Assembly: GCF_048403405.1 (NCBI RefSeq) | Contig: NZ_CP183129.1 | Length of the DNA stretch: 64,000 bases | Strand: one strand, 5' to 3' | DNA from: Escherichia coli | Lineage (GTDB): Bacteria; Pseudomonadota; Gammaproteobacteria; Enterobacterales; Enterobacteriaceae | In this document: positions 1-64,000 of the stretch, piece after piece | Position numbering within the stretch: the stretch's first letter is position 1 | Layout of the letters: the number at the start of each line of letters is the position of its first letter | Made by a program: the position numbers and the translations under genes | Notes under the pieces: model-generated | Told to the model about the DNA's origin: nothing | What the model saw: the letters and a program-made list of their open reading frames with translations, nothing else | Databases searched by the model: none

Positions 1-11753: not shown

Positions 11754-12083
11754 ATGCTGATCTTCGAAGGTAAAGAGATAGAAACGGATACCGAAGGCTA
11801 TCTCAAAGAAAGCAGCCAGTGGAGTGAGCCGCTGGCAGTGGTGATTGCAGAGAACGAAGGGATTTCGCTGTCGCCAGAACACTGGGAAGTGGTGCGTTTT
11901 GTGCGTGATTTCTATCTGGAATTCAATACTTCTCCGGCGATTCGTATGCTGGTAAAAGCGATGGCGAATAAATTTGGCGAAGAAAAAGGTAACAGCCGCT
12001 ATTTATACCGACTGTTTCCGAAAGGTCCGGCTAAGCAAGCCACCAAAATTGCTGGCCTGCCAAAACCGGTAAAATGTATTTAA
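11754..12083 (+). CDS. tusE: Sulfur relay protein TusE
   Basis: ORF 11697..12083; the ATG at 11754 gives [32 protein letters not shown]... (109 aa), DsrC-like with C-terminal Cys. Confidence 0.9.
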
Positions 12084-12358
12084 CGGATACGAAAATCGGT
12101 TAATTCCTCCGAGGGATGATGCGGCTCGCTGAGCACCCGTTCTACACGCGCAGAACGCGGGCCGCCACTCTTTAACCACTGCATTAATTTTTCTACCTGC
12201 CCTTCTTCACCGCAGGCAACCACTTCCACGCTGCCATCGTCAAGATTTTTGGCGTACCCGGTTAAGCCCAGTCTTTTCGCTTCGTACTGCGTGGTGTAGC
12301 GAAATCCTACGCCCTGAACTCGCCCGTAAACCCAGGCAATTATGCAGACTTTCGACAT
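12080..12358 (-). CDS. yccX: Acylphosphatase
   Basis: ORF 12080..12571; the ATG at 12358 gives [38 protein letters not shown]... (92 aa), with acylphosphatase signature VxGxVQGVxFR. Confidence 0.88.
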
Positions 12359-12452
12359 TGCTGCTCTCCTTATCCTTAATGGACGCGTTGCAAATCCATG
12401 GAAAACTCCGGACAATGACGCCCATTTCTTTGCATCGACAGAAAAGTAAATT

Positions 12453-13643
12453 ATGAGTGTACGTTTAGTGTTAGCCAAAGGGCGCGAAAAATCATTACTT
12501 CGTCGCCATCCGTGGATCTTTTCCGGGGCCGTTGCCCGCATGGAAGGTAAAGCCAGCCTCGGGGAAACCATCGATATTGTTGATCATCAGGGAAAATGGT
12601 TAGCACGCGGCGCTTATTCGCCAGCTTCGCAAATCCGGGCGCGCGTCTGGACGTTTGACCCGAATGAATCTATCGACATTGCTTTTTTTACCCGCCGTTT
12701 GCAACAAGCGCAAAAATGGCGTGACTGGCTGGCGCAAAAAGATGGCCTCGACAGCTATCGTTTAATCGCCGGAGAATCTGATGGCCTGCCGGGTATTACT
12801 ATCGATCGTTTCGGTAATTTTCTGGTGCTGCAACTACTGAGTGCTGGCGCAGAATATCAGCGCGCGGCATTAATTAGCGCCCTGCAAACGCTGTACCCGG
12901 AATGTGCGATTTACGATCGCAGCGATGTTGCGGTACGTAAAAAAGAAGGGATGGGGCTGACCCAGGGCCCCGTCACCGGCGAGTTGCCGCCTGCCCTGCT
13001 GCCGATTGAAGAACACAGCATGAAGCTGCTGGTGGATATTCAGCACGGACATAAAACGGGCTACTACCTGGATCAGCGTGATAGCCGCCTGGCTACCCGC
13101 CGCTACGTTGAAAATAAACGCGTACTGAACTGTTTCTCCTATACCGGTGGTTTCGCCGTATCGGCACTGATGGGCGGTTGCAGCCAGGTTGTCAGCGTTG
13201 ATACCTCCCAGGAAGCCCTGGATATTGCTCGGCAGAACGTTGAGCTGAACAAACTGGATCTGAGCAAGGCTGAGTTTGTCCGTGATGATGTCTTTAAATT
13301 GCTGCGTACTTATCGCGATCGCGGTGAAAAATTTGACGTTATCGTGATGGACCCGCCGAAGTTTGTTGAGAATAAAAGCCAGTTGATGGGCGCGTGTCGT
13401 GGTTATAAAGACATCAACATGCTGGCGATTCAGTTGCTGAATGAAGGCGGTATTCTCCTGACTTTCTCCTGTTCCGGTCTGATGACCAGCGATTTATTTC
13501 AGAAAATCATCGCGGATGCCGCAATTGATGCCGGTCGTGATGTACAATTTATAGAGCAGTTCCGTCAGGCAGCCGATCATCCGGTGATCGCTACCTATCC
13601 GGAAGGGCTATATCTGAAAGGGTTTGCCTGTCGCGTCATGTAA
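12453..13643 (+). CDS. rlmI: 23S rRNA m5C1962 methyltransferase RlmI
   Basis: 396 aa, [27 protein letters not shown]...; PUA-like N-terminus plus SAM-dependent methyltransferase body. Confidence 0.93.
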
Positions 13644-14018
<375 letters not shown>

Positions 14019-14030
14019 TCCCTGAACAAA

Positions 14031-14067
14031 TCCCCGGAAGGTTTTGGCCTTCCGGGGATTTTTTATT
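14031..14067. terminator. Bidirectional Rho-independent terminator between convergent hspQ and yccU
   Basis: Hairpin tccccggaagg-ttttgg-ccttccgggga followed by ttttttatt; the yccU stop codon overlaps the T-tract. Confidence 0.7.
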
Positions 14068-14476
14068 TGGCCAGGCCCAGGCGAGGGATCTCAATAGCCG
14101 GGCAGCGATCCATCACTACATTTAATCCGGCATCCCGAGCCAGTACTGCCGCTTGCTCATTAATCACCCCCAGTTGCATCCAGAGGGTTTTCGCGCCGAT
14201 GGCGATCGCTTCCTGCGCTACGCCCCACGCCGCTTCTGAATTCCGGAAAACATCGACCATATCGACTTTTTCAGGAACTTCTGCCAGCGTGCCATACCCC
14301 TGCTGGCCCAGCAGCGTTTTGCCGGCAACTTTTGGTGAAACCGGAATGACGTGATACCCCTGGTCGAGTAGATATTTCATCACGCGATAGCTGGGACGAT
14401 CGGGTTTGTCGCTTGCCCCCACCAGCGCAATGGTGTGAGTGGACGTTAAAATGCCTGCAATATCGGTTTCTTTCAT
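14063..14476 (-). CDS. yccU: CoA-binding domain protein YccU
   Basis: ORF 14063..14557; the ATG at 14476 gives [37 protein letters not shown]... (137 aa). Confidence 0.88.
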
Positions 14477-14648
14477 TATTTCCTCCAGACTGTTTAACAA
14501 AGTGTACGACAAAGCCGACATGCCAACCATGCAGCTAATACGAATGAATGAGAGCAAAAGCGGGAAATATGTCTATATGTTAGTAAGTATGATTAAAGAA
14601 AAATTTTGACACATTATTATTCGGGCGGTCTTTTGACAGGAGCTACCT

Positions 14649-15311
14649 ATGAAAACCGGCATCGTGACCACCTTGATTGCATTATGTTTGCCGGTATCCG
14701 TTTTTGCCACCACGCTGCGGCTTTCAACCGATGTCGATCTTCTGGTACTCGACGGTAAAAAGGTTTCCAGCTCTCTGCTGCGCGGTGCGGACAGCATTGA
14801 ACTGGATAATGGACCGCATCAGTTAGTGTTTCGCGTTGAGAAGACGATTCATCTTTCCAATAGTGAAGAACGGCTGTATATCTCCCCACCGCTGGTGGTC
14901 AGTTTTAATACCCAGCTCATCAACCAGGTCAATTTTCGCCTGCCTCGTCTGGAGAATGAGCGGGAAGCTAACCATTTTGATGCTGCGCCGCGCCTTGAAT
15001 TGTTGGATGGCGATGCGACGCCGATTCCGGTAAAGCTGGATATTCTCGCCATTACCTCAACGGCAAAAACGATTGATTATGAGGTCGAGGTTGAACGCTA
15101 TAACAAATCCGCGAAACGCGCTTCACTACCGCAATTTGCCACGATGATGGCAGATGACAGTACGCTGCTTTCGGGTGTTTCCGAGCTGGATGCTATTCCA
15201 CCGCAGTCTCAGGTGCTCACAGAACAACGGCTGAAGTATTGGTTTAAACTGGCTGACCCACAAACGCGAAATACTTTCCTGCAATGGGCGGAAAAACAAC
15301 CATCTTCCTGA
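14649..15311 (+). CDS. yccT: Periplasmic protein YccT (DUF2057 family), signal peptide present
   Basis: 220 aa, [38 protein letters not shown]... Confidence 0.88.
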
Positions 15312-15406
15312 GATTTTTGTGCCTGTGCGCAGGCTTTTTCGGTCTTTATCTTGCAGCGATAAGTGCTTACAGTAATCTGTAGGAAAGTTAACTACGGATG
15401 TACATT

Positions 15407-15865
15407 ATGGAACTGACGACTCGCACTTTACCTGCGCGGAAACATATTGCGCTGGTGGCACACGATCACTGCAAACAAATGCTGATGAGCTGGGTGGAAC
15501 GGCATCAACCGTTACTGGAACAACACGTACTGTATGCAACAGGCACTACCGGTAACTTAATTTCCCGCGCGACCGGCATGAACGTCAACGCGATGTTGAG
15601 TGGCCCAATGGGGGGTGACCAGCAGGTTGGCGCATTGATCTCAGAAGGGAAAATTGATGTATTGATTTTCTTCTGGGACCCACTAAATGCCGTTCCGCAC
15701 GATCCTGACGTGAAAGCCTTGCTGCGTCTGGCGACGGTATGGAACATTCCGGTTGCCACCAACGTGGCAACGGCAGACTTCATTATCCAGTCGCCGCATT
15801 TCAACGACGCGGTCGATATTCTGATCCCCGATTATCAGCGTTATCTCGCGGACCGTCTGAAGTAA
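15407..15865 (+). CDS. mgsA: Methylglyoxal synthase
   Basis: ORF 15398..15865; the ATG at 15407 gives [33 protein letters not shown]... (152 aa). Confidence 0.93.
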
Positions 15866-15872
15866 TATTGCA

Positions 15873-15894
15873 CAGGTGGCAAACGCCACCTGTT
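15873..15894. terminator. Hairpin between convergent mgsA and helD (putative bidirectional terminator)
   Basis: acaggtggc-aaac-gccacctgt perfect stem immediately after the mgsA stop; weak T-run. Confidence 0.45.
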
Positions 15895-15896
15895 TC

Positions 15897-17951
15897 TTAC
15901 GGTTTTCTCGCCACCGGCACATCCAGATTTTTCAGTATTTCGACAAATGGAGAGGGATTCTCTTTGTTAAACAGTGCCCATACCCGATGGCGTGCCCGGG
16001 TCAGCGCCACGTACATTAACCGCCGTTCTTCAGCGTCCGGGAAATCCTCAACCGGTGGCAGTAGCGCCTCTTCCATAATCGACTCCCGCGCCGCAGCCGG
16101 AAAACCATCACTCCCCTCCTGCAAGCCAACGATGATGACGTAATCCGCCTGTTGCCCTTTGCTGGCATGAATGGTCATAAAGTCGATTTGCAACTTCGGC
16201 CAGCGTGTTGCCGCTTTTTCCAGGCTGGCAGGCCTCATGTGATGGTAACGCGCCAAGATCAGAATGCGCTCTTCCGGTTTGGCATAACCAGAGAGCTTAT
16301 CCAGCAAAGCGTCAAGATGGCTCTCATCCAATAACGTGACGGCTTTTTTGTCTCCATTGGTTAAGCTGTTTAGCGGCTTTTTCAGCTGGCCTGGGTTCTG
16401 CTGAATAAACCGGTTTGCCACCTCACCGATACGACTGTTAAAACGGTAAGTCGTGTCTAAATCACAGCGATCGCCTTCACCAAAGTTTTCATGGAAAGCG
16501 GTGGTGAGCGACATTTGCGCACCGCTGAAGCGATAAATCGCCTGCCAGTCATCACCAACGGCGAACAACGTCGTCTGACTGTTTTGCTTGCGTAATGCCG
16601 CTAACAACGCTGCGCGCTGCGGCGAGATATCCTGAAATTCATCAACCAGAATATGCTTCCACGGGCTGATAAAGCGACCTTTCTCCAGAATCACAATCGC
16701 CTGGTGAATAAGGCCCGAAAAATCGACAGCGTTTTCTGCCTTCAGCGCACCTTTCCAGGCTTTTAATAACGGAGCTATCAACTTGATACGTTTACTGAAC
16801 AGATCGCGAATCTCTTCGGGTGCACTGGCAATCATTTCTGCCTGTGCACCACCGTGCATCCGCATCAGACTTACCCAACGATCGAGGCGTGAGGCAAGAC
16901 GACGCTGTAATTTTTCATCATCCCAGAAGTTACCTTCTGGCACTGACCACTGCATTTCTTCCGTCAGCCATTGCCGCCAGCCCTTCGCCTGCGCTTTCTT
17001 TTCGCTGCATTGCTTGCGCCACTCAGCAATAAAGAGTTCATGACGGGCAGCGGTATCATTTTCCAGTTTGCTGACTATCGGAACTTTTTTGCTGCCCTGC
17101 TGAATAATATGCAGCGCCAGCGCATGAAACGTGCGTGCGGTAATGTCTTCGGTATGTAGCCGTTCGCGAATACGCTCGTCCATCTCTTCAGCGGCTTTGC
17201 GACCAAACGCTAGCAATAAAATTTGCTCAGGGGACGCTTCACCACGCGCCAGCAACCAGCCTGCACGGGCCACCAGCACCGACGTTTTTCCGCTTCCTGC
17301 ACCTGCCAGCACTAACAGAGAATGTTCGCCATTAACGACTGCCCGGGCCTGCGCCGGATTCAGCGGTGAAGACTCGACCTGGCGGAAAAAATCCGCATAC
17401 TCGGTAAGCATGGCTTCGGTATACGCCTGGTTATGCTGCAACCGAGCGCTTTCAATATCTTTCAACCAGGCCTGACATTTACGCCACGCCTCACGGCAGT
17501 TATCGAATTCTTCCAGTCGGTTAACCGGCAACGGCAACGCCGACAAAGCCTGGCGGATTTGTTGCTGAACGCCAGAGGTTTGCTCACGCGTCAGCCATTT
17601 ATTTTCTCCAGTGCGCGTGGCAATCAAATCCAGTTGCTGGCGTAAAACACCAGACGCAATTTCGCTCATCTCGCCACTCCACCGCCGCCAGTGAGCATCA
17701 AGATGATGGTAAAAACGCTGCGTCTCGCCCCATTCGGTACCGTGCAGACGCACCACTTTTTCGCCCGGCAGTACAAATTCCAGCTCGCCCCATACCAGAC
17801 CGCGCTTACAGTGAATCGCCAGTAATTGATTGAAAGGAATAAGGTATTCGTGGCGATCGCCGGAGACTTTAATCCCGGCATTGAGGATCACCGCCCGATC
17901 GTAAGGGTGCTGTGCCAGACGTTTTCCAAGCGTTGTCGCTTTCAGTTCCAT
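15897..17951 (-). CDS. helD: DNA helicase IV
   Basis: ORF 15897..18044; the ATG at 17951 gives MELKATTLGKRLAQHPYDRAVILNAG... (684 aa); Walker A motif GAGSGKT present. Confidence 0.93.
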   Translation of the reverse strand: MELKATTLGKRLAQHPYDRAVILNAGIKVSGDRHEYLIPFNQLLAIHCKRGLVWGELEFVLPGEKVVRLHGTEWGETQRFYHHLDAHWRRWSGEMSEIASGVLRQQLDLIATRTGENKWLTREQTSGVQQQIRQALSALPLPVNRLEEFDNCREAWRKCQAWLKDIESARLQHNQAYTEAMLTEYADFFRQVESSPLNPAQARAVVNGEHSLLVLAGAGSGKTSVLVARAGWLLARGEASPEQILLLAFGRKAAEEMDERIRERLHTEDITARTFHALALHIIQQGSKKVPIVSKLENDTAARHELFIAEWRKQCSEKKAQAKGWRQWLTEEMQWSVPEGNFWDDEKLQRRLASRLDRWVSLMRMHGGAQAEMIASAPEEIRDLFSKRIKLIAPLLKAWKGALKAENAVDFSGLIHQAIVILEKGRFISPWKHILVDEFQDISPQRAALLAALRKQNSQTTLFAVGDDWQAIYRFSGAQMSLTTAFHENFGEGDRCDLDTTYRFNSRIGEVANRFIQQNPGQLKKPLNSLTNGDKKAVTLLDESHLDALLDKLSGYAKPEERILILARYHHMRPASLEKAATRWPKLQIDFMTIHASKGQQADYVIIVGLQEGSDGFPAAARESIMEEALLPPVEDFPDAEERRLMYVALTRARHRVWALFNKENPSPFVEILKNLDVPVARKP

Positions 17952-18073
17952 GACTCTGTAGATCCACACGAAATGATTTCTTATCAGTGTAACCGTCAGA
18001 GAAAACGTGCTCCAGCCCAAAAAAACGTTACAATTGCCGCCCATTACTGAAAACCACAGTAAAGCGAGGTTTT

Positions 18074-18520
18074 ATGCGTACCGTTTTGAACATTCTGAAC
18101 TTTGTGCTTGGCGGATTTGCCACCACTCTGGGCTGGCTGTTGGCGACTCTGGTCAGTATTGTGCTGATTTTTACCTTACCGCTGACACGATCCTGCTGGG
18201 AGATCACTAAACTGTCTCTGGTGCCTTATGGCAATGAAGCTATTCATGTCGATGAACTGAACCCGGCTGGCAAAAATGTGCTGCTGAATACTGGCGGTAC
18301 GGTATTGAATATTTTCTGGCTGATTTTCTTTGGCTGGTGGTTATGCCTGATGCACATTGCAACGGGCATCGCACAATGTATTTCCATCATTGGCATTCCT
18401 GTCGGCATTGCGAACTTTAAAATTGCCGCTATTGCACTATGGCCGGTCGGTCGTCGCGTGGTATCGGTAGAAACAGCGCAAGCTGCGCGTGAAGCCAATG
18501 CACGTCGTCGTTTTGAATAA
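18074..18520 (+). CDS. yccF: Inner-membrane protein YccF
   Basis: 148 aa, MRTVLNILNFVLGGFATTLGWLLATLVSIVLIF... Confidence 0.88.
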   Translation: MRTVLNILNFVLGGFATTLGWLLATLVSIVLIFTLPLTRSCWEITKLSLVPYGNEAIHVDELNPAGKNVLLNTGGTVLNIFWLIFFGWWLCLMHIATGIAQCISIIGIPVGIANFKIAAIALWPVGRRVVSVETAQAAREANARRRFE

Positions 18521-18529
18521 TCCACTAAT

Positions 18530-20692
18530 ATGGCCTTTATGCTAAGTCCTTTGCTCAAACGCTATACCTGGAACAGCGCCTGGCTGTATTACGCGCGTAT
18601 TTTTATTGCGCTTTGTGGAACCACAGCGTTTCCGTGGTGGCTGGGTGATGTAAAACTGACGATTCCGCTGACGCTGGGGATGGTGGCAGCGGCGCTGACC
18701 GATCTCGATGACCGGCTGGCGGGACGTTTGCGTAACCTCATCATTACGCTGTTCTGCTTTTTTATCGCCTCGGCCTCAGTAGAACTGCTGTTTCCCTGGC
18801 CCTGGCTATTTGCGATTGGCTTAACGCTCTCAACCAGCGGCTTCATTTTGCTCGGCGGTCTGGGTCAACGCTATGCAACAATTGCTTTCGGTGCATTGCT
18901 GATCGCCATTTACACTATGTTGGGAACATCACTGTATGAGCACTGGTATCAGCAGCCGATGTATCTTCTGGCCGGTGCCGTCTGGTACAACGTCCTGACA
19001 CTTATTGGTCATCTGCTTTTCCCGGTCCGCCCGCTGCAGGATAACCTGGCGCGTTGCTATGAACAACTGGCGCGTTACCTTGAGCTCAAGTCGCGCATGT
19101 TTGATCCTGATATTGAAGATGAAAGCCAGGCACCGCTGTACGATTTGGCTCTCGCCAACGGTCAGCTGATGGCGACATTGAATCAGACGAAACTCTCGCT
19201 GCTGACCCGCTTACGTGGCGATCGTGGTCAACGGGGAACGCGTCGCACGCTGCATTATTACTTCGTCGCGCAGGATATTCACGAGCGTGCCAGCTCTTCT
19301 CATATTCAGTATCAAACATTGCGTGAACATTTTCGCCACAGCGACGTGCTGTTCCGTTTTCAGCGGCTGATGTCGATGCAGGGCCAGGCGTGCCAGCAAC
19401 TGTCACGCTGTATTTTGTTGCGTCAGCCTTATCAACATGATCCGCATTTCGAGCGCGCTTTTACGCATATTGATGCTGCGCTGGAGCGGATGCGCGATAA
19501 CGGCGCACCTGCCGATTTACTCAAAACACTGGGATTTTTGCTGAACAATTTACGCGCCATTGATGCCCAACTGGCAACAATTGAATCAGAACAGGCCCAG
19601 GCACTGCCCCATAATAATGACGAAAATGAGCTCGCTGATGACAGCCCGCACGGATTGAGTGATATCTGGCTGCGTCTTAGCCGTCACTTCACGCCGGAAT
19701 CCGCCCTCTTCCGTCATGCGGTAAGAATGTCGCTGGTGTTGTGCTTCGGCTACGCCATCATTCAGATAACCGGAATGCATCACGGGTATTGGATCTTGCT
19801 GACAAGTTTGTTTGTCTGCCAGCCAAACTATAACGCCACGCGCCACCGCCTGAAGTTAAGGATTATTGGTACGCTGGTAGGTATCGCCATTGGCATTCCT
19901 GTGCTGTGGTTTGTACCGTCACTGGAAGGGCAACTTGTGCTACTGGTTATTACCGGCGTGCTCTTTTTTGCCTTCCGTAACGTGCAATACGCCCATGCAA
20001 CGATGTTCATCACACTTTTGGTGCTACTTTGTTTTAACTTGCTGGGTGAAGGTTTTGAAGTGGCGTTACCTCGCGTAATCGATACGCTGATTGGTTGTGC
20101 CATTGCGTGGGCGGCGGTGAGCTACATCTGGCCTGACTGGAAGTTTCGCAATCTGCCGCGAATGCTCGAACGCGCCACAGAGGCCAACTGTCGGTATCTC
20201 GATGCCATACTGGAACAATACCATCAGGGGCGTGATAACCGTCTGGCGTATCGTATTGCCCGCCGCGATGCACACAACCGTGATGCTGAACTGGCGTCGG
20301 TGGTATCAAATATGTCCAGCGAACCGAACGTTACCCCGCAAATTCGCGAAGCCGCGTTTCGGTTGCTGTGCCTTAACCATACGTTTACCAGCTATATCTC
20401 AGCCCTCGGTGCTCACCGGGAGCAGTTAACTAATCCTGAAATTCTGGCGTTTCTTGATGACGCCGTTTGCTATGTTGATGACGCGCTACATCATCAACCT
20501 GCTGATGAAGAACGCGTCAATCAGGCATTAGCTGGCCTGAAACAGCGGATGCAGCAACTTGAACCTCGGGCAGACAGCAAAGAACCTCTGGTCGTACAAC
20601 AAGTTGGGTTATTGATTGCATTACTGCCAGAGATTGGTCGTCTGCAACGCCAGATTACTCAAGTTCCGCAGGAAACTCCTGTTTCGGCGTAA
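18530..20692 (+). CDS. yccS: Inner-membrane protein YccS (YccS/YhfK family)
   Basis: ORF of 720 aa; the true start may be the internal Met at 18539 (MLSPLLKRYTWNSAWLYYARIF...). Multi-TM N-terminal domain. Confidence 0.88.
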   Translation: MAFMLSPLLKRYTWNSAWLYYARIFIALCGTTAFPWWLGDVKLTIPLTLGMVAAALTDLDDRLAGRLRNLIITLFCFFIASASVELLFPWPWLFAIGLTLSTSGFILLGGLGQRYATIAFGALLIAIYTMLGTSLYEHWYQQPMYLLAGAVWYNVLTLIGHLLFPVRPLQDNLARCYEQLARYLELKSRMFDPDIEDESQAPLYDLALANGQLMATLNQTKLSLLTRLRGDRGQRGTRRTLHYYFVAQDIHERASSSHIQYQTLREHFRHSDVLFRFQRLMSMQGQACQQLSRCILLRQPYQHDPHFERAFTHIDAALERMRDNGAPADLLKTLGFLLNNLRAIDAQLATIESEQAQALPHNNDENELADDSPHGLSDIWLRLSRHFTPESALFRHAVRMSLVLCFGYAIIQITGMHHGYWILLTSLFVCQPNYNATRHRLKLRIIGTLVGIAIGIPVLWFVPSLEGQLVLLVITGVLFFAFRNVQYAHATMFITLLVLLCFNLLGEGFEVALPRVIDTLIGCAIAWAAVSYIWPDWKFRNLPRMLERATEANCRYLDAILEQYHQGRDNRLAYRIARRDAHNRDAELASVVSNMSSEPNVTPQIREAAFRLLCLNHTFTSYISALGAHREQLTNPEILAFLDDAVCYVDDALHHQPADEERVNQALAGLKQRMQQLEPRADSKEPLVVQQVGLLIALLPEIGRLQRQITQVPQETPVSA

Positions 20693-21284
20693 GAGAGTCA
20701 GCCCATTCTGCAAGCTCCTGGCGGCGTGCCACCGGGAGCGCAGCTTCATGAATGCCGATAATGGCCCCTTCAAGCATAAACAGAATCTTTTCTGTCACCA
20801 GACTGTTTTGCTGCCGCAGTCGCAACCAACACATTTTTGCCCCAAGTATACGTAACGCCCGTACATCCTTAATCCCCACCTCCCCGAGAATCGCTTCCAG
20901 ATGAAAAGACATATTGGGCAAATCTTTCAGTCTTTCCCGGGTATTGCGCGTGCTTTTCTCTTTCAGCGCTGCATCGAGAGAATATTTCGACAGACGCACC
21001 AGCTTCAGTTGATTTCGCCATAGACTTTCATCAACCCGATAGTAATTGAGGGTAACGGATCGGCCACACTTTTTATATGTCAGCCAGACAGGCGGATGTT
21101 TTACACAGTACTGTGCACTTTGCTCACAAGCCCGAAGATACAACTCACCATCAGAAACCATCGCAAACACCGTGTCGTCAACGGTCAGGCTGTAACTGCC
21201 AAACAATGATCGGTATTCAATTGTGCCCAACGTTGCCAGGTATTCTTGTGATTTATAGATCCGCTTATAGGAGAGGCTTTTCAT
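20655..21284 (-). CDS. sxy: Competence regulator Sxy/TfoX
   Basis: 209 aa, MKSLSYKRIYKSQEYLATLGTIEYRSLFGSYSLTVDDTVFAMVSDGELYLRA...; TfoX N- and C-domains. Confidence 0.92.
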   Translation of the reverse strand: MKSLSYKRIYKSQEYLATLGTIEYRSLFGSYSLTVDDTVFAMVSDGELYLRACEQSAQYCVKHPPVWLTYKKCGRSVTLNYYRVDESLWRNQLKLVRLSKYSLDAALKEKSTRNTRERLKDLPNMSFHLEAILGEVGIKDVRALRILGAKMCWLRLRQQNSLVTEKILFMLEGAIIGIHEAALPVARRQELAEWADSLTPKQEFPAELE

Positions 21285-21460
21285 AAAATTCCTTTTAAAA
21301 TCATAACATAAAAGAATGATTCACATTAACGGATCCGTTAACTACGAAAATAGGCAACTTATTCTTAAGGGGCAAGATTAATTTATGTTTTCCCGTCACC
21401 AACGACAAAATTTGCGAGGCTCTTTCCGAAAATAGGGTTGATCTTTGTCGTCACTGGATG

Positions 21461-21480
21461 TACTGTACATCCATACAGTA
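21461..21480. promoter_or_regulatory. LexA operator (SOS box) of sulA
   Basis: tactgtacatccatacagta: perfect palindromic CTGT-N8-ACAG LexA box about 23 bp upstream of the sulA start codon. Confidence 0.9.
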
Positions 21481-21502
21481 ACTCACAGGGGCTGGATTGA
21501 TT

Positions 21503-22012
21503 ATGTACACTTCAGGCTATGCACATCGTTCTTCGTCGTTCTCATCCGCAGCAAGTAAAATTGCGCGTGTCTCTACGGAAAACACTACAGCCGGGCTTAT
21601 CAGTGAAGTTGTCTATCGCGAAGATCAGCCCATGATGACGCAACTTCTACTGTTGCCATTGTTACAGCAACTCGGTCAGCAATCGCGCTGGCAACTCTGG
21701 TTAACACCGCAACAAAAACTGAGTCGGGAATGGGTTCAGGCATCTGGGCTACCCTTAACGAAAGTGATGCAGATTAGCCAGCTCTCCCCTTGCCACACCG
21801 TGGAGTCAATGGTTCGCGCTTTACGCACGGGCAATTACAGTGTGGTGATCGGTTGGTTGGCAGATGATTTGACTGAAGAAGAGCATGCTGAACTTGTTGA
21901 TGCGGCAAATGAAGGTAACGCTATGGGGTTTATTATGCGTCCGGTAAGCGCATCCTCTCACGCAACGAGACAACTTTCCGGGCTAAAAATTCACTCTAAT
22001 TTGTATCATTAA
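21503..22012 (+). CDS. sulA: SOS cell-division inhibitor SulA
   Basis: ORF 21497..22012 (TTG start in track); the ATG at 21503 gives [43 protein letters not shown]... (169 aa). Confidence 0.95.
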
Positions 22013-22235
22013 GTAAATTTAGGATTAATCCTGGAACTTTTTTTGTCGCCCAGCCAATGCTTTCAGTCGTGACTAATTTTCCTTGCGGAGGCTTGTCTGA
22101 AGCGGTTTCCGCGATTTTCTTCTGTAAATTGTCGCTGACAAAAAAGATTAAACGTACCTTATACAAGACTTTTTTTTCATATGCCTGACGGAGTTCACAC
22201 TTGTAAGTTTTCAACTACGTTGTAGACTTTACATC

Positions 22236-22368
22236 GCCAGGGGTGCTCGGCATAAGCCGAAGATATCGGTAGAGTTAATATTGAGCAGATCCCCCGGTGA
22301 AGGATTTAACCGTGTTATCTCGTTGGAGATATTCATGGCGTATTTTGGATGATAACGAGGCGCAAAAA
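22236..22368 (+). promoter_or_regulatory. ompA 5' untranslated leader (~133 nt; mRNA stability element and sRNA target site)
   Basis: gccaggggtgctcggcataagccgaagatatcgg...gataacgaggcgcaaaaaATG matches the well-known long ompA leader as I recall it. Confidence 0.75.
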
Positions 22369-23421
22369 ATGAAAAAGACAGCTATCGCGATTGCAGTGGC
22401 ACTGGCTGGTTTCGCTACCGTAGCGCAGGCCGCTCCGAAAGATAACACCTGGTACACTGGTGCTAAACTGGGCTGGTCCCAGTACCATGACACTGGTTTT
22501 ATTCCTAACAATGGTCCGACCCACGAAAACCAACTGGGTGCAGGTGCTTTTGGTGGTTACCAGGTTAACCCGTATGTTGGCTTTGAAATGGGTTACGACT
22601 GGTTAGGTCGTATGCCGTACAAAGGCGACAACATCAACGGCGCATACAAAGCTCAGGGCGTTCAGCTGACCGCTAAACTGGGTTACCCAATCACTGACGA
22701 TCTGGACATCTACACTCGTCTGGGTGGTATGGTATGGCGTGCAGACACCAAGGCTAACGTACCTGGTGGCGCATCTTTTAAAGACCACGATACCGGCGTT
22801 TCTCCGGTCTTCGCTGGCGGTGTTGAGTATGCGATCACTCCTGAAATCGCTACCCGTCTGGAATACCAGTGGACCAACAACATCGGTGACGCACACACCA
22901 TCGGTACTCGTCCGGACAACGGCATGCTGAGCCTGGGTGTTTCCTACCGTTTCGGTCAGGGCGAAGCAGCTCCAGTAGTTGCTCCGGCTCCAGCTCCGGC
23001 ACCGGAAGTACAGACCAAGCACTTCACTCTGAAGTCTGACGTTCTGTTCACCTTCAACAAAGCAACCCTGAAACCGGAAGGTCAGGCTGCTCTGGATCAG
23101 CTGTACAGCCAGCTGAGCAACCTGGATCCGAAAGACGGTTCCGTAGTTGTTCTGGGTTACACCGACCGCATCGGTTCTGACGCTTACAACCAGGGTCTGT
23201 CCGAGCGCCGTGCTCAGTCTGTTGTTGATTACCTGATCTCTAAAGGTATCCCGGCAGACAAAATCTCCGCACGTGGTATGGGCGAATCCAACCCGGTTAC
23301 TGGCAACACCTGTGACAACGTGAAACAGCGTGCTGCACTGATCGACTGCCTGGCTCCGGATCGTCGCGTAGAGATCGAAGTTAAAGGCATCAAAGACGTT
23401 GTAACTCAGCCGCAGGCTTAA
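22369..23421 (+). CDS. ompA: Outer membrane protein A (350 aa allele with variant loop sequences)
   Basis: ORF 22297..23421 (GTG start in track); the ATG at 22369 gives [44 protein letters not shown]...; Ala-Pro hinge [10 protein letters not shown] and C-terminal OmpA-like peptidoglycan-binding domain. Confidence 0.96.
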
Positions 23422-23434
23422 GTTCTCGTCTGGT

Positions 23435-23464
23435 AAAAACCCCGCTGCTGCGGGGTTTTTTTTC
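23435..23464 (+). terminator. ompA Rho-independent terminator
   Basis: aaaaaccccgc-tgctg-cggggttttttttt hairpin plus T-tract directly after the ompA stop. Confidence 0.8.
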
Positions 23465-23495
23465 GTCTATAGAAAATTGAACTGACTTTCGTCAG

Positions 23496-23948
23496 TTATT
23501 CCTTACCCAGCAATGCCTGCAGATCCTGCTTCAAAGAAGACATTTTATTCGCGTATTTCTCTTTGTTTTCCGCATCTTCAATCAGCTGAACAATCGTTTC
23601 AGAAAGCGTTTTACCGCGACGCTGCGCAAGACCAGCCAGACGTTGCCAGACAATAAATTCCAGATCGATCGATTTTTTGCGCGTATGCTGGTGTTCCGCA
23701 TTAAAATGGCGCTTCCGTCTGGCCCGAATGGTTTGCTTCATGCGATTGACCAGTTCCGGATTCATATGCTTGTCAATCCAGCCATTTACCAGCACGGGTT
23801 CATTTTCCAGCGAGAGCAACACATCGACGGCTTCCTGGGCGGCACTGGCTTCTATGTAACGGGTGATTAACTCCCCTTCGCGATGCTTCTTCACCAGATA
23901 CTTCCATTTCCAACCGCTTTCAAGATTTTCAAGTTGTTGATATTTCAT
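23496..23948 (-). CDS. matP: Ter macrodomain organiser MatP
   Basis: 150 aa, [66 protein letters not shown]... Confidence 0.93.
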
Positions 23949-24133
23949 AGCGATCTCAATGTTACCGTGTAACTCTTTACAGAATATCAGCTTTTTGGGC
24001 CAGTGAAGAAAAGAATCTCCATCCTGTGAGCTTTAACGCCCATGCCAGGAGTATTGTCGGTGCTTTCTACGTGTGCTGCAGTGCCGGTTACGGTATAATC
24101 GCGGCTTTGACAACAGACTAAAAAACATCAACT

Positions 24134-25894
24134 TTGACCATTACGAAACTTGCATGGCGTGACCTGGTTCCTGATACCGATAGCTATCAGGAAATATTTG
24201 CTCAGCCACATTTGATTGACGAAAACGATCCTTTATTCAGTGATACTCAACCGCGACTGCAATTTGCGCTGGAGCAGTTGCTGCATACGCGAGCATCCTC
24301 CTCTTTTATGCTGGCGAAGGCCCCGGAAGAGTCTGAGTATCTGAATCTTATTGCCGATGCCGCGCGTGCGCTACAAAGCGATGCAGGCCAACTGGTGGGC
24401 GGTCACTATGAGGTTTCCGGGCACACCATCCGCTTACGTAACGCAGTGAGTGCAGATGATAATTTTGCGACTTTAACGCAAGTTGTCGCTGCCGACTGGG
24501 TAGAAGCGGAACAACTCTTTGGCTGCCTGCGCCAGTTTAATGGCGACATTACCCTGCAGCCAGGTCTGGTGCATCAGGCAAATGGCGGTATTCTCATCAT
24601 CTCTTTGCGTACACTGCTGGCGCAACCTCTGCTGTGGATGCGGCTGAAAAATATCGTTAACCGCGAGCGTTTTGACTGGGTTGCGTTTGATGAGTCGCGC
24701 CCTCTCCCCGTCTCTGTGCCTTCGATGCCATTGAAGCTGAAAGTCATTCTGGTAGGCGAACGCGAATCATTGGCTGATTTCCAGGAGATGGAACCAGAGC
24801 TTTCAGAGCAGGCTATTTATAGCGAATTTGAAGATACTCTGCAGATTGTCGATGCGGAGTCAGTAAGCCAGTGGTGTCGCTGGGTAACATTGACCGCCAG
24901 ACATAATCACTTACCTGCACCGGGAGCGGATGCCTGGCCGGTGCTTATCCGCGAAGCAGCACGCTACACCGGTGAACAAGAAACACTTCCGCTTAGCCCG
25001 CAGTGGATCCTCCGCCAGTGTAAAGAGGTCGCCTCCCTGTGCGATGGCGACACCTTCTCCGGCGAGCAGCTAAACTTAATGCTACAGCAGCGTGAATGGC
25101 GCGAAGGTTTCCTCGCTGAACGCATGCAGGATGAGATTCTTCAGGAGCAAATCCTGATTGAAACCGAAGGCGAACGCATCGGGCAAATTAACGCCCTTTC
25201 GGTCATTGAATTTCCGGGTCATCCACGCGCTTTTGGCGAACCTTCTCGCATTAGCTGCGTTGTGCATATTGGCGATGGTGAATTCACCGACATCGAACGC
25301 AAAGCGGAGCTTGGCGGCAATATCCATGCGAAAGGGATGATGATCATGCAGGCGTTCCTGATGTCGGAACTACAGCTTGAGCAACAGATCCCCTTCTCAG
25401 CATCGCTGACATTTGAGCAGTCATACAGTGAAGTGGATGGCGATAGTGCCTCGATGGCTGAACTCTGCGCCCTGATAAGCGCCCTCGCCGATGTGCCGGT
25501 GAATCAGAGTATCGCTATCACAGGTTCAGTCGATCAGTTCGGTCGTGCCCAGCCGGTCGGTGGTTTAAATGAGAAAATCGAAGGCTTCTTTGCTATTTGC
25601 CAGCAACGTGAGTTAACCGGGAAACAAGGTGTCATTATCCCCACTGCTAACATTCGCCATTTAAGTCTTCACAGTGAACTGGTGAAAGCGGTAGAAGAAG
25701 GCAAATTCACCATCTGGGCAGTAGACGATGTAACTGACGCACTGCCGTTATTATTAAATCTGGTGTGGGATGGCGAAGGCCAAACGACGCTGATGCAAAC
25801 CATCCAGGAACGTATCGCGCAAGCATCGCAACAGGAAGGACGTCACCGTTTTCCATGGCCATTACGTTGGCTGAACTGGTTTATTCCGAACTGA
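24134..25894 (+). CDS. ycbZ: Lon-like protease YcbZ (S16 peptidase domain, no recognisable P-loop)
   Basis: 586 aa ORF (TTG start in track), [22 protein letters not shown]...; C-terminal region carries the Lon Ser-Lys dyad context (DGDSAS ... GGLNEKIEG). Confidence 0.88.
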
Positions 25895-25962
25895 TCGGAC
25901 TTGTTCAGCGTACACGTGTTAGCTATCCTGCGTGCTTCAATAAAATAAGGCTTACAGAGAAC

Positions 25963-26481
25963 ATGGTAGATAAACGCGAATCCTATACAAAAGAAGACCT
26001 TCTTGCCTCTGGTCGCGGTGAACTGTTTGGCGCTAAAGGTCCGCAATTGCCAGCACCGAACATGCTGATGATGGACCGTGTGGTCAAAATGACCGAAACG
26101 GGTGGTAACTTCGACAAAGGGTATGTTGAAGCAGAACTGGATATCAATCCGGATCTGTGGTTCTTCGGATGCCACTTCATTGGTGATCCGGTTATGCCAG
26201 GATGTCTGGGCCTGGACGCAATGTGGCAGCTGGTAGGGTTCTACCTCGGCTGGCTGGGCGGCGAAGGTAAAGGCCGCGCGCTGGGCGTTGGCGAAGTGAA
26301 ATTCACTGGTCAGGTACTGCCGACAGCGAAAAAAGTGACCTACCGTATTCACTTTAAACGCATTGTTAACCGTCGTCTGATTATGGGCCTGGCGGATGGC
26401 GAAGTGCTGGTTGATGGTCGTCTGATCTATACCGCCAGCGACCTGAAAGTCGGTCTGTTCCAGGATACGTCTGCCTTCTGA
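25963..26481 (+). CDS. fabA: 3-hydroxydecanoyl-ACP dehydratase/isomerase FabA
   Basis: ORF 25765..26481; the ATG at 25963 gives [45 protein letters not shown]... (172 aa). Confidence 0.96.
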
Positions 26482-26510
26482 TTATAATCAGACAGAGTAT
26501 CAAAAGGCGA

Positions 26511-26538
26511 AACCTCCGCAATGCGGAGGTTTCTTTTT
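26511..26538. terminator. Rho-independent terminator after fabA (between convergent fabA and rmf)
   Basis: aacctccgca-atgcggaggtt hairpin followed by tctttttaa. Confidence 0.7.
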
Positions 26539-26550
26539 AAAGAGACAGAA

Positions 26551-26718
26551 TCAGGCCATTACTACCCTGTCCGCCATGGCTTCTCGCCAGCCTCCCAGCC
26601 ATTGTGACCTTTGATTCAGCGTCTGATAGGGACACATTTCTTTTGAGCGTCCGGCGATGCCGGCCTGATAACCACGTTGATGTGCCCGTTCCAGGCGATC
26701 TCGTTTTTGTCTCTTCAT
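26551..26718 (-). CDS. rmf: Ribosome modulation factor (55 aa)
   Basis: Hand-translated minus-strand ORF: MKRQKRDRLERAHQRGYQAGIAGRSKEMCPYQTLNQRSQWLGGWREAMADRVVMA; absent from the ORF track (below cutoff). The track ORF 26537..26734 is in a different frame. Confidence 0.9.
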   Translation of the reverse strand: MKRQKRDRLERAHQRGYQAGIAGRSKEMCPYQTLNQRSQWLGGWREAMADRVVMA

Positions 26719-26973
26719 GCCTCGTTTCCCTCATACTGGTTTCTGGTGGAAAAGAAAACAGTGATTACTAAATGTGCAATCACAGTTAAGCAATACCGCG
26801 AATCATAACTGCCGTCAATGCGCAAAATTCACGCCACTGTCATATTTGTGAGCTACACGGGCATGTCAGTTGTACAAAAAATGTGAAGAGGAACAACTTT
26901 TTCCGCAAGTTAGAAACAAAAAAACCGCCTCAGGCAACATACCGGAGACGGTTATATTTACAAATCTTTATGA

Positions 26974-27537
26974 TTACGGTAGACGCTTTATCTCTTGCGC
27001 AATAGAAGCGGCTTCCTGACTCCAGACACTGGCCAGCACTTTAACCATTTCATCGTAACCATCCTGAGTTTGCACCCCTTCCAGACGGAACGGACGTTTG
27101 ATCAGTTGTCCCTGGTGGTTCAACAGCCACTCACCACTGACAATGACCTTGCCATCATATCGCCCGTTAAACTCCGTTACGGTAACATTGAGCGTATCCT
27201 GGGCGCTTCCCAGAGGCTGGGAGGCAACCACCCAGCCGGGCAGTTGCGTGCTCAGGTTGGCAACCAGAGTGTTGCGCAACTGTTGATCCAACGGGCTGGC
27301 CCACAAGTTGTTGTTGGCAATCACATACTTCACATCACTGGTTTGATAAACCACACCATTCCCCGCCAGATAGTCAGGAACAGTGACCTGCTCTACCCAT
27401 AACAGGCGATTACCCTGGCTGGCGGTACTTTGTGTACCGCTCTGCACCACAGGTAACTGGTAATAGTTTTTATTAATTTCGCCGGAGCTGCATCCGGCCA
27501 GCCACAGTGCTGCAATCGTCACTAGCCACTTTTTCAT
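26974..27537 (-). CDS. pqiC: Lipoprotein PqiC (YmbA)
   Basis: 187 aa, MKKWLVTIAALWLAGCSSGEINKNYYQLPV..., lipobox LAGC; ATGA overlap with pqiB. Confidence 0.92.
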   Translation of the reverse strand: MKKWLVTIAALWLAGCSSGEINKNYYQLPVVQSGTQSTASQGNRLLWVEQVTVPDYLAGNGVVYQTSDVKYVIANNNLWASPLDQQLRNTLVANLSTQLPGWVVASQPLGSAQDTLNVTVTEFNGRYDGKVIVSGEWLLNHQGQLIKRPFRLEGVQTQDGYDEMVKVLASVWSQEAASIAQEIKRLP

Positions 27538-29174
27538 TGTTTCGCCCTCTTCGGCTCTGGATCTTTTTTGTCCTTCGCTTCAAATACCAGCGCGTTACTC
27601 TTCTCATTGAGCGTTTTCAGCACCGGTTGCAGTTCTCGCAACACCTGATCAAGGCGCTGCATATCCGCCACCATCTTGTTGTAGGCTGCGGAGCCAGGCT
27701 GGAAGCCCTGCATGCTGCGATTCAATTCACGCAACGTTGACTGCATATCCATCGGCAGCTGCTGCATCGACTGGCTGGCGAGGATCTTGTTCATGCTATC
27801 CAGCGTCGTTTGCAGGTTTTTCATTGTGCGCTGACTTTCAGAAAGCGTACTGGTTGCCTGTTCAATCATCGGATTCAATGGCAGTTTGTTGATCTTATCC
27901 AACGCTTCCATCAGTCGTTGTTGGATTTGCGCCAGACCGCCGCTAACGGTCGGGATAATCTGATAGCCATTAAATTCACGAATACCGGTTATTGCAGGCG
28001 TATTTGGATAGAAATCGAGATCAACATACAGTGCGCCAGTGACCAGGTTTCCGGTTTTCAGCGATCCGCGTAAACCACGTTTCAACAATTCGCCAAGGTG
28101 CTCAACAACATCCGCATTTTCGCCAAGCTGCATTTTCAGCCGCTCTGGCTCGATACGAATCAGTACCGGAATACGGTAATCATCGTTAAATGTCTGACGC
28201 ATATTCGGCGCAAAGAATGGCACTTTGCTTACGGTACCCAGGCGAATACCCCGGAATTCTACCGGAGCTCCCGGTTGCAGACCGCGTACCGAATCTTTAA
28301 AGAACATCAGATAATCAATGTGATCGGTGTACAACGAATCCTGAATGCTCTTCTGATCATCATACAAAACGAAAGCTGTTTTCGGTGCCACTGGCTGCCC
28401 TAAATCCAGACCTTCCGGCACATCAAAGCTGACACCGCCACTAAGCAGCGTTGTCAATGAGCCCATCTCCACACGCATCCCCGCTGACGTCAGATCAACC
28501 GCAATGCCACTATCTTTCCAGAAGCGAACATTGCTGGTCACCAGTCGGTCATAAGGTGCATTGATGAACAGTTGATAGCTGATATTGCGTTTTTGCGTAT
28601 CGAAGGTGCTGGTTTCAACCGAACCTACCCGATAGCCACGGAACAGCACGGGATCTCCTGGCGAGAGCTGCCCGGCTTTTTTGCTATCGAGAATCACACG
28701 GATACCTTTCGCATCAGGCGGGGCCAACGGTGGTGAGTCCAGCAAATCGTATTTATCCATTTTGCTGCCTTTCGCGCCTGGCTGCAGTTCGATATAAACC
28801 CCAGACAGCAGCGTTCCCAGGCCGCTAATCCCTTCTCGACCAATCTGCGGTTTCACCACCCAAAAGACGGTATCTTTATGCAGCAATTTTTCCATACCGG
28901 AATTCAGCCGCGCTTTGATTTCAACGTGCGTCAAATCATCAGCCAGTGTGGCGCTTTCAACCACGCCGACGTCAACGCTACGGCTTTTAATGGTGGTTTT
29001 ACCACCTTCTATTCCTTCCGCATTCGCGGTGATCAGGGTCACTTCCGGCCCCTGATGGCTGTAATGATAAAAAAGAACCCAGGCCCCAATGAGCGCCGTG
29101 ACGATAGGAAATATCCACACGGGAGACCAGTTCTTCACTTTCTGGATTTTGGCTTCCCCATTATTAGATTCCAT
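27534..29174 (-). CDS. pqiB: Paraquat-inducible protein B (MCE-domain periplasm-spanning transport protein)
   Basis: ORF 27534..29234; the ATG at 29174 gives MESNNGEAKIQKVKNWSPVWIFPIVTALIGAWVLFYHY... (546 aa). Confidence 0.93.
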   Translation of the reverse strand: MESNNGEAKIQKVKNWSPVWIFPIVTALIGAWVLFYHYSHQGPEVTLITANAEGIEGGKTTIKSRSVDVGVVESATLADDLTHVEIKARLNSGMEKLLHKDTVFWVVKPQIGREGISGLGTLLSGVYIELQPGAKGSKMDKYDLLDSPPLAPPDAKGIRVILDSKKAGQLSPGDPVLFRGYRVGSVETSTFDTQKRNISYQLFINAPYDRLVTSNVRFWKDSGIAVDLTSAGMRVEMGSLTTLLSGGVSFDVPEGLDLGQPVAPKTAFVLYDDQKSIQDSLYTDHIDYLMFFKDSVRGLQPGAPVEFRGIRLGTVSKVPFFAPNMRQTFNDDYRIPVLIRIEPERLKMQLGENADVVEHLGELLKRGLRGSLKTGNLVTGALYVDLDFYPNTPAITGIREFNGYQIIPTVSGGLAQIQQRLMEALDKINKLPLNPMIEQATSTLSESQRTMKNLQTTLDSMNKILASQSMQQLPMDMQSTLRELNRSMQGFQPGSAAYNKMVADMQRLDQVLRELQPVLKTLNEKSNALVFEAKDKKDPEPKRAKQ

Positions 29175-29178
29175 ACTG

Positions 29179-30432
29179 TCAGGACTCCTCATGCTCTGAT
29201 TCAGGTTGACGATCCCACGACAAACGTGGGTCAAACGTCATAGCAGAAAACATTGTCATTATGACGACTAAAGCAAACATTAATGCACCCATTGCCGGAT
29301 AAATACTCATTAAACCTCCCATACGCACCAGCGCCGAGAGCACCGCGATAACGAAAACGTCAATCATCGACCAGCGGCCTACAAACTCAACAACTTCATA
29401 AATCAAATGCATTCTTTCACTGTCGCGCTTGCCATGCCCTTTGGCATCCCAACACAACCACGCTATGGCGATCATCTTTAACGTTGGCACCATAATACTG
29501 GCCAGAAAGATAACCGCAGCGACGGGATAAGATCCTTCGCTCCATAACAGGATGACCCCAGCGAGAATCGTCGACGGCATCTTCGAGCCTAATAAATCCG
29601 TCACCATGATGGGCAAAATATTAGCCGGAAGATACAGCATGATGGACGTAACAAGCAGCGCGAGTGTCCATTGCAGGCTGTTTCTACGTCGAACGTACCC
29701 TTTGGTACTACAACGCGGGCACACGGGTTCGTCAGCAGGAAGGATTGCCGTACAACAGGAGCACGAACGCAGCCCCTGACGTATCCCCGTGACGCCAGGT
29801 TTTAGCGGCTGGCGCAGTTCTGGCATCGGGGCGATATCGTCCCATAACCAGCGACGATCAACGCACTGAAAGGCGCGCAGTTGCAGGACACAAAATAAAC
29901 ACCAGGGGAGAAAGCTGCTGCCGACACCAATGCTGCCGTAGGCCATCAGTTTAACGAAACTGACCAGCACACCCGCGAGGAAAATCTCCGCCATTCCCCA
30001 GGTTTTGAGTTGAAAAAGCACCCGTGCCAGTTGCTCTTTTAAACGGACCGGTAATTCCGCGCGATTCACCAGTAACAGAATGGTTATCAGACAAAACGCG
30101 GGAACCAGTTGCACAAACAACAGGAAAAAGGTGCCGAGGCTGGCGTAGTCCTCAGAAAAAAGCACGCCGGGAATTTCCAGTAATGTAATTTCACTGGTAA
30201 CTCCTGCAACGTTCATATTCACAAAAGGAAACAAGTTGGACAGCAACAGCATGAACAGTGCAGCCAACGCATAGGCGGTGGGACGCTGCCGAGGGGCATC
30301 CCACGCCACGGTTAACGTTGTGCCACACCGGGGACATGCCGCTTTCTGACCATGCTCAAGGCGCGGTAACGCCACCAGCATGTCACACTGCGAGCACAGG
30401 ATGTGCTTCGCGGCATGATGATGTTCGCACAT
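29179..30432 (-). CDS. pqiA: Paraquat-inducible protein A (inner membrane)
   Basis: 417 aa, MCEHHHAAKHILCSQCDMLVALPRLEHGQKAACPRCGTTL..., paired Cys-rich motifs. Confidence 0.93.
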   Translation of the reverse strand: MCEHHHAAKHILCSQCDMLVALPRLEHGQKAACPRCGTTLTVAWDAPRQRPTAYALAALFMLLLSNLFPFVNMNVAGVTSEITLLEIPGVLFSEDYASLGTFFLLFVQLVPAFCLITILLLVNRAELPVRLKEQLARVLFQLKTWGMAEIFLAGVLVSFVKLMAYGSIGVGSSFLPWCLFCVLQLRAFQCVDRRWLWDDIAPMPELRQPLKPGVTGIRQGLRSCSCCTAILPADEPVCPRCSTKGYVRRRNSLQWTLALLVTSIMLYLPANILPIMVTDLLGSKMPSTILAGVILLWSEGSYPVAAVIFLASIMVPTLKMIAIAWLCWDAKGHGKRDSERMHLIYEVVEFVGRWSMIDVFVIAVLSALVRMGGLMSIYPAMGALMFALVVIMTMFSAMTFDPRLSWDRQPESEHEES

Positions 30433-30561
30433 TGGTACTCCTTAATGATGCGCTATTTTACAGATGACTAACAAAGTGTTGGTTTTCATGCCTGATAAAC
30501 CCAGTTCATCAGGCAATTTTACCGTTGTCAGCTGTCTCTGTTTAAATCGACTATTTTGCGA

Positions 30562-32469
30562 TCAGCCACCATTTTTTAACGCTTCAAGATACTCCCAGCG
30601 TTCAAAGGCTTGCTCCAGCTCCTGCTCTGCAGCAGCCATATCGGCGAGCACTTTTTGCGTCTGCTCATGCGGCTGACTGAAGAAGGAAGCATCCGCCACC
30701 TGCGTCTGTAGGGCTTCCAGCTTCGCCTCCAGATCTTCGAGCAATTGCGGTAGCTGCTCCAGTTCGCGCTGCAATTTATAGCTTAGTTTGCTACTGCTGC
30801 GTTTTACAGTTTCTGCTTTTGGCGCGGCGGCTTCTTCGATTTTTTTCACCGCAGGCTGTTTGAGCGCCACATACTGTTCTTGCTGACCACGGGCATCATG
30901 ATAACCGCCGACATAACGACCAATTTTACCGCCGCCTTCGAAGATCCAGCATTCTGTAACGGTGTTATCGACAAACTGACGATCGTGGCTCACCAGCAAT
31001 ACCGTGCCCTGGTAGCTGTCGATCAGTTCTTCCAGCAGTTCCAGCGTTTCAACATCAAGATCGTTGGTCGGTTCGTCAAGAATCAATAAGTTGCTTGGTT
31101 TGAGGAACAAACGCGCCAACAACAAGCGGTTACGCTCACCGCCAGAAAGCGCACGTACCGGCGTCATCGCCCGTTTCGGATGGAACAGGAAGTCCTGCAA
31201 ATAGCCCAAAACATGGCGTGGCTTGCCGTTAACCATCACCTCTTGCTTACCTTCAGCAAGGTTATCCATCACCGTTTTATCGGGATCCAGTTCCGCACGG
31301 TGCTGATCGAAATAAGCCACTTCCAGTTTGGTGCCAACGTGAATACGCCCGCTGTCCGCCTGAAGCTGACCGAGCATCAGTTTCAGCAGCGTGGTTTTGC
31401 CGCATCCATTCGGACCAATCAGGGCAATTTTGTCGCCACGTAGAACCTGGGCAGAAAAATCTTTCACCAGTTGCTTACCGTCGACCTGGTAGCAAACGTC
31501 TTCCATTTCGAAAACGATCTTACCGGAGCGGCTGGCCTCTTCCACCTGCATCTTTGCGGTACCCATCACTTCGCGACGTTCGCCACGCTCGCGACGCATT
31601 GCTTTCAGGGCGCGTACGCGGCCTTCATTACGGGTACGGCGTGCTTTGATCCCCTGGCGGATCCACACCTCTTCCTGCGCCAGTTTGCGATCGAACTCGG
31701 CATTTTGTAGTTCTTCCACACGCAGAGCTTCTTCTTTTTCCAGCAGGTACTGGTCGTAATTCCCTGGATAGGTCACAAGTTTGCCGCGATCGAGATCAAC
31801 AATGCGCGTCGCCATATTGCGGATAAACGAACGGTCGTGGGAGATGAAAATTATCGTCCCATTGAAGGTTTTGAGAAACCCTTCCAGCCAGTCGATGGTT
31901 TCGATATCCAGGTGGTTAGTCGGTTCGTCGAGCAGCAATACGCGCGGATTGCTCACCAGCGCGCGTCCTAATGCCGCTTTACGCAACCAACCGCCGGAAA
32001 GCGACGACAGCGCAACATTAGGATCTAACCCCAGTTGCGCCAGCACTTCGTTGATGCGGTTTTCCAGCTGCCACAGGTTGTGGTGATCCAGCTGTTCCTG
32101 AACCTTCGCCAGTTCGTTGAGATTTTTCTCGCTCGGGTCGTTCATCACCAGGCGCGAAATATCGTGATAGCGTTTCAGGTATTCCGCTTGTTCTTCAATG
32201 CCTTCGGCAACGAAATCATAAACGCTACCCTCAACGTTACGCGGCGGATCCTGTTGCAGACGAGCGACAATCAAATCTTGCTCGTAAATAATGCGACCGT
32301 CATCCAGCCCCTGTTCACGGTTGAGGATTTTCATTAACGTCGATTTGCCTGCGCCGTTGCGGCCCACCAGACAAACACGTTCGTTATCTTCGATATGCAG
32401 TTCTGCGTTATCGAGAAGCGGCGCGTCGCTGAACGACAGCCATGCGCCATGCATACTGATTAATGACAT
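30562..32469 (-). CDS. uup: ABC-F ATPase Uup
   Basis: 635 aa with two ABC cassettes (GRNGAGKST and GPNGCGKTT Walker A motifs) and C-terminal coiled-coil. Confidence 0.95.
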   Translation of the reverse strand: MSLISMHGAWLSFSDAPLLDNAELHIEDNERVCLVGRNGAGKSTLMKILNREQGLDDGRIIYEQDLIVARLQQDPPRNVEGSVYDFVAEGIEEQAEYLKRYHDISRLVMNDPSEKNLNELAKVQEQLDHHNLWQLENRINEVLAQLGLDPNVALSSLSGGWLRKAALGRALVSNPRVLLLDEPTNHLDIETIDWLEGFLKTFNGTIIFISHDRSFIRNMATRIVDLDRGKLVTYPGNYDQYLLEKEEALRVEELQNAEFDRKLAQEEVWIRQGIKARRTRNEGRVRALKAMRRERGERREVMGTAKMQVEEASRSGKIVFEMEDVCYQVDGKQLVKDFSAQVLRGDKIALIGPNGCGKTTLLKLMLGQLQADSGRIHVGTKLEVAYFDQHRAELDPDKTVMDNLAEGKQEVMVNGKPRHVLGYLQDFLFHPKRAMTPVRALSGGERNRLLLARLFLKPSNLLILDEPTNDLDVETLELLEELIDSYQGTVLLVSHDRQFVDNTVTECWIFEGGGKIGRYVGGYHDARGQQEQYVALKQPAVKKIEEAAAPKAETVKRSSSKLSYKLQRELEQLPQLLEDLEAKLEALQTQVADASFFSQPHEQTQKVLADMAAAEQELEQAFERWEYLEALKNGG

Positions 32470-32480
32470 TACTATTCCTT

Positions 32481-48391: not shown

Positions 48392-49155
48392 ATACTGCTC
48401 GTCTGAACCAGGGCACACCATTGTTGCTCAATGCAGTAAGCAAACATTACGCGGAAAATATCGTCCTGAACCAACTGGATTTACATATTCCGGCTGGTCA
48501 GTTTGTGGCGGTGGTGGGCCGCAGCGGTGGTGGCAAAAGTACCCTGCTGCGCCTGCTGGCAGGTCTGGAAACGCCAACCGCTGGCGATGTGTTAGCGGGC
48601 ACCACACCGCTGGCTGAAATTCAGGAAGACACGCGAATGATGTTTCAGGATGCGCGTCTGCTGCCGTGGAAATCGGTGATTGATAACGTTGGGTTAGGCC
48701 TTAAAGGCCAGTGGCGCGATGCCGCGCGTCGGGCGTTGGCTGCAGTAGGACTGGAGAATCGCGCAGGGGAATGGCCTGCCGCACTTTCAGGCGGGCAGAA
48801 ACAGCGAGTGGCGCTGGCAAGAGCGTTGATTCATCGACCGGGTTTATTGTTGCTTGATGAACCGCTCGGGGCGCTGGACGCCCTGACGCGACTCGAGATG
48901 CAGGATTTGATTGTGTCACTTTGGCAGGAGCACGGCTTTACCGTACTGTTGGTGACGCATGATGTTAGCGAAGCGGTGGCAATGGCTGACCGGGTGTTGT
49001 TAATTGAAGAGGGAAAAATTGGTCTGGATTTGACGGTGGATATCCCCCGTCCGCGCCGGTTAGGGTCGGTGCGATTAGCGGAGCTGGAAGCGGAAGTGTT
49101 GCAACGGGTGATGCAGCGTGGTGAATCTGAAACTCGCCTGAGAAAACAGGGGTAA
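48388..49155 (+). CDS. ssuB: Aliphatic sulfonate ABC transporter ATP-binding protein SsuB
   Basis: 255 aa with Walker [13 protein letters not shown] signature LSGGQKQRV and Walker B LLLDEP. Confidence 0.95.
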
Positions 49156-49159
49156 ATTC

Positions 49160-49198
49160 CCGAATGGCGGCGCTATTGCCGCCATTCGGTTATTTTTT
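49160..49198. terminator. Rho-independent terminator after ssuB (between convergent ssuB and pepN)
   Basis: ccgaatggcggc-gctatt-gccgccattcgg hairpin followed by ttatttttt; the pepN stop overlaps its 3' edge. Confidence 0.75.
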
Positions 49199-51809
49199 AA
49201 GCCAGTGCTTTAGTTATCTTCTCGTACAGATCGCCAGAGAGATTTTCCAGCCCTTTCAACTGTTCCAGCGCCGCGCGCATTTTCTCCTGACGTTTGGCAT
49301 CATAACGTTTCAGGCGAATCAGCGGCTCAATCAGGCGCGAAGCCACCTGCGGGTTACGGCTGTTGAGGTCGGTAAGCATTTCCACCAGGAACTGGTAACC
49401 GCTGCCATCTTCAGCATGGAACGCTGCCGGGTTGCTGCCCGCAAACGCGCCAATCAACGAACGAATACGGTTCGGGTTGCTCATGGTAAATGAGCGATGC
49501 TGCAACAGGCCACGCACCGTCTCCAGCACATTCGCCGCCGGGCTGGTGGCTTGCAGGATAAACCATTTATCCATCACCAGACCATCCTGATGCCACTTGT
49601 CGTCGTATTCCTGCATCAGCGCGTCACGGCAAGGCAGCTGTGCAGCAACCGCCGCAGAAAGCGCTGCCAGCGCATCGGTCATATTGTTTGCTTCATGGTA
49701 TTGCTTGCTCACCAGCACGTCAGCCAGATGCGTTTCACCAAAAGCAAGGAAGCGCAGGCAGGCATTACGCAGAGTGCGTTTTGCAATATCTTCATGCTCA
49801 ACACGGTACTCGCTCTGGTAATTCGCGTTGTAAATAGCCAGTAGCTCATCCGCCAGTTCAGTCGCCAGAGTACGAGTGAGTGCTTCGCGTACTTCAGCAA
49901 TAGCAATCGGGTCGATGATATCGAACAGTTCTGCCATTTCATTGACGGAAGGCAGCGTCAGGATTTCTGCCGCCAGTGCCGGATCAATCTTCTCATCAAG
50001 CAGTACCGCGCGGAAAGCATCAGCCACATGCACCGGCAGAGACAGCGGCTGCCCTTGCTGATGACGGGCGACGTTGAGCTTGATGTAGGTTGCCAGCAGG
50101 CTTTGCGCCGCATCCCAGCGGGAGAAATCATTACGCGCATGACGCATCAGGAAGGTCAGTTGCTGATCGCTCCACTTATATTCCAGTTTCACTGGCGCAG
50201 AGAATTCGCACAGCAGCGCAGGCACCGGCTGAAAGTAGACATTATCAAAGACAAAGGTCTGTTCCGCCTGGGTGACGTTCAGCACCGAATTCACCGGATG
50301 ACCGCCTTTCTGCAACGGGATCACTTTGCCTTCGTTGTCATACAGTTCGATGGCAAACGGAATATGCAGCGGCTGTTTTTCTGCCTGATCCGGCGTAGCA
50401 GGCGTGCGCTGGCTGATGGTCAGGGTGTACTGCTCGGTTTCCGGATTATAGTCGTCTTTGACGGTCACAACCGGCGTACCGGACTGGCTGTACCAACGGC
50501 GGAAATGAGAGAGATCGACATTCGACGCATCTTCCATCGCCTGAACAAAGTCGTCGCAGGTTGCCGCGCTGCCATCATGGCGCTCGAAATAGAGCTGCAT
50601 CCCTTTCTGGAAGTTTTCTTCGCCCAGCAGGGTGTGGATCATGCGAATCACTTCCGCGCCCTTCTCGTAAACGGTCAGGGTGTAGAAGTTGTTCATCTCA
50701 ATGACCATATCCGGGCGGATCGGGTGCGCCATCGGGCTGGCGTCTTCCGCAAACTGCAATCCGCGCATGGTGCGCACGTTGTTGATACGGTTTACCGCGC
50801 GAGAACCAAGGTCAGAGCTGAATTCCTGATCGCGGAAGACGGTTAAACCTTCTTTCAGGCTGAGCTGGAACCAGTCGCGGCAGGTCACACGGTTACCGGT
50901 CCAGTTGTGGAAATATTCGTGACCAATAACACGCTCAATATCGAGGTAATCTTTATCGGTGGCGGTGTCGGTACGGGCCAGCACATATTTGGAGTTAAAG
51001 ATATTCAGACCTTTATTCTCCATTGCGCCCATATTGAAGAAGTCCACCGCGACGATCATATAGATGTCGAGGTCATACTCCAGGCCGAAGCGTTCTTCAT
51101 CCCATTTCATGGAGTTTTTCAGCGAGGTCATCGCCCACGGCGCGCGGTCGAGGTTGCCGCGATCGACGTACAGCTCCAGCGCCACTTCGCGACCAGAACG
51201 CGTGGTGAAGGTGTCGCGCAGCACGTCGAAGTCGCCTGCAACCAGCGCAAACAGGTAGCACGGTTTAGGGAACGGGTCCTGCCACTGTACCCAGTGACGT
51301 CCGTTTTCCAGTTCGCCTTGCGCAACGCGGTTACCGTTGGAAAGCAGGAAGGGATATTTGGTTTTATCGGCAATAATTTTGGTGGTAAAACGCGCCAGTA
51401 CGTCCGGGCGGTCAAGATAATACGTAATATGGCGGAAACCTTCGGCTTCACACTGAGTGCAAAGCGCATCGCCTGACTGATAAAGCCCTTCCAGCGCGGT
51501 ATTCGTCGCCGGGCTAATTTTATTAACGATCTTAAGCGTAAAACGCTCCGGCAAATTACTGATGACCAGTGCGCCCTCTTCTTCTTTCCAGGCGGTCCAA
51601 GGCTCATCATTAATATGAACAGAAACCAGTTTAAGATCTTCGCCATCAAGACGAAGCGGAGCATCTGATGCACCATGACGGACAGCCTGGCTGACCGCGG
51701 TAACGACCGTCTTTTGCGCGTCCAGGTCAAAGGTCAAGTCAATATCAGTAATCTGGTAATCCGGCGCACGATAATCGTGACGGTATTTGGCTTGTGGCTG
51801 TTGAGTCAT
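49197..51809 (-). CDS. pepN: Aminopeptidase N
   Basis: 870 aa, MTQQPQAKYRHDYRAPDYQITDIDLTFDLDAQKT...; zinc motif HEYFHNWTGNRVT...E and GAMEN exopeptidase motif. Confidence 0.96.
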   Translation of the reverse strand: MTQQPQAKYRHDYRAPDYQITDIDLTFDLDAQKTVVTAVSQAVRHGASDAPLRLDGEDLKLVSVHINDEPWTAWKEEEGALVISNLPERFTLKIVNKISPATNTALEGLYQSGDALCTQCEAEGFRHITYYLDRPDVLARFTTKIIADKTKYPFLLSNGNRVAQGELENGRHWVQWQDPFPKPCYLFALVAGDFDVLRDTFTTRSGREVALELYVDRGNLDRAPWAMTSLKNSMKWDEERFGLEYDLDIYMIVAVDFFNMGAMENKGLNIFNSKYVLARTDTATDKDYLDIERVIGHEYFHNWTGNRVTCRDWFQLSLKEGLTVFRDQEFSSDLGSRAVNRINNVRTMRGLQFAEDASPMAHPIRPDMVIEMNNFYTLTVYEKGAEVIRMIHTLLGEENFQKGMQLYFERHDGSAATCDDFVQAMEDASNVDLSHFRRWYSQSGTPVVTVKDDYNPETEQYTLTISQRTPATPDQAEKQPLHIPFAIELYDNEGKVIPLQKGGHPVNSVLNVTQAEQTFVFDNVYFQPVPALLCEFSAPVKLEYKWSDQQLTFLMRHARNDFSRWDAAQSLLATYIKLNVARHQQGQPLSLPVHVADAFRAVLLDEKIDPALAAEILTLPSVNEMAELFDIIDPIAIAEVREALTRTLATELADELLAIYNANYQSEYRVEHEDIAKRTLRNACLRFLAFGETHLADVLVSKQYHEANNMTDALAALSAAVAAQLPCRDALMQEYDDKWHQDGLVMDKWFILQATSPAANVLETVRGLLQHRSFTMSNPNRIRSLIGAFAGSNPAAFHAEDGSGYQFLVEMLTDLNSRNPQVASRLIEPLIRLKRYDAKRQEKMRAALEQLKGLENLSGDLYEKITKALA

Positions 51810-52074
51810 AAATAACCTTTAGCATCTTTTATAGAGTCTGGTGTTCAGTCTATTCCTGTTGCGTAAATCGCGCTATGCAGAATCTTCATCTTTTCAGGTA
51901 CAAACGCCTTTATTGCTACATTTTTATAACATACACCGCGTAATGCCATCGACCAGAAAGGTGGCATATGGTGTGATCGGGGTTCAATAAATTGCGAAAC
52001 AAGGTATACTCCAGCAGTTCCTGAAGATGTTTATTGTACTAAACGCTCCTGTACGAGGACGCTACTGCGCACCT

Positions 52075-53277
52075 ATGACACAATTCGCTTCTCCTGTTCT
52101 GCACTCGTTGCTGGATACAGATGCTTATAAGTTGCATATGCAGCAAGCCGTGTTTCATCACTATTACGATGTGCATGTCGCGGCGGAGTTTCGTTGCCGA
52201 GGTGACGATCTGCTGGGTATTTATGCCGATGCTATTCGTGAACAGGTTCAGGCGATGCAGCACCTGCGCCTGCAGGATGATGAATATCAATGGCTCTCAG
52301 CCCTGCCTTTCTTTAAGGCCGACTATCTTAACTGGCTACGCGAGTTCCGCTTTAACCCGGAACAAGTCACCGTGTCCAACGATAATGGCAAGCTGGATAT
52401 TCGTTTAAGCGGCCCGTGGCGTGAAGTCATCCTCTGGGAAGTTCCTTTGCTGGCGGTTATCAGTGAAATGGTACATCGCTATCGCTCACCGCAGGCCGAC
52501 GTTGCGCAAGCCCTCGACACGCTGGAAAGCAAATTAGCCGACTTCTCGGCATTAACCGCCGGTCTTGATATGTCGCGCTTCCATCTGATGGATTTTGGCA
52601 CCCGCCGACGTTTTTCTCGTGAAGTACAAGAAACCATCGTGAAACGTCTGCAACAGGAATCCTGGTTCGTGGGCACCAGCAACTACGATCTGGCGCGTCG
52701 GCTTTCCCTCACGCCGATGGGAACACAGGCACACGAATGGTTCCAGGCGCATCAGCAAATCAGCCCGGATCTAGCCAACAGCCAGCGAGCTGCACTTGCT
52801 GCCTGGCTGGAAGAATATCCCGACCAACTTGGCATTGCATTAACCGACTGCATCACTATGGATGCTTTCCTGCGTGATTTCGGTGTCGAGTTCGCCAGTC
52901 GCTATCAGGGCCTGCGTCATGACTCCGGCGACCCGGTTGAATGGGGTGAAAAAGCCATTGCACATTATGAGAAGCTGGGAATTGATCCACAGAGTAAAAC
53001 GCTGGTTTTCTCTGACAATCTGGATTTACGCAAAGCGGTTGAGCTATACCGCCACTTCTCTTCCCGCGTGCAATTAAGTTTTGGTATTGGGACTCGCCTG
53101 ACCTGCGATATCCCCCAGGTAAAACCCCTGAATATTGTCATTAAGTTGGTAGAGTGTAACGGTAAACCAGTGGCGAAACTTTCTGACAGCCCTGGCAAAA
53201 CTATCTGCCACGATAAAGCGTTTGTTCGGGCGCTGCGCAAAGCATTCGACCTTCCGCATATTAAAAAAGCCAGTTAA
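52075..53277 (+). CDS. pncB: Nicotinate phosphoribosyltransferase
   Basis: ORF 52027..53277; the ATG at 52075 gives [34 protein letters not shown]... (400 aa). Confidence 0.95.
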
Positions 53278-53285
53278 TATCATCA

Positions 53286-53310
53286 GGGAGCTAATCGGCT
53301 CCCTTTTTTT
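53286..53310 (+). terminator. pncB Rho-independent terminator
   Basis: agggagc-taatc-ggctccc followed by ttttttt. Confidence 0.75.
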
Positions 53311-53445
53311 ACCTTTAATTCCGAAATCTTTCGCTGCATTTGCGAATTCTGCTTGTCTGATTGCAGATGCCAGGTAACATAGGTATCCCCCCATTTACGG
53401 GTGGACAAGTGTTTATTTTTTCCGACTATTAACAGAGAGAATATT

Positions 53446-54846
53446 ATGAGCGTTGTGCCTGTAGCCGACGTACTCCAGGGCCGCGTAGCCGTTGACAGCG
53501 AAGTCACCGTGCGCGGATGGGTACGTACCCGCCGAGATTCAAAAGCTGGCATCTCCTTCCTCGCCGTTTATGACGGTTCCTGCTTTGATCCTGTACAGGC
53601 TGTCATCAATAATTCTCTGCCCAATTACAATGAAGACGTCCTGCGTCTGACCACCGGTTGCTCGGTCATTGTGACGGGTAAAGTCGTGGCATCGCCGGGC
53701 CAGGGGCAACAATTTGAAATTCAGGCCAGCAAGGTTGAAGTTGCTGGTTGGGTTGAAGATCCAGACACTTACCCGATGGCGGCAAAACGCCACAGCATTG
53801 AGTATCTGCGTGAAGTCGCTCACCTGCGTCCGCGCACAAACCTGATTGGTGCCGTCGCGCGCGTTCGCCATACGCTGGCGCAGGCGCTGCATCGCTTCTT
53901 TAACGAGCAGGGATTCTTCTGGGTTTCAACGCCACTGATTACTGCGTCTGATACCGAAGGGGCTGGCGAAATGTTCCGCGTTTCTACGCTGGATCTGGAA
54001 AACCTGCCGCGTAACGATCAGGGCAAAGTGGATTTCGACAAAGACTTCTTTGGTAAAGAGTCTTTCCTGACCGTATCTGGCCAGTTGAACGGCGAAACCT
54101 ACGCTTGCGCATTGTCCAAAATTTATACCTTCGGCCCGACTTTCCGTGCTGAAAACTCCAACACCAGCCGTCACCTGGCGGAATTCTGGATGCTGGAGCC
54201 GGAAGTGGCGTTTGCTAACCTGAACGATATCGCGGGTCTGGCTGAAGCCATGCTGAAATATGTCTTCAAAGCGGTTCTCGAAGAACGCGCTGACGACATG
54301 AAATTCTTCGCTGAACGCGTAGATAAAGATGCCGTTTCACGTCTGGAACGCTTCATTGAAGCCGATTTTGCGCAGGTGGATTACACCGACGCAGTGACCA
54401 TTCTCGAAAACTGCGGCAGGAAGTTTGAAAACCCGGTTTACTGGGGCGTTGATCTCTCTTCTGAGCATGAGCGTTATCTGGCGGAAGAACACTTTAAAGC
54501 ACCGGTAGTGGTTAAAAACTATCCGAAAGATATTAAAGCGTTCTATATGCGCCTTAACGAAGACGGTAAAACCGTTGCGGCTATGGACGTTCTGGCTCCG
54601 GGCATCGGTGAGATCATTGGTGGCTCCCAGCGTGAAGAGCGTCTGGACGTGCTGGACGAGCGTATGCTGGAAATGGGCCTGAACAAAGAAGATTACTGGT
54701 GGTATCGCGATCTGCGTCGCTACGGTACTGTTCCGCATTCCGGTTTCGGTCTTGGTTTTGAACGCCTGATTGCTTACGTAACTGGCGTGCAAAACGTGCG
54801 TGATGTGATTCCGTTCCCACGTACTCCGCGTAACGCCAGCTTCTAA
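53446..54846 (+). CDS. asnS: Asparaginyl-tRNA synthetase
   Basis: ORF 53401..54846; the ATG at 53446 gives [45 protein letters not shown]... (466 aa), class II aaRS. Confidence 0.96.
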
Positions 54847-54860
54847 TTTAGCGTCTTCAA

Positions 54861-54887
54861 GAGCCAGCGCCCGCTGGCTCTTTTTTT
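54861..54887 (+). terminator. asnS Rho-independent terminator
   Basis: gagccagcg-cc-cgctggctc followed by ttttttt. Confidence 0.8.
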
Positions 54888-55237
54888 ATCCTTTCTGTCA
54901 AGTTATCTGTTTGTTAAGTCAAGCAATCTATTTGCAACCCCACCATAACGATCATCCTGTTACGGAATATTACACTGCAACATTTGCGCACAAAAAATAA
55001 TCCGCATTCTTATTGCGGATTAGTTTTTTCTTAGCTGATAGCACAATTTTCATACTATTTTTTGGCGTTCTGGATGTCTGAACGAGGATTTAGTGCCAGG
55101 TCGATAAAGTTTCCATCAGAAACAAAATTTCCGTTTAGTTAATTTAAATATAAGGAAATCATATAAATAGATAAATATTGCTGTAAATATCATCACGCTT
55201 CTATGGAAATATGACGGTGTTCACAAAGTTCCTTAAA

Positions 55238-55448
55238 TTTTACTTTTTGTTACATATTTTTTCTTTTTGAAACCAAATCTTTATCTTTGTAGCACTTTCA
55301 CGGTAGCGAAACGTTAGTTTGAATGGAAAGATGCCTGCAGACACATAAAGACACCAAACTCTCATCAATAGTTCCGTAAATTTTTATTGACAGAACTTAT
55401 TGACGGCAGTGGCAGGTGTCATAAAAAAAACCATGAGGGTAATAAATA
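55238..55448 (+). promoter_or_regulatory. ompF promoter region: tandem OmpR-binding sites, core promoter and ~110-nt leader containing the MicF target/RBS
   Basis: tttactttttgttacatattttttctttttgaaaccaaatctttatctttgtagcactttcacgg resembles the phased OmpR boxes; followed by ttgacagaacttattgacgg and the leader ending ...ccatgagggtaataaataATG. Confidence 0.7.
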
Positions 55449-56522
55449 ATGATGAAGCGCAATATTCTGGCAGTGATCGTCCCTGCTCTGTTAGTAGCAG
55501 GTACTGCAAACGCTGCAGAAATCTATAACAAAGATGGCAACAAAGTAGATCTGTACGGTAAAGCTGTCGGTCTGCATTATTTTTCTAAAGACAATGGTGT
55601 AAACAGTTACGGCGGAAACGGCGACAAAACTTATGCCCGTCTTGGTTTTAAAGGGGAAACACAAATCAATTCCGATCTGACCGGCTACGGTCAGTGGGAA
55701 TATAACTTCCAGGGTAACAACTCTGAAGGCGCTGATGCCCAGAAAGGTAACAAAACTCGTCTGGCATTCGCAGGTCTGAAATTCGCTGATGCGGGTTCTA
55801 TCGACTACGGTCGTAACTACGGTGTGGTTTACGACGCACTGGGTTACACCGATATGCTGCCTGAGTTTGGCGGTGACACGGCATACAGCGATGACTTCTT
55901 CGTTGGTCGTGTAGGCGGCGTTGCTACCTATCGTAACTCCAACTTCTTCGGTCTGGTTGACGGCCTGAACTTTGCCGTTCAGTACCTGGGCAAAAACGAA
56001 CGTGCTGGTATTCCTGAGCGTTCCAACGGCGACGGCGTCGGTGGCTCTATCAGCTACGAATTCGAAGGCTTTGGTATCGTAGGTGCTTACGGTGCAGCAG
56101 ACCGTACCGACGCCCAGGAAGCCGAATTCCGCGGTCAGGGTAAAAAAGCTGAACAGTGGGCAACTGGTCTGAAGTATGACGCGAACAACATCTACCTGGC
56201 AGCGAACTACGGTGAAACCCGTAACGCTACGCCAATTGAAGGCGGCTTCGCCAACAAAACGCAAGACGTTCTGTTAGTTGCGCAATACCAGTTCGATTTC
56301 GGTCTGCGTCCGTCCATCGCTTACACCAAATCTAAAGCGAAAGACGTAGAAGGTATCGGTGATGTTGATCTGGTGAACTACTTTGAAGTGGGCGCAACCT
56401 ACTACTTCAACAAAAACATGTCCACCTATGTTGACTACATCATCAACCAGATCGATTCTGACAACAAACTGGGCGTAGGTTCTGACGACACCGTTGCTGT
56501 GGGTATCGTTTACCAGTTCTAA
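55449..56522 (+). CDS. ompF: Outer membrane porin OmpF (357 aa allele with variant loop sequences)
   Basis: [47 protein letters not shown]...; C-terminal ...VAVGIVYQF with terminal Phe typical of general porins. Confidence 0.95.
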
Positions 56523-56549
56523 TAGCACACCTCTTTGTTAAATGCCGAA

Positions 56550-56578
56550 AAAACAGGACTTTGGTCCTGTTTTTTTTA
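56550..56578 (+). terminator. ompF Rho-independent terminator
   Basis: aaaaacaggac-tttg-gtcctgtttttttt. Confidence 0.8.
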
Positions 56579-56706
56579 TGCCTTCCAGAGCAATCTCACG
56601 TCTTGCAAAAACAGCCTGCGTTTTCATCAGTAATAGTTGGAATTTTGTAAATCTCCCGTTACCCTGATAGCGGACTTCCCTTCTGTAACCATAATGGAAC
56701 CTCGTC

Positions 56707-57897
56707 ATGTTTGAGAACATTACCGCCGCTCCTGCCGACCCGATTCTGGGCCTGGCCGATCTGTTTCGTGCCGATGAACGTCCCGGCAAAATTAACCTCG
56801 GGATTGGTGTCTATAAAGATGAGACGGGCAAAACCCCGGTACTGACCAGCGTGAAAAAGGCTGAACAGTATCTGCTCGAAAATGAAACCACCAAAAATTA
56901 CCTCGGCATTGACGGCATCCCTGAATTTGGTCGCTGCACTCAGGAACTGCTGTTTGGTAAAGGTAGCGCCCTGATCAATGACAAACGTGCTCGCACGGCA
57001 CAGACTCCGGGTGGCACTGGCGCACTACGCGTGGCTGCCGATTTCCTGGCAAAAAATACCAGCGTTAAGCGTGTGTGGGTGAGCAACCCAAGCTGGCCGA
57101 ACCATAAGAGCGTCTTTAACTCTGCAGGTCTGGAAGTTCGTGAATACGCTTATTATGATGCGGAAAATCACACCCTTGACTTCGATGCACTGATTAACAG
57201 CCTGAACGAAGCTCAGGCTGGCGACGTAGTGCTGTTCCATGGCTGCTGCCATAACCCAACCGGTATCGACCCTACGCTGGAACAGTGGCAGACACTGGCA
57301 CAACTTTCCGTTGAGAAAGGCTGGTTACCGCTGTTTGACTTCGCTTACCAGGGTTTTGCCCGTGGTCTGGAAGAAGATGCTGAAGGACTGCGCGCTTTCG
57401 CGGCTATGCATAAAGAGCTGATTGTTGCCAGTTCCTACTCTAAAAACTTTGGCCTGTACAACGAGCGTGTTGGCGCTTGTACTCTGGTTGCTGCTGACAG
57501 TGAAACCGTTGATCGCGCATTCAGCCAAATGAAAGCGGCGATTCGCGCTAACTACTCTAACCCACCAGCACACGGCGCTTCTGTTGTTGCCACCATCCTG
57601 AGCAACGATGCGTTACGTGCGATTTGGGAACAGGAGCTGACTGATATGCGCCAGCGTATTCAGCGTATGCGTCAGTTGTTCGTCAATACGCTGCAGGAAA
57701 AAGGCGCAAACCGCGACTTCAGCTTTATCATCAAACAGAACGGCATGTTCTCCTTCAGTGGTCTGACAAAAGAACAAGTGCTGCGTCTGCGCGAAGAGTT
57801 TGGCGTGTATGCTGTTGCTTCTGGTCGTGTGAACGTAGCCGGGATGACACCAGATAACATGGCTCCGCTGTGCGAAGCGATTGTGGCAGTGCTGTAA
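56707..57897 (+). CDS. aspC: Aspartate aminotransferase
   Basis: 396 aa, [49 protein letters not shown]...; PLP-lysine context SYSKNFGLY. Confidence 0.97.
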
Positions 57898-57912
57898 GCG
57901 TTAAACACAATG

Positions 57913-57940
57913 AAGCCCGCTTAAAAAGCGGGCTTTTTTA
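57913..57940. terminator. Rho-independent terminator after aspC (between convergent aspC and ycbL)
   Basis: aagcccgc-ttaaaaa-gcgggctt followed by tttta. Confidence 0.75.
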
Positions 57941-57947
57941 TGCGCCT

Positions 57948-58595
57948 TTACCAGACGGGCATTTCGTCTTGCAGGAAGGGATTATGCAGGCGCTCATAAC
58001 CAAGTGTGGATAATGGTCCGTGACCCGGAATAAATGTCACGTCATCCCCCAGTGGCAGCAACTTATCTTTGATTGAAGAAATCAGTTGATTATGATCGCC
58101 ACGCGGGAAGTCACTGCGCCCTACTCCGCCTTTGAAAATAACGTCGCCAGAAATCAGCAGCTTTGCCCGATCATCAAAAAACACGACATGACCCGGCGTA
58201 TGCCCAGGGCAATGTAACACCTGTAAAGCCACATTCCCTATGCTGATGGTATCGCCTTCGTTCAGCCAACGATCCGGCGTCAGCGGCTGGCACTCTTCCA
58301 GACCAAACATACGACTTTGCGCAGGCAAGCCTTGCAGCCAGAACTCATCTTCTTTTTCCGGGCCAAAAACCGGCACGCCGTAATGTTGCGCCAGTTCCGC
58401 CGCTGCACCAACGTGGTCCAGATGACCATGCGTCAGCAGGATCTGCATCAGTGTCAGGCCGCTGGCGTCAACTTCCTGTTTGATTTTTTCCGCATCGCCG
58501 CCAGGATCGACCAGTGCGGCCAGTCGGGTTTGTTCACACCAGATCAATGAACAGTTCTGGGAGAATGCGGTGACCGGAATAATACGATAGTTCAT
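57948..58595 (-). CDS. ycbL: Metallo-beta-lactamase-fold hydrolase YcbL (glyoxalase II-like)
   Basis: 215 aa, [34 protein letters not shown]...; HxHxDH metal-binding motif ([10 protein letters not shown]). Confidence 0.9.
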
Positions 58596-58621
58596 ACTGC
58601 CCCTGTTTCGTTAAGCAATTA

Positions 58622-59170
58622 CTACCAGTGCCGTGCTGGCCCGGTATCAATATGCACAAAGTTACTACGTGGGTAATATCCTACACCACCTGCGCGCATA
58701 GATAACGCGGCTTTGCGAATATTGCTTAACGCGATACCTTCAATATGGAAATCCATCGCCTGCCCTTTCGTGTGATAGCTTTTCTTCGCTACTCCACGGC
58801 TGCGGGCGCGTAGTTCATTGTTGGTATCAATGGAACGATAACCGGAAATGAGTTGCACCGGTTTGCGGGTACCTAATAACCCTTGCAGGCGATACAACTG
58901 ATCGAACAATCCTGGGTCGATGGACTTTATTTTGTTCGCGCGGTAATCGCGGAAAAAATGGTTAAGTTTTGCCAATTCTTCCTGAATATAGCCTCTGCCA
59001 TCGAAAAACTCCGCTTTGATTGACTCTCCGGTATGAAGATTATTGAGTGTCAAAATGCGCGGGCGTGGGGTAGAGAGTGTTGCAAACGCAGGGGTCGGCA
59101 GGATGGCGGCACCGAGTGCAACGCCACCAAGCGCCAGCAGTTTGCGGCGATTAGCGTCGAATTTGTCCAT
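58622..59170 (-). CDS. ycbK: Tat-exported peptidoglycan endopeptidase YcbK (MepK; peptidase M15-like)
   Basis: ORF 58622..59179; the ATG at 59170 gives MDKFDANRRKLLALGGVALGAAILPTPAFA (twin-arginine-type signal peptide), 182 aa. Confidence 0.88.
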   Translation of the reverse strand: MDKFDANRRKLLALGGVALGAAILPTPAFATLSTPRPRILTLNNLHTGESIKAEFFDGRGYIQEELAKLNHFFRDYRANKIKSIDPGLFDQLYRLQGLLGTRKPVQLISGYRSIDTNNELRARSRGVAKKSYHTKGQAMDFHIEGIALSNIRKAALSMRAGGVGYYPRSNFVHIDTGPARHW

Positions 59171-59350
59171 GATAATCAAGTCTACAGGTCAATGTTATCG
59201 TTTATATGCACTTCTGGCGCACAAGAGGCACCTTAACCGCCCGTAAAGCAGACGTCAAGATGACTCAACCCCAGCAGTGACGGGGGCTGCAGAGAATCGC
59301 CCCCAATCATGCTAATTATTACGACAACTGATTTCCCCGAACTGCTTCAT

Positions 59351-64000: not shown

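Follow-up and report, generated by a model that had tools for sequence, protein, structure and literature searches.

Each of the six gaps of 31-74 nt between convergent genes in the window (the whole 64,000-nt stretch of E. coli DNA analysed here) holds one palindromic, GC-rich stem-loop, at which both transcription units very probably form their RNA 3' ends. This reading is favoured because of the structures themselves, their genomic context, their departure from randomness, the conservation of their layout and the 3' ends found on both strands in K-12. The experimental 3'-end data all come from K-12, whose aspC/gloC allele differs from that of the window strain; we infer the formation of the same ends in the window strain, as well as the share of intrinsic release, collision-assisted release and trimming to the hairpin on the weaker side. 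The observation made from the letters of the DNA is confirmed, and the six loci are already catalogued as bidirectional terminators: the K-12 equivalents of all six appear in the published list, in line with the shared two-way termination that had been suggested. As catalogued examples of a described class, they matter little for discovery. They illustrate that a sequence-only reading can spot two-way terminators, and that A/T-tract symmetry alone is no proof of two-way function.

Hairpins between convergent genes

The window spans the E. coli chromosome from cspG to mukB, in reversed orientation relative to MG1655. A 2-kb query around the hspQ/yccU site is matched by 5,425 of 5,426 complete E. 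coli genomes. The gene coordinates (Table 1) were obtained via the annotation of strain 4621, which is 99.98-100% identical to the window, with one mismatch over positions 1-32000 and one mismatch plus three small indels over positions 32001-63993. Judged by this annotation, the gene names and orientations given in the sequence-only reading are correct (ycbL is now called gloC), and all five of its hairpins were found where it had placed them, each between the convergent genes that it had named. Its list of sites was incomplete, since a sixth hairpin of the same kind, between mgsA and helD (15873-15892), had been overlooked. The overlap with the yccU stop codon that it described is real: the T6 run at 14059-14064 reaches into codon 14063-14065.

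Table 1. Convergent gene pairs of the window with a real gap, and the hairpins found in them (window positions)
Pair (+ strand gene / - strand gene)	Gap (nt)	Hairpin	Terminator or site	Structure and tail in the + direction	Tail in the - direction
hspQ 13701-14018 (+) / yccU 14063-14476 (-)	44	14028-14061	14028..14068 (terminator)	GC core 14031-14058 within the stem-loop; T6-A-T3 tract 14059-14068, overlapping yccU stop codon 14063-14065	UUUGUU, encoded at 14030-14025
mgsA (+) / helD (-)	31	15873-15892	15873..15899 (site)	dG -14.4; TTTCTTA tail after the hairpin, overlapping helD stop codon 15897-15899	
ompA 22369-23421 (+) / matP 23496-23948 (-)	74	23435-23460	23435..23463 (terminator)	A5, then CCCCGC-TGCT-GCGGGG, then T8; tail U8	U5
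fabA 25963-26481 (+) / rmf 26551-26718 (-)	69	26509-26533	26509..26538 (terminator)	11-bp stem GAAACCTCCGC/GCGGAGGTTTC, then T5	GCCUUUUG
ssuB 48388-49155 (+) / pepN 49197-51809 (-)	41	49160-49189	49160..49198 (site)	12-bp stem, dG -24, then TTATTTTTT into pepN stop codon 49197-49199	GAAUUUA, U-poor
aspC 56707-57897 (+) / gloC (= ycbL) 57948-58595 (-)	50	57913-57935	57913..57940 (terminator, compact allele)	AAGCCCGC-TTAAAAA-GCGGGCTT, then T6	UUCAUUGUGUUU

The five hairpins listed in the sequence-only reading have an MFE of -18 to -28 kcal/mol and z of -4.2 to -6.3 on both strands, and an equally good fold was obtained in none of 200 shuffles. The core stems, with dG of -12 to -24 kcal/mol, are GC-rich stem-loops as expected of intrinsic terminators. 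Terminator prediction, one of the two checks proposed with the original observation, agrees: a simple scan ranks the five among its strongest hits. Across the window, 18 hairpins combine dG <= -10 with a U-rich tail, as compared to 0-4 in ten dinucleotide shuffles. The convergent gaps total 309 nt, for which chance would predict about 0.006 such hairpins; six were observed. The window contains ten convergent junctions, four with overlapping genes and six with a real gap, and one strong hairpin is present in each of the six gapped pairs. At the four overlapping pairs, namely cspH/appA (495-507), tusE/yccX (12080-12083), yccS/sxy (20655-20692) and ycbX/zapC (35939-35942), an intergenic hairpin is absent. 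None of the six sites matches an Rfam family; in the window, the Rfam matches are limited to the PyrD leader at 37660-37733 (-) and tRNA-Ser at 10710-10794 (+).

The published K-12 ends of tusE (1030247-52) and yccS (1021675) sit within the opposing gene. Another of the overlapping pairs, cspH (295-507) and appA (495-1805), is convergent in the window with an overlap of 13 nt. On the K-12 map, an etk-gfc segment presumably separates appA from cspH. The published table of bidirectional terminators places an MG1655 terminator between appA and etk (row #76), and the window strain therefore appears to be without the etk-gfc segment. The ompA/matP gap holds a second, weak hairpin at 23480-23497 (AACTGACTTTCGTCAGTT) that overlaps the matP stop codon and has a terminator-like score on the - strand; the published matP ends fall after the ompA hairpin, not at this one.

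Since any palindrome folds on both strands by construction, the tail is the informative feature. The flanking A/T tracts claimed from the sequence are present on the T side at all sites and on the A side only in part: only ompA/matP has a strong A side (A5), hspQ/yccU and fabA/rmf have moderate ones, and those of ssuB/pepN and aspC/gloC are poor. The + strand U-tract is canonical at all six sites (hspQ, mgsA, ompA, fabA, ssuB and aspC), with tail scores of 3.0-5.4. The - strand tails are graded. That of matP is good (3.69), that of yccU good to borderline (1.9-3.2, varying with stem trimming) and that of gloC moderate or borderline (2.5), whereas rmf (0.74) is moderate to poor and pepN (0.55) and helD (1.1) are poor. 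The U-tracts of these last three are imperfect or missing, with scores of 0.55-1.1 as compared to 3.3-5.4 on the + strand. A comparison of the convergent with the co-directional terminators of the window, small in number, revealed no enrichment of A-tracts, and the symmetry is equal at three of six co-directional terminators (serT, ompF and mukB). According to the literature, A-tracts are common to intrinsic terminators in general, and sequence symmetry is therefore no evidence for two-way function.

The asnS-ompF intergenic region has a symmetric hairpin at 54998-55022 with T-runs on either side. A K-12 3' end reported by TRS at 987571-9, on the strand opposite to asnS and ompF, adjoins the asnS terminator (window 54861-54880). 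This terminator at a co-directional junction thus seems also to halt an antisense RNA.

Published 3' ends in K-12 and how they may form

Except at aspC/gloC, the gaps of the window match those of MG1655 exactly or almost exactly; one loop base differs at hspQ/yccU, and small indels are present at ompA/matP and ssuB/pepN. Ju, Li & Liu (2019) described overlapping bidirectional terminators by SEnd-seq. The class has been described as prevalent between convergent E. coli genes, and the window sites coincide with members of it in locus, convergent gap and single stem-loop, with no substantive difference other than the allele differences from K-12. The published table, reproduced in a 2026 preprint supplement, comprises 306 bidirectional terminators among 704 convergent E. 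coli pairs. It lists aspC/ycbL as row #69, ssuB/pepN as #71, fabA/rmf as #72, ompA/matP as #73, mgsA/helD as #74 (1026524-1026554) and hspQ/yccU as #75 (1028357-1028396, 40 nt). These rows (#69 and #71-75) were detected in both log and stationary phase, and the opposing 3' ends overlap by 29-40 nt.

Mapping of 3' ends, the second check proposed, can be read from K-12 maps. In these, hspQ/yccU, ompA/matP, fabA/rmf and the aspC hairpin all have RNA ends on either strand; the TRS termini of the first three pairs are primary ones. TRS (Nat Commun 2023) gives the hspQ end at 1028357-9 and the yccU end at 1028396. Projected on the window by the identical gap length, these would fall at 14063-14065, in the yccU stop codon, and at about 14026, with an overlap of 40 nt. 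The ompA ends lie at 1018964-77 (TRS, 1018964-8, and for ompA also curated Term-seq) and those of matP at 1018999-1019002 (TRS). For fabA and rmf, TRS reports 1015892 and 1015929, and the curated Term-seq data of Adams et al. (2021) place one end on each strand, 1015897(-) and 1015926/7(+). The latter data also give ends for mgsA, ompA and aspC. The mgsA end is at 1026524/5 (Term-seq; TRS 1026524), the pepN end at 993275-8, on the U-poor side (Term-seq 993275; TRS 993276-8), and the aspC hairpin has ends at 984476-9(-) and 984507-9(+) (TRS 984476 and 984507-9). Curated Term-seq lacks ends for matP and helD and has nothing in the hspQ/yccU gap, so detection evidently varies with the method and the expression level. 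By itself, the blank at hspQ/yccU would have spoken against that site, but TRS and SEnd-seq both detect opposing ends there. The same curated data contain BCM-sensitive (Rho) regions that closely follow almost all of the sites in the antisense direction, one of them antisense to ssuB at 993537. These regions indicate that the hairpins are leaky; they do not make the ends at the hairpins dependent on Rho.

In the favoured reading, each hairpin would serve its + strand gene as a Rho-independent terminator, the U-tract following directly and the RNA ending some 6-10 nt past the stem. The opposite strand would use the same hairpin with a weaker U-rich tail. Termination may be near-canonical where a U-tract exists, as on the matP and yccU sides. 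Because of the weaker tail, termination on the - strand should be less efficient overall, with readthrough presumably halted by Rho further downstream. On the pepN and helD sides, the hairpin is probably aided by Rho, by exonuclease trimming to the hairpin or by polymerase collisions. The paired mRNAs would overlap by 29-40 nt across the hairpin. Ends on the U-poor side (pepN, helD, and partly rmf and gloC) need not reflect true intrinsic termination, and steady-state 3' ends cannot tell termination from exonuclease trimming.

The sites resemble the intrinsic terminators modelled by TransTermHP, with its A-tail and T-tail, in that a GC-rich stem (6-15 bp) with a short loop (3-6 nt) follows closely on a stop codon and has a U-tract directly 3' of it; the A-tail/T-tail logic of two-way terminators, used in that program, speaks for the favoured reading. 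They differ from canonical intrinsic terminators on the - strand, where three or four of the six sites have a degenerate U-tract. Similar to the protective 3' stem-loops of Rho-dependent transcripts (Dar & Sorek 2018) are the pepN side and, with its U-less hairpin and downstream Rho region, the K-12 aspC side. Unlike those stem-loops, the window hairpin also provides the opposing gene with a canonical intrinsic terminator.

In a possible, though doubtful, alternative, the hairpins are one-way intrinsic terminators of the + strand genes; polymerases on the opposite strand read through them and are stopped by Rho further on, and the RNA is trimmed by 3'-5' exonucleases to a protective hairpin. 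It draws on the U-poor - strand tails of pepN, helD and rmf. The pepN end lies 2-5 nt past a stem that has no U-tract; 260 nt beyond it, antisense to ssuB, is a Rho region with a score of 5.8. Likewise, K-12 aspC RNA ends at a hairpin without a U-tract, with a Rho region antisense to gloC, and Dar & Sorek (2018) reported that Rho-dependent transcripts end at U-less stem-loops after trimming by PNPase or RNase II. The matP and yccU sides do not fit this scheme: both have usable U-tracts (U5 and UUUGUU), and their ends lie 5-10 nt past the stem, as expected of intrinsic release. Moreover, the tract on the yccU side is conserved in most other genera as a strong run of 5-8 A, read on the hspQ-sense strand.

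Rather less probable is a collision-driven mode, in which the hairpin mainly pauses polymerases, and head-on and rear-end collisions release them. The SEnd-seq authors propose it for the class, and their model terminator, ynaJ-uspE, turned out to be weak in one-way transcription and efficient under convergent transcription. At the window sites, however, canonical strong U-tracts on five of the six + strand sides need no collision. No ssuB end is present in TRS or Term-seq, where the gene is silent, and pepN RNA ends at the hairpin all the same. The two partners can also be expressed at very different levels, as are ompA and matP.

The hspQ/yccU hairpin across enterobacteria and its relation to REP elements

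HspQ-anchored loci were gathered from about 25 enterobacterial genera. Of the 80 loci, 77 have yccU convergent with hspQ, and the gaps measure 25-111 nt. In most genera the GC stem is short (of the CCCCGC, GCCCG or CACCCCGC types), preceded by 5-8 A and followed by 5-8 T that extend into the yccU stop; the stem of Escherichia is longer than in most genera. At least 28 of the 55 short-gap loci have strong tails on both sides; bulged hairpins of some genera were rescored by MFE folding, and a few loci were left unscored. An alignment with MAFFT and RNAalifold reveals compensatory swaps, with counts of CG 23 and GC 16 at one pair, and of CG 22, AU 5, GC 3 and UA 2 at another. The turnover of the sequence, with the layout of A-tract, GC stem and T-tract kept, argues for selection on function.

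One Escherichia lineage (L007:1516-1575, aligned with window 14016-14075) has the loop CAAAAA instead of TTTTTG, i.e., its reverse complement, which suggests a palindrome-mediated loop flip. The same lineage shows a compensatory change from C-G to A-U at the base of the stem.

A further idea is that the 40-nt, perfectly complementary 3' overlap couples hspQ and yccU post-transcriptionally, beyond the role of a space-saving terminator. The coupling could proceed via an RNA duplex cleaved by RNase III, or via a ribosome that halts at the yccU stop codon, which lies 1-4 nt away from the stem, and so modulates hairpin formation. The MG1655 annotation of YccU as a 'putative HspQ acetyl donor' fits the idea, and so does the retention of the pair with its squeezed shared hairpin in 77 of the 80 loci. 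Conserved synteny of functionally linked genes together with ordinary termination explains the hspQ/yccU data, and we consider such coupling very unlikely.

REP/BIME elements share several features with the window hairpins: they are palindromic and extragenic, they occur between convergent genes, and a two-way action has been proposed for them. In Citrobacter and Salmonella, REP-like palindromes occupy the hspQ/yccU gap in place of the hairpin, and at K-12 aspC/gloC a BIME accompanies the hairpin. In addition, row #75 of the published table flags 'REP88' over the hspQ/yccU hairpin, with an overlap of 23 nt. That the six hairpins are themselves copies of this dispersed palindromic repeat is nevertheless hardly credible. 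They are mutually unrelated, each is unique in the window, and none of the six sites carries the REP consensus. The hspQ/yccU hairpin is found at a median of two places per E. coli genome, which is one locus whose palindrome matches on both strands. The 'REP88' label looks like an over-inclusive annotation, because the sequence is present as a single copy and does not resemble the REP consensus. Membership of the six hairpins in the REP/BIME class was rejected: in place of many dispersed copies, a single locus per genome was found (hspQ/yccU).

As for chance palindromes, or protein-binding or cruciform DNA sites without any role at RNA 3' ends, the probability is negligible, for nothing specific supports them except that any perfect palindrome folds alike on both strands, and they are contradicted by the enrichment over shuffles, the placement in every gapped convergent pair and the compensatory stem changes with conserved U/A tracts, and refuted by the mapped RNA ends.

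The aspC/gloC alleles and other strain differences

At aspC/gloC, K-12 (MG1655 984298-984518, corresponding to the window gap 57898-57947) carries a 171-nt REP/BIME insert that splits the aspC terminator. Two REP-like palindromes directly follow the 3' arm of the hairpin and are flanked by an 11-nt direct repeat, AAAAGCGGGCT. The K-12 aspC hairpin is thereby left without a U-tract, the T6 run now coming after an orphan half-stem. Even so, this U-less hairpin remains the place where K-12 aspC RNA ends, and Rho regions flank it on either side. Of 5,426 E. coli genomes, 2,811 have the K-12 form, while the window carries the compact one. The compact (U6) and BIME-split versions constitute a natural allele pair that could be used for testing the effect of REP insertion on termination.

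The window also differs from strain 4621 in two homopolymer runs: C7 to C6 in ycbF (window 38272; K-12 also has C7) and C6 to C5 in elfC (window 40868). Both fimbrial genes are thereby frameshifted in the window, and these may be either real pseudogenes or homopolymer sequencing errors. Conversely, ompF is intact in the window and frameshifted in strain 4621.

What the first reader, a model, noticed from the sequence alone, without database searches (positions are those of the whole stretch)
20655..20692. Convergent 3' overlap of yccS and sxy (38 nt)
yccS (+, stop at 20690-20692) and sxy (-, stop at 20655-20657) overlap by 38 nt at their 3' ends with no room for a terminator between them, implying transcriptional interference or read-through antisense to sxy, a tightly controlled low-abundance regulator.
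Basis: seen in the sequence. Interest (0 to 1): 0.2.

Follow-up and report, generated by a model that had tools for sequence, protein, structure and literature searches.

The report
Annotated yccS–sxy tail overlap, embedded hairpin
The 38-base tail-to-tail overlap of the E. coli genes yccS and sxy is real but already annotated and ordinary; the one new item is a conserved RNA hairpin hidden inside the end of sxy that probably does the job of the missing terminator for yccS.

Summary
yccS (+, 18530-20692) and sxy (-, 20655-21284) overlap by 38 nt at their 3' ends. RefSeq annotates the same overlap in E. coli K-12, and the surrounding 60 nt are identical in 5232 of 5418 complete E. coli genomes with a match. 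The overlap is not more than chance gives. The conserved cores of the two proteins lie only 34 nt apart, and random 34-nt spacers produce an overlap about 92% of the time. Among Enterobacterales the junction ranges from a 47-nt overlap to a 70-nt gap, and the tails vary in sequence. E. coli has about 75 convergent overlapping gene pairs. Two RNA-seq papers already report sxy and yccFS as converging or overlapping transcripts. A GC-rich hairpin (20714-20739, about -19 kcal/mol) starts 22 nt after the yccS stop, inside sxy codons 182-190. It is conserved in seven enterobacterial genera by near-invariant synonymous codons and compensatory changes. It has no U tract and is followed by a C-rich, G-poor stretch. 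Its most likely role is the 3'-end stem-loop of a Rho-terminated yccFS mRNA. A regulatory effect on sxy is untested. Interest is low.

The parts
18074..18520 (+). yccF, the upstream gene of the yccF-yccS operon
   Evidence: ORF. Annotated as yccF. It ends 9 nt before yccS. The yccFS operon is named in PMC4161252.
18530..20692 (+). yccS coding sequence (720-aa ORF; K-12 is annotated with a start 9 nt downstream, giving 717 aa); stop TAA at 20690-20692
   Evidence: The TIGR01666 profile covers residues 11-709, so the last 11 residues lie outside the family model.
20655..21284 (-). sxy (tfoX) coding sequence, 209 aa; stop TAA at 20657-20655
   Evidence: Pfam TfoX_N covers 14-106 and TfoX_C covers 116-194, so residues 195-209 lie outside the domain.
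20655..20692 (.). 38-nt convergent overlap of the two coding sequences. Codon position 1 of yccS faces position 1 of sxy, position 2 faces 3, and position 3 faces 2.
   Evidence: The 60 nt around it are identical in 5232 of 5418 E. coli genomes with a match.
20657..20690 (.). 34-nt variable spacer between the last conserved residues (YccS I709, Sxy L198). It is read on both strands as 11-residue tails that are poorly conserved between genera.
   Evidence: Alignment, tails, codon tables.
20714..20739 (+). Conserved GC-rich hairpin GCTCCTGG-CGGCGTGCCA-CCGGGAGC inside sxy codons A182-E190, starting 22 nt 3' of the yccS stop, with no U tract after it. Proposed 3'-end stem-loop of the yccFS mRNA.
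   Evidence: Folding (-18.6 to -19.5 kcal/mol, against -5.7 +/- 2.8 for 34-nt windows of yccS). Synonymous-site invariance. Pair counts and RNAalifold.
20780..20939 (+). C-rich, G-poor tract on the yccS-sense strand (C 31.9%, G 15.6%). Candidate Rho loading (rut) region, judged by composition only.
   Evidence: GC skew -0.34, in the lowest 0.34% of 160-nt windows of the 64-kb window. The bias is weaker and variable in other genera.

Best explanation
This is an ordinary, already annotated tail-to-tail gene overlap. In the core Enterobacteriaceae genera the conserved parts of YccS and Sxy are separated by only 34 nt. Both reading frames run through that spacer as short C-terminal tails that are poorly conserved between genera, until each meets a stop at the edge of the other gene's conserved part. 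The yccS TAA lies across sxy codons L198-T199. The sxy TAA lies across yccS codons I709-T710. Stop positions drift by point mutation, so the overlap length differs between genera. Because there is no spacer, the element that forms the yccFS transcript's 3' end sits inside sxy. It is a 26-nt GC-rich hairpin starting 22 nt after the yccS stop, held in place by selection on sxy's synonymous codon positions. It has no U tract and, in E. coli, is followed by a C-rich, G-poor tract. I infer the following sequence of events. Ribosomes release at the yccS stop. Rho loads on the C-rich RNA and terminates somewhere inside the antisense of sxy. Exonucleases then trim the RNA back to the hairpin. yccFS transcription would therefore cover roughly the last 50-250 nt of sxy in antisense, as published RNA-seq indicates, but would not run through the whole gene. 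Shown here: the overlap, its conservation and drift, and the hairpin with its evolutionary constraint. Inferred: which strand's RNA uses the hairpin, the involvement of Rho, and any effect on sxy.
For: The overlap is annotated and species-wide. The ycbZ-matP-ompA-sulA-sxy-yccS-yccF-helD gene order is kept across Enterobacteriaceae, Erwiniaceae, Yersiniaceae, Hafniaceae and Morganellaceae. The junction ranges from a 47-nt overlap to a 70-nt gap. The alignment across core genera is gap-free except for one 6-nt deletion, and the tails vary. The chance model gives an overlap in about 92% of random spacers. For the hairpin: of 60 fully conserved 4/6-fold codon columns of sxy in 23 sequences, the only four with codon entropy of 0.51 or less are A182 (GCG 21/23), L183 (CTC 23/23), P184 (CCG 23/23) and R188 (CGC 22/23). 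All the others are 0.76 or higher. E190 is GAG in 23/23 and Q189 is CAG in 18/18. The chance that four random columns fall within 7 codons is 5.7e-5. 94.6% of cells pair, against 40-56% with slid partners. Two pairs change on both sides (GC/GU/AU, and AU/GC/CG), and RNAalifold finds the same helix. Yokenella lacks the hairpin and uses other synonymous codons for the same residues (CTG, CCT, GAA), so the protein does not force these codons. An outlier hairpin lies 3-36 nt after the yccS stop in Escherichia, Salmonella, Citrobacter, Lelliottia, Intestinirhabdus and Klebsiella, where it is inside sxy. In Chimaeribacter, Yersinia ruckeri and Proteus an equivalent hairpin lies in the spacer. The plus-strand version is more stable in 18 of 21 sequences. 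The C-rich tract is described. Dar and Sorek (PMC6061677) show that Rho-dependent E. coli mRNAs end just after stable stem-loops without U tracts, with rut sites just downstream.
Against: No 3'-end mapping for yccS or sxy could be retrieved. The held supplements of Adams 2021 contain neither the gene names nor coordinates in this region. The strand evidence is weak: the minus-strand hairpin is nearly as stable (mean -18.6 against -20.8 kcal/mol; only 0.5 kcal/mol difference in Escherichia), and the 21 sequences are phylogenetically clustered. Covariation is modest, since five of 11 pairs never vary. The C-rich tract is strong only in E. coli and absent in Klebsiella, and it could simply reflect Sxy's amino-acid composition. 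Several lineages without a spacer have no strong hairpin at all (ESL0689, L028, Rosenbergiella, Yokenella), so the element is not indispensable.
Confidence: 0.55

Rival explanations
1. One reading: the overlap is a functional excludon. yccFS read-through acts as antisense RNA or transcriptional interference that helps keep sxy expression low, and sxy transcription does the same to yccFS.
For: sxy-yccS is listed among convergent excludons in at least 50% of 58 MG1655 RNA-seq samples. The two operons converge in single-nucleotide RNA-seq. The tail-to-tail arrangement is conserved across five families of Enterobacterales. [quoted passage not shown]
Against: Transcript overlap occurs at 75% of convergent operons in E. 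coli, so it is generic. No reciprocal-expression or RNase III data exist for this pair. A selected hairpin right after the yccS stop looks more like a device to end or limit the yccFS RNA than to extend it. Conserved gene order alone does not show regulation.
Confidence: 0.15
2. The hairpin works in both directions. It positions head-on collisions of converging RNA polymerases, or pauses them, so that both the yccFS and sxy transcripts end near it. This would be a bidirectional terminator element displaced into a coding sequence.
For: The helix is stable on both strands (-18 to -24 kcal/mol). Outgroups with a spacer carry a hairpin between the two stops, which is the classical bidirectional layout. 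Wang et al. report that a nascent-RNA stem-loop is required for collisions at defined positions between convergent genes (bioRxiv 10.1101/2022.10.23.513370).
Against: In Enterobacteriaceae the hairpin lies 19 codons upstream of the sxy stop codon. Ending sxy transcripts there would give non-stop mRNAs. Translating ribosomes would also melt it on the sxy mRNA. There are no flanking A and U tracts. Both genes are probably too weakly transcribed for frequent collisions (an inference; not measured here).
Confidence: 0.15
3. The hairpin acts within the sxy mRNA itself, for example by slowing ribosomes near the end of the TfoX_C domain or by setting mRNA decay, and has nothing to do with yccS.
For: It lies inside the sxy coding sequence and folds on that strand too. 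sxy is known to be controlled by mRNA structure in Haemophilus influenzae, although at the 5' end (PMC2248739).
Against: In 17 of 22 sequences the U-G wobble on the yccS-sense strand becomes a C-A mismatch on the sxy strand. The hairpin keeps a short distance from the yccS stop. Lineages with an intergenic hairpin lack it.
Confidence: 0.1
4. Annotation artefact: one of the two tails is not really translated, because the true stop or frame is elsewhere, so there is no real coding overlap.
For: Both tails lie outside the family profiles (YccS model ends at 709, TfoX_C at 194) and are poorly conserved between genera.
Against: There is no earlier in-frame stop in either gene. Frames and stops are the same in all Escherichia loci examined. 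The junction region is nearly invariant in E. coli. Translation must continue to the first in-frame stop.
Confidence: 0.03

Closest known systems
Convergent (tail-to-tail) overlapping gene pairs of E. coli, e.g. dnaQ-rnhA; Huvet and Stumpf counted 75 convergent pairs among 663 overlapping pairs (PMC4161906)
   Same: Two real genes on opposite strands share their 3' ends. The overlap arose by movement of stop codons and is short.
   Different: Nothing essential differs. At 38 nt it is probably longer than most such overlaps, but I did not retrieve a length distribution.
Convergent 'excludons' or overlapping convergent operons (ExcludonFinder, PMC12288877; Conway 2014, PMC4161252)
   Same: This very pair is listed there, and the transcripts from both strands overlap.
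   Different: The defining functional property, mutually exclusive expression or RNase III processing, has not been shown for sxy-yccS.
3'-terminal protective stem-loops of Rho-dependent E. coli mRNAs (Dar and Sorek 2018, PMC6061677)
   Same: A stable GC-rich stem-loop lies shortly after the stop codon, with no U tract and with C-rich RNA just downstream.
   Different: Here the stem-loop is embedded in the coding sequence of the convergent gene and is maintained through that gene's synonymous sites. The actual 3' end and Rho dependence have not been measured.
Bidirectional intrinsic terminators between convergent genes (the SEnd-seq work from the Liu laboratory; only the follow-up preprint by Wang et al. 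2022 was read here)
   Same: One hairpin serves a convergent gene pair. This layout is seen at this locus in Chimaeribacter, Yersinia ruckeri and Proteus.
   Different: In E. coli the hairpin is not between the stops, lacks A and U tracts, and lies inside one gene.

Membership tests
Convergent overlapping protein-coding gene pair | Two ORFs on opposite strands whose 3' ends share nucleotides, each ending at its first in-frame stop | tested here: met
   20655-20692, 38 nt.
Convergent overlapping protein-coding gene pair | Both ORFs are real genes with homologues and family matches | tested here: met
   annotated.
Convergent overlapping protein-coding gene pair | The arrangement is present in related genomes, so it is not a strain-specific error | tested here: met
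   5425 of 5426 E. coli genomes carry the region. Overlaps of 11-47 nt occur in the Escherichia, Salmonella, Citrobacter, Enterobacter, Lelliottia and Intestinirhabdus loci.
Excludon | Overlapping transcripts from the two strands | not testable with these tools
   No RNA data were available here. Published RNA-seq lists the pair.
Excludon | Expression of one gene lowers expression of the other, by interference or RNase III cleavage | not testable with these tools
   No data were found in the searched literature.
Intrinsic (Rho-independent) terminator | GC-rich stem-loop | tested here: met
   Hairpin 20714-20739, -18.6 kcal/mol.
Intrinsic (Rho-independent) terminator | U-rich tract immediately 3' of the stem | tested here: not met
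   The following sequence is GCAGCUUCAUGAAU. The consensus scan finds no terminator at the junction.
Rho-dependent 3'-end stem-loop (Dar and Sorek type) | Energetically stable stem-loop after the stop codon, not followed by U-rich sequence | tested here: met
Rho-dependent 3'-end stem-loop (Dar and Sorek type) | C-rich, G-poor (rut-like) RNA just downstream | tested here: inconclusive
   Strong in E. coli (skew -0.34, lowest 0.34% of windows) but variable in other genera and absent in Klebsiella. Composition only.
Rho-dependent 3'-end stem-loop (Dar and Sorek type) | Steady-state RNA 3' end at the base of the stem, with read-through increased by bicyclomycin | not testable with these tools
   The Dar and Sorek supplements are not held. 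The held Adams 2021 supplements have no entry.
Conserved RNA secondary structure | Base pairs maintained across species, with compensatory changes and constraint beyond the protein code | tested here: met
   Covariation is modest (2 of 11 pairs with changes on both sides) but synonymous-site invariance is strong. There is no Rfam match.
Bidirectional terminator between convergent genes | Hairpin located between the two stop codons, flanked by an A tract and a U tract | tested here: not met
   In E. coli the hairpin lies inside sxy and has no such tracts. The layout is met only in outgroups.

The most novel reading that the evidence does not exclude
When the short spacer between sxy and yccS, which in Yersiniaceae and Proteus still carries a hairpin, was lost in the ancestor of the core Enterobacteriaceae, the 3'-end or terminator function moved into the sxy coding sequence. 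There it is kept by selection on synonymous codons, and it shields most of the sxy gene from yccFS antisense transcription. Tatumella may have acquired a different embedded hairpin independently. This would be a clean natural example of a transcript-end element migrating into, and constraining, a neighbouring gene's codons.
Probability: 0.3. Interest if true: 0.45.

Novelty: already known. Interest (0 to 1): 0.25.

Why it matters
The overlap itself changes nothing, because it is in the reference annotation and in published excludon lists. The embedded hairpin matters modestly. It shows that "no intergenic space" does not mean "no 3'-end signal". It explains a patch of frozen synonymous codons in sxy. 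It also gives a concrete, testable handle (K-12 1,021,683-1,021,708) for asking whether yccFS read-through affects the poorly understood expression of the competence regulator Sxy. Anyone recoding or deleting the 3' end of sxy should be aware of it.

Tried and rejected
- **Consensus terminator and promoter scan of 20000-21600.** Nothing was found at the junction.
- **Rfam at a permissive threshold over 19800-21700.** The only hit was a spurious snoRNA match at E=0.21.
- **Possible sxy 3'-UTR structure antisense to yccS.** The region 20520-20654 on the minus strand folds with z=-3.4. I rejected it as a conserved element because the last 75 yccS codons show no synonymous constraint, and only 4 of 136 conserved columns are low-entropy and scattered.
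- **Published 3'-end maps.**
  - The Adams 2021 supplements hold no sxy, yccS or tfoX entry and no coordinates 10215xx-10218xx.
  - The Dar and Sorek, Conway and ExcludonFinder supplements are not held.
  - A full-text search for 'yccS' alone returned mostly unrelated acronyms.
- **Strand assignment from G-U asymmetry.** It favours the yccS-sense strand in 18 of 21 sequences, but by only 0.5 kcal/mol in Escherichia, so I treat it as weak.
- **Conservation of the C-rich tract.** It is variable across genera, so I did not use it as evidence outside E. coli.
- **Within-species identity counts for 60-nt windows.** These depend on which allele the window strain carries. I used them only to show that the overlap is species-wide.
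- **CRP-S site reading of the palindrome.** I rejected it by inspection: the Salmonella core GCGA-N4-TCGC has the wrong spacing for the TGCGA-N6-TCGCA site.
- **Repeat-element reading.** I rejected it because the 60-nt hairpin region occurs once per genome.
Full report
**1. What the window is**

The region is a stretch of the E. coli chromosome. It is 100% identical to strain 7/2 and is present in 5425 of 5426 complete E. coli genomes. The local gene order is helD, yccF, yccS, sxy, sulA, ompA, matP. In window orientation, yccF and yccS lie on the + strand and sxy on the - strand.

**2. Checking the observation**

- The ORF listing gives yccS at 18530..20692 (+, 720 aa) and sxy at 20655..21284 (-, 209 aa).
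- The terminal codons read ...ITQVPQETPVSA-TAA for yccS and ...SLTPKQEFPAELE-TAA for sxy. The shared stretch 20655-20692 is 38 nt.
- YccS matches TIGR01666 at 1260 bits over residues 11-709. Sxy carries TfoX_N (14-106) and TfoX_C (116-194).
- RefSeq annotates exactly this overlap in strain 7/2. It also does so in K-12 MG1655, with sxy at 1021138..1021767 and yccS at 1021730..1023883.
- The 60 nt around the overlap are identical in 5232 of the 5418 genomes with a match.

**3. Is it more than chance?**

It is not. The last residues conserved between genera are YccS I709 and Sxy L198, which are 34 nt apart (20657-20690).

- Both ORFs read across this spacer as 11-residue tails that lie outside the family profiles.
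- Replacing the spacer with shuffled or random sequence gives some overlap in about 92% of trials and at least 38 nt in about 75%. In the flanking sequence each frame stays open for a long way.
- The yccS TAA is built from sxy codons L198-T199 (CTT ACG). The sxy TAA is built from yccS codons I709-T710 (ATT ACT). Each ORF therefore stops at the edge of the other's conserved part.
- In the overlap, codon position 1 faces position 1, 2 faces 3, and 3 faces 2, so no site is synonymous in both genes.

For context, E. coli has 663 overlapping adjacent gene pairs, of which 75 are convergent (PMC4161906).

**4. Comparative picture**

The gene order ycbZ-matP-ompA-sulA-sxy-yccS-yccF-helD is kept widely in Enterobacterales. 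Plesiomonas is an exception: its sxy is not next to yccS.

| Lineage | Junction |
|---|---|
| Escherichia | overlap 38 or 41 nt |
| Citrobacter | overlap 11, 23, 32 or 47 nt |
| Intestinirhabdus | overlap 35 nt |
| Enterobacter, Lelliottia | overlap 44 nt |
| Salmonella | overlap 14 nt |
| Tatumella, Rosenbergiella | overlap 26 nt |
| Enterobacteriaceae ESL0689, Yokenella | overlap 4 nt |
| Unnamed metagenomic relative (L028) | gap 2 nt |
| Klebsiella (true reading frame) | gap 10 nt |
| Edwardsiella | gap 25 nt |
| Yersinia ruckeri | gap 36 nt |
| Chimaeribacter | gap 44 nt |
| Proteus | gap 70 nt |

Across the core Enterobacteriaceae the DNA alignment of the junction has no gaps except one 6-nt deletion in C. 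koseri. All their overlap lengths are congruent to 2 modulo 3, and the tail sequences differ freely. This is the pattern expected from stop codons drifting by point mutation across a short spacer that is under little protein-level constraint between genera.

**5. Where do the transcripts end?**

No hairpin-plus-U-tract terminator lies at the junction, and no Rfam family matches there. Folding does show a strong GC-rich hairpin at 20714-20739 on the + strand: GCTCCTGG-CGGCGTGCCA-CCGGGAGC. It starts 22 nt after the yccS stop, inside sxy codons A182-E190. Four lines of evidence say this hairpin is under selection.

- **Frozen synonymous codons.** I examined 60 sxy codon columns that are fully conserved and 4- or 6-fold degenerate, across 23 enterobacterial sequences.
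  - Only four have codon entropy of 0.51 or less: A182 (GCG 21/23), L183 (CTC 23/23), P184 (CCG 23/23) and R188 (CGC 22/23). These are exactly the stem arms.
  - The other 56 columns are at 0.76 or higher, with a mean of 1.6.
  - E190 is GAG in 23/23 and Q189 is CAG in 18/18.
  - Four random columns fall within 7 codons with probability 5.7e-5.
  - In the last 300 codons of yccS, only 4 of 136 such columns are comparably low, and they are scattered.
- **Pairing is maintained.**
  - The helix pairs in 94.6% of cells, against 40-56% when partners are slid.
  - Two pairs change on both sides: GC 19 / GU 1 / AU 2, and AU 7 / GC 7 / GU 2 / CG 1.
  - RNAalifold predicts the same helix independently.
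  - Salmonella, Klebsiella and most Citrobacter have a perfect 11-bp stem.
- **The protein does not force these codons.** Yokenella keeps the residues A-L-P...R-K-E-L but uses CTG, CCT and GAA, and it has no hairpin.
- **The hairpin is an outlier in stability.** It folds at -19 to -25 kcal/mol, while 34-nt windows of yccS coding sequence average about -6 +/- 3. It lies 8-36 nt after the yccS stop in Escherichia, Salmonella, Citrobacter, Lelliottia, Intestinirhabdus and Klebsiella (Enterobacter is the seventh genus with the hairpin, seen in the alignments). The lineages that still have a spacer (Chimaeribacter, Y. ruckeri, Proteus) carry their strongest hairpin in the spacer instead. Tatumella has a different, perfect 13-bp hairpin further inside sxy.

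**6. Proposed mechanism**

- The hairpin is followed by GCAGCUUCAUGAAU, so it has no U tract and is not a canonical intrinsic terminator.
- In E. coli the 160 nt from 20780 to 20939 on the yccS-sense strand are 31.9% C and 15.6% G. This is the lowest 0.34% of such windows in the 64-kb window.
- The layout matches what Dar and Sorek describe for Rho-dependent E. coli mRNAs. There, 3' ends sit just after stable stem-loops without U tracts, the loops protect against PNPase and RNase II, and rut sites lie just downstream (PMC6061677).
- I therefore propose that yccFS transcription continues past the stop into the antisense of sxy, is stopped by Rho within the next few hundred nucleotides, and is trimmed back to the hairpin.

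The weak points are these:

- No 3'-end data could be retrieved.
- The strand preference is slight: + is more stable in 18 of 21 sequences, but by only 0.5 kcal/mol in Escherichia.
- The C-rich tract is not conserved in all genera.
- Some lineages without a spacer have no strong hairpin.

**7.

Transcript overlap at this pair is already published.

- ExcludonFinder lists sxy-yccS among 165 convergent excludons present in at least half of 58 MG1655 RNA-seq samples (PMC12288877).
- Such overlap is the norm: 276 of 370 convergent operons overlap, by 286 nt on average.

It therefore does not single out sxy. I found no paper linking antisense transcription to sxy control.

**8. Comparison with known systems and novelty**

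The pair is a member of the class of convergent overlapping genes, and every defining feature I could test is met. It is listed as an excludon, but the functional criterion has not been tested. The hairpin fails the U-tract criterion for an intrinsic terminator. It also fails the positional criterion for a bidirectional terminator. It fits the sequence criteria for a Rho-dependent 3'-end stem-loop, whose experimental criteria I could not test. The overlap itself is already known. I found no description of the embedded hairpin in the papers I could search, which is not an exhaustive check. If real, it would be a new member of a known kind.

**9. Verdict**

This is a correct but ordinary observation and it deserves low interest (0.25). 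The only added value is the conserved hairpin in the sxy coding sequence and the specific experiment it suggests.

Noticed in passing
window 20520-20654, - strand: The RNA downstream of the sxy stop (antisense to yccS) folds unusually well in E. coli (-48.2 kcal/mol, z=-3.4, 1 of 200 shuffles). The underlying yccS codons show no synonymous constraint across genera, so it is probably not a conserved element.
   Followed up: partly
L027 (Tatumella), sxy codons aligned to E. coli 176-185, about 73 nt after the yccS stop: A perfect 13-bp hairpin (TCTGGCCAGCAC ttcc TGGTGCTGGCCAGA, -26 kcal/mol) lies inside the sxy coding sequence at a different position from the enterobacterial one. It may be an independent embedded 3'-end element. 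Only one Tatumella locus was available.
   Followed up: partly
L034 (Klebsiella, GCA_900119605.1), sxy at 3001-3621: The called Sxy protein (P0150) matches only TfoX_N. The conserved C-terminal half is in another frame, so this record carries a frameshift in sxy, either a pseudogene or a sequencing error. In the true frame the genes are 10 nt apart.
   Followed up: partly
L036 (Yokenella regensburgei), sxy codons aligned to E. coli 182-190: The same amino acids are encoded by other synonymous codons (CTG, CCT, GAA) and the hairpin is absent. This is a natural loss that could serve as a comparison strain.
   Followed up: yes
L023 (276-bp contig in an Alkalicoccobacillus porphyridii assembly): A 276-bp, low-coverage contig is 99% identical to E. 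coli sxy. This is almost certainly E. coli contamination of a Bacillaceae assembly.
   Followed up: no
window 18530 versus K-12 annotation: PGAP annotates yccS with the ATG at 18530 (720 aa, strain 7/2), whereas K-12 MG1655 is annotated 9 nt shorter (717 aa). The true start was not examined.
   Followed up: no
window 20300-21000 in E. coli genomes: Four of the 5427 matching places for this chromosomal region are on records labelled as plasmids, and some genomes hold two places. These are probably mislabelled replicons or duplications. They were not examined.
   Followed up: no
window 20745-20750 (TTCATG; sxy H179-E180): The bases just 3' of the hairpin on the + strand are also nearly invariant (H179 CAT 23/23, E180 GAA 19/23). 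The constrained patch may therefore extend a few bases beyond the stem.
   Followed up: no

Follow-up and report, generated by a model that had tools for sequence, protein, structure and literature searches.

The 218-bp intergenic region between sxy and sulA in the analysed Escherichia coli chromosome is, almost certainly, best explained as a whole by two back-to-back, non-overlapping promoters, each with a regulator of its own. The region occupies positions 21285-21502 of the window, by which we mean the entire 64-kb stretch of DNA that was analysed. Two sigma-70 promoters with starts 134 bp apart would be read outward from it, one into sulA under a LexA (SOS) operator and one into sxy under a CRP-S site. 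This is the well-known sulA/sxy control region of E. coli, conserved, ordinary and already described; what is added here is a base-resolution map of both promoters, their start sites, regulator sites and conservation, and the separation of the region into two independent halves.

The gap, exactly 218 bp long, is bounded by sxy (tfoX/yccR, 209 aa, 20655-21284, minus strand), recognised from the open reading frame list and its RefSeq name, and by sulA (169 aa plus stop, ATG at 21503, 21503-22012, plus strand), taken from the annotation. In the identical region RefSeq names the sxy product 'CRP-S regulon transcriptional coactivator Sxy' and annotates yccS, sxy, sulA, ompA and matP around the locus. 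SulA is 100% identical to the K-12 protein, and the gap differs from that of K-12 MG1655 by a single base (C at 21449, T in K-12) within a non-conserved promoter spacer. The gene names given by the first-pass annotation, a reading of the sequence without database searches, are confirmed by these comparisons, and experimental knowledge from K-12 can be transferred directly because only one base separates the two gaps and the SulA proteins are identical. K-12 coordinates (U00096.3) were obtained as 1042422 minus the window position. Several RefSeq E. coli chromosomes share a 1358-bp sxy-sulA stretch with the window at 100% identity, and 5425 of the 5426 complete E. coli genomes contain it; the intergenic DNA is at least 99% identical in 5072 genomes.

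Several features of the surrounding DNA were recorded alongside. The convergent 3' ends of yccS (plus strand) and sxy (minus strand) overlap by 38 bp (20655-20692), as they do in K-12. The ompA allele (22369-23421) shares 97% identity with that of K-12 and encodes 350 instead of 346 aa; a four-residue insertion and substitutions are clustered near residues 46, 87-89 and 129-138, which we take to be surface-loop regions. At the gathering threshold, the only Rfam matches in the whole window were a PyrD leader (37660-37733, minus strand) and a tRNA (10710-10794, plus strand), the latter corresponding by colinearity to K-12 serT, tRNA-Ser(UGA).

For comparative analysis, 80 Enterobacteriaceae loci of many genera were collected by a SulA-based search, among them Escherichia, Citrobacter, Salmonella, Enterobacter, Klebsiella, Raoultella and Kosakonia, and combined with the window to give 81 sequences. 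The sxy gene is divergent from sulA in 80/80 loci, and the gap measures 215-220 bp in 70 of the 81 sequences. A single LexA box is present in each of the 81, at a distance of 19-22 nt from the ATG of sulA, with arms that are invariant in 80 sequences and centres that vary; most sulA boxes of other Enterobacteriaceae, for example TACTGTATATCCATACAGTA and TACTGTATATTCATACAGTA, lie nearer the consensus than that of E. coli. On the sxy side, TGCGA-N6-TTYMR was present in all 80 loci, again with conserved half-sites and a variable spacer. A phylogenetic footprint of 70 intergenic sequences from many genera (mean identity to the window 72%) resolved the LexA arms, the sulA -35 element, the CRP-S half-sites and the sxy -35 and -10 elements as conserved blocks, and the promoter spacers as variable.

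The sulA transcription start was placed from SMRT-Cappable-seq data of K-12, in which the primary 5' end of a sulA-ompA transcript was mapped to 1020949 on the reverse strand. This position corresponds to an A at 21473 of the window and leaves a 30-nt leader (21473-21502, plus strand). Conservation and the geometry relative to this start assign the -35 hexamer to TTGATC (21438-21443, plus strand), which contains a GATC and lies within a block, TTGATCTTTG, that is at least 97% conserved. A 17-bp spacer connects it to the -10 hexamer TACTGT (21461-21466, plus strand), which ends 7 nt upstream of the start and is at the same time the left arm of the LexA box TACTGTACATCCATACAGTA (21461-21480). 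Relative to this start, the box extends from -12 to +8 and therefore includes both the -10 hexamer and the start; it lies just upstream of the sulA ATG at 21503, as had been stated. Its position over TACTGT fits repression by promoter occlusion. A LexA dimer bound across the -10 hexamer and the start site would exclude RNA polymerase, DNA damage would free the sulA promoter through RecA-stimulated self-cleavage of LexA, and SulA, once made, would block formation of the FtsZ ring.

In the SMRT-Cappable-seq data, a 'novel' read-through transcript of sulA-ompA (b0958|b0957) is listed at the same start, and in the window it would run from 21473 to 23421; such read-through would bring part of the transcription of ompA under the control of LexA. 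The regulator RcdA has also been reported to bind at sulA-sxy, with a footprint inside sulA and sulA mRNA unaffected, and the RcdA box TTGTnnACA had no exact match within 21285-22012.

For sxy, a primary 5' end was reported on the sxy strand by Cappable-seq in K-12 at U00096.2 1020306 (score 58.6). The offset between U00096.2 and U00096.3 was derived from the start-site data themselves and set to 777, the only value that gave purine starts at 12 of 12 sites together with pyrimidines at -1 in 10 of 12. The sxy start accordingly falls at U00096.3 1021083, which is an A at 21339 of the window, and SMRT-Cappable-seq placed the start of b0959 one base away, at 1021082 (21340). From the Cappable-seq start a 55-nt leader extends to the gene (21285-21339, minus strand), with the Shine-Dalgarno sequence AAGGA running from 21294 to 21290. 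The -10 hexamer TATTTT (21347-21352, minus strand), assigned by conservation and the mapped start, ends 8 nt upstream of the start and appears across genera as TAT(T/G)TT. The -35 hexamer TTGCCC (21370-21375, minus strand), assigned by conservation and geometry, is separated from it by 17 bp and coincides with a CTTGC block that is at least 97% conserved. Cappable-seq also recorded a second, weak primary 5' end at U00096.2 1020352 (score 3.4; 21293, minus strand), 9 nt upstream of the sxy ATG and within the ribosome-binding region.

Both mapped starts are adenines, at a distance of 7-8 nt downstream from the -10 hexamer proposed for each, and both promoters have 17-bp spacers and match the sigma-70 consensus at only 7 of 12 hexamer positions. 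A simple sigma-70 consensus scanner, at its threshold, called no promoter within 21200-21600. Because of the 7/12 match and the absence of a scanner call, the promoter assignment rests on the start-site data and on conservation. Such a match is as expected for one repressed and one activator-dependent promoter.

The CRP-S site was identified as a 22-mer at 21410-21431 (centre 21420.5) from its half-sites and their conservation. Its core, TGCGA-GGCTCT-TTCCG, occupies 21413-21428, with the half-sites at 21413-21417 and 21424-21428, and is the only TGCGA-N6-TTCCG site in the gap. The E. coli CRP-S motif was reportedly defined by Sinha et al. in 2009 as TGCGA-N6-TTCCA, which the site matches at 9 of 10 positions; Jaskolska and Gerdes are said to have mapped Psxy and characterised its autoregulation in 2015. 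Matches of at least 9/10 to this motif occur 10 times in the 64-kb window, so the motif alone is not distinctive and the site is identified by the literature and by conservation. PMC6728893 names TGCGA as the promoter-proximal and TTCCG as the distal half-site of Psxy, and the window matches this published pair and its orientation exactly. The divergent sxy promoter that had been proposed inside the gap is borne out by the two published start-site sets together with these half-sites. The sole 10/10 match in the window, TGGAAAGTGATTCGCA, lies elsewhere (35394-35409, reverse orientation) and may be due to chance. In a scan of 21285-21502 for CRP sites, the CRP-S motif matched the known site at 9/10, and the canonical motif (TGTGA-N6-TCACA) returned nothing notable, its best match being only 7/10, at 21293.

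The centre of the CRP-S site lies at -81.5 relative to the start of sxy and at -52.5 relative to that of sulA. The distance to sxy suggests class-I-like activation from upstream; a point against this is that CRP acts in class I fashion canonically from near -61.5, -72.5 and -82.5, and the centre is one base off the last of these. At this position the asymmetric CRP-S site would activate the sxy promoter, and it would do so by cAMP-CRP acting together with Sxy, which would make the circuit one of positive autoregulation. Positive autoregulation of K-12 sxy by cAMP-CRP and Sxy through this CRP-S site has been reported. As in other E. coli CRP-S sites and in Psxy, one conserved TGCGA half-site is paired with a degenerate one across a 6-bp spacer; the whole site does not differ from K-12 and is the very one used in published Psxy reporters (PMC6728893). 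The tfoX promoters of Vibrio, unlike that of E. coli, are described in the literature as carrying canonical CRP-N sites.

The proximity of the two halves raises the possibility of shared control, in which CRP-Sxy at 21410-21431 would modulate sulA, or LexA would modulate sxy, so that SOS and competence would be coupled. In E. coli just 6 bp separate the CRP-S 22-mer from the sulA -35 hexamer, and the conserved divergent arrangement and gap length described above also speak for it; SulA is moreover a Lon substrate, as Sxy is according to the literature. Against this, CRP activation is restricted to certain helical phases, and -52.5 falls between them. The LexA box, for its part, is located outside the sxy promoter, 122-141 bp upstream of its start, and the main text of the LexA-dependence study does not mention sxy.

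Further evidence on this point comes from the long-gap loci. In ten Klebsiella/Raoultella-type loci, 110-247 extra bp are placed exactly between the two modules, with the CRP-S site on one side and the -35 hexamer of sulA on the other; such inserts are seen in Klebsiella, Raoultella and two Enterobacter loci. The extra segments are mutually dissimilar and poorly conserved, and all regulator sites are retained, so that adjacency of the modules is not required. In the 10 insert-bearing loci, 62-63 nt separate the sulA -35 hexamer from the ATG of its gene. The CRP-S site, 128 nt from the sxy ATG in the window, lies 126-128 nt from it in 10 of 11 long-gap loci; the exception is K. indica, with 248 nt. 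Since the inserts separate the modules and each module keeps the distance to its own gene, the modules are independent and not shared. This argues against a shared operator region and for two abutting independent modules, and we consider shared control very unlikely. The earlier description of a sxy-sulA divergent control region therefore stands insofar as both promoters lie within the 218 bp, with the qualification that the region consists of two independent modules. The loci with inserts are numbered L039, L042, L043, L045, L055, L060, L066, L070 and L072 (Klebsiella/Raoultella) and L041, with the segments at ~2040-2500 in the coordinates of each locus.

To characterise the operator itself, the window was scanned with the LexA consensus TACTG(TA)5CAGTA. 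The box at 21461-21480, which was assigned from its sequence and from the published heterology index, is the sole site in 64 kb with three or fewer mismatches; the second-best site has 6, and TACTGTACATCCATACAGTA itself occurs once. It matches the consensus at 17 of 20 positions, and the three mismatches are central. The 7-bp arms TACTGTA and TACAGTA form a perfect inverted repeat around the asymmetric centre CATCCA, and the core CTG-N10-CAG (CTGTACATCCATACAG, 21463-21478) is not accompanied by a second CTG-N10-CAG in the gap. The first-pass annotation had called the box a perfect 20-bp LexA operator and thought a deviation from consensus on formal scoring unlikely. The site, its position and its uniqueness hold, and it is the one outstanding LexA site in the gap; perfection is limited to the arms, the palindrome deviating from the consensus at the three central positions.

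The box fits the E. coli LexA-box family by its core, its match to the consensus, its place on the promoter and its conservation at orthologous loci. Judged by its sequence it is the classical sulA LexA operator, with LexA dependence taken from the K-12 literature. In K-12, radiation induction of sulA was absent in a non-cleavable lexA3 mutant, and AZT induced sulA 20-fold, with a 15-fold dependence on LexA cleavage. The heterology index of the identical K-12 box is given as 4.65 ('binds LexA tightly') in one publication and 5.4 in another. The strongest SOS boxes score 1.8-2.8, so the sulA operator is strong but not the best. The alternative reading of the palindrome, as an inverted repeat due to chance or a structural element (a hairpin, for instance) instead of a LexA site, is already effectively refuted and has next to no probability left: CTG-N10-CAG alone is indeed common (26 in the window) and CTGT-N8-ACAG has a chance expectation of ~0.8, but none of 100 dinucleotide-preserving shuffles contained a 20-mer within three mismatches of the consensus, the arms are held across genera around a variable centre, the 20-mer is identical to the K-12 operator with published LexA-dependent control, and the fold of the sulA leader RNA is less stable than those of shuffled sequences (z = +2.3).

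Comparison with known systems places the LexA operator among familiar relatives. The K-12 sulA (sfiA) operator and promoter share the 20-bp box, the -35 and -10 hexamers, the leader and SulA with the present sequence, the only promoter difference being the spacer base at 21449. The strongest E. coli SOS boxes (tisB, umuDC, dinD and sbmC) and the consensus have in common with the sulA box CTG-N10-CAG, the TACTGTA/TACAGTA arms and the overlap with the promoter; the sulA box differs in its centre, CATCCA in place of alternating TA, and in its higher index compared with the strongest boxes. The Salmonella sulA box has an index of 1.49, on its own study's scale. The pair uvrA-ssb is likewise divergent with a LexA box in the gap. 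Unlike in that pair, the sulA box sits on a single promoter and is more than 120 bp away from the other start, that of sxy, on its upstream side; insertions can separate the two halves.

The sxy start is overlapped by a further conserved element. A perfect 16-bp palindrome with a central GATC, TTAACGGATCCGTTAA, spans -2 to +14 relative to the sxy start (21326-21341); across 78 distinct enterobacterial sequences, conservation of its core, TAACGGATCCG, is 90% or more. We know of no function for this palindrome. In the alignment, a second block, TGATT (21303 to 21299, minus strand), is found 15-19 nt before the ATG of sxy, where it closely precedes the Shine-Dalgarno sequence; its TGAT is invariant and the final T is conserved to ~90%. 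In most genera CAUGAUU is complementary to AAUCAUG at the start codon, and the pairing would enclose the Shine-Dalgarno sequence. The pairing is weaker in E. coli, where it includes G.U pairs, and the changes between genera are one-sided only, with covariation no better than in shuffles.

Three RNA pairing models of the sxy leader were evaluated on the 78 distinct sequences. One places a hairpin at the 5' terminus, another closes a hairpin around the Shine-Dalgarno sequence and the AUG, and the third is a long-range interaction between the 5' end and codons 7-9. In these models 79-86% of cells were paired, and covariation was no better than in shuffles in any of the three. The E. coli leader as a single sequence is not unusually stable (z = -1.45), and a search of the region against Rfam gave no family at the gathering threshold or at E up to 10, chance snoRNA matches only. 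In H. influenzae sxy and Vibrio tfoX the leaders exert translational control, and the conserved blocks of the enterobacterial leader could similarly pair with the start-codon region; in contrast to those leaders, the enterobacterial one is only 55 nt long and has neither an Rfam match nor covariation support.

Two further observations concern the beginning of sxy. Codons 7-9 (21258-21266, minus strand), AGCGGAUCU, are complementary to the 5' end of the leader, GGAUCCGUU, and the two form a 9-bp long-range pairing in the minimum-energy fold, with covariation that is not significant. Aligned by eye, the Arg codon among them is CGG or AGG in most genera. CGG and AGG are rare Arg codons, and their use here hints at a constraint at the nucleotide level. 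A conserved upstream open reading frame starting at ATGATT was considered and rejected, as its frame and stop vary between genera in an alignment by eye: in E. coli it is out of frame and ends at an overlapping TGA, in Klebsiella it is in frame, and in Citrobacter it forms a two-codon open reading frame.

Taken alone or together with TGATT, the palindrome TTAACGGATCCGTTAA may represent an undescribed control element that keeps sxy silent, an idea that we put forward tentatively and consider unlikely. Possible forms of such an element would be an operator for a repressor, the target of a small RNA, or a leader structure pairing with the start-codon region.

The intact sulA operator indicates a normal circuit in this strain and no more, and serves as a positive control for the scan; the site is a textbook example from the SOS response, and its promoter is in standard use as an SOS reporter. 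The sole thread in the region worth the attention of specialists is the conserved palindrome at the sxy start. To our knowledge, no natural inducing condition is known for sxy in E. coli, and a silencing element at its start, if true, would bear on why none is known.

Follow-up and report, generated by a model that had tools for sequence, protein, structure and literature searches.

The long-loop ompA allele of an Escherichia coli chromosome and the probable antiquity of the long and short OmpA classes

The ompA locus and its product

The DNA analysed here, hereafter the window, is a stretch of 64,000 nucleotides from Escherichia coli (contig NZ_CP183129.1). It is colinear with K-12 over 57 kb; in reverse orientation it corresponds to K-12 positions 1,041,906-978,246, with 97.5% identity. 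At 22369-23421 on the plus strand lies ompA, an intact reading frame of 350 codons and a stop codon. The identical 1053-nt sequence is annotated in RefSeq, with the ATG start, as ompA (WP_000750418.1) of E. coli strain 7/2; the program-made list of open reading frames extends the frame upstream to a GTG at 22297. That list also places sulA upstream of the gene and matP and ycbZ downstream. The resulting order sulA-ompA-matP-ycbZ, with matP on the opposite strand, is that of K-12.

The encoded protein matches the NCBIfam equivalog NF008071, 'porin OmpA', over residues 1-350 at 674.3 bits (cut-off 277). Two Pfam domains are recognised, PF01389 (OmpA_membrane) at residues 23-199 (E = 1.5e-79) and PF00691 (OmpA) at residues 226-321 (E = 1.6e-23), and the architecture is that of porin OmpA: an N-terminal barrel, a Pro-rich hinge and a C-terminal peptidoglycan-binding domain. 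The segment 22369-23421 is chromosomal E. coli ompA in its normal place, in the form of the common 'long' allele. Short antisense ORFs within the gene were dismissed as mechanical ORFs.

All parts of the gene described below lie on the plus strand. The 5' untranslated leader, as read from the sequence, would occupy 133 nt (22236-22368) and begin with GCCAGGGGTGCTCGG (also given as GCCAGGGG); its start and length we presume to be those of the known K-12 ompA mRNA leader, from which they were carried over. A promoter consensus scan upstream of ompA returned no plus-strand promoter, and Rfam, at gathering thresholds, gave no match at the ompA locus. The signal peptide (22369-22431, codons 1-21) equals that of K-12 in protein and nucleotides. 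We take its cleavage to fall after AQA; PDB chains of the mature OmpA barrel begin at residue 21/22. The eight-stranded beta-barrel domain follows at 22432-22956 (codons 22-196), as placed by PF01389, by our AlphaFold (AF2) model and by identity to PDB chain 9FZD_A. The Pro/Ala-rich hinge (22963-23007) comprises 15 residues identical to K-12, and codon 200 (mature 175) encodes A, the state of the Liao patterns alpha and beta. The periplasmic OmpA-like peptidoglycan-binding domain, delimited by the PF00691 match, spans 23044-23331, and PDB entries 2MQE and 4ERH match residues 204-350. Fourteen nucleotides past the stop codon, at 23435-23470, the consensus scan picked out a putative intrinsic terminator, a hairpin with an 11-bp stem and a T run.

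The segment 22168-22488, which covers the leader and codons 1-40, shows extreme nucleotide conservation. Its portion 22168-22467 carries 0 differences among 8 E. coli strains (the window and 7 others), and over codons 1-40 Salmonella arizonae and several Citrobacter agree with the window in every nucleotide (100%), against 85-91% in the remainder of the gene. This pattern fits an RNA-level constraint on the ompA 5' region.

Elsewhere in the window, Rfam at its gathering threshold gives only two matches, a PyrD leader and a tRNA (37660-37733, minus strand, and 10710-10794, plus strand); by synteny with K-12 the tRNA was assigned to serT, tRNA-Ser(UGA). Two structural differences from K-12 were also seen. 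Within 1-700, appA adjoins cspH/cspG, and the etk-etp-gfc (group 4 capsule) cluster, which lies beyond appA in K-12, is absent; this junction is common to 1675 of 5422 matching genomes. Around 57924-57934 the window is without a 163-nt K-12 segment (984320-984483) of the gloC-aspC intergenic region.

Differences from K-12 and their place on the barrel

How does this OmpA differ from that of K-12? An earlier note on this DNA, made from the sequence, had named three short segments that depart from the K-12 allele and a protein about 4 residues longer, at 350 residues. We fetched K-12 MG1655 ompA and aligned it to the window ORF. The three segments do differ, the K-12 strings given in the note are exact, and the lengths are 350 residues in the window and 346 in K-12, at 97.7% protein identity. 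The two genes are separated by 36 substitutions and a 12-nt indel; 19 codons differ synonymously and 8 nonsynonymously, several of the loop codons with changes at 2-3 of their nucleotides. Numbered as in mature K-12 OmpA, the protein differences are N25P; S66D, V67N and E68I; S108A, Y111P and N114D; a GASF indel after G112; and N203T.

The variable codon of loop 1 (22504-22506) reads CCT for P25, where K-12 has AAC for N25. In loop 2 the variable triplet at 22627-22635 encodes D66-N67-I68 in place of the K-12 S-V-E. The variable stretch of loop 3 (22753-22785) comprises 11 residues, where K-12 has SNVYGKN, and the same string is given in Table 3A of PMC5413513. Within it, the 12-nt indel at 22768-22779 (codons 134-137) accounts for GASF, the 4 residues by which the window exceeds K-12; this long state is common to other genera. 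The remaining substitution, N203T, lies in the C-terminal domain at 23050-23052 (window codon 228, ACC versus AAC), at a position known as a polymorphism that defines the beta, gamma and delta C-terminal patterns (PMC5413513, PMC9560509).

Whether the changed stretches are external had previously been judged from their position in the protein. We mapped them on an AF2 model of the barrel computed from an alignment of 105 sequences (the query and 104 diverse homologues), which replaced a single-sequence run of pLDDT 28.8. The model has a pLDDT of 95.6, eight strands (6-19, 33-44, 49-64, 69-86, 91-109, 115-134, 139-148 and 162-173) and 4-residue turns. It superposes on the crystal structure 9FZD at 1.1 Å (TM 0.94-0.96) and on 1BXW with a TM of 0.83-0.86. 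Eight antiparallel strands form the barrel, joined on the outside by four long loops and on the periplasmic side by three short turns, and since both chain ends are periplasmic, the connections that follow odd-numbered strands are external.

On this model P25 falls within the coil of L1 (20-32) and residues 66-68 within that of L2 (65-68). The variable part of L3 forms a hairpin tip at 108-118, in which 111, 113 and 114 are coil and 108, 115, 116 and 118 belong to the protruding hairpin, at most 4 residues from the tip. No difference falls in the modelled periplasmic turns (45-48, 87-90, 135-138) or in the membrane-embedded halves of the strands. All 7 barrel substitutions lie in loops extended by 4 residues on either side (hypergeometric P = 7e-4). 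By the model, then, every barrel difference from K-12 belongs to the tip of extracellular loop 1, 2 or 3 or lies no more than 4 residues from it; PMC5413513 assigns the same positions to loops 1-3, and the surface location proposed earlier stands. The core barrel, the turns, the hinge and the peptidoglycan-binding domain are conserved relative to K-12 except for N203T. Full conservation of the signal peptide, the hinge and the C-terminal domain had likewise been proposed; it holds for the first two, but not for the C-terminal domain, which carries that substitution.

A sequencing or assembly artefact, or a pseudogene, is refuted by the intact ORF, by 100% identity in independent complete genomes and by the crystallised protein.

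A documented allele and its receptor function

The allele is already known. It is the 'long loop 3' OmpA, which is thoroughly documented, and there is little news in it for this window. Comparison with known ompA allele groups, the check suggested in the earlier note, places it in pattern (III, beta) of Liao et al. 2017/2022 (PMC5413513, PMC9560509), from which it shows no detectable difference at any scored position. N-terminal pattern III is matched by P25, D66-N67-I68, the 11-residue loop 3 at 108-114 and H in loop 4 (GDAHTIG). C-terminal pattern beta is matched by A175, T203 and G251, which correspond to A at codon 200, T at codon 228 and G at codon 276. Pattern III made up 14.1% of 78 isolates, and A175/T203/G251 is the definition of beta (PMC5413513 Table 3); OmpA variants in that study fall into few discrete, co-occurring combinations (Table 4). 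The functional tests of Liao et al. used (III, gamma) and not (III, beta) (PMC5413513, PMC9560509).

Older work describes the same class, as related in PMC5413513. Pattern III was found by Gophna et al. 2004 in CFT073 and in the O78 strain 789. Power et al. 2006, who used a PCR directed at ANVPGGA, scored 43% of 524 isolates as having a long loop 3 ('ompA2') and associated this form with lower sensitivity to phages. This ompA2 equals Liao pattern II and shares loops 1, 2 and 3 with the window. Loop 4 separates the two: the sequenced ompA2 strain, according to that account, carries N, and the window allele H. The latter is thus not pattern II, although a definition by the loop-3 PCR would probably class it as ompA2.

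Over residues 21-195 the window protein agrees fully (100% identity) with chain A of PDB 9FZD, 'OmpA-long' (Commun Biol 2025, PMC12259851); the barrel is the same, and the model lies 1.1 Å away. The entry holds the barrel only, whereas the window protein also carries the periplasmic T203, absent from the crystal construct. Among the long isoforms, OmpA-long is the commonest in a set of about 90,000 genomes; structures of both OmpA-short (9FZC) and OmpA-long (9FZD) have been solved and isoform-specific nanobodies made (PMC12259851). K-12 OmpA, pattern (I, alpha) or 'OmpA-short' (PDB 1BXW, 1QJP, 9FZC), shares with the window its gene, locus, fold, signal peptide, hinge, loop 4 and strands. It differs by 8 substitutions and the 4-residue indel, only in loops 1-3 and at position 203.

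The exact window protein is the RefSeq entry 'MULTISPECIES: porin OmpA', found on at least 1000 contigs, and ompA is 100% identical in nucleotides in strains 7/2 and Nord1. With a 72-nt probe across the loop-3 indel, a long loop 3 was detected in 2063 of 5426 complete E. coli genomes. This share, 38%, is close to the 43% of Power et al. 2006.

The description of the loops as a phage and immune target, given before on general grounds, is borne out by natural OmpA loop variants, which alter both phage host range (PMC12032242) and nanobody recognition (PMC12259851). The four loops form the epitope of nanobodies and the surface that antibodies contact, and Nb01 and Nb39 are isoform-specific (PMC12259851). 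They are also the contact surface for Gp38 adhesins of T-even-type phages, and phage-resistance mutations map to OmpA residues 25, 70, 110 and 154 (PMC12032242). When natural variants were cloned in one MG1655 background, they decided the plating of 'type 2' phages; phages with this Gp38 type infect only OmpA variants with E89 (the SVE form of loop 2), and type 1 phages infect all (PMC12032242). TraN-gamma of the F plasmid shares its OmpA binding site, or face, with phages (PMC10516633).

By analogy with these variants, the window allele, which has DNI instead of SVE and is without E89, would probably resist the 'type 2' Gp38 phages that need the SVE type of loop 2. Its OmpA should likewise be recognised by Nb39 and not by Nb01. 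Allele class thus predicts a surface phenotype, which matters when therapeutic phages are chosen, and also for diagnostics and for vaccines based on OmpA.

Origin of the long and short classes

Are the loop differences recent, or do they reflect a deeper division within the species? Divergence from K-12 is concentrated in one block spanning loops 1-3 (22498-22791, plus strand, codons 44-141), where nucleotide divergence is 9-10% against 0-2% in the flanks. In 100-nt bins, 22168-22467 shows 0 differences and 22468-22767 shows 9-10%; beyond it, and in the flanking genes, values are 0-2%. Identity to K-12 is 89.8% in the block and 99.1% in the C-terminal half. The 300-nt window starting at 22516 ranks 9 of 1264 for divergence from K-12 in a comparison over 63 kb, and ranks 1-8 are all in ompF. 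Synonymous sites take part in this rise: 14 of 91 comparable codons in the block differ synonymously, against 5 of 247 outside it (Fisher P = 1.6e-5), and dS between the window and K-12 is 0.32 in the block (about 100 codons, S about 70 sites, standard error roughly +/-0.07) and 0.026 in the C-terminal half.

These values bear on the suggestion of diversifying selection made in the earlier note, which we extend here to its explicit form, that recent or ongoing positive selection put new amino-acid changes into the OmpA loops of this strain. We regard it as scarcely credible. The changes are confined to surface loops, as was said, several loop codons carry 2-3 nucleotide changes, and OmpA loops are phage and immune targets. 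Yet an ongoing signature is missing. Pairwise loop dN/dS is 0.19-0.50 (0.30 against K-12 for strict loops and 0.19 for loops +/-4, by NG86), so that in no pairwise NG86 comparison did loop dN/dS exceed 1. Nei-Gojobori path averaging is crude for loop codons hit more than once, and a pairwise dN/dS below 1 is compatible with episodic positive selection at few loop codons. Beyond the ratio, linked synonymous divergence is strongly raised in the same block, the exact allele is widespread, and the loops recur outside E. coli, unchanged in E. albertii and Citrobacter and almost so in S. arizonae.

The species comparison drew on one genome per species and on a degenerate DNA pattern that accepts either length of loop 3; the 19 matching loci come from 19 species representatives, a thin outgroup sample. 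DNI together with a long loop 3 was found in E. albertii, Citrobacter sedlakii, C. amalonaticus and Salmonella arizonae/diarizonae, and Intestinirhabdus has DNV with a long loop 3. Loop 3 is identical to that of the window in E. albertii, C. sedlakii and two C. amalonaticus genomes. S. enterica subsp. arizonae shares DNI and has the near-identical loop 3 SNTPGGASYKD; loop 1 of Citrobacter and E. albertii carries N or D, where the window has P. Among the 19 loci the SVE and SNVYGKN loops occur only in K-12-type E. coli. The near-identity of the window loops to those of E. albertii, Citrobacter and S. arizonae points to the K-12 short form as the divergent class, with the window allele in a conserved, ancestral-like class. 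The 'short insertion' described for this allele accordingly has its polarity probably reversed, given a long loop 3 and DNI common to other genera and SVE/SNVYGKN restricted to E. coli, and the GASF indel is more likely a deletion in the K-12 class than an insertion in the window allele.

Nucleotide comparisons are consistent with this polarity. E. albertii, C. amalonaticus/sedlakii and S. arizonae have 93-97% identity to the window in the block and a normal inter-species 85-97% over the rest of the gene; in the C-terminal half alone, the window is about 89-91% identical to Citrobacter and Salmonella. Block dS of the window is 0.21-0.27 against Citrobacter or S. arizonae and 0.32 against K-12. 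Block dN is 0.009 against Citrobacter and 0.009-0.022 over Citrobacter and S. arizonae together. With dS at the normal inter-genus level and dN very low, the long class looks vertically inherited under purifying selection. A recent import of the long block from Citrobacter, suggested by 95% identity in the block versus 91% in the C-terminal half, was rejected, because the block dS of 0.21-0.27 equals the C-terminal dS of 0.25-0.30. Neighbour-joining trees of the two parts disagree. The block tree sets the short alleles apart as a clade (bootstrap 0.99) outside the long Escherichia and Citrobacter alleles and gives Escherichia monophyly a support of 0.00; the tree of the C-terminal half unites all Escherichia alleles, long and short intermixed, in a single clade (bootstrap 1.00).

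The haplotypes of nine alleles show loop-by-loop mosaicism. Strain 1919D62 joins a K-12-like loop-1 segment to long-type loops 2 and 3, and U90 has the loops of the window with different synonymous sites between them. The resemblance of OmpA loops among pathogens is reportedly called 'convergent evolution' in the title of Gophna et al. 2004; the nucleotide-level data point instead to shared ancestry or recombination.

Taken together, the window holds a long ompA allele of pattern (III, beta), very probably one of two old and discrete receptor classes that are reshuffled by intragenic recombination and of which the K-12 form is the divergent one. The coexistence of long and short OmpA in E. coli (38% and 62%) would be maintained by frequency-dependent pressure, exerted by phages and bacteriocins, by conjugation partners and by host defences, and short-tract intragenic recombination would reshuffle the classes loop by loop. 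The selective agent in this scheme is a presumed one, and recombination between species could mimic old ancestry. A stronger version takes the dimorphism for a balanced polymorphism of great age, in a surface that serves as receptor for phages, bacteriocins and conjugation. It would predate the split of E. coli from E. albertii and be about as deep as that of Escherichia from Citrobacter, with derived or foreign loops in K-12 and ancestral enterobacterial ones in the window. We put this forward tentatively, at somewhat less than even chances. What bears on a long-lived polymorphism, on a small sample of sites, is the block dS of 0.32 versus 0.026, the incongruent trees and the 38%/62% split. 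A literature search on balancing selection and recombination at ompA in E. coli found nothing relevant.

Could the dimorphism instead be an import, and no pre-genus polymorphism? One loop block, most plausibly the short block of K-12, would then have been acquired horizontally by E. coli from an unsampled divergent donor. The sharp block edges, with 0 differences up to 22467 followed by 9-10%, agree with such an event, as do the incongruent trees of the block and the C-terminal half and a short block that stands about equally far (87-92% nucleotide identity) from all lineages sampled. Among the 19 matching species representatives, however, a donor of a short-type block was not found, and the window block stands at normal inter-genus dS from Citrobacter, which makes the long block look native. 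We consider the import unlikely, though deserving of weight. Far less probable is relaxed constraint, under which the loops would drift neutrally and the classes would persist without being held by selection. High mobility has been described for parts of loops 1, 2 and 4 (PMC5413513), and patterns I and II were indistinguishable in several surface phenotypes (Liao et al.), but neutral drift sits poorly with long-class loops conserved across genera (dN 0.009-0.022), with a few discrete, co-occurring combinations in place of a continuum (PMC5413513 Table 4) and with two major classes at intermediate frequency, about 38% and 62%.

Only two points in the preferred reading, that of old and discrete classes, are mildly new: the split between long and short would reach genus-level depth, and the loops of K-12 would be the derived ones. 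Genus-level synonymous divergence within a 300-nt block would make ompA an example of a long-lived receptor polymorphism. A caution also follows, in that K-12 is not safe as the ancestral reference for ompA.

Further sequences were met in the course of these comparisons. The ompA of Escherichia sp. MOD1-EC7003 has the loop 3 AHNNVTGVSEKN, which resembles Liao pattern V (AHNNVTGESEKN), and in the loop-block tree it sits with the K-12 short alleles, away from the long ones. A 90%-identical ompA fragment on the 4.7-kb plasmid NZ_CP097216.1 (strain BE311) was set aside as irrelevant, a piece of an lpp-ompA surface-display cloning vector. With its lpp-ompA fusion fragment, TEM-116 and cat, this plasmid looks like a laboratory Lpp-OmpA display vector deposited as a natural plasmid.

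Other parts of the window also depart from K-12. Its most divergent stretch, with up to 15.7% per 300 nt, is the ompF allele at 55449-56522 (plus strand), which encodes 357 residues; K-12 OmpF we take to have 362. The ompF divergence looks like the same surface-loop allele phenomenon as in ompA, in stronger form. Part of the elf/ycb fimbrial operon (K-12 elfC, elfG and ycbU), at about 39666-42100, is 8-11% divergent per 300 nt, where the median is 2%. At about 33216-33566, a short segment matching K-12 rlmL, which encodes a housekeeping rRNA methyltransferase, departs from K-12 by 8-10%, and this suggests a small recombination tract.

Follow-up and report, generated by a model that had tools for sequence, protein, structure and literature searches.

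Escherichia coli YcbZ, a probable LonC-type ATP-independent protease with a fossil AAA+ module

The ycbZ gene of Escherichia coli raises a simple question: is its product, named an 'AAA family ATPase' in RefSeq and a 'putative ATP-dependent protease' in several papers, an ATPase at all, and if not, what kind of Lon protease is it? In the window analysed here, a stretch of 64,000 nucleotides from contig NZ_CP183129.1 (assembly GCF_048403405.1), an initial annotation described ycbZ as encoding a Lon paralogue of unclear function that keeps the Ser-Lys dyad and lacks a Walker A motif. "Unclear function" is accurate, as papers from 2022 to 2026 still term YcbZ uncharacterised. We find that ycbZ is an already-known gene of a known family whose annotation is misleading, and we consider it likely that its product is a LonC-type, ATP-independent Ser-Lys protease with a fossil AAA+ module, tethered to the inner membrane by its C-terminal tail.

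The ycbZ gene and its neighbourhood

The open reading frame is identical to the RefSeq ycbZ coding sequence (Table 1). An upstream in-frame stop ends at position 24121, which makes the TTG the earliest possible start, and orthologue alignments begin at residues 1–5. All but one of 5426 complete E. coli genomes (5425) carry the gene, which lies in a core-genome context. Its placement next to matP and fabA in the initial annotation is confirmed: fabA adjoins ycbZ in all five distant orthologue contexts (5/5) and matP in one of the two with an identifiable upstream neighbour, and the literature names a 'ycbZ-fabA operon' (PMC4161252). In the distant orthologue contexts examined, the only conserved neighbour of ycbZ is fabA, to which some genomes add matP and rmf. 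A consensus scan of positions 23900–26100 for promoters and terminators returned no sigma-70-like site, and terminator-like hairpins at chance level only.

Table 1. Features of ycbZ and its surroundings (positions in the window)
Feature	Position	Strand	Details or basis
matP, divergent upstream neighbour	23496–23948	−	annotation
ycbZ CDS	24134–25894	+	586 aa; TTG start, TGA stop
N-terminal extension, aa 1–38	24134–24247	+	conserved L-x-W-x-x-L-x-P; alignment, AF2 model
Degenerate AAA-like alpha/beta subdomain, aa 39–240	24248–24853	+	alpha0 with QPR motif, beta1–beta5; Pfam, AF2, Foldseek
P-loop (Walker A) remnant APEESEYL, aa 63–70	24320–24343	+	family alignment
Beta-hairpin remnant, 36 aa, aa 81–116	24374–24481	+	between alpha1 and beta2; AF2 model, family alignment
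L128-F129-G130 at AAA+ pore-loop-1 position	24515–24523	+	position between beta2 and next helix
Walker B remnant GGILIISL, aa 151–158	24584–24607	+	aligns to MtaLonC GGYLILDA
Alpha-helical (lid) subdomain of AAA-like module, aa 241–340	24854–25153	+	AF2 model, alignment
Lon (S16) protease domain, aa 341–547	25154–25774	+	Pfam Lon_C, PDB alignments
DGDSAS, aa 435–440	25436–25453	+	catalytic Ser438 (codon 25445–25447), preceded by LonB/LonC-type Asp437
Catalytic Lys481 codon	25574–25576	+	within GGLNEKIEG, aa 476–484
LonC-specific insertion 1, C489-QQR-E-L-T-G496	25598–25621	+	after catalytic-Lys helix
LonC-specific insertion 2, L516-V-K-A519-V520 (phi-X2-A-phi)	25679–25693	+	aligns to MtaLonC VLEAV
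C-terminal tail, aa 548–586	25775–25891	+	helix 553–571, then Trp-rich basic segment; AF2, alignment, interfacial energy
FadR operator of fabA, AACTGATCGGACTTGTT	25889–25905	+	overlaps ycbZ Asn586 codon and TGA stop
FabR palindrome, AGCGTACACGTGTTAGCT	25907–25924	+	in 68-bp ycbZ-fabA spacer
fabA, conserved downstream neighbour	25963–26481	+	annotation, orthologue contexts

Protease domain and family placement

YcbZ matches Pfam Lon_C (E 4e-10), and its Ser-Lys dyad is kept, as had been claimed: in an alignment of 138 diverse homologues Asp437, Ser438 and Lys481 are invariant (138/138), and Ser438 and Lys481 align to the dyad of Meiothermus taiwanensis MtaLonC. A word-indexed homologue search listed close Enterobacteriaceae only; a representative-library search supplied the diversity of this alignment. 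The protease domain is also the best-conserved region, with a mean identity of 60% among distant orthologues vs 16–42% elsewhere, and together with the invariant dyad this bears the mark of selection on catalysis.

The nearest known relatives are the LonC proteins MtaLonC and Thermus thermophilus TTC1975 (MEROPS S16.007; PDB 4fw9, 4fwd, 7ev4, 8k8v). MtaLonC/TTC1975 is the top PDB sequence match (E 1.6e-57 over residues 140–547; profile E 4e-115), at ~25–27% overall identity to the protein of the mesophile E. coli. The sequence and structural features by which Liao et al. 2012 defined LonC, in a study that had already put gamma-proteobacterial Lon-like proteins in this clade (PMC3391209), are found in YcbZ: an S16 dyad domain, insertions 1 and 2, an AAA-like module without canonical motifs, and no LonA N-domain or transmembrane (TM) region. 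Insertion 1 has the published consensus CX3GLX(G/E) (PMC3391209), and across the 138 homologues its columns hold C in 133, G in 108, L in 117 and G in 122; the E. coli protein deviates once, with Glu at the first Gly. Insertion 2, phi-X2-A-phi, lies in helix alpha5 (PMC3391209). YcbZ is thus like MtaLonC and TTC1975 in its fold (TM-score 0.82), in its DGDSA/K dyad with Asp before Ser, in both protease-domain insertions, in an AAA-like module without the Walker B Glu, and in being soluble with no TM insertion.

Two structural features of MtaLonC, both outside the 2012 definition, are lacking in YcbZ. The ~240-aa helical-hairpin extension (HHE), the substrate/chaperone basket of MtaLonC, is a 36-aa hairpin in YcbZ (vs a median of ~240 aa in long forms), and only a beta-hairpin is modelled there; this site is where the LonC HHE and the LonB membrane anchor are inserted (PMC13069640, PMC9569914). 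The Walker-A-like P-loop, which MtaLonC keeps as GPPSLGKHE and which binds phosphate, is gone from YcbZ, as is the Walker B Asp. Two further differences from MtaLonC are the C-terminal tail of YcbZ, which is basic and Trp-rich, and the co-fractionation of YcbZ with the inner membrane. Judged from sequence and model, YcbZ is a minimal, stripped-down LonC branch.

The archaeal membrane-bound LonB proteins (Thermococcus onnurineus TonLonB, PDB 3k1j) form a sister clade, and they share with YcbZ a DGDSA-type site, an AAA_32-type module, a TM-score of ~0.7 and association of the enzyme with the membrane. However, LonB is an ATPase whose Walker A and Walker B motifs are intact and whose alpha/beta subdomain holds inserted TM helices as an anchor, none of which YcbZ has, and YcbZ scores 86 bits against a TIGR00764 cutoff of 516.6; we therefore rejected this assignment. 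E. coli Lon (protease La), a LonA paralogue in the same genome, has the S16 domain and Ser-Lys dyad in common with YcbZ, but its AAA+ ATPase is functional, it has a large substrate-binding domain at the N-terminus, and the residue ahead of its catalytic Ser is Pro, where YcbZ has Asp437. Sequence similarity between the two is limited to the catalytic core (E ~1e-4), the TM-score is 0.3–0.4, and the NCBIfam endopeptidase La model gives 31 bits where its cutoff is 608, so that LonA was rejected as well. Since all NCBIfam Lon matches fall far below cutoff, YcbZ has no equivalog name. BrxL and other defence-associated Lon-like proteins were also set aside (TIGR02653 E 0.26; a weak PADLOC catalytic-motif match, E 0.004; core-genome context).

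MtaLonC is a dual chaperone-protease whose heptamers act as chaperones, an activity that needs the HHE (PMC13069640). YcbZ, for which there is no known substrate and for which two-hybrid signals with RNase E are on record, might by the same token be a pseudo-protease, serving as a scaffold or as a holdase/chaperone with its proteolytic site unused. We think this very unlikely, because D437-S438 and K481 never vary, conservation peaks in the protease domain, and YcbZ is without the HHE on which the chaperone activity of its relative depends.

Loss of ATPase motifs within a retained AAA+ fold

A Walker A motif is missing from most proteins, so its absence alone says little and the meaningful test is positional. 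Regular expressions find neither GxxxxGK[ST] nor the relaxed [AG]xxxxGK[ST] in YcbZ, which bears out the initial reading, and Walker B hhhhDE was not found either; because such scans cannot tell an absent module from a decayed one, positional alignment and structure were used. The family alignment is gap-free across the P-loop and includes long homologues that keep GPSGTGKT there. At these positions YcbZ has A63-P64-E65-E66-S67-E68-Y69-L70, a net negative segment with no Gly, no Lys and three Glu, in which Tyr69 stands in place of the Walker Lys and Leu70 in place of Ser/Thr, and which falls in the AlphaFold model between strand 58–62 and helix 67–80. An HMM profile vs the PDB left the P-loop half unaligned to LonC, and the correspondence comes from the family alignment and the fold match. 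In the Walker B remnant, Ser157 replaces Asp and Leu158 replaces the catalytic Glu, a position that is Glu in none of the 138 homologues.

Across these homologues the P-loop ranges from canonical GK[ST] (4) through GK plus another residue (36), GR (24) and K/R only (8) to no basic residue (59, all short forms among them), with 7 unaligned. The P-loop is on average positively charged where a basic residue is kept (class means +0.75 to +1.25) and negatively charged where none is (−1.1).

The fold itself is retained. Pfam AAA_32 matches residues 140–225 (E 6e-14), and the AF2 monomer model (pLDDT 90.1, pTM 0.86) matches MtaLonC crystal structures in Foldseek with TM 0.82–0.83 over ~610 columns, the whole chain, vs 0.69–0.73 for TonLonB and 0.3–0.4 for LonA; the AAA modules of LonC, LonB and LonA were all matched, and both the alpha/beta and the alpha-lid parts of the AAA+ fold are present. 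Residues of this module are kept in most homologues, including Q39 (115/138) and R41 (107/138) of the alpha0 QPR motif and R277 of the lid (128/138). The initial suggestion that YcbZ lacks an AAA+ module therefore holds for the motifs, gone at Walker A and Walker B, but not for the fold (AAA_32 E 6e-14, TM 0.82), and the domain check detected no intact AAA+ ATPase module, only a fold that is motif-dead at both sites. On alignment and model, the module is not absent but fossil, folding like the LonB/LonC ATPase domain.

The database labels imply another reading, in which YcbZ is a genuine ATP-dependent Lon or AAA+ ATPase that works through a non-canonical nucleotide site. Besides the labels themselves, the AAA_32 match and the AAA-like fold agree with it, and an unusual nucleotide-binding mode is conceivable given an ITC report of ATPgammaS binding by MtaLonC, whose motifs are degenerate too (PMC3391209). 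We nevertheless regard it as extremely improbable: the Walker A Lys and glycines are gone from a loop that is now acidic, the Walker B Asp and Glu are gone as well, and no NCBIfam Lon equivalog model comes near its cutoff (86 bits vs 516.6). Moreover, ATPase activity is missing from the nearest relatives that have been characterised, despite their better-preserved P-loop (PMC3391209), and cryo-EM of MtaLonC with ATPgammaS found just phosphate in that loop (PMC13069640). Sensor-1, sensor-2 and the arginine finger of MtaLonC are also reported as degenerate (PMC3391209). With an acidic P-loop, Tyr for the Walker Lys and Ser-Leu at Walker B, the module should no longer be able to bind or hydrolyse ATP; on sequence grounds, YcbZ cannot be an ATPase, and the database label is wrong.

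MtaLonC and TTC1975 degrade unfolded substrates without ATP (PMC3391209, PMC13069640), and the motif loss, together with the analogy to these relatives (PMC3391209), suggests that YcbZ is likewise ATP-independent. Its N-terminal two thirds would then be a fossil AAA+ module of LonB/LonC-like fold that, extrapolating from a monomer model, probably still assembles into a ring, like the hexamers or heptamers of MtaLonC, with an axial entry over the proteolytic chamber. With no ATP use, as in MtaLonC and TTC1975, YcbZ should be limited to cutting substrates that lack structure or have already unfolded, and these would diffuse passively into the chamber. The location of L128-F129-G130 between beta2 and the following helix suggests that it may act as a pore loop (G130 in 138/138 and L128 in 128/138 homologues).

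YcbZ could alternatively be an active protease that draws on energy in trans, with a separate unfoldase or the translating ribosome delivering its substrates, so that in vivo it would be indirectly ATP/GTP-dependent. Conservation of LFG where pore loop 1 would lie suggests threading of a chain through the axial entry. The gene is tied to translational fidelity by Gagarinova et al. 2016, the one functional study cited for YcbZ, as quoted in PMC8848927 and PMC9508795. Laboratory evolution under erythromycin repeatedly yields ycbZ loss, which leads to multidrug cross-resistance and makes cells resistant to ribosome-targeting drugs. These loss-of-function phenotypes point to translation and drug susceptibility. 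We still consider delivery in trans unlikely, since no conserved partner gene lies beside ycbZ in the contexts examined except fabA (matP and rmf in some genomes), the docking face for a partner unfoldase is taken up by the AAA-like ring, and no interaction with an unfoldase is on record.

The C-terminal tail, the inner membrane and fabA

In a fractionation study, YcbZ (19 peptides) is a high-confidence inner-membrane (IM) protein, assigned to k-means cluster 2 in both replicates with a gradient ratio of −1.57, as is seen for integral IM proteins (PMC7055658 Table S3); papers list it as cytoplasmic (one: PMC13232886). The same gradient data class large soluble complexes such as AceE/AceF as 'IM' too (PMC7055658), and a ~400-kDa YcbZ ring could therefore co-sediment. 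However, the YcbZ profile is broad and resembles those of integral IM proteins, unlike the sharp AceE peak, and its shape argues against co-sedimentation of a large complex as the source of the inner-membrane call. An integral anchor was ruled out by a hydropathy scan of YcbZ, which found no TM segment and a maximum 19-residue value of 1.54, inside the protease core.

On the Wimley-White interfacial scale, the 14 C-terminal residues have the most favourable value in the protein (−6.24 kcal/mol, the next non-tail window being −2.99), and basic and aromatic tails go with the short class of homologues (p 4e-5 and 2e-12). Tails in related YcbZ homologues (GFFSRLFGLR, LGKLLRRLF, RIKNWFNQR) look like the membrane-targeting tails of MinD (KGFLKRLFGG) and FtsA (IKRLNSWLRKEF), C-terminal helices that likewise place a short basic and aromatic/hydrophobic end on an otherwise soluble protein. 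Unlike these, the E. coli tail is Trp-rich and interrupted by three prolines, with a moderate helical hydrophobic moment (0.49) and no clean amphipathic helix. The YcbZ fragment 565–586 was recovered in a two-hybrid experiment with membrane-bound RNase E as bait (PMC13232886). The Trp-rich basic tail is most likely a peripheral inner-membrane tether, and we infer that YcbZ works at the membrane periphery as a protease that degrades unfolded substrates without ATP.

The same tail is a published ribosome-arrest peptide (PMC8848927), and the FadR operator of fabA is known from a published EMSA probe (PMC4537474). Because this operator overlaps the last codon and stop of ycbZ, where ribosomes stall, the gene would be interlocked with the fabA regulatory region. 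Compared with the LonC enzymes studied so far, YcbZ has lost the phosphate-binding P-loop and the HHE capture/chaperone basket and carries the basic Trp-rich tail. Tentatively, and as a possibility that falls short of an even chance, we propose that YcbZ-type proteins are a distinct minimal LonC branch that traded the HHE basket and phosphate-binding P-loop for a Trp-rich basic membrane-targeting tail, giving a peripheral inner-membrane, energy-independent protease whose gene is interlocked with fabA regulation. If this is true, YcbZ is a soluble-protein analogue of membrane-anchored LonB.

For this core E. coli gene, 'LonC-type ATP-independent protease' is a better label than 'AAA family ATPase' or 'ATP-dependent protease'. 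The homologue series from canonical GK[ST] through GK plus another residue and GR to no P-loop is a clean, graded decay of an ATPase site, and it illustrates how an AAA+ ring can be kept as a structural scaffold after loss of the motor. If YcbZ is energy-independent, HHE-less and probably membrane-tethered, its substrates are best sought among chains at the inner membrane that are unfolded or nascent.

The ATPase site of YcbZ

RefSeq gives ycbZ identical CDS coordinates and the product label 'ycbZ: AAA family ATPase'. The initial annotation had held that its product lacks a Walker A motif, and regular-expression searches of YcbZ agree, finding neither a strict nor a relaxed Walker A, nor an hhhhDE Walker B. 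Lacking Walker A is the default state of an arbitrary protein, so the telling question is what occupies the homologous P-loop position. Exhaustive searching across 1.84 billion representatives returned 3098 relatives, and YcbZ with 137 full-length relatives formed a family alignment of 138 sequences without gaps over alpha0-beta1-P-loop-alpha1. The same columns read GQxRA...GYNLFVxG-xxGxGK/R in long forms and TQPRL... in YcbZ. Walker A G-P-S-G-T-G-K-T aligns to A63-P64-E65-E66-S67-E68-Y69-L70 (APEESEYL), an acidic loop with Tyr for Lys, Leu for Ser/Thr, and Ala/Glu/Glu for the glycines.

Across the alignment (n=138), the P-loop is GK[ST] in 4 sequences, GK plus another residue in 36, GR in 24 and K/R only in 8; 59 have no basic residue, all short forms among them, and 7 are unaligned. 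The P-loop of MtaLonC, the characterised ATP-independent LonC of Meiothermus taiwanensis, is GPPSLGKHE (GK plus other). Mean P-loop charge is +0.75 to +1.25 where a basic residue is kept and -1.1 where none is. At Walker B, MtaLonC GGYLILDA aligns to G151-G-I-L-I-I-S157-L158, placing Ser at the Asp position and Leu at the catalytic-Glu position. The latter is Glu in 0/138 and Ala in 83/138 sequences; the hydrolytic glutamate is therefore missing from the whole clade. By these alignments the YcbZ branch appears additionally to have lost everything required for phosphate binding, and its ATPase site is predicted to be dead.

A canonical Walker A survives in four long forms, which still miss the Walker B glutamate. 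The LonC-like clade (homologues P0121-P0270) displays stepwise P-loop decay and, in parallel, shrinkage of the alpha1-beta2 insert, which in the family alignment measures ~240 aa in long forms (~800 aa), ~100 aa in the ~650-aa class, 36 aa in the YcbZ class (~580 aa; a beta-hairpin in the model) and 5-13 aa in the ~550-aa class.

A reduced LonC architecture

Pfam matches YcbZ to AAA_32 ('LonB-like AAA domain') at E 6e-14, where residues 140-225 cover positions 35-124 of the 133 in the profile, and to Lon_C at E 4e-10; NCBIfam returned Lon models only, far sub-threshold (LonB 86 bits vs a cutoff of 516.6; endopeptidase La 31 vs 608). The top PDB sequence match is MtaLonC/TTC1975 (E 1.6e-57, residues 140-547; E 4e-115 by family-profile search), TTC1975 being the Thermus thermophilus LonC, and similarity to PDB LonA chains is confined to the surroundings of the catalytic core. 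From a 59-sequence alignment, AlphaFold2 produced a confident model (mean pLDDT 90.1, pTM 0.86). Foldseek aligns its whole chain to MtaLonC crystal structures at TM 0.82-0.83 (both normalisations, ~610 columns), with 0.69-0.73 to archaeal TonLonB and 0.3-0.4 to LonA. Because the whole chain superposes on MtaLonC, the N-terminal two thirds form a LonB/LonC-type AAA-like module, neither novel nor absent. The initial observation is confirmed and its reading supported, except that the AAA+ module is not absent, the fold staying as a motif-dead scaffold (Pfam AAA_32; TM 0.82).

Features of ycbZ and of YcbZ (nucleotide positions in the window; residues in the AlphaFold2 model)
Feature	Position	Remark
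ycbZ CDS	24134-25894 (+)	intact ORF, 586 codons, TTG start
fabA FadR operator AACTGATCGGACTTGTT	25889-25905	overlaps last sense codon AAC (Asn586) and TGA stop of ycbZ
FabR palindrome	25907-25924	3' of FadR operator
alpha0	residues 40-50	
beta1	residues 58-62	
loop	residues 63-66	
alpha1	residues 67-80	
beta-hairpin	residues 87-103	
beta2	residues 117-120	
beta3	residues 153-157	
beta4	residues 203-208	
helical lid	residues 241-336	
protease domain	residues 347-541	
C-terminal helices	residues 553-571 and 575-582	

The Ser-Lys dyad reported initially was located in DGDSAS (435-440) and GGLNEK (476-481), and D437, S438 and K481 are invariant (138/138 in the family alignment). Identity among distant orthologues is highest in the protease domain (60% vs 16-42% elsewhere), and the protease site is strongly constrained. 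As in LonB and LonC, Asp precedes the catalytic Ser (PMC9569914). The insertions CX3GLX(G/E) and phi-X2-A-phi, which set LonC apart from LonA and LonB (PMC3391209), correspond to C489-QQR-E-L-T-G496 and L516-VK-A-V520. YcbZ carries the features that define LonC, and its architecture is a reduced one for that subfamily, lacking the helical-hairpin extension (HHE) and a P-loop and ending in a membrane-type tail. In MtaLonC the HHE (~240 aa, between alpha1 and beta2) is a basket that recognises substrates and supports chaperone activity, and the P-loop retains phosphate binding (PMC13069640), whereas YcbZ, with its 36-aa insert, keeps neither. The AAA+ pore-loop-1 position is L128-F129-G130 (G 138/138, L 128/138), conservation which suggests that axial entry may still be in use, passively.

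The ycbZ-fabA locus and the C-terminal tail

A 3.2-kb query matched 5425/5426 complete E. coli genomes, placing the ycbZ region in the core chromosome, and the RefSeq neighbours (sulA, ompA, matP (-), fabA (+), rmf, pqiC, pqiB) include matP and fabA, as initially described. TTG is the earliest possible start, the upstream in-frame stop ending at 24121, and distant orthologues begin aligning at residues 1-5. The leader (24094-24133) is A-rich, without an obvious Shine-Dalgarno (…TATAATCGCGGCTTTGACAACAGACTAAAAAACATCAACT-TTG), and precedes a non-ATG start; this suggests that translation initiation may be weak. A consensus scan of 23900-26100 found no sigma-70-like promoter; a TATAAT hexamer lies ~35 nt upstream of the start.

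E. coli ycbZ-fabA is described as an operon with an extra fabA-proximal promoter, and the convergent rmf transcript as ending before or within it, depending on growth phase (PMC4161252). In 5/5 readable distant contexts (31-45% identity in a three-class alignment; each of the three short and middle length classes represented), fabA is the next gene downstream of the homologue, in the same orientation and 53-117 bp away. One, L003 (14-3287, GCA_000222685.2), keeps the matP(-)/ycbZ/fabA/rmf(-) order of window positions 23496-26750; the others keep the ycbZ-fabA pair alone. The FadR-site overlap is kept in L003 (39%-identical orthologue; AAC TGA TCCGACTTGTT), and in L004, encoding a 662-aa form, a FadR-like site forms the last five codons (VIGVV). 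The DNA operator therefore partly dictates the C-terminal residues of these proteins. The published EMSA probe starts TTT ATT CCG AAC TGA (PMC4537474).

Short-class homologues, E. coli YcbZ included, end in a basic/aromatic tail (elsewhere RWLNWFNRG, RIKNWFNQR, FLSFLRFLKS). Their last 22 residues differ from those of the long class in net charge (+2.5 vs -0.3, Mann-Whitney p 4e-5) and aromatics (3.2 vs 0.85, p 2e-12). The final 14 residues of YcbZ have its most favourable Wimley-White interfacial energy (-6.24 kcal/mol; next non-tail window -2.99), and a hydropathy scan predicted no TM segment. A sucrose-gradient proteome study lists YcbZ (19 peptides) as a high-confidence inner-membrane (IM) protein, in cluster 2 in both replicates (gradient ratio -1.57), with a profile resembling integral IM proteins (PMC7055658 Table S3). 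With membrane-bound RNase E as bait, a screen that yielded predominantly membrane proteins recovered YcbZ fragment 565-586 (PMC13232886). Since tail composition and energy agree with the gradient and bait data, we propose a role for the tail as a peripheral membrane anchor; large complexes, such as AceE/AceF, can also sediment with IM fractions (PMC7055658 Table S3).

Translation phenotypes and annotation

Ribosomes stall strongly on the ycbZ mRNA at Pro585-Asn586 (PMC8848927). The stall (25886-25894), with the Pro585 codon CCG in the P site and the Asn586 codon AAC in the A site, immediately before TGA, shares nucleotides with the FadR operator. Queuosine is normally present in tRNA-Asn(GUU), and a queuosine-less tgt mutant has ~2-fold higher YcbZ protein (PMC9508795); Asn decoding that depends on Q may be linked to the stall and to YcbZ level. 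Erythromycin selection repeatedly yields ycbZ loss-of-function alleles, and ycbZ loss confers cross-resistance to erythromycin, chloramphenicol, tetracycline, puromycin, EDTA and other compounds (PMC4079197, PMC7686311). Stop-codon readthrough is reportedly raised in delta-ycbZ, as cited second-hand in PMC8848927 and PMC9508795. The stall, resistance and readthrough papers do not address ATP dependence.

The 2012 LonC paper includes Lon-like proteins of Klebsiella, Salmonella, Vibrio and Yersinia in the clade (PMC3391209); our literature search found no paper naming YcbZ and LonC together. The gene is known, and its family is known and experimentally ATP-independent. The literature still labels YcbZ uncharacterised, in keeping with the unclear function initially noted, and refers to it, in papers as late as 2026, as a 'putative ATP-dependent protease'; the same cluster is variously named 'Lon protease family protein', 'endopeptidase La' and 'Lon-like ATP-dependent protease'. 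On sequence evidence, the ATPase and ATP-dependent labels are contradicted. Their correction fixes a misleading annotation and sharpens hypotheses on a protein whose drug-resistance and translation phenotypes are reproducible.

What the first reader, a model, noticed from the sequence alone, without database searches (positions are those of the whole stretch)
26551..26718. Sub-threshold small ORF: ribosome modulation factor rmf, mis-framed by the ORF track
The ORF track reports a 65-aa ORF (26537..26734) in a different frame; the real gene in this spot is the 55-aa Rmf (MKRQKRDRLERAHQRGYQAGIAGRSKEMCPYQTLNQRSQWLGGWREAMADRVVMA) on the minus strand, convergent with fabA.
Basis: partly seen in the sequence, partly recalled or inferred. 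Interest (0 to 1): 0.25.

Follow-up and report, generated by a model that had tools for sequence, protein, structure and literature searches.

The report
E. coli ribosome modulation factor gene
This is the ordinary, well-studied E. coli gene rmf, a 55-amino-acid protein that puts ribosomes to sleep in starved cells; a longer overlapping reading frame hid it from a length-based ORF list.

Summary
The finding is correct and ordinary. Window 26551..26718 (minus strand) is an ATG-to-TGA ORF that translates exactly to the 55-aa sequence quoted. It is 100% identical over its full length to E. coli ribosome modulation factor (RMF) in solved hibernating-ribosome structures (6h4n, 4v8g). It passes Pfam PF04957 (E 1.7e-22) and the NCBIfam RMF equivalog (92 bits, cutoff 40). 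RefSeq annotates rmf at these exact coordinates, and the region is in 5425 of 5426 complete E. coli genomes.

The 65-aa ORF (26537..26734) exists, 16 nt out of register, but it is a by-product:
- It matches no family and has no Shine-Dalgarno.
- Its substitutions are almost all non-synonymous (1 syn/18 nonsyn versus Klebsiella; the rmf frame has 11/4).
- Stop codons break it in Pectobacterium and Edwardsiella.
- About 10% of synonymous re-codings of Rmf leave it open by chance.

The same mis-framing occurs in GenBank, where ACT70914.1 is named "ribosome modulation factor".

The suggested RBS check is met by the two published GAGG sites, 11 and 2 nt upstream of the ATG (polyamine modulon). rmf is convergent with fabA and shares a bidirectional terminator with it. 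The 5' leader holds a hairpin with compensatory changes and an invariant SD-sequestering fold.

Novelty: already known. Interest: low.

The parts
26551..26718 (-). rmf coding sequence: 55 codons plus TGA, encoding ribosome modulation factor (6.5 kDa, pI 10.9)
   Evidence: ORF and translation. (PF04957, 79.6 bits, cutoff 27.9). (NF011162 equivalog, 92.1 bits, cutoff 40). (100% identity to 6h4n_v and 4v8g_AV). (RefSeq rmf at L001 3252..3419, which is window 26551..26718). (variable columns by codon position 14/10/31). (MW and pI).
26729..26732 (-). SD1 (GAGG, extended to GAGGG at 26732..26728): the distal Shine-Dalgarno, 11 nt upstream of the ATG by the published counting
   Evidence: Sequence. 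Best anti-SD duplex in the 22 nt upstream, dG -6.1 kcal/mol. Invariant in 7 genera. Described as SD1 in PMC7177335.
26720..26723 (-). SD2 (GAGG), 2 nt upstream of the ATG: too close for normal initiation, and base-paired in the leader fold
   Evidence: Sequence. Paired with UGUUUU in the consensus fold. Described as SD2, forming double-stranded RNA, in PMC7177335.
26717..26760 (-). Leader hairpin 2: U/C-rich tract (UGUUUUCUUUUCC) paired with SD1, SD2 and the bases before the AUG. This is a translation-initiation region that sequesters the SDs.
   Evidence: MFE fold. (consensus fold, 13 pairs kept in 7 of 7 genera). (12 of 13 pairs invariant, so no covariation evidence). (dG -8.7). It is probably the published 43-mer structure (PMC7177335); that is inferred from the text description, as the figure was not seen.
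26761..26783 (-). Leader hairpin 1 (GUGAUUGC-loop-GUAAUCAC), probably at or near the 5' end of the mRNA
   Evidence: flagged as terminator-like. (dG -7.7). (3 of 9 pairs with compensatory changes across 7 genera, 90% of cells paired). A role in mRNA stability is an inference.
26790..26818 (-). Putative sigma-70 promoter: -35 TTGACG (26818..26813), 17-nt spacer, -10 TATTGC (26795..26790)
   Evidence: Read. TTGAC is invariant and TATTG nearly so in 7 genera. It falls below the consensus scanner's threshold (0 sites). The literature places a single RpoD promoter at -58 from the ATG (PMC6134199), about 7 nt downstream of the start this promoter predicts, so the exact TSS is unresolved.
26819..26853 (-). 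Conserved block upstream of the -35 (CTCACAAATATGACAGTGGCGTGAATTTTGCGCA): probable regulator-binding region
   Evidence: highly conserved in 6 of 7 genera. [quoted passage not shown] No CRP consensus was found here at 2 mismatches or fewer. The assignment is an inference.
26509..26533 (.). Bidirectional intrinsic terminator shared by the convergent fabA (+) and rmf (-) genes
   Evidence: 11-bp stem, 7 GC pairs, hits on both strands. (dG -19.3 on the rmf strand). (hairpin kept in 5 genera, with a compensatory A-T to G-C change in Klebsiella and a different sequence that still folds as a hairpin in Edwardsiella).
26537..26734 (-). 65-aa out-of-frame ORF overlapping rmf: not a gene. Its ATG (26734..26732) overlaps SD1.
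   Evidence: the ORF. (no family). (stop codons in Pectobacterium and Edwardsiella). (syn/nonsyn 1/18, 3/14, 4/12 and 5/24, against 11/4, 9/6, 8/8 and 18/12 in the rmf frame; open in about 10% of synonymous re-codings). (no SD, dG 0.2 or higher). (deposited in GenBank as a mis-annotation).

Best explanation
Window 26551..26718 (minus strand) is the E. coli rmf gene. Its 55-aa, strongly basic product is ribosome modulation factor.

From established work on this identical protein: RMF binds the 30S subunit next to the anti-Shine-Dalgarno end of 16S rRNA, blocks mRNA recruitment, and drives two 70S ribosomes into a 90S dimer. HPF then matures the dimer into the inactive 100S 'hibernating' ribosome in stationary phase or starvation.

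The gene is a monocistronic unit:
- A weak sigma-70 promoter lies in the 255-bp pqiC-rmf spacer. Per the literature it is activated by ppGpp and cAMP-CRP and modulated by several transcription factors.
- The leader is about 58-65 nt. Its two GAGG sites are badly spaced (11 and 2 nt from the AUG) and base-paired with an upstream U/C tract, which makes translation inefficient and polyamine-dependent.
- A strong hairpin terminator is shared with the convergent fabA gene.

The 65-aa ORF that a length-ranked ORF list reports here is a non-coding shadow frame of rmf.
For: Shown here:
- Exact ORF and translation.
- 100% full-length identity to RMF chains in 6h4n, 6h58, 9iot and 4v8g.
- PF04957 E 1.7e-22, and the NF011162 equivalog at 92.1 bits against a cutoff of 40.
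- RefSeq annotation at identical coordinates.
- The region is present in 5425 of 5426 complete E. coli genomes.
- 635 homologues were found. All 120 listed carry PF04957, and every source-given name among them is ribosome modulation factor.
- pqiB-pqiC-rmf synteny in 6 of 6 other genera, with convergent fabA in 4 of 6.
- A codon-position and syn/nonsyn pattern that fits only the rmf frame.
- SD1 pairs with the anti-SD at dG -6.1, and the rival ATG has no SD.
- The leader fold is conserved.
- The terminator is conserved, with compensatory change.

From the literature:
- 30S/anti-SD binding and 90S-to-100S dimerisation (PMC10746276; PMC8778775).
- ppGpp, CRP and transcription-factor control, and an mRNA half-life of about 24 min (PMC8778775; PMC6134199).
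- SD1/SD2 and polyamine stimulation (PMC7177335).
Against: Nothing argues against the gene identity. Minor loose ends:
- The consensus promoter scanner finds no sigma-70 site in the spacer.
- The TSS implied by the conserved TTGACG-17-TATTGC (about -65) differs from the -58 quoted in PMC6134199.
- The SD-sequestering hairpin is invariant, so comparative data can neither prove nor disprove the pairing.
- The leader fold is only marginally more stable than shuffles (z = -1.89, 8 of 200).
Confidence: 0.99

Rival explanations
1. The 65-aa ORF (26537..26734, minus strand) is the real gene at this spot, or a second overlapping gene, and the ORF track was right.
For: It is longer, starts with ATG, and is open with the same length in Escherichia, Klebsiella, Enterobacter and Franconibacter. 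Its ATG is invariant in 7 genera. It has been deposited as a protein in GenBank.
Against: It matches no Pfam or NCBIfam family. Its substitutions against other genera are almost all non-synonymous in this frame (1/18, 3/14, 4/12, 5/24), while the rmf frame shows excess synonymous change. Stop codons interrupt it in Pectobacterium (2) and Edwardsiella (1). It stays open in about 10% of random synonymous re-codings of Rmf, so openness in four close relatives is unremarkable. It has no SD (dG 0.2 or higher). Its invariant ATG is explained by the overlap with SD1. The database cluster has 4 members, whereas the exact Rmf sequence occurs on at least 1000 contigs.
Confidence: 0.01
2. The ORF is an Rmf/CrpP-fold paralogue (a CrpP-like ICE or phage protein) rather than the ribosome hibernation factor itself.
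For: Weak sub-cutoff hits to CrpP_fam (19.8 bits, cutoff 55), Rmf_like_phage (24.1 bits, cutoff 40) and CrpP_rel_fam.
Against: All of those hits fall below their curated cutoffs, while the RMF equivalog model scores 92.1 against 40. The protein is identical to the ribosome-bound RMF chain. The locus is core-chromosomal and syntenic across Enterobacterales, with no mobile-element context. The 'plasmid' hits are 0.26-4.9 Mb non-mobilizable records, probably mislabelled chromosome pieces.
Confidence: 0.003

Closest known systems
E. coli K-12 Rmf (RMF_ECOLI; PDB 6h4n chain v, 4v8g chain AV)
   Same: The amino-acid sequence is identical over all 55 residues. The gene has the same neighbours, pqiC upstream and fabA convergent downstream. 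The SD1/SD2 leader is the same as published. The 256-bp promoter probe of W3110 matches the window's spacer apart from a few single-base differences.
   Different: Nothing at the protein level. The window's DNA is 98.6% identical to strain REL606 over 501 bp and 100% identical to strain 7/2 and others, so it comes from a different E. coli lineage.
Vibrio parahaemolyticus RMF (PDB 2jrm)
   Same: Same family, aligned over residues 1-50 at E 4.1e-19.
   Different: It is an orthologue from another gammaproteobacterial order, with a longer deposited chain (65 residues).
CrpP / Rmf-like phage proteins (NF033696, NF041887)
   Same: They share the Rmf/CrpP fold-level subfamily NF041886 (51.1 bits, cutoff 28).
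   Different: The specific CrpP and phage models score below their cutoffs. Those proteins are borne on mobile elements, whereas this gene is a core chromosomal gene.

Membership tests
Ribosome modulation factor (Pfam PF04957 / NCBIfam NF011162 equivalog) | Sequence scores above the curated family cutoffs over the whole domain | tested here: met
   PF04957 at 79.6 bits against 27.9, covering profile positions 1-52 of 53. NF011162 at 92.1 bits against 40, covering 1-47 of 47.
Ribosome modulation factor (Pfam PF04957 / NCBIfam NF011162 equivalog) | Small (about 55 aa), strongly basic protein | tested here: met
   55 aa, 6507 Da, pI 10.86, 12 K+R against 5 D+E. This agrees with 'RMF 6.5 k' and '55 amino acids' in PMC8778775.
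Ribosome modulation factor (Pfam PF04957 / NCBIfam NF011162 equivalog) | Identity or near-identity to a protein shown experimentally to be bound to the ribosome | tested here: met
   100% identity over residues 1-55 to RMF chains in 6h4n, 6h58, 9iot and 4v8g.
Ribosome modulation factor (Pfam PF04957 / NCBIfam NF011162 equivalog) | Gammaproteobacterial host and conserved chromosomal context | tested here: met
   The region is in 5425 of 5426 E. coli genomes. pqiB-pqiC-rmf order holds in Klebsiella, Enterobacter, Franconibacter, Pectobacterium, Serratia and Edwardsiella. The named homologues come from gammaproteobacterial genera such as Klebsiella, Serratia, Aliiglaciecola and Pseudoalteromonas.
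Ribosome modulation factor (Pfam PF04957 / NCBIfam NF011162 equivalog) | The reading frame is under purifying selection as a protein | tested here: met
   Variable columns by codon position are 14/10/31. Synonymous changes outnumber or equal non-synonymous ones only in the rmf frame.
Ribosome modulation factor (Pfam PF04957 / NCBIfam NF011162 equivalog) | Binds 30S near the anti-SD and induces 70S dimerisation to 90S/100S | not testable with these tools
   Known for the identical protein from the literature (PMC10746276; PMC8778775). Not re-tested here.
Ribosome modulation factor (Pfam PF04957 / NCBIfam NF011162 equivalog) | Stationary-phase, ppGpp- and cAMP-CRP-dependent expression | not testable with these tools
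   Literature only (PMC8778775). A conserved non-consensus promoter and upstream block are visible, but no CRP consensus at 2 mismatches or fewer was found in the spacer.
CrpP family ICE-associated protein (NF033696) | Score above the curated cutoff | tested here: not met
   19.8 bits against a cutoff of 55.
Rmf-like phage protein (NF041887) | Score above the curated cutoff | tested here: not met
   24.1 bits against a cutoff of 40.

The most novel reading that the evidence does not exclude
The invariant out-of-frame AUG at 26734..26732 overlaps SD1 and opens the 65-aa frame (28-65+ codons in all 7 genera examined). It might occasionally be used for initiation and act as an overlapping upstream ORF that competes with, or tunes, rmf translation. 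Separately, the covarying hairpin at 26783..26761 may be the true 5' terminus of the mRNA (TSS at -65, not -58) and the structural basis of the unusually long rmf mRNA half-life.
Probability: 0.04. Interest if true: 0.3.

Novelty: already known. Interest (0 to 1): 0.04.

Why it matters
Biologically this adds nothing new. rmf has been known since the early 1990s and its product has been seen on the ribosome at atomic resolution.

The practical value is methodological. It is a clean example of a real small gene (55 aa) hidden by a longer shadow ORF (65 aa) in another frame when ORFs are ranked or thresholded by length. The same error has entered GenBank: ACT70914.1 is the 65-aa frame, labelled 'ribosome modulation factor'. 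rmf was also left unannotated in Y. pestis and first taken for an sRNA (PMC3672283). Scans that rely on an ORF-length floor should expect such cases and check alternative frames against family models.

Tried and rejected
- I scanned the fabA-rmf-pqiC region against Rfam at a permissive threshold. Only three sub-threshold hits appeared, to amino-acid leader families (21-25 bits against gathering scores of 50-55), all sitting on the terminator hairpin. I rejected them as chance.
- I searched for a CRP consensus (TGTGA-N6-TCACA, 2 mismatches or fewer). There was none in the rmf-pqiC spacer, and window-wide counts were below the shuffled expectation, so I could not place the published CRP sites.
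- The sigma-70 consensus scanner found no promoter. The promoter given in the parts list rests on cross-genus conservation only.
- I folded the leader from the literature TSS at -58. The fold was no better than shuffles (z = +0.8). Only when the fold starts at -65 does hairpin 1 form (z = -1.89).
- I tried to read Shimada 2013 and Aiso 2005. Neither is held in the library.
- I checked whether rmf is plasmid-borne. The hits are Mb-scale or very large non-mobilizable records, that is, mislabelled chromosome pieces.
- I considered an overlapping-gene reading for the 65-aa ORF and rejected it.
- I predicted no structure, because experimental structures of the identical protein exist.

Full report
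**Observation**

The minus strand of window 26551..26718 is an ORF that starts at ATG (26718..26716) and ends at TGA (26553..26551). A second ORF of 65 aa lies on the same strand at 26537..26734, starting 16 nt upstream and therefore in another frame. With a 60-aa floor, only the 65-aa ORF is listed. The description of a "sub-threshold" gene "mis-framed by the ORF track" is accurate.

**Identity**

- The 55-aa product hits Pfam PF04957 (RMF) at E 1.7e-22, 79.6 bits against a cutoff of 27.9.
- It hits the NCBIfam equivalog NF011162 "ribosome modulation factor" at 92.1 bits against a cutoff of 40.
- It is 100% identical over residues 1-55 to the RMF chains of the E. coli hibernating-ribosome structures 6h4n/6h58/9iot and of 4v8g. 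It is related to the Vibrio NMR structure 2jrm at E 4e-19.
- A 701-bp stretch around it is 100% identical to several E. coli chromosomes and occurs in 5425 of 5426 complete E. coli genomes.
- In NZ_CP023820.1, RefSeq annotates rmf at locus 3252..3419. This maps to window 26551..26718 exactly, with fabA (25963..26481, plus strand) convergent on one side and pqiC (26974..27537, minus strand), pqiB and pqiA on the other.
- The exact sequence is UniProt RMF_ECOLI and was seen on at least 1000 contigs.
- A database search returns 635 homologues. All 120 listed carry PF04957, and every source-given name among them is ribosome modulation factor. The named genera include Enterobacterales and marine gammaproteobacteria such as Aliiglaciecola and Pseudoalteromonas.
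- The protein is 6507 Da with pI 10.9, matching the literature description (PMC8778775).

**The rival frame**

The 65-aa ORF and the 55-aa plus-strand ORF at 26604..26771 match no Pfam or NCBIfam family. I fetched rmf loci from Klebsiella, Enterobacter, Franconibacter, Pectobacterium, Serratia and Edwardsiella.

- In the rmf frame, variable columns fall 14/10/31 on codon positions 1/2/3.
- Changed codons against E. coli, as synonymous/non-synonymous:

| Compared genus | rmf frame | 65-aa frame |
|---|---|---|
| Klebsiella | 11/4 | 1/18 |
| Enterobacter | 9/6 | 3/14 |
| Franconibacter | 8/8 | 4/12 |
| Pectobacterium | 18/12 | 5/24 |

- The 65-aa frame is open in the four Enterobacteriaceae and in Serratia. 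Stop codons break it in Pectobacterium (two) and Edwardsiella (one).
- A simulation re-drew synonymous codons for the Rmf protein. The shadow frame stayed open in about 10% of draws, so its openness is not evidence of coding.
- Its ATG (26734..26732) has no upstream anti-SD complementarity (dG 0.2 kcal/mol or higher). Its invariance across genera is explained by its overlap with SD1.
- The same error exists in public annotation. The exact 65-aa sequence is deposited as ACT70914.1, named "ribosome modulation factor" (E. coli O157:H7 TW14359), and as hypothetical proteins in HMP strains.
- Several database entries are chimeras of the two frames, caused by indels.

**Ribosome-binding site**

Upstream of the ATG the mRNA reads ...CCAGUAUGAGGGAAACGAGGC-AUG.

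- The strongest anti-SD match is GAGGG at 26732..26728 (dG -6.1), with 9 nt between it and the AUG.
- A second GAGG at 26723..26720 is only 1 nt from the AUG.
- This is the published arrangement: SD1 is 11 nt and SD2 is 2 nt upstream by the authors' counting. SD1 lies in a bulged region and SD2 in a duplex, which makes RMF synthesis polyamine-stimulated and places rmf in the polyamine modulon (PMC7177335).
- The whole segment AUGAGGGAAA-NN-AGGCAUG is invariant or nearly so in seven genera.

**Leader, promoter and terminator**

- *Hairpin 1.* RNAalifold on seven genera predicts two helices. Hairpin 1 (26783..26761, dG -7.7) has 3 of 9 pairs with compensatory double changes and 90% of cells paired.
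- *Hairpin 2.* It pairs the invariant UGUUUU/UUUCC tracts (within 26760..26748) with GAGGCA and GGAAA, that is, with SD2 and SD1. All 13 pairs are kept, but 12 never vary, so there is no covariation evidence.
- *Promoter.* Upstream, TTGACG (26818..26813), a 17-nt spacer and TATTGC (26795..26790) are conserved but fall below the consensus scanner's threshold. This is consistent with a weak, activator- and ppGpp-dependent promoter.
- *TSS discrepancy.* That promoter predicts a start near G26783, the first base of hairpin 1. PMC6134199 quotes -58 (26776). I could not resolve this because the primary papers are not held.
- *Possible function of hairpin 1.* A 5'-terminal hairpin would fit the reported 24-min mRNA half-life (PMC8778775). 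This is inference only.
- *Terminator.* Downstream, an 11-bp GC-rich hairpin (26509..26533; dG -19.3 on the rmf strand) is flanked by T-runs on both strands. It serves both fabA and rmf. It is conserved as a structure, with a compensatory change in Klebsiella and a different sequence in Edwardsiella.

**Mechanism**

This comes from the literature on the identical protein, not from tests here. RMF binds the 30S subunit where the mRNA SD pairs with the anti-SD. It converts 70S ribosomes to 90S dimers, which HPF stabilises as inactive 100S particles. [quoted passage not shown]

**Verdict**

The gene is already known and interest is very low. The only residual curiosities are the TSS/hairpin discrepancy and the recurrence of the shadow-ORF mis-annotation in public databases.

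Noticed in passing
window 26537..26734 (-): The exact 65-aa out-of-frame ORF is deposited in GenBank. ACT70914.1 is named 'ribosome modulation factor' (E. coli O157:H7 TW14359). EFJ93212.1, EFU50567.1 and EGB79092.1 are 'hypothetical protein'. This is the same mis-framing as the ORF track.
   Followed up: yes
window 26551..26734 (-); proteins P0025, P0039, P0050, P0098, P0106: Some database proteins are chimeras of the Rmf frame and the 65-aa frame. Several start MRETRHEE... and then join Rmf. P0039 (60 aa, 23 member sequences) is Rmf residues 1-46 followed by the shadow-frame tail SHGGQGSNGLILSL. They are either indel sequencing errors or natural rmf frameshift alleles.
   Followed up: partly
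window 26761..26783 (-) and 26776: A leader hairpin with compensatory changes begins exactly where the conserved TTGACG-17-TATTGC promoter predicts the TSS (-65). The TSS quoted in the literature (-58, PMC6134199) would cut its 5' arm. This is unresolved.
   Followed up: partly
window 26819..26853 (-): A strongly conserved 35-nt block lies immediately upstream of the rmf -35 in 6 of 7 genera. It has no recognisable CRP consensus at 2 mismatches or fewer.
   Followed up: partly
L002 (NZ_CP018243.1, E. coli strain 350), about 3362..4680; corresponds to window ~26840/26841: An IS3-family IS1203 element is inserted in the pqiC-rmf spacer, about 22 nt upstream of the rmf -35 hexamer. It splits the conserved upstream block, so rmf regulation may be altered in that strain.
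   Followed up: partly
window 26477..26492: A perfect 16-bp palindrome, TCTGATTATAATCAGA, overlaps the fabA stop codon (TGA 26479..26481). It came up as a 2-mismatch CRP-pattern hit. It is only partly conserved in Klebsiella and its function is unknown.
   Followed up: no
plasmid-collection hits H41-H50: All 12 'plasmid' records carrying the rmf region are predicted non-mobilizable; the listed ones are 0.26-4.9 Mb and the annotated ones show the full fabA-rmf-pqiC context. They look like mislabelled chromosomes or chromosome fragments, not mobile rmf copies.
   Followed up: yes
L006 1669..3168 and L007 1672..3171: The convergent fabA neighbour is not universal. Pectobacterium has a chemoreceptor gene downstream of rmf. 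Serratia has a Y1 (IS200-like) transposase gene followed by a ketoacyl synthase gene. pqiB-pqiC-rmf is kept in all six genera.
   Followed up: no
window 26461..26574: Three sub-threshold Rfam hits (Phe_leader, rnk_pseudo, Leu_leader; 21-25 bits against gathering scores of 50-55) all sit on the fabA/rmf terminator hairpin. They are chance resemblance to attenuator terminators.
   Followed up: yes
window 26924..26938 (-): A short terminator-like hairpin followed by T7 lies 36 nt downstream of the pqiC stop. It probably insulates rmf from pqiABC read-through. The T-run is conserved in the cross-genus alignment.
   Followed up: no

Follow-up and report, generated by a model that had tools for sequence, protein, structure and literature searches.

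An Escherichia coli ompF allele combining typical gene ends with a deeply diverged central block and changed exposed loops

Introduction

The ompF gene of Escherichia coli is reported to have evolved as a mosaic, with alleles that fall into five major groups assembled from a restricted number of highly variable regions (Hu, Wang et al., bioRxiv 10.1101/2021.09.21.461324; AEM 2025, PMC12175518). According to the available part of the preprint text, four of the variable regions of the protein are located at loop tips, one is periplasmic, and one lies in loop L6, where residues are gained or lost (bioRxiv 10.1101/2021.09.21.461324). The same part of the text names loops L5-L7 of OmpF as required by phage K20. 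The action of microcin PDI needs the residues K47-G48-N49 in L1 (PMC7680869; PMC10233263).

The related protein OmpC, also a trimeric porin, has L4, L5 and L7 sequences that occur in many combinations (Beck et al. 2016, PMC5056734). These combinations decide susceptibility to CdiA-EC536, and probably phage susceptibility as well (PMC5056734). In that work, more than 220 variants of OmpC stand against far fewer classes of OmpF, and the OmpF variation is without effect on CdiA-EC536 recognition. Even the very different OmpF proteins of Salmonella and Enterobacter are still CdiA-EC536 co-receptors (Beck et al. 2016, PMC5056734).

The present work concerns the ompF gene in a stretch of 64,000 nucleotides from E. 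coli (RefSeq assembly GCF_048403405.1, contig NZ_CP183129.1), here called the window. K-12 OmpF (b0929; PDB 2OMF/3HW9) has the same locus, synteny, signal peptide, L3 eyelet, L7 and L8. It differs by 20 substitutions, by an L4 that is one residue shorter and an L6 that is six residues longer, and by a synonymous divergence (dS) of 0.51 in a central block of the gene. As far as the accessible text describes them, the published OmpF groups have a layout of variable regions that matches the window allele, which at a guess belongs to a short-L6 group such as that of CE10 or E2348/69. Mosaicism of ompF and the exact protein are already on record, and there is no hint of a new function or of a change in the pore. 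Unlike the present analysis, the available text of the mosaic-evolution paper does not quantify the synonymous depth of the alleles or their placement relative to other Escherichia species.

Results

The gene and its surroundings

The open reading frame at 55449..56522 (+) is intact, with 357 codons and a stop in the ORF list, and its product matches the OmpF sequence of PDB entry 3HW9 over the full length (phmmer, E = 8e-216). The protein reaches 751.9 bits on the NCBIfam equivalog model 'porin OmpF' (NF007446; cut-off 583), and stays below the cut-offs of the PhoE (486 vs 599) and OmpC (465 vs 484) models. The Porin_1 family (PF00267) is precomputed for an identical protein. The gene order pncB-asnS-ompF-aspC-gloC is that of K-12, with asnS at 53401-54846 and aspC at 56707-57897 (ORF list) as the neighbours of ompF. 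Over 24 kb around the gene, the window matches E. coli MS 69-1 at 100% identity; in this isolate from a human colon, the gene is annotated as ompF / WP_000977905.1. The signal peptide of 22 residues (55449..55514, +) is the K-12 one, the C-terminus reads VYQF with the C-terminal Phe present, and the AlphaFold2 (AF2) model has 16 strand segments and a long L3. The gene is a bona fide ompF in its normal position between asnS and aspC.

Upstream, the proximal promoter and 5' UTR occupy 55239..55448 (+) by alignment with K-12, and the OmpR boxes F1-F3 are presumed to lie at their established positions. The proximal promoter has one difference from K-12, a G to T change at 55248 (TTTTGGTTACAT to TTTTTGTTACAT) in the region of the F1 box; the 5' UTR, the ribosome-binding site and the DNA of the signal peptide are the same. 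About 15 further differences are found 200-520 bp upstream of the ATG (54890-55200), where they are denser than in the flanking genes. With this promoter, ordinary osmoregulated expression would be expected.

On the 3' side of ompF, a terminator-like hairpin (CAGGAC-TTTG-GTCCTG, 56548..56577, +), followed by a run of T, can be read from the sequence. The aspC-gloC intergenic region of the window (57898-57947) holds only a plain terminator hairpin, whereas the K-12 locus (L001, 4299-4519) has about 171 extra bases within the aspC terminator region. These extra bases are REP/BIME-type palindromes (GCCTGATGCGCTACGCTTATCAGGCCTAC ... GTAGGCCGGATAAGGCG...GCATCCGGCA), so that the two loci show a REP presence/absence polymorphism between aspC and gloC. 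Further away, at ssuB-pepN (48000-51500) and in mukB (63500-64000), the divergence of the window from other carriers of its ompF allele reaches 5% (23-25 differences) in a 500-bp interval, and K-12 also differs where it was compared (50431 onward). The pattern suggests more recombination mosaicism nearby, which would be independent of ompF.

Changes in the protein and their location

In a global alignment with K-12 OmpF (362 aa; PDB 3HW9; NC_000913 b0929), the 357-residue protein of the window is about 92% identical over the full length, with 20 substitutions, an insertion of one residue and a gap of six residues; identity with K-12 OmpF is thereby excluded. In mature K-12 numbering, the substitutions are G26D, E29V, M38K, T77K, Y90F, V93A and F96I in the first part, D164G/T165I/A166P/R167E in L4, and Y182F, N198D, L199A, Q203E, P204F, L205R, N207Q and T247E/S248G in the last part. 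The inserted residue is in L4, where K-12 NER-DTARR corresponds to NERAGIPER and the placement of the gap varies with the aligner. The residues absent from the window protein are K-12 TNKFTN (241-246).

An earlier note on this DNA had described a 357-residue OmpF allele with clustered variant patches, and all patches agree with the alignment as it quoted them. They comprise a 16-residue patch that departs from its 16-residue K-12 counterpart, AQKGNK in place of K-12 AQTGNK, a 10-residue patch in place of KYADVGSFDY, a 12-residue patch in place of NER-DTARRSNG, and two further patches of 15 and 10 residues for which the K-12 states are RTNLQEAQPLGNGKK and PITNKFTNTSGFANKT, respectively. Only Y182F, which turns K-12 YEYEG into YEFEG, had been missed.

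The limits of the loops were taken from the DSSP assignment of the AF2 model, which was built from a 79-sequence alignment and has a mean pLDDT of 79, with low confidence in L3. The strand limits agree with literature anchors, namely E71 at the tip of L2 and K47G48N49 in L1. The placement of the variant patches in loops, as proposed in the earlier note, is borne out by the model for 16 of the 20 substitutions and for both indels, which are extracellular and distributed over L1, L2, L4, L5 and L6. It does not extend to Y90F, V93A, F96I and Y182F, which are conservative changes on the periplasmic side.

L1 and its rim (55587..55628, +) carry G26D, E29V and M38K (precursor residues 48, 51 and, at the rim, 60), and the K47-G48-N49 motif in L1 reads K-D-N. 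The latching loop L2 (55713..55751, +) carries T77K (precursor residue 99), with E71 at its tip conserved. In L4 (55986..56033, +), DTAR is replaced by AGIPE through four substitutions and the one-residue insertion (precursor 186-190). L5 (56103..56144, +) has the six substitutions N198D to N207Q (precursor 221, 222, 226-228 and 230), and L6 (56223..56255, +) is without the TNKFTN of K-12 and has EG instead of TS (precursor 264-265 plus the gap). The most altered loops are L5 and L6. Among the sequences compared, AGIPE (L4) and EFR (L5) occur only in the window allele class. Counted from the aligned loop changes, the net charge of the extracellular face is lower than in K-12 by about 2 units per monomer. 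The four periplasmic substitutions are located in turn T2 and the adjoining strand ends (Y90F, V93A and F96I; 55782..55802, +; precursor 112, 115 and 118) and, in the model, at the periplasmic end of strand 8 (Y182F; precursor residue 205).

The constriction loop L3 (55809..55922, +), which includes PEFGG, is unchanged in the protein, and so are L7, L8 and the C-terminal beta-signal. The eyelet residues K16, R42, R82, R132, D113 and E117 are those of K-12. As a result, there is no sequence reason to expect altered antibiotic permeation, and the suggestion in the earlier note that the allele may change permeation is not sustained. We infer that the channel works like that of K-12 OmpF and that the exposed face differs.

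A deeply diverged central block

In a sliding comparison with K-12 over about 11.6 kb, divergence is 0-1% in asnS, in aspC and at both ends of ompF (119 nt on the 5' side and 281 nt on the 3' side), and rises to 8-24 differences per 100 bp from about 55560 to 56260. The diverged central block (55568..56241, +; gene nt 120-793, 674 bp, approximately codons 40-265) encodes strands 2-12 and loops L1-L6. It contains 85 of the 86 nucleotide substitutions relative to K-12 and both indels (Fisher p = 5e-17), and its DNA is 12.6% diverged (about 13% in sliding windows; 87% identity). Synonymous changes follow the same pattern, with 49 of 50 changed codons inside the block. For codons 40-265, the Nei-Gojobori method gives dS = 0.51 and dN = 0.054, and thus a dN/dS of about 0.1. 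In the same block, other E. coli alleles (K-12, O157:H7, ATCC 25922 (B2) and others) have mutual dS values of at most 0.14, K-12 and E. albertii are separated by 0.53, and K-12 and a second Escherichia species-representative genome (L074) by 0.32. The near-identity to K-12 outside the variant patches therefore holds for the protein and fails for the DNA.

Clustering of the amino-acid changes in loops could be taken as a sign of recent point mutations in the loop-coding patches of a K-12-like gene, driven by positive selection. A K-12-like gene with local substitutions was also implied by the earlier note, and ompF has been described as a target of positive selection in E. coli (work cited in bioRxiv 10.1101/2021.09.21.461324, available part of the text). 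This explanation is extremely improbable. It is at odds with 49 synonymous codon changes and a dS of 0.51 in a field of E. coli alleles that do not exceed 0.14, with the sharp boundaries of the block, and with outgroup sequences that favour the window state at 14 of 27 differing columns, including the short L6. So much silent change over the whole 674 bp rules out a recent point-mutation origin.

The synonymous load, the sharp edges and the low divergence of the flanks argue for a mosaic with an ancient haplotype rather than for clustered new mutations. The ends of the gene are those of E. coli, and the haplotype between them is at least as old as a divergence between species. Recombinants between the allele classes are also found. 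The ompF gene of strain LR-45 (L083, 495-1583) matches that of the window exactly up to nt 236 and resembles K-12 from there on. It shares all 14 sites of the L1 region at which K-12 differs, which places the breakpoint between gene nt 213 and 237. The ompF gene of strain 2023CK-01509 shares a five-site patch with the window at nt 414-432. The locus thus combines a sharp change in divergence, phylogenies that differ between segments, and recombinants between classes, as is characteristic of mosaic genes.

Among the protein matches, P0025 is another recombinant, with a window-type L1 module on an otherwise K-12-like gene.

Placement of the block among Escherichia sequences

Neighbour-joining trees with bootstrap were calculated separately for the central block and for the gene ends. 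The block falls within the Escherichia OmpF clade (96-100% bootstrap), and is placed outside a group of E. albertii, L074 and the common E. coli alleles with 95% support when all positions are used and 77% with third positions. Support for the basal placement weakens to 50-61% when only codons with an unchanged amino acid are considered. A grouping of the block with the common E. coli alleles is seen in just 0-19% of the replicates, and both gene ends have 100% support for a position within E. coli. With moderate support, the central block would thus branch at or below E. albertii, at a depth older than the species split.

The polarity of the differences is informative. TNKFTN is missing from E. 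albertii, from L074, from most of 13 outgroup OmpF sequences and from most OmpF of the Citrobacter/Enterobacter group, so that the short L6 represents the ancestral state and an insertion is present in the common E. coli allele. The six-residue difference noted earlier stands, but its description as a shortening has to be reversed. At the remainder of the 27 differing alignment columns, outgroups favour the K-12 state at 10 and neither state at 3. These counts fit a deep lineage rather than a recent burst of change. The window states F90 and A93 are also those of most outgroups.

Both E. albertii (L003) and L074 OmpF resemble the window protein in the short L6 (PI-xGGFANKT) and in F90 and I96, and L074 also shares A93 and F182; they differ from it in L1, L4 and L5, which are K-12-like. 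These two are the closest non-E. coli proteins among the matches listed, with 94% identity to the window protein, followed by Citrobacter with 87%. In the central-block DNA, identity to E. albertii and L074 is only 85-86%. No donor species for the block is present among the matches listed, in which Escherichia species other than E. coli are represented by E. albertii and L074; a known species such as E. fergusonii or E. marmotae may thus be the source.

The placement also bears on a possible origin of the block within the same genome, by gene conversion from a paralogous porin gene (ompC, phoE or ompN). Porin paralogs share conserved stretches, and a singleton protein sequence, P0009, resembles an OmpC/OmpF hybrid. 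Nevertheless, such an event is hardly credible for the block, which has 87% DNA identity to K-12 ompF and lies inside the Escherichia OmpF clade; the window protein scores 752 bits on the OmpF model and does not reach the cut-offs of the PhoE (486 bits) and OmpC (465 bits) models. Paralog conversion is therefore ruled out at the scale of the block, and patches of a few codons could still have been exchanged in this way.

P0009 itself (348 aa, from an ENA contig of 2.4 kb) is OmpC-like in its first ~100 residues and window-type OmpF in the remainder. It could be a true ompC/ompF hybrid, the alternative being a chimera from metagenome assembly.

Distribution of the allele class

A database search for the same allele, as proposed in the earlier note, identifies the window protein as RefSeq WP_000977905.1, which is annotated in AR_0013, 15.TR.026_OXA, S1bESBLb and MS 69-1. 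The allele is neither rare nor new, with a central block at least 99% identical in 486 of 5,416 complete E. coli genomes, or about 9%. Only 12 genomes have a block identity between 90% and 99%, and 4,924 are in the range of 80-90%. The near-empty interval indicates that the window ompF is a discrete allele class. The occurrence of the same sequence in 486 independent complete genomes also rules out a chimera or an error of assembly or sequencing, to which we attach no probability. Among 5,426 complete E. coli genomes, a window-type L1 block (at least 95% identical) is found in 765, the L4-L6 block in 488, and the whole block in 486-487. The difference between the first two counts leaves approximately 280 genomes with the L1 module only.

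At least three flank haplotypes, 1-3% apart per 500 bp, are found among the carriers, while ompF is identical; members of the class differ from one another at 0-2 positions per kb, a very low diversity. Such uniformity despite diverged flanks suggests a fairly recent spread. Together with a block that branches at or below E. albertii, it would be compatible with introgression, i.e. a recent import of the central block from another Escherichia species or a close relative. We regard this origin as quite possible, though short of probable. Among the matches listed, with E. albertii and L074 as the other Escherichia species, there is no donor, and the low identity to the block DNA of E. albertii and L074 weighs against an import from these two. 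Moreover, the window protein belongs to a protein cluster of 544 members, and all named members that were read are from E. coli. The window-type class as a whole has been seen only in E. coli, in a data set in which other Escherichia species are barely sampled.

Many carriers are clinical or environmental isolates that produce an ESBL or a carbapenemase, including ST38. The strain NMBU_W05E18, typed as ST38 of phylogroup D (PMC7311804), has a 24-kb match score equal to that of the sequenced carrier 15.TR.026_OXA; one carrier group is therefore ST38, phylogroup D. The association with multidrug-resistant clones, several of them with a frameshifted ompF, could be read as evidence for a resistance-adapted porin, selected for reduced entry of antibiotics. 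This is very unlikely, as L3 and all eyelet residues are the same as in K-12 and the allele is also present in the commensal colon isolate MS 69-1. In addition, the events of the type that confers resistance are frameshifts and in-frame deletions on top of the allele. The usual way to resistance by porin loss is through such disruptions of the window-type allele, not through the allele as such.

In three of seven other carriers examined, ompF is annotated as a frameshifted pseudogene (Ec-U14-1, L089; E597, L090; elppa9, L091; ~7895-9078). The singletons P0005 and P0007 are in-frame deletions of the window-type allele that remove L2-strand 4 or L3.

Discussion

The data are best explained by a functional, ordinarily regulated ompF that belongs to a natural mosaic class with an ancient central block, an altered surface and a normal pore, a reading that we consider highly probable. 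According to this model, homologous recombination within the gene would have placed or kept the central haplotype between ends and flanks that are typical for E. coli. The haplotype itself would be as far from the common E. coli allele as another Escherichia species is expected to be. Purifying selection would have preserved barrel, trimer contacts and L3 eyelet, and thus a normal general-diffusion porin, whereas the replacements, concentrated on L1, L2, L4, L5 and L6, would present a different cell surface to the exterior.

From the position of the changes, altered recognition by phages, microcin PDI and antibodies appears likely. Candidates are K20-like and T2-like phages among the former, and possibly receptor steps of CdiA or colicins. 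However, divergent OmpF proteins can still serve CdiA-EC536, which means that a change in the loops need not entail a change in recognition.

Surface recognition is the type of trait that frequency-dependent selection may keep polymorphic. In a more far-reaching version, the block would be older than the split between E. coli and its sister species, and would have been maintained by long-term balancing (frequency-dependent) selection exerted by phages and bacteriocins, and its loop modules would continue to move into other ompF backgrounds. We consider this version tentative and rather unlikely. If it is true, ompF would be a polymorphism of trans-specific depth at a bacterial receptor locus, and the selected differences would be those at the site for microcin PDI (KGN to KDN) and at the K20-type phage site (L5/L6).

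For the mosaic class as such, the practical consequence is that knowledge of the OmpF class of a strain may help to predict its host range relations with phages or bacteriocins. Lineages with the class of the window include ST38, which is spreading globally. With its high synonymous divergence, the central block may serve as an example of how old receptor haplotypes can persist and recombine in E. coli.
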